A model generated the notes under the pieces. That model saw only the letters and a program-made list of their open reading frames with translations, searched no databases and had not been told where the DNA came from. A stretch of 15,983 nucleotides of DNA, from assembly GCA_963777155.1 (NCBI GenBank), contig CAVZPM010000024.1:1-15983 (forward strand), given 5' to 3'. The translations under genes and the position numbers were made by a program. Origin of the DNA: Candidatus Bathyarchaeota archaeon. GTDB lineage: Archaea; Thermoproteota; Bathyarchaeia; Bathyarchaeales; Bathycorpusculaceae. Shown piece after piece: positions 1 through 15,983 of this stretch. Each line of letters starts with the position of its first letter. Within the stretch, counting starts at the first letter, position 1.

Positions 1-1
1 G

Positions 2-367
2 ATACTTCTACCGTTTGACAGCCCCTTTGTTTCGAAAGAGGTTTTGTCCTTGCTCTTTGACTGTTGCATTGGGAAAGCAGCGGCTGTTCCAAGATGGACA
101 AATCAGGATATCGAACCTTTACATGCCGTTTATAATACTAAGCAGGCATTGATAGCTACTGAAGAGGCATTGGCAGAAAATGAATTGGACATGCAGGCAA
201 TGGTTGAAAGGCTACGTGGAGTTCGTTATATTTCAACAATGGTTATTGAGCAATTAGATCCAGATTTTAAAACGTTCTTTAACATAAATACACCCTTAGA
301 CCTAAAAAAAGCGGCAGTAATGGGAAAACCAAGAAAAACATCCAAAGATAAGAAGAAAAATCGGTGA
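2..367 (+). CDS. mobA: Molybdenum cofactor guanylyltransferase (MobA-like NTP transferase), 5'-truncated by the window edge
   Basis: Frame is open from base 2 (ILLPFDSPFVSKEVLSLL...). It carries the MobA-type motifs xxDxPF, IEPLHAVY and FFNINTPxDL. Confidence 0.8.
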   Translation: MLLPFDSPFVSKEVLSLLFDCCIGKAAAVPRWTNQDIEPLHAVYNTKQALIATEEALAENELDMQAMVERLRGVRYISTMVIEQLDPDFKTFFNINTPLDLKKAAVMGKPRKTSKDKKKNR

Positions 368-422
368 TTCTTAACGCATTGTGCACTTGAAATGAGAAAA
401 TAGAAAACTCTTTTCGGTCCAT

Positions 423-1127
423 TCAAAGTGTCGTTTTGCAGACTTGGGGATCTTCAGTTGATTTTTGCCTCTTAGAAATAATGTATATCGCAGATATTGA
501 AAAAGCAGTCAGCAACCCCAAAACTAAGGCAGTGTAACCTAACCCGATCTTTTCCCATAAAACCTCATACACGCCAACCAACCCAAACAACACAAAAATG
601 ACTGCCGATAGCCATTTTAATTTACGTTGAGGAATTCGCCTACAAAAGACAACGCCGATGACGATGCCGATTCCGTCAGCAACTATCATCGCTAAGGTTG
701 CGCCGACTAGAACGCTGATTGGACTTTGGTATTGAACAGCTAAACTTAGGGTTGCTAGCTGCGTCTTATCTCCCAACTCAGCAACAAAAAAGGCAATGCC
801 GACAGTTGCGACTACTCCGAAACGTGAAAGCTTGACGTTGCCTTCTTCAGCTTTTTCTTCGCGTACCGTCCACACCCCAAAAGCGATGAAGGCTACGGAA
901 GCAACCAAGGAGATTGCGTCGATGGGAACGATTTCAGTTAAGAGTTGACCTATGACTATGACTATGGCAAAGTTGGCAACGGTCCCAAGAAAAATTGCGA
1001 AAAGCACTTTAAAAGGGTTATATTTTGCGGCAAAGGTCATGGCTACAAACTGAGTTTTGTCACCCATTTCCGCCAGAACAACTAACAGGAACGCTGCGGA
1101 GAAAGCAGCTAAGCTCAGTTCAATCAA
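423..1127 (-). CDS. GDT1/TMEM165 (UPF0016) family Ca2+/Mn2+ transporter
   Basis: Two copies of the family motif E-phi-G-D-K-T (EMGDKTQ, ELGDKTQ) and multiple hydrophobic helices. AGAGGA SD-like motif lies just upstream of the TTG start. Confidence 0.93.
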   Translation of the reverse strand: MIELSLAAFSAAFLLVVLAEMGDKTQFVAMTFAAKYNPFKVLFAIFLGTVANFAIVIVIGQLLTEIVPIDAISLVASVAFIAFGVWTVREEKAEEGNVKLSRFGVVATVGIAFFVAELGDKTQLATLSLAVQYQSPISVLVGATLAMIVADGIGIVIGVVFCRRIPQRKLKWLSAVIFVLFGLVGVYEVLWEKIGLGYTALVLGLLTAFSISAIYIISKRQKSTEDPQVCKTTL

Positions 1128-1137
1128 TTTAATCCTC

Positions 1138-2140
1138 TTATAGGGGAGGTTTGTCGATTTTTTCGTTATTCAATGTTTTGGTCCACAGTTCGAACTCTGC
1201 TGATGGTGGATGGTCACTAGTAGAGTTGTTTTCGAGTCGATTCAAGAAAAAGGTTTTCTTTGCCAACGATACTCCGCAGCCGTCACAATCCTATGCTCCG
1301 CTTTGGAAGCTTTTTGGAAAACCTCCTCCATTTTCGGACGCCAAGATTCATCCCTCAAAGCGTGATGTTCCAAAATTGTCAATGGCACCTCTTCAACAAT
1401 GCGCCCAAGGTTTCTCAACCCTTGCTCGAGCTGACTTGATTCAACACGAATTCCTCCCAGATAAAACGGTGGACCACCCAGCATATATCACCGTTGGCTT
1501 AGTATCCAAAATCAATTGCGTCGTATGAGTTGACATGGGACCTTGAACGTCAGGTGCAAACATAAACCGCTCATCCCCAACCTCAACAACAACCATTATG
1601 ACCCAGCCCAACATCGAATTCTCGGAGCCATGTGGAACAGCTTCAGAAAAACGCAACATTGTCTGACCATAAGTGAATGTTTTACCGTCTGCCGACTCCA
1701 CCGTTTTGGCATGTTTGCCACCTGTCTTCTAGGAACATCCAGGCACGTTGGCGTTGGCTAGCGTTTATGTTTTCCTTTGAATTCTTTAGGAGAACTGTTT
1801 TGTTTTGGTAGATTTGTCGTGAGGTTTTCTTGTCTTGGGTCCAGTTAACAACCCAGTCCTCGAAAGATGGGGTGTGGTGGTCGAAATGGTAGTGACTAAT
1901 CGTGGTCACTTGGGCTTTGTCGGCTGCTTCGGCGATGTTTTTTCGTAGATTGGCAATGGTTTGGAATTCGATGGGGTGTGGAGGCAGGTTAAAGCGGTAA
2001 GGCGCCAATGAGACTCCTGCATCCAAAAGCACCGTTACATCAGGTGTCTGAACTAATGTGCACATGGAGCGGACCCCGAAGCTTTCCGCTGCCAGAGGAG
2101 TTACCTTAATCTTGCTTAGGATAGAAACAGGTGTTCCCAA
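1138..2140 (-). CDS. UPF0282-family metallo-beta-lactamase-fold hydrolase, split by four +1 frameshifts (about 332 aa when repaired)
   Basis: Motifs AAESFGVRSM, DAGVSLAP, ISHYHFDHH, PHG, FAPDVQGP, GGPP and EHHALRD are spread over ORFs 1682..2140, 1441..1701 and 1242..1484. Two further unlisted segments (VGKENLFLESTRKQLY and SDHPPSAEFELWTKTLNNEKIDKPPL*) end at TAA 1140-1138. Span is 1003 = 999+4 nt. Confidence 0.85.
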
Positions 2141-2212
2141 GTCAATCCTTAATGGCTAAAGGCGCTGGAAAGTAAAATTGTTTATGCAACCAATTTGCTG
2201 TTTTGTGAAGCC

Positions 2213-2226
2213 ACAAAACTTAAGTG
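2213..2226 (+). promoter_or_regulatory. Putative BRE/TATA promoter of msrA
   Basis: A-rich BRE-like run followed by CTTTAAG (acaaaactttaagt), about 40 nt upstream of ATG 2263. Confidence 0.4.
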
Positions 2227-2262
2227 TGAGAAATTCGCAAGTTCCTTGTAGGCTGTTTTTTT

Positions 2263-2830
2263 ATGAGTCAACAACCCAGTGAAAATAAAAGTTTAGAGGT
2301 TGCAACACTTGCTGGCGGTTGTTTCTGGTGTACTGAGGCAGCGTTTAGCATCATGAAGGGTGTTGAGCGCGTCGAGCCTGGTTATACAGGCGGCATCGTG
2401 CCCAACCCTTCGTACGAGGAGGTTTCTACAGGCACCACGGGGCATGCTGAGGCTGCACAGATTTATTTTGACCCCAAAGTCATCAGCTACAAAGAAATCC
2501 TTGAGATATTCTTCACCATGCATGACCCCACATCGCTTAACCGTCAAGGTGCAGACGTTGGCACACAGTACCGGTCAGCTATCTTCTACCATAATCTCGA
2601 ACAGAAAGGGGTAGCAGAAAAACTGATTGAAGAATTAAATAAAGAGGGCATCTGGAATCAAACCCATCGTCACTGAAGTCGTCCAGCTAAAAGTATTCTA
2701 CAGTGCAGAAACCTACCATAAAGACTACTACAAAAAACACCCCAAAGAACCCTACTGCCAAGCAGTCATAACTCCAAAAATCATCAAGCTACAAGCTCAT
2801 TTCATAGATAAAATCAAGGTGCCCCTATGA
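2263..2830 (+). CDS. msrA: Peptide-methionine (S)-S-oxide reductase MsrA, one +1 frameshift at about 2659 (188 aa repaired)
   Basis: Motifs AGGCFWC, GYTGG, P(S)YEEV, TGHAE, HDPT and [15 protein letters not shown]. After removing one base at 2656-2659 the frame continues KPIVTEV...[12 protein letters not shown]...PYC to TGA 2828-2830. Confidence 0.93.
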
Positions 2831-3655
2831 GCGCCAAAATATCAATCTAGTGCTGATAACTTGAGACTGATTTAGCTAGGCACCTGAGTTAATTAGAAAA
2901 GGAGCAAAGTCAAAACCTAAAATAGACTTTTGCACATCTGAAATTCAGAAAAGACAATTAAGTTACGCAATCGATCGAAGTTGATCATTTTTAAATAAAC
3001 TGACTATCAGGCTTATTTCCTGTTTAGCATCAATCAAAGAAGCAACACTTTCTTAACCAAAATTTCATGGCTCAACGCTAAAGTGGCGAACAAATAACTT
3101 TGAAGAGTATGACTTTTTGGATTTTGGCTCATTATTGAGCCTTCATAAACGAGATATCTTGTTAGAACATTTTTGTAATTAAGGAATATCCTTGACTTCT
3201 CTCTATAAGGTGTTAGTAAGTGTTGATCAAATTTTAAGGATAATTTCTTTTGAACTATCAGAAATTCTCCTAGACATAAATGGTAACTTGAAGGCCGAGT
3301 TTTCAGCTCTCAAAGAAATCCATAATCATTTAACAGCGGAAACAAAAATTGAAAAAGATACCATAAATAAACAACCTTGGTAACTTACCGTTTAACCCTA
3401 TCATAGTCAACCAGCTGATGAATCTGCCAAAAAGGTAAGGAAAGATAGTGCTTATGCGGTTAAACGTTATTTCATAATCTTTAGCCCAAAGCTTTAATGA
3501 TTGACTGGGTTGCATTTGTGTGGGTGGGCGATGACGACTCTGGCCCCGAAGACGCAAGGATGATGAGGATCTTGAGTGCGTGAATGCAAACATGATAATT
3601 TAACAGTTTGAAGGTTTGCCTTCTAGGAGCCCCCCACTTCGATCAAACGCGTTTC

Positions 3656-3889
3656 TCAAAAGAATGCGGCGATTCCCTGAAAAAGCACACCTAAAGAAAG
3701 GAATAGGATTATGATCTCTTGTTTTTTTTCTTCTTTAAAATGCTCTTCATCTGATCTTGAAGCATGCTTTGTATGCTGCAGATTCCATTTTTTGAAGCTA
3801 TACGAAATCATTCTTGCAGCCCATCCGATAGCCACTATTTCAAAAATGACGCCTATGACATTGAAGATAAGGGGTATTGAAAGATACAT
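3656..3889 (-). CDS. Small hypothetical membrane protein (2 TM helices, charged loop)
   Basis: 77 aa, ATG start, AAGGA upstream. Hydrophobic N- and C-terminal segments flank a charged linker. Confidence 0.55.
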   Translation of the reverse strand: MYLSIPLIFNVIGVIFEIVAIGWAARMISYSFKKWNLQHTKHASRSDEEHFKEEKKQEIIILFLSLGVLFQGIAAFF

Positions 3890-4193
3890 TTTCTAAATTC
3901 CTTAAGTTGATGTGTGTATAAGCACTAATATTAATGTCATGTTTAGGGTGTGTCCTTGAAACTTAATGATAAGTTTTTGGTGTGCACTCTTCAGGTTGAT
4001 AGGTCTAAAGAGCCCACCTAATAACAAGTTACTCTCTAAGGGTGTAGCTCTAATTCAGTGATAGAAGGGAGATTTTCGCATTTGACAATTCTACTTATAA
4101 TTCCAATAGTCTTTCACGGTATTCTGTGTTAATTTTCAATTTTAATTGCGATATAAACATAGAGGATTATCAATTAATGCTTGGACTATTACT

Positions 4194-4688
4194 TTAAACA
4201 ATCATTTTGTAGAATACAGCCGATTGTCCTTCTGAAGATAGAATCCTGATTTGGTAGGTATTGGCAAATGTTATGCCATCCGCTAAAGTCAAAAGCACCT
4301 CTATAGTGGAATTTTTTGGCACGGTTATGTTTTTTTCAAAGTTTGCTGGATAATTGTTGACATAGACGTCAGTAATTTCTACTGTTGATGAATCAAAGTT
4401 GGAGATTGAAACCAAAAAGGAACATGTTGTTAGATTGGTTTGTACGTTTGTTATGGTTAATTTGTCAGTATTGGATGGGGGATAGGGGTTGGAAATGTTA
4501 GGGTTATCCGTTGCGGAGTTGGGAAATGTAAGAACAATGCTACCCATAATCATAGATTTTGGGATGTCATCGTTATGAGCAGTTGGTTGGGGGATTAATA
4601 TGCCCAGTACAGCACAATTTAGAACAATAGCAAACGTGATCAGAATAATGATGGTCAAGTACTTACGCATATTTTCTCGTAAGCTCAA
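4194..4688 (-). CDS. Membrane-anchored hypothetical protein with beta-rich (pilin/Ig-like) C-terminal domain; likely start ATG 4670
   Basis: Basic N-terminus plus one TM helix, a P/N/S-rich linker, then alternating beta-strand patterns (VSISN...VEITDVYVN...YQIRILSSEG). Confidence 0.7.
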   Translation of the reverse strand: MSLRENMRKYLTIIILITFAIVLNCAVLGILIPQPTAHNDDIPKSMIMGSIVLTFPNSATDNPNISNPYPPSNTDKLTITNVQTNLTTCSFLVSISNFDSSTVEITDVYVNNYPANFEKNITVPKNSTIEVLLTLADGITFANTYQIRILSSEGQSAVFYKMIV

Positions 4689-4813
4689 TCGTTGAGAAGG
4701 AAGTATAACATTTATGATTTTTAAATAAAGAATTCAGCTAAACATCGTTTACTTTTGTGCATCTTTAAGCTATATAAGAAAGGAACTGCTAGATGTTTAT
4801 TTGGTGACTTGTT

Positions 4814-5146
4814 TTGGTTTTAGCTAGAATGTCTGTTTGGCATTTTAAAGAAGGCAAAGGCGAAAAAGGTTTTTCCGAACTTGACTTGCTCCTTAACACT
4901 TTAGCGCATCAAACAGAGGGGTTCCGTGGAGCCATCTCACTTGGTTGATGACGATGACCCAAACGCGGTAACAATCCTTACGCTGTGGATAGACCAGGAA
5001 ACCTTAGATCGATCAGAAAAAGACGTTTTCTCCCAAGCGGTCAAAAGAGTCAAGATTTAATCGATAGACCCCCACAAGTTAAGCACTACAAGGTGTTCTC
5101 AACAGAGCTCTTTCAACGTTCAAAGTGGCCGTTCCGCTGGGCATAG
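4814..5146 (+). CDS. Antibiotic biosynthesis monooxygenase (ABM)-like dimeric alpha/beta-barrel protein, broken by compensating +1/-1 frameshifts (about 110 aa repaired)
   Basis: GGTGA SD at 4803-4807 and TTG at 4814. Repaired translation: MVLARMSVWHFKEGKGEKGFSELDLLLNTLAHQTEGFRGAISLVDDDDPNAVTILTLWIDQETLDRSEKDVFSQAVKRV(K/Q)DLIDRPPQVKHYKVFSTELFQRSKWPFRWA*. It shows ABM-like (P/E)GF.G, D....N..T.LT.W and P.V..Y.V patterns. Confidence 0.7.
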
Positions 5147-5252
5147 CTTGAAGAGCTGATCGACCCCAACATTATCGGTTACGAAAACTGTTAAGCAACA
5201 CTCCTAACTCTAAAGTGACCTTGACTTCGTCAACCATTTGTCGAAAATTAGT

Positions 5253-5265
5253 AAAAAAAAGAAAA
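5253..5265 (-). terminator. Oligo-T archaeal terminator after KH gene copy A
   Basis: TTTTCTTTTTTTT directly after the TAA on the minus strand. Confidence 0.6.
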
Positions 5266-5844
5266 TTATTTGTCTTCTGGCGGTTTTTCCCACAGGTCAA
5301 GTTTCTGCTTCTTTAATTCTGTGCGCTTCTTCTGCAAGTAATTGTAGACTGTATGGTGCTCACAGCCTTCGACAATCATTTGAACCGCGTTGCGTGCAGC
5401 ATCGGCCTCCTCAAAACTGCCAATAATCCCCACTGTGTGACCATAAACAACAACGTCAGCTTCTGTTAATTCTTCGATTAGTTTTCGTGTTTTGCCTTCG
5501 GTGCCGATTATTCTGCCCTTTATGCGTTTAATGTCTGATTCGGAACGCCCAAAAATTAGGCGCAGATCAATCATGTCGAAAATTTCGTCTTCATTACGGA
5601 TCAGACGAAAAGCAGTCTCAGGAGTGAATCCTCTTCCGATGGCTGTTACTACATCTTTGGCCTTCAGAAGTAAGGATGGGTCGGGCGCGTTTTCAGGGAG
5701 TGCTATTGTTACGCTGCCTTCCTTGTCAATATCGACCTTGACGTTGAGTTTTGCTTCGATTTCCTGTTTCACTTTGCCTTCAGGACCAATCAGTGTGCCC
5801 ACTCGGTCTTTAGGAATTTTCACAAAAGTATCTGGACCAGACAT
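5266..5844 (-). CDS. dim2: KH-domain RNA-processing protein (archaeal Dim2/Pno1-like), copy A, native C-terminus
   Basis: KH motifs LIGPEGKVK and RIIGTEGKTR, plus AIGRGF and HHTVY. Its start overlaps the rio1 stop codon. Confidence 0.92.
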   Translation of the reverse strand: MSGPDTFVKIPKDRVGTLIGPEGKVKQEIEAKLNVKVDIDKEGSVTIALPENAPDPSLLLKAKDVVTAIGRGFTPETAFRLIRNEDEIFDMIDLRLIFGRSESDIKRIKGRIIGTEGKTRKLIEELTEADVVVYGHTVGIIGSFEEADAARNAVQMIVEGCEHHTVYNYLQKKRTELKKQKLDLWEKPPEDK

Positions 5845-6641
5845 TACTTACCAACAACCTTCTTGTATAATTCTTCAACTGGGTAAACATCAACGTCTAA
5901 CCGCTTAAAGAACCTATTTACATTCTCCAAATCCCGCCGCAACATGAAGTCAGCCAAAGGATGCTGAAGGGATACGGATTGAGAAACGTCAAAAACCACT
6001 GGTTTGCCCTTCCACATCATAATGTTGTATTCGCTTAGGTCGCCGTGGACGATCTTGGCTTTTTGGTAGAGCCTTTTTATGTAGGTTACGATTATTTTGT
6101 AGACTTTTTCTGGGTTAGCTGGGGGCTGCTCTTTAAGCGATGGGGCGCTAACTCCGTCTTTCCCGATAAACTCCATAACAACAATGTTGCTTTTGACTGC
6201 GATGGGTTTTGGAACACGCACCTTTGCAGCGTCAGCTTCCCCTAGATTGCGAAACTCTTTCTGTGCCCAAACTGCCATCAATGAGCGGGTGTCATGCTTG
6301 ACATCTTTGAATCGTGGGTCGCCTTCAATGTATTTGTGCATACCCTTCTTGAATTCTGCAGAGGACGTTAAGTAAATCTTCACAGCTAAGTCGGTGCCTT
6401 CTTTGTTGGTGCCCCAGTACACTTTTGCTTCTTTGCCTGAACTCACCGCGCCATTAAGCTCATACAAAATGCCGCTATTGAGCATGTCAAAGACTACCAT
6501 GCGGGTAGTTTGGTCGAAAACTTCTTCAACAGTGGCGCGTTCCTTGGAGCGGTCGTGAGTTAGCATTTTGTCTCTACGCTCTATTCTTCTTTCGGTATGG
6601 GCAATACGCTCTTGGGCTTTTCGTGACATAATATCAAGCAT
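5844..6641 (-). CDS. rio1: Rio1 atypical serine kinase (SSU ribosome biogenesis), copy A; start may be ATG 6629
   Basis: SSGKEAKVY P-loop, AVKIY, WAQKEFRNL, catalytic loop VHGDLSEYNI, and FDVSQSV. Confidence 0.95.
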   Translation of the reverse strand: MLDIMSRKAQERIAHTERRIERRDKMLTHDRSKERATVEEVFDQTTRMVVFDMLNSGILYELNGAVSSGKEAKVYWGTNKEGTDLAVKIYLTSSAEFKKGMHKYIEGDPRFKDVKHDTRSLMAVWAQKEFRNLGEADAAKVRVPKPIAVKSNIVVMEFIGKDGVSAPSLKEQPPANPEKVYKIIVTYIKRLYQKAKIVHGDLSEYNIMMWKGKPVVFDVSQSVSLQHPLADFMLRRDLENVNRFFKRLDVDVYPVEELYKKVVGK

Positions 6642-6657
6642 GCTAACGGCTTTTGGG

Positions 6658-6665
6658 TATTAAAA
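6658..6665 (-). promoter_or_regulatory. TATA-like box (TTTTAATA) upstream of rio1 copy A; identical copy at 8031-8038
   Basis: Lies about 30 nt upstream of ATG 6629 (MSRKAQ), a spacing compatible with a short-leader archaeal transcript. Confidence 0.4.
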
Positions 6666-7217
6666 CCAGTCGAGCTTCTGCTTCTTTAATTCTGTGCGCT
6701 TCTTCTGCAAGTAATTGTAGACTGTATGGTGCTCACAGCCTTCAACAATCATTTGAACCGCGTTGCGCGCAGCATCAGCCTCCTCAAAACTGCCAATAAT
6801 CCCCACCGTGTGACCATAAACAACAACGTCAGCTTCCGTTAATTCTTCGATTAGTTTTCGTGTTTTGCCTTCGGTGCCGATGATTCTACCCTTTATGCGT
6901 TTAATGTCTGATTCGGAACGCCCAAAAATTATGCGCAGATCAATCATGTCGAAAATTTCATCCTCATTACGGATCAGACGAAAAGCAGTCTCAGGAGTGA
7001 ATCCTCTTCCGATGGCTGTTACTACATCTTTGGCCTTCAGAAGTAAGGATGGGTCGGGCGCGTTTTCAGGGAGTGCTATTGTTACGCTGCCTTCCTTGTC
7101 AATATCGACCTTGACGTTGAGTTTTGCTTCGATTTCCTGTTTCACTTTACCTTCAGGACCAATCAGTGTGCCAACTCGGTCTTTAGGAATTTTCACAAAA
7201 GTATCTGGACCAGACAT
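6660..7217 (-). CDS. dim2: KH-domain RNA-processing protein (Dim2/Pno1-like), copy B, with junction-derived C-terminus (...KLDWF*)
   Basis: Identical to copy A except for one L/I change, and LWEKPPEDK replaced by WF at the duplication junction. Confidence 0.9.
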   Translation of the reverse strand: MSGPDTFVKIPKDRVGTLIGPEGKVKQEIEAKLNVKVDIDKEGSVTIALPENAPDPSLLLKAKDVVTAIGRGFTPETAFRLIRNEDEIFDMIDLRIIFGRSESDIKRIKGRIIGTEGKTRKLIEELTEADVVVYGHTVGIIGSFEEADAARNAVQMIVEGCEHHTVYNYLQKKRTELKKQKLDWF

Positions 7218-8014
7218 TACTTACCAACAACCTTCTTGTATAATTCTTCAACTGGGTAAACATCAACGTCTAACCGCTTAAAGAACCTATTTACATTCTC
7301 CAAATCCCGCCGCAACATGAAGTCAGCCAAAGGATGCTGAAGAGATACGGATTGAGAAACATCAAAAACCACTGGTTTACCCTTCCACATCATAATGTTG
7401 TATTCGCTTAAGTCACCGTGGACGATCTTGGCTTTTTTGTAGAGCCTTTTTATGTAGGTAACTATTATTTTGTAGACTTTTTCTGGGTTAGCTGGCGGTT
7501 GCTCTTTAAGCGATGGGGCGCTAACTCCGTCTTTCCCGATAAACTCCATAACAACAATGTTGCTTTTGACCGCGATAGGTTTTGGAACACGCACTTTCGC
7601 TGCGTCAGCTTCCCCTAGATTGCGAAACTCTTTCTGTGCCCAAACTGCCATCAATGAGCGGGTATCATGCTTAACATCTTTGAATCGTGGATCGCCTTCA
7701 ATGTATTTGTGCATACCCTTCTTGAATTCTGCAGAGGACGTTAAGTAAATCTTCACAGCTAAGTCTGTGCCTTCTTTGTTTGTGCCCCAGTACACTTTTG
7801 CTTCTTTGCCTGAACTCACTGCGCCATTTAGCTCATATAAAATGCCGCTATTGAGCATGTCAAAGACTACCATGCGGGTAGTTTGGTCGAAAACTTCTTC
7901 AACAGTGGCGCGTTCCTTGGAGCGGTCGTGAGTTAGCATTTTGTCTCTACGCTCTATTCTTCTTTCGGTATGGGCAATACGCTCTTGGGCTTTTCGTGAC
8001 ATAATATCAAGCAT
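7217..8014 (-). CDS. rio1: Rio1 atypical serine kinase, copy B
   Basis: Same motifs as copy A, with a single Q/K difference. Confidence 0.95.
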   Translation of the reverse strand: MLDIMSRKAQERIAHTERRIERRDKMLTHDRSKERATVEEVFDQTTRMVVFDMLNSGILYELNGAVSSGKEAKVYWGTNKEGTDLAVKIYLTSSAEFKKGMHKYIEGDPRFKDVKHDTRSLMAVWAQKEFRNLGEADAAKVRVPKPIAVKSNIVVMEFIGKDGVSAPSLKEQPPANPEKVYKIIVTYIKRLYKKAKIVHGDLSEYNIMMWKGKPVVFDVSQSVSLQHPLADFMLRRDLENVNRFFKRLDVDVYPVEELYKKVVGK

Positions 8015-8123
8015 GCTAACGGCTTTTGGGTATTAAAACCAGTCGAGCGCAAAACGATTTTCTTAGACTTCAGAATGTTCTAAAATAATTGGAGATAACA
8101 AATTAGGAAGTATTAATAAAAAA

Positions 8124-8429
8124 TTACAGGGTTAAAAGACCCTTGCGTCTGAGAGTATCTGCTTGTGAGTGGGTGTAACGCCAGACTACATCGCCCCGAG
8201 TATCAGTTTGGAAATCCCATGGTGAAACGATGACTATGTCACCTTCTCGTATCCAGACACGCCGCTTCATTTTTCCCCGGATACGGCATAGGCGTTCGGC
8301 ACCATCTTGACACTTGACCAGAATGCGGTCAAAGCCAAGTAGTTTAATGACTACACCTAAAACTTCGCCCTGTCCAGGATAGACTAATTCACCAATTGCG
8401 CCTTCGCTTAACACTTTTTTCTTTCCCAA
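8124..8429 (-). CDS. eif1a: Translation initiation factor aIF-1A
   Basis: Motifs LLGFDRILVKCQDG, RLCRIRGKMKRRVWIREGDIVIVSPW and GDVVWRY. GAGGT SD at 8437-8441 and a T6 run after the stop. Confidence 0.96.
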   Translation of the reverse strand: MGKKKVLSEGAIGELVYPGQGEVLGVVIKLLGFDRILVKCQDGAERLCRIRGKMKRRVWIREGDIVIVSPWDFQTDTRGDVVWRYTHSQADTLRRKGLLTL

Positions 8430-8749
8430 ACACTAAACCTCGTTCGACTTGAAAAAAAATATGTACAGCTTGCTTAAAAGGGTAATCTCCACAATACCAC
8501 TTTTATTTTTTTCATTTTTCTATTTTTCTGTTTCTTGTTCTTACTCTATTTTAATTACGTTCCAAAAAATCTGTTAAGTTCAGTGTACTTATCTCTCTTG
8601 GAACACAATGACTTCAAACGCGTTCTTGAAAAGAAAACTAACTAAAGAAGATACTAATTCGCATAATTTGCCATAGGCCTCCGAATCTTATCTTAAATCT
8701 TTTATACAACATACTTACAAAATAATAGACAGTAATTAAGAAAGGAATT

Positions 8750-9158
8750 GTGAAAAAAATGACTTATCAAAACTCTCCTCCACCCCCACCACCAAGTGTT
8801 GACACAAAACTATCTAGCATAAAGACCTACATGTTGATAGCGTTCATTTTCTCGCTACTCTTCATGATCGTTTGGGTAGGCGCTGCTCTCTGGACCATAT
8901 TTGTTTTTGCCGCTTTTTGCAGTCGTCGGACTTGGCTTCTTTGTCATACTACCAGCAATCGTCTATTTCGTGTTGTTCGCAGTTTCGCTAATAGTGTTCC
9001 TTAGAATTTGGAAAATGTACAAAGCAGTAAACGCTGGTGACATCGCAACCCTGAAAGCTACAAGCAACATTCTCTGGGCTATCATAGCGCTTATCTTTGC
9101 TGGCGTAATTCCAGGCATAATGCTGATCATTTCTGATGGGCCAATACATCAATTATAG
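8750..9158 (+). CDS. Hypothetical multi-pass membrane protein with N-terminal poly-Pro tract, one +1 frameshift at about 8900-8918 (about 135 aa repaired)
   Basis: ORF 8750..9004 (PPPPPP plus TM helix) and ORF 8901..9158 (further TM helices, ...GVIPGIMLII) join after removing one base. TTTATA-like box near 8700 and a T-rich tract at 9186-9212. Confidence 0.75.
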
Positions 9159-9185
9159 AAACACAAACGCGAAAAAACTTCCAAC

Positions 9186-9212
9186 TTTTCTTTTTTTTGT
9201 TTTGGTGTTTTT
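9186..9212 (+). terminator. Oligo-T terminator
   Basis: Long T-rich tract about 30 nt after stop 9158. Confidence 0.5.
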
Positions 9213-9349
9213 AAGAAGTATTTATCCAACAAGGCAGCTTTTTGGCAAATTAGATTTAGTTTACAATATAGCGCCAACTTTTGTCGATTGTGCCTAATGT
9301 AAGTTTAAATCTCCACCTAAATACTAGTTATTAATGGAGCATCAGTAAT

Positions 9350-10156
9350 TTGTCCTATGTCTTCAACATTCCCTACCGAAACAACAAAAAACTCAAAGCA
9401 GTAATGGAAAAAGTAAAAGATGATAAAAAACTTAAAACATACTGGCGATGCGCAAACGTTATGGCTATTGAACGCATGGGATACACTGATCATGGACCAA
9501 CGCACGTTAAAATCGTGGCAAACATCGCGCTTAAATTGCTCAGGATTCTGGTAGAGAAAGAACTCATCACCCCAAGCATAGTTGAAAACTATAAGATGGA
9601 AAATGATGATGCTGAAGTGGTTGTTGTTTTAGGGTCCATCTTCCATGACCTTGGCATGATTGTACAGCGCCACAATCACGAAAAATACAGCGTGTTCTTG
9701 GCCATGGAGTTCTTCGAAAAATTGCTGACCCCAACTTATAACGAGGAAGAAAAAGCCATAATCACTTCCGAAGTACTGCATGCCATCGTAACCCATGAAG
9801 AACAACCCCGCAACGAACCCTTAAACAAAATCTTGACTAAAGAAGCAGGCATCGTAGGCATCGCTGACGCTTTGGATATGGAAGCTGGAAGAGCACGAAT
9901 TCCGTTTCAATCTGGAAAAGTAGACATCCACGCCGTTTCCGCCTTGTCAATAGAGAAAGTGGATATTGAATTGGCAGAAAATGCGGCAAAACCCATCAAC
10001 ATAAAAATAAAAATGTCAAATTCAGCTGGGGTATTCCAAATAGATGAGCTCCTAAAACCCAGAATAGTTAATTCAGGACTTGAACAATTCTTCCACGTGA
10101 TAGCAGAGATTACAGGTGAAAAAGAAAACCGAATAATAGAAAAATTCGAAATTTAG
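9350..10156 (+). CDS. HD-superfamily metal-dependent phosphohydrolase
   Basis: DHGPTHV, FHDLGM (HD), HAIVTH and ADALD metal-binding motifs. Confidence 0.88.
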   Translation: MSYVFNIPYRNNKKLKAVMEKVKDDKKLKTYWRCANVMAIERMGYTDHGPTHVKIVANIALKLLRILVEKELITPSIVENYKMENDDAEVVVVLGSIFHDLGMIVQRHNHEKYSVFLAMEFFEKLLTPTYNEEEKAIITSEVLHAIVTHEEQPRNEPLNKILTKEAGIVGIADALDMEAGRARIPFQSGKVDIHAVSALSIEKVDIELAENAAKPINIKIKMSNSAGVFQIDELLKPRIVNSGLEQFFHVIAEITGEKENRIIEKFEI

Positions 10157-10173
10157 TTTTAGAGGAAAAGACA

Positions 10174-11898
10174 GTGATTCATGAATACGACGTTGTAGTT
10201 ATCGGAGGCGGAATCGCAGGATTATACACTGCGTTGACAGCCTCAGAGAATGCAAGGGTTGCAGTCGTCAGCAAAGTGCATGTGACACGTTCTCATTCGG
10301 TTGCAGCGCAGGGAGGAATTGCGGCAAGCCTTGGAAACGAGGAGGAAGACCATTGGGAATGGCACATGTACGATACCGTCAAGGGCAGCGATTTTCTGGC
10401 TGATCAAAATGCTGTGGAGATTTTGGCAAAGGAAGCCCCAAACGCCATCTATACTCTTGAGCACCTTGGTGTTCCTTTCAGCAGAAACAGGGAAGGCAAG
10501 ATTGAACAACGCAGGTTCGGAGGGCACACCAGAGTATTCGGTGAATCCCCAGTTAAACGTGCATGCTATGTTTCGGACAGAACTGGACGGGCAATAATGG
10601 ATACACTCTATGATAGGTGCCAACAGAAAGGCGTAGAATTCCACAACGAAATATTCATCCAGCATCTTCTTTTTGAGTTAAACAACTGTTGCGGCGTAGC
10701 AGGATATGACCTGGCAACTACCAATACTCATGTTTTCCATGCAAAAGCAGTGGTGTTAGCTACTGGCGGATGTGGCAAAATATACAAAACCACCAGCAAT
10801 GGCTTCGCATCGACAGGTGATGGTTTTGCCTTGGCGTTGGATGCTGTTTTGCCACTTGAGGATATGGAGTTTGTGCAGTTTCACCCCACTGGCATCTATG
10901 GTCTGGGAATCCTCATAAGCGAAGCAGCAAGAGCAGAAGGCGGTGTTCTACGTAACGGGTTGGGTGAACGCTTCATGGAACGTTATGCTCCGACATTGAA
11001 GGATTTGGCGCCGAGAGATATTGTTTCAAGGGCAATCCTTAGGGAGATAGGCGAGGGCAAAGGCGTAGATGGCAAAGACTACGTTTACTTGGACCTGAGA
11101 GATCTCGGTAAGGAAAGGTTAAATCAGAAACTCCCAGAAATCACATCGTTCGTTAAAACCTACCTTGGATTGGACCCCAGCCAAACGCCGATTCCAGTTG
11201 CGCCAACTTGTCACTACATAATGGGTGGAATCCCAACCGATGTCGATGGGCATGTCTTGGCTAATAAGGCGGGAACTATTTTGCCGGGTCTGTTCGCTGT
11301 TGGGGAGTGTGCATGTGTAAGCGTTCACGGAGCAAACCGTTTGGGTTGCAACTCACTAATTGACCTGGTTGTCTTCGGACGCAGAGCCGGCCAAAGTATC
11401 CTCCGAGAGATTAAGGCAAAGATGCTCCAGGCGTTACCAGTTCAAGCTGAAAGCATTGTTGTAGATAAAATCAATAGTTTACTTGAATGCAAAGGCAGTG
11501 AATGCGTAGCTGTTCTGCGAGAAAACTTGCAGCAATTGATGACGACACAGTGCAGCGTTTTCAGAAACGGGCAAACCCTCAAAAACGCACTTGAACAGAT
11601 TCACCACCTAAAGCAACGCAGCTTAAACATTGGGTTAACAAACAAAACCAAAGTCTTCAACTATGAACTGCAGGAAGCCTTAGAACTAAACAACATGCTA
11701 CGGATTGCTGAGGTCATTGTCTACTCAGCGCTTCTACGCACCGAAAGCCGAGGAGCCCACTTCCGCAGTGACTACCCAGAACGCAACGACGAAGAATGGT
11801 TAAAACATAGCTTAGTTAACGAAACTCCAACTGGTCTTCAGGAAAACTTTAAGCCTCTGGCAGTTGGCAGGTTTGAGCCTGAATTGCGGAGGTACTAA
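10174..11898 (+). CDS. sdhA: Succinate dehydrogenase/fumarate reductase flavoprotein subunit
   Basis: GGGIAG FAD-binding fold, RSHSVAAQGG (covalent-FAD His), QFHPT, LAPRDIVSR, HYIMGG, HGANRLG and ESRGAHFR. GAGGA SD upstream. Confidence 0.95.
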   Translation: MIHEYDVVVIGGGIAGLYTALTASENARVAVVSKVHVTRSHSVAAQGGIAASLGNEEEDHWEWHMYDTVKGSDFLADQNAVEILAKEAPNAIYTLEHLGVPFSRNREGKIEQRRFGGHTRVFGESPVKRACYVSDRTGRAIMDTLYDRCQQKGVEFHNEIFIQHLLFELNNCCGVAGYDLATTNTHVFHAKAVVLATGGCGKIYKTTSNGFASTGDGFALALDAVLPLEDMEFVQFHPTGIYGLGILISEAARAEGGVLRNGLGERFMERYAPTLKDLAPRDIVSRAILREIGEGKGVDGKDYVYLDLRDLGKERLNQKLPEITSFVKTYLGLDPSQTPIPVAPTCHYIMGGIPTDVDGHVLANKAGTILPGLFAVGECACVSVHGANRLGCNSLIDLVVFGRRAGQSILREIKAKMLQALPVQAESIVVDKINSLLECKGSECVAVLRENLQQLMTTQCSVFRNGQTLKNALEQIHHLKQRSLNIGLTNKTKVFNYELQEALELNNMLRIAEVIVYSALLRTESRGAHFRSDYPERNDEEWLKHSLVNETPTGLQENFKPLAVGRFEPELRRY

Positions 11899-11899
11899 A

Positions 11900-12667
11900 A
11901 TGAAGGTTACCCTGAAAGTTTACCGCTTCAACCCAGAAGCAGACACTCAACCCCACTATGACACCTTCAACGTCGAAGCTGATCCAAACGATCGAATCTT
12001 AGACTGCCTAAACAAGGTTCGGTGGCAACAGGACAGCACGCTTTCTTTTCGTATGTCGTGTGCCCATGGAATCTGCGGTTCAGACGGCTTAACAATCAAC
12101 AACCAAGCTGCGCTGGCATGTCAAAAACTAGTTAAAGACTACGATTATTCAATGGAGATTCTGATTGAGCCACTGCGTTACTTTGAGGTTGTTAAGGATT
12201 TGATTGTTGATTTGAAACCTTTTTTTGAAAGAATCACGTCAATCAGTCCAAAGACCCCTCAAAGCAGCGTTTTTGATGCACTTGAAGCTGAGAGGATTCA
12301 AAGTGTAGAGGAACGCAGCCGATTTGACGATGCGTTGAAATGTATTCTCTGTGGTTGTTGCTATGGCGCTTGTCCAGTTATGACGGAGCAGGACCAGGAA
12401 TTTGTGGGTCCAGCTGCGATTCTTCGAGCGCAACGGTACATTTTCGATTCTAGAAATATTGACCAAGCGGAAAGGTTTGCATTGATGCAGAAACCGCATG
12501 GCGTTTGGGGATGCAAAAGCTACTATGCGTGCACGGTGGTTTGTCCAAAGAAAATCAAGGTAACTGAGGCAATCTTAAAAACTAAAAAGAAGATTATAGA
12601 GCAGCAGCAACCAAACAAGAAACAGGTAGAAAAGCGATGGAAACCAGAAGAGAAATCGATCCCTTAG
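11900..12667 (+). CDS. sdhB: Succinate dehydrogenase/fumarate reductase iron-sulfur subunit (start ATG 11900, not 11864)
   Basis: SCAHGICGSD...LAC ([2Fe-2S]), CILCGCCYGACP and CKSYYACTVVCP ([4Fe-4S]/[3Fe-4S] pattern). The ATG is 1 nt after the sdhA stop. Confidence 0.95.
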   Translation: MKVTLKVYRFNPEADTQPHYDTFNVEADPNDRILDCLNKVRWQQDSTLSFRMSCAHGICGSDGLTINNQAALACQKLVKDYDYSMEILIEPLRYFEVVKDLIVDLKPFFERITSISPKTPQSSVFDALEAERIQSVEERSRFDDALKCILCGCCYGACPVMTEQDQEFVGPAAILRAQRYIFDSRNIDQAERFALMQKPHGVWGCKSYYACTVVCPKKIKVTEAILKTKKKIIEQQQPNKKQVEKRWKPEEKSIP

Positions 12668-14022
12668 GAGAGCGGCAAATTCCTAAAAACGCCTACTTCG
12701 GCATACAGACACTTAGGGCAACAGAGAATTTCCCAGTCAGCGGACTAAAAGCGCCAACCCAAATCATCAAAGCATATGTCCTCATAAAAAAAGCCGCTGC
12801 AACAGCCAACATTGAGGTCGGATGGCTGGATACAGAAATCGGTAAAGCCATCATTGCAGCATGTGACGAAGTCCTCGCGGGGAAACTTCTTGACCAATTC
12901 GTAATTGATGTTTTCCAAGCTGGCGCAGGAACATCGTTTAACATGAATGTTAACGAGGTTTTAGCCAACAGAGCCCTTGAGATTCTTGGCAAACAAAAGG
13001 GTGACTATAAGAGTATAGGTCCAAATGACCACGTGAATATGGGTCAATCCACTAATGATACTTATCCGACGGCGTTGCATGTTTCGGTTTTGATGGCGTT
13101 ACAACCTTTGTTTTCTGCGCTTGACGAGTTGTCAAGTACTTTTGAGGAGTTGGGTAGGAAGAATTTGCATGTTTTGAAGTCTGGCAGGACTCATCTGCAG
13201 GATGCGGTTCCAGTTACGATTGGGCAAGAGTTCAGCGCTTATGGCTCAGCAGTTGCCAACGCGTGTACTGAACTCCGCAGAAGGCAGGAAAACCTGTATG
13301 CGGTTGCTTTGGGTGGAACAGCTACAGGAACAGGTGCAAACACACATCCAGACTACAAACGAATCGCCGTCGACGAGTTAGCTAAGCTCACGGGTTTCCC
13401 GCTTAAGCCAGCAAATAACAATTTTGAGGCTCTTCAGAGCCATAGGGCAGCACAGACGGTTTCCAGTGGACTCAAAGAACTCGCCCTTGAATTAATTCGT
13501 GTAGCCAATGATTTGCGTTTGCTTGCTTCAGGACCCACAACAGGGCTAAACGAGATTACTCTTCCGCCGGTGCAGCCTGGTTCATCGATTATGCCTGGAA
13601 AAGTCAACCCGGTTATGGCGGAATGCCTCGACATGGTTGCGTTCCAGGTGGTCGGCAACGACGCCGCAGTCGCTTTGGCAGTCCAAGCAGGACAGCTGGA
13701 GCTAAACGTGATGACTCCTGCAATCGCCTACAACATGCTCTTCAGCATCCAAATTCTCGCCAACTACATCCCGGTCTTCACCAGCAAATGCGTCAAGGGC
13801 ATAACGGTTGATGAGAAACGTTGCGAACAATACCTAGAGAAGAATCCTTCGCTTGCAACACTTCTGGCACCTAAAATCGGCTACTTAGAAGCCGCAAAAA
13901 TCGCCAAGCAAGCACAAGCAGAAAACCGCACCGTAAAAGAAGTTGCCCTGGAAAAAGGATTGCTAAAGAAAGAGGAGCTGGATAAGATTTTTAGCCGCAA
14001 AAACCTGCTAAATGAGCGGTAA
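12637..14022 (+). CDS. aspA: Aspartate ammonia-lyase / class II fumarate hydratase family lyase (motifs closer to AspA)
   Basis: Superfamily signature GSSIMPGKVNP, plus GRTHLQDA. DVFQAGAGTSFNMN and GQLELNVM resemble AspA more than FumC (QTGSGT, GNFELN). The operon context also fits a fumarase. Confidence 0.75.
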   Translation: METRREIDPLGERQIPKNAYFGIQTLRATENFPVSGLKAPTQIIKAYVLIKKAAATANIEVGWLDTEIGKAIIAACDEVLAGKLLDQFVIDVFQAGAGTSFNMNVNEVLANRALEILGKQKGDYKSIGPNDHVNMGQSTNDTYPTALHVSVLMALQPLFSALDELSSTFEELGRKNLHVLKSGRTHLQDAVPVTIGQEFSAYGSAVANACTELRRRQENLYAVALGGTATGTGANTHPDYKRIAVDELAKLTGFPLKPANNNFEALQSHRAAQTVSSGLKELALELIRVANDLRLLASGPTTGLNEITLPPVQPGSSIMPGKVNPVMAECLDMVAFQVVGNDAAVALAVQAGQLELNVMTPAIAYNMLFSIQILANYIPVFTSKCVKGITVDEKRCEQYLEKNPSLATLLAPKIGYLEAAKIAKQAQAENRTVKEVALEKGLLKKEELDKIFSRKNLLNER

Positions 14023-14039
14023 CATAGAGTCTAATTTTT

Positions 14040-15452
14040 TTAATTTATTTTTTTGGTTTTTCTAAACTTTAGAACAGAAATAGAGACTGCCGCTAAAGTA
14101 AGAGCGAATATTCCTACCGCGTAGATGCTGGTTGAATTTGGGTCGATAAGAGGTGATGGCTTTGGAGTTGGCTTTTGTAGTTGCCATGCGGATTCGTTTC
14201 CTGCCTCGTTTTGAAGGGGCATTGATGGCGCATCAGGAATTAACCTTGTATCGTTCCAGTAGATGATGTTTTTGTAACCTGCTGATTCGACAGTTCGATT
14301 TGTGTCTGGATAGACAATGTCTAAGCTGGGTCCAAAGATTTGCAGAAGCGTAGCGATGCTCATTCGGAGGTAACTGGTAAAATTCTGTGATCCCCCAGCA
14401 ACATTGTAGTTGGCATCCCACAACCCCCAGATGGTGTCGTTTGGGCTGCGGAAACCTTCACCGTAGTTCTCGGGAAGAACATAGGCTGACCTGTCGCTTA
14501 CTGGGATTCCTGTTCTTGGGTTTTTTTGTGTGTATTGCCAGAACTGTTTCATGGCGTCGAATTGGTCTTGTTGCAGCACGTTTTCGGTCCAGTTTTTGTT
14601 GCTGTCAAATACAATGATGTATTTTGCGCCGTTTTCGTATGCTGATACCATGTCGTTGTATAGTTGTGGCCCGGGTTCCATGTACGGGGGTTGATTGTAG
14701 GCCCAGGTAATCATTATGCCCCAGTCTTTGTTAAGAGATGTGGCTGCTCCTCTGACTAGAGCAGCATTTAGTTGACGGCTATATGCTTCCCAACCACTGT
14801 TCCAGCCGTACTCGGCAAAAACCGTGTCATACCCAGCTTGATAATCGTACCAGTACAAGCCGTAGTCTGAAGTAAACAATTGGATTTTTGTTTGATTATC
14901 AATATTTCTACCCATCGAAAAGGGTCCACTGCGCAACCACCAATCTATGGTATTCACATACCTATTGGCTGCATCACTGAAGTTTTGGGCATAGTAGAAG
15001 GCTGGATAATTTGCCTGATCCAGCTGTTTTCCGCCCGGTTCATCATAGTAGTAAACGCCCAAGAATTTGCCGCCAAAACTATCAGTCGCATTATCAAGCC
15101 ATTCTTTCGAGGGAAACCTAGGATCGTCGGAGTAGACTATGAAACTCAAACCTTTGCCATAAGCATACTCGCTTATGACGCTAAGTCGAGTTTGATTGTA
15201 GACTGGACGTCCGACAATAGTTTGTGTTGTTGGTCCATAGCATCCAATTATGAATAAATTTGTGTAAGTACTAACTTTGTCGATTATTTGTAGGGTTTCT
15301 GTTAAGTTTTCAAAGGCAACGTCAACCCCAAAGTACAAGTCGGTGGAAGTCTGAGTGCTTTCAGCTTTAGCCGACGAAACTAAATTTGTCAAAAGAGTTG
15401 AAGTCAGCAGGAGAATAAGCAAAACTGCCAATTGCTTTAGTTTCATCAACAA
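14040..15452 (-). CDS. Secreted, C-terminally anchored glycoprotein with possible TIM-barrel glycoside-hydrolase-like domain
   Basis: Sec-type signal peptide (MKLKQLAVLL...AKA), aromatic-rich core with YYYDEPGG and FAEYGW, Pro-rich linker, C-terminal TM helix with basic tail (KFRKTKK), and 12 N-X-S/T sequons. Confidence 0.8.
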   Translation of the reverse strand: MLMKLKQLAVLLILLLTSTLLTNLVSSAKAESTQTSTDLYFGVDVAFENLTETLQIIDKVSTYTNLFIIGCYGPTTQTIVGRPVYNQTRLSVISEYAYGKGLSFIVYSDDPRFPSKEWLDNATDSFGGKFLGVYYYDEPGGKQLDQANYPAFYYAQNFSDAANRYVNTIDWWLRSGPFSMGRNIDNQTKIQLFTSDYGLYWYDYQAGYDTVFAEYGWNSGWEAYSRQLNAALVRGAATSLNKDWGIMITWAYNQPPYMEPGPQLYNDMVSAYENGAKYIIVFDSNKNWTENVLQQDQFDAMKQFWQYTQKNPRTGIPVSDRSAYVLPENYGEGFRSPNDTIWGLWDANYNVAGGSQNFTSYLRMSIATLLQIFGPSLDIVYPDTNRTVESAGYKNIIYWNDTRLIPDAPSMPLQNEAGNESAWQLQKPTPKPSPLIDPNSTSIYAVGIFALTLAAVSISVLKFRKTKKIN

Positions 15453-15559
15453 GGATGACCATAGTATTGACTAATAAGACTTTTCAAAAATAATTTTTTC
15501 GGGACCTGCAATAGAACTTTGCTGAAAATACGAAATAGCTTTTCCTATAAGGAGTCTTC

Positions 15560-15964
15560 TCACATTTTTCTTATTCGATCTAATTCTATTTTACTGCCAG
15601 CTGGGTCAAGTTTTGGTTTGCTTTCCTTGTCCACTAAATATGGCAAGGGGATGTTTTCTTTTTGGGAATATACTTTTGTTCCTTTTTTGATTGCGAACCA
15701 GTGTCCTTTTTCTCCTTGAAAGGAGAACATAATCCCGGACATAAAATTCCTGCTGGTTGTTCCTGAGTAGACAGTGTTGTTTTCTGTTTCGGACAGACGT
15801 TTGAACCTCCAAACAATGTTGTCATCTACCTGCGTCCATGAGCCTTCGTTGGCTCCGGCTAAGTACGCAAAGGTACCGTCAAAATTGAAGTACAGTGGAG
15901 TCCAATGGTAATTTCCAGTGGGTCCCCAGTCAAAGTGCAAAGTCCACAAACCAACAGGGTTCAC
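15560..15964 (-). CDS. Hypothetical protein, beta-strand-rich (W/F/G-rich) N-terminal domain
   Basis: 134 aa, GTG start preceded by a GAGGGA SD. Protein-like amphipathic beta patterns (GLWTLHFDW, FNFDGTF, GSWTQ). Confidence 0.7.
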   Translation of the reverse strand: MNPVGLWTLHFDWGPTGNYHWTPLYFNFDGTFAYLAGANEGSWTQVDDNIVWRFKRLSETENNTVYSGTTSRNFMSGIMFSFQGEKGHWFAIKKGTKVYSQKENIPLPYLVDKESKPKLDPAGSKIELDRIRKM

Positions 15965-15983
15965 AGGTAATATCCCTCAGCCA

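Follow-up and report, generated by a model that had tools for sequence, protein, structure and literature searches.

Single-base insertions breaking genes of a bathyarchaeal metagenome contig probably represent strain alleles retained side by side in a mixed consensus

Long-read metagenome assemblies contain indels that no read supports, haplotyping errors and false duplications (bioRxiv 10.1101/2025.04.22.649783), and small indels truncate proteins of long-read metagenome-assembled genomes, more so in soil data for nanopore reads (PMC13087279; proovframe, 10.1101/2021.08.23.457338). The gene breaks analyzed here resemble those of the first report in that read-less indels break frames there and subpopulation sequences are concatenated, but the accessible part of that report describes neither side-by-side alleles of a single SNP nor a codon-position signature. 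Whereas frameshifts in long-read assembled genomes are attributed to sequencing noise in the part of PMC13087279 available to us, here 176 insertions stand against 37 deletions and track the positions of strain SNPs. A precedent of another kind is the quadruplet (frameshift-suppressor) tRNA, which requires an expanded anticodon for each quadruplet and is mostly inefficient (PMC9094753; SufB2, 10.1101/2020.12.31.424971). Reading a four-base step as one residue would likewise restore frame in the present genes; on the other hand, these present 102 different quadruplets at unconserved sites, in a genome whose intron-less tRNAs have 7-base anticodon loops. The accessible part of PMC13048229 makes no mention of retention of both alleles, and a literature statement of the combined signature (excess of insertions, synonymous pairs, transitions) was not found, which does not prove its absence.

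The window is the whole stretch of DNA that was analyzed, 15,983 nucleotides of contig CAVZPM010000024.1 (C24) from a Candidatus Bathyarchaeota assembly. The initial annotation had proposed that seven +1 breaks in four genes are quadruplets XYNN' in which XYN and XYN' encode the same residue, the consensus having retained both alleles of synonymous SNPs. All seven quadruplets are present where they had been placed, each composed of two triplets for one residue, and the net extra base in the four genes is borne out: C23, which carries another copy of the region within this assembly, relatives and metagenome contigs are with few exceptions shorter by one at the sites that they cover. In particular, C23 is without one base at window positions 1219, 1268, 1484, 1730, 2659 and 4939, has plain triplets at 6/6 covered sites, and keeps three of the genes (UPF0282-like, msrA, ABM-like) in intact frames. 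Also compared were a second genome of the genus (G102), further relatives (G092 and sequences designated L136, L137, L138, L140, L143 and L145) and public runs X1, X2 and X6, the last three as assembled contigs rather than single reads. (No public run with half of the window's words was found, the best containing 0.27 of them, and no RNA run is listed as containing them. The run-contig comparison lists 12 of 116 indel rows, and five sites are known through record lengths alone.)

The UPF0282-like (PRK04286-like) metallo-hydrolase gene (1133..2140, minus strand, start approximate; NCBIfam PRK04286, E 2.7e-73, under curated cut-offs) is fragmented in the window and is a single 332-aa frame in C23; an open frame of at least 300 aa runs across it in 78/80 metagenome contigs. 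Of its four +1 sites, two have both predicted alleles among sequences that are 92-94% identical: TACT at 1219-1222 (TAC/TAT, Tyr), with TAC in C23 and L136 and TAT in L145, and CTAG at 1729-1732 (CTA/CTG, Leu), with CTG in C23 and CTA in L136 and L145. (More distant relatives have CAG at the latter site, making CTG/CAG, Leu/Gln, a second possible pair; re-placement of the 1730 site on this basis was withdrawn, CTA being present in L136 and L145.) At 1268-1271, TATC (TAT/TAC, Tyr), C23, L136 and L145 have TAT, and L137, L138 and L140 have TAC. The fourth site (1484..1488) does not accord with the ATAT Ile pair assigned to 1485-1488: the near-identical sequences (C23, L136, L145) all read ATA TTG (Ile-Leu) and distant relatives ATT ATG, the union being with ATA/ATT ATG (Ile-Met) and not purely synonymous. 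As the aligned sequences read, this break involves a Leu/Met change, hence no synonymous pair. The aligned sequences, C23 included, are one base shorter than the window in 19/20 cases at 1220, 19/20 at 1269, 18/20 at 1486 and 20/20 at 1730, and metagenome contigs are one base shorter at the four sites in 77/78, 78/80, 78/79 and 80/80; for two further covered sites outside this gene the counts are 33/33 and 2/2. Base 1484 is omitted in X1, X2 and X6, and record 28 of X6 places 660 letters on 664 bases with 4 gaps, the expected net length.

The msrA gene (2263..2830, plus strand) lies in the window as two pieces, each with a PMSR (PF01625) match, and is intact in C23 (188 aa). Its +1 site, AATC at 2656-2659 (AAT/AAC, Asn), has AAT in C23 and G092 and AAC in G102 and most relatives; all 16 aligned sequences, C23 among them, are one base shorter at 2658. 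Here and at 1269 the second allele is found solely in sequences that are 82-88% identical. The placements at 1219-1222, 1268-1271, 1729-1732 and 2656-2659 are borne out, and the other three are not; since two of these are not synonymous and one is a different pair, the claim that all seven are synonymous is overfitted.

The second of these exceptions is in the ABM-like gene (4829..5146, plus strand), which is intact in C23 and G102 and has a weak PF03992 match (E 0.0011; 19.6 bits, under the cut-off of 23.1). CTTG at 4940-4943 had been read as CTT/CTG, and no CTT is present among the sequences compared; these have TCC TTG (C23), TCA CTG (G102, G092) and TCA TTG (L143), so that the +1 site (4937..4943) is a different pair, either TC[A/C] (Ser, 4937-4940) or [C/T]TG (Leu). 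All 5 aligned sequences, including C23, are one base shorter at 4940. The list of seven had also overlooked an eighth break in this gene, a -1 site (5049..5051) at which the window has one base too few at 5050-5051 relative to 5/5 aligned sequences and X1, X2 and X6; GTC CAA, GTC GAA or GTT CAA is found elsewhere. Record 6 of X1 and record 30 of X6 are net zero, with 2 gaps, across 4940 and 5050. Loss of both alleles at 5050 is only a guess, because the third-position excess among the genome's deletions is not significant (15/23 against 103/205 simulated). Rfam gave one match across 2800-5000, judged to be chance.

The third exception is in a small membrane-protein gene (8759..9158, plus strand), a single open frame of 131-158 aa in 11/11 relatives fetched. 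The break had been put at ATAT, 8897-8900; sequence comparison moves it downstream by five to seven codons, to 8913-8919, where it is not synonymous. This region (8912..8921) reads WTIVVFAAFSVVG in G102 (G092 and nine further relatives were also compared), base 8913 is omitted in X1, X2 and X6, and the window sequence would be a union of the GCT TTT TCA / GTT TTT GCA type or an extra T in a run.

For the window alone, seven synonymous parses in seven sites are no better than chance (0.25-0.34 within one codon). Positional freedom makes the fit weak evidence: a random insertion permits a synonymous XYNN' parse with a frequency of 0.47-0.52 when only its own codon is considered, 0.82-0.86 with one codon of leeway and 0.93-0.94 with two. 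Across the whole genome (G000) the pattern does exceed chance. Aligned with 901 G102 frames the genome yields 341 raw events, of which 213 are retained (176 insertions and 37 deletions) after dropping those 30 codons or less from a frame end, with a second gap 12 bases or less away, with more than 6 mismatches per 24, or with a failed frame check on either side. A synonymous third-position pair is possible in 128/176 insertions (73%) as compared with 349/738 simulated (47%; p 1e-9), and transition pairs make up 83/103 non-homopolymer insertions (81%) as compared with 229/401 simulated (57%). Homopolymer-type insertions (73/176) are not above random. Where a second copy exists, 7 of 18 sites are the exact union of the alleles of that copy and of G102 (null 952/16866, or 5.6%; p 3e-5; comparisons with an insertion inside the second copy left out), and 5 of 16 are when the two window sites are set aside. 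SNPs between second copies fall on codon position 3 in 1733/2336 cases. G102 carries a like signature (218/310).

The preferred explanation, to which we assign a probability of about 0.86, is that the +1 breaks are consensus errors of a strain-mixed assembly, located at SNPs between co-occurring strains. The contig would be a consensus of several closely related strains of one archaeon; where strains in similar shares differ by a substitution, the alleles would be aligned as neighboring gaps and both would sometimes be retained, generating an extra base present in none of the cells (and, less frequently, a base loss). A consensus or polishing step would presumably be responsible, acting on a long-read assembly with both alleles present in its source reads, and the genes would be intact in cells. 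Third codon positions hold about three quarters of the strain SNPs, which is why most insertions would read XYNN'. In a toy score with a mismatch priced at about two gaps, the two-letter form is at least as good as the alternatives for mixes near 50:50, whereas omission of the two letters is never the best choice, in agreement with the excess of +1 over -1. The core of the original proposal is supported by intact second copies, alleles found in near-identical sequences and genome-wide enrichment. Not every site need mark a polymorphism: placed between random and pure two-allele simulation, the two-allele share is 0.45-0.83 on three measures and 0.14 on the homopolymer measure, and only roughly half to four fifths of the insertions act as two-allele sites. 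The pure two-allele simulation exceeds observation for synonymous pairs (81% vs 73%) and synonymous transitions (59% vs 40%) and falls below it for the homopolymer type (27% vs 41%). The insertions are clustered along the genome (dispersion 3.1); the higher density expected at second copies was not found (per 10 kb, 2.3 inside, 3.4 near and 2.3 far).

That all of this comes down to routine indel errors of sequencing or polishing where coverage is low, unlinked to strain SNPs and made to look synonymous by free placement, is unlikely. Such indels surely account for part of the sites and probably make up roughly a fifth to a half of the insertions: a parse is allowed for 47% of random insertions at their own codon and 82% within one, the 73/176 insertions that double a neighbor are above the pure two-allele model, and the ABM -1 and membrane +1 sites are readable as run-length slips. 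They do not, however, account for the synonymous and transition excesses, in which observed and simulated insertions went through one and the same pipeline, or for the exact unions, and events seldom lie in long homopolymers (83/89 of the homopolymer type are in runs of 2-3). Considerably less probable are real frameshift mutations, making these genes pseudogenes in the strain behind C24. The four genes might be dispensable, and four breaks within one gene would suit decay, but like insertions are not confined to dispensable genes (S3, S4e, L15e, EF-2, aIF2-alpha, aRF1, GluRS, CysRS, SecY, Spt5 and SMC carry them, and for each of these the assembly has a single aligned copy) and mutation has no reason to prefer synonymous wobble pairs.

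The occurrence of sites in essential genes is, on the other hand, what genuine four-base decoding (XYNN' with a redundant wobble base) or programmed +1 frameshifting in this genus would allow, and it would equally predict the synonymous enrichment of two genomes. We nevertheless regard it as scarcely credible, and the low odds already given to it were judged right. The sites are not conserved: 0/24 comparisons have the insertion in common with the second copy, and the breaks of relatives lie at different codons. There is no specific motif or small quadruplet set, 102 different quadruplets occurring among the 176 insertions, which are spread across 16 amino acids roughly as the SNPs are (p 0.054); 48/176 insertions do not fit XYNN', and deletions are also present. 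Anticodon loops are of 7 bases in 37/37 intron-less tRNAs (of the 43 tRNA genes that Rfam finds, the intron-bearing ones probably include tRNA-Tyr). A bias in sense-strand allele order (50/69) disappears without neighbor-doubling cases (20/34). Just as far-fetched is a genus that tolerates scattered, strain-private XYNN' steps in any gene, essential ones included, its ribosome reading two successive wobble bases as one codon without special tRNAs.

Most likely, then, these breaks hold nothing biological. One-base indels, read as false, are present in 145/901 compared genes of G000, and such breaks, which affect G102 likewise, are open to being mistaken for pseudogenes or recoding. Insertions far in excess of deletions, together with synonymous and transition pairs, amount to a read-free test for a strain-mixed consensus.

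The assembly shows further signs of strain mixing, namely 257 kb for which a second copy exists and tandem near-duplicates. One of these lies in the window (5296..8048, minus strand): a RIO1 kinase and KH-domain unit (Pfam) repeated at 97.3% identity over 1380 bases with 0 gaps, comparable with the false direct duplications in the accessible part of 10.1101/2025.04.22.649783. The run-contig joints listed, 15 of 34, do not include the one across it, which proves nothing. The unit is single in 8/8 relatives that have it within the fetched stretch, the two copies differ at 35 codons synonymously and at 2 non-synonymously with no indel between them, and 5296-8048 probably arose by head-to-tail joining of two strain haplotypes.

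The seven four-base codons that the initial annotation placed in a UPF0282-like gene (four), msrA, an ABM-like gene and a membrane gene can be read directly in the window and translate as claimed. C23, a further contig of the same assembly (G000; 2.29 Mb in 39 contigs, of which the window is C24 in full), is one base shorter at each of the six sites it covers, and its UPF0282-like (332 aa), msrA (188 aa) and ABM-like (110 aa) frames are open. Alignments of relatives lack the extra base in 19/20, 19/20, 18/20, 20/20, 16/16 and 5/5 cases (the six sites in order), as do metagenome loci (the best 80 of 428) in 77/78, 78/80, 78/79, 80/80, 33/33 and 2/2; where contigs from three public runs cross the sites, their length differs as expected. 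(The UPF0282 ortholog of the related genome G016 has an open frame of only 180 aa, yet is gap-free against C23. More single extra bases of similar look relative to C23 lie outside the four genes, at 2166, 3390 and 3424.)

The proposal that every site is a synonymous wobble pair holds for four sites and fails for three. Both predicted alleles occur in sequences of 92-94% identity at 1219-1222 (TAT in the metagenome sequence L145; TAC in C23 and a second metagenome sequence, L136) and at 1729-1732 (CTA in L136 and L145; CTG in C23), while 1268-1271 and 2656-2659 have one allele represented among near-identical sequences and the second among relatives of 82-88% identity. At 1484-1488 the window is the union of ATA TTG, present in all near-identical sequences, and ATT ATG, present in distant ones, so that Leu/Met is involved. 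At 4937-4943 it is the union of TCC TTG (C23) and TCA CTG (the same-genus genome G102 and the related G092), and no CTT allele occurs among the sequences compared; a -1 break at 5050 (5049-5051) cancels the +1 at 4940 in this ABM-like gene. The +1 of the membrane gene, which is open in 11/11 relatives compared, belongs at 8913-8919, where it is residue-changing, and not at 8897-8900: in G102 the upstream frame runs on to VFAAF, and the 15 gap letters of record 8 of public run X1 fall in depth-matched rows 8452, 8501 (9), 8622, 8676, 8680, 8741 and 8913, with none at 8897-8900. When 20,000 insertions per setting were placed at random in 1,355 long frames of G000, 47-52% gave a synonymous XYNN' parse at the true codon; with a tolerance of one codon the share was 82-86%, and with two it was 93-94%. 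Because random insertions parse so often, and one site had been placed at least 5 codons off, the seven-of-seven tally is weak evidence.

Set against 1.62 Mb of G102 (median identity 89%; 901 frames aligned across 888 kb of G000), G000 yields 341 raw indel events, of which 213 survive filtering: 176 insertions and 37 deletions. Best placement gives a synonymous third-position pair at 128/176 insertions versus 349/738 random ones passed through the identical pipeline (p 1e-9), and transition pairs at 83/103 versus 229/401; homopolymer-type insertions are not enriched over random in G000, nor is a third-position excess significant among deletions. The reverse comparison finds 310 insertions (218 synonymous) and 56 deletions in G102. 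There is extensive self-overlap in the G000 assembly at 85-99% identity, tandem near-duplicates included, and a second copy is present for 257 kb. A simulation in which both alleles are kept at real SNPs separating second copies produces 81% synonymous, 82% transition and 27% homopolymer-type insertions; the observed values fall between this simulation and random, corresponding to a mixture of 0.45-0.83 by three measures and 0.14 by homopolymer type. Exact unions of second-copy and G102 alleles account for 7/18 sites with a second copy (null 5.6%), or 5/16 without the window's two, and the second copy shares the insertion in 0/24 cases. Contrary to expectation, event density is not higher inside duplicated regions of G000. 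Of the initial annotation, the mechanism (both SNP alleles kept) is broadly correct; the seven-of-seven tally is not.

Judged from these comparisons, the +1 sites are very probably artefacts of assembly. Two-allele retention is their most likely source (probability roughly 0.86), with plain indel errors contributing some. Real loss of the genes is argued against by their identity, since insertions also strike S3, S4e, L15e, EF-2, aIF2-alpha, aRF1, GluRS, CysRS, SecY, Spt5 and SMC. Four-base decoding at the insertion sites would have to accommodate 102 different quadruplets over 16 amino acids in a roughly SNP-like distribution, and in the relatives G102, G092 and G131 the breaks in these genes fall at other codons. 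(At their loci the relatives have one-base indels of their own in the same three genes; in G102, for example, UPF0282 carries GTCG, Val/Val, at codon 203.) According to PMC9094753, engineered quadruplet tRNAs depend on an enlarged anticodon and frequently work with low efficiency. The search of G000 for 8-nt anticodon loops found none among 37 intron-less tRNAs, all 37 having 7-base loops (intron-bearing tRNAs, including the likely tRNA-Tyr, lie outside this count). The tRNA-Tyr-like gene, with two introns, is at C31 64884-65037 and C18 23733-23886 and is wrongly labeled Arg by ARAGORN.

Two-allele retention probably arises when a consensus over reads of at least two strains takes a substitution as two adjacent gaps; both letters are then retained, leaving an extra base. 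In a toy score with a mismatch priced at about two gaps, keeping both letters is the equal or best outcome at shares close to 50:50, and dropping both never wins; one of the score sets is what we take to be a polisher's default. Indels without read support, concatenation of haplotypes and false duplications are documented for long-read metagenome assemblers (bioRxiv 10.1101/2025.04.22.649783), and frameshift errors are described in soil MAGs (PMC13087279). An explicit account of two-allele insertion was not found in the literature searched, although the supplements of the former may list such sites.

Window 5296-8048 is a tandem near-duplicate of RIO1 kinase and KH-domain genes, its copies 2.7% different (37 differences, 35/37 of them synonymous codon changes, and 0 gaps) and the second KH copy truncated at the junction near 6660. 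The unit is single copy in 8/8 relatives that hold it, and C23 stops where the tandem starts. It is likely that two haplotypes have been concatenated here; the lack of any indel between the copies is what a clean consensus from unmixed reads would produce.

C23 spans window 5-563, 955-3930 and 4152-5299 at 93-96% identity. It is not free of defects itself: it lacks 564-954, leaving its GDT1-family gene at 104 aa versus about 240, and at window 460 and 408 (L123 5110-5264) it is one base short when compared with relatives as well as with the window. The window is called archaeal because G102 orthologs match archaeal families (e.g. aEF-2 and the archaeal proteasome). The intergenic stretch 3475-3601 has no Rfam match, is 81-91% conserved in G102, G092 and G131, shows raised contig depth, and is possibly a small RNA or a mobile end.
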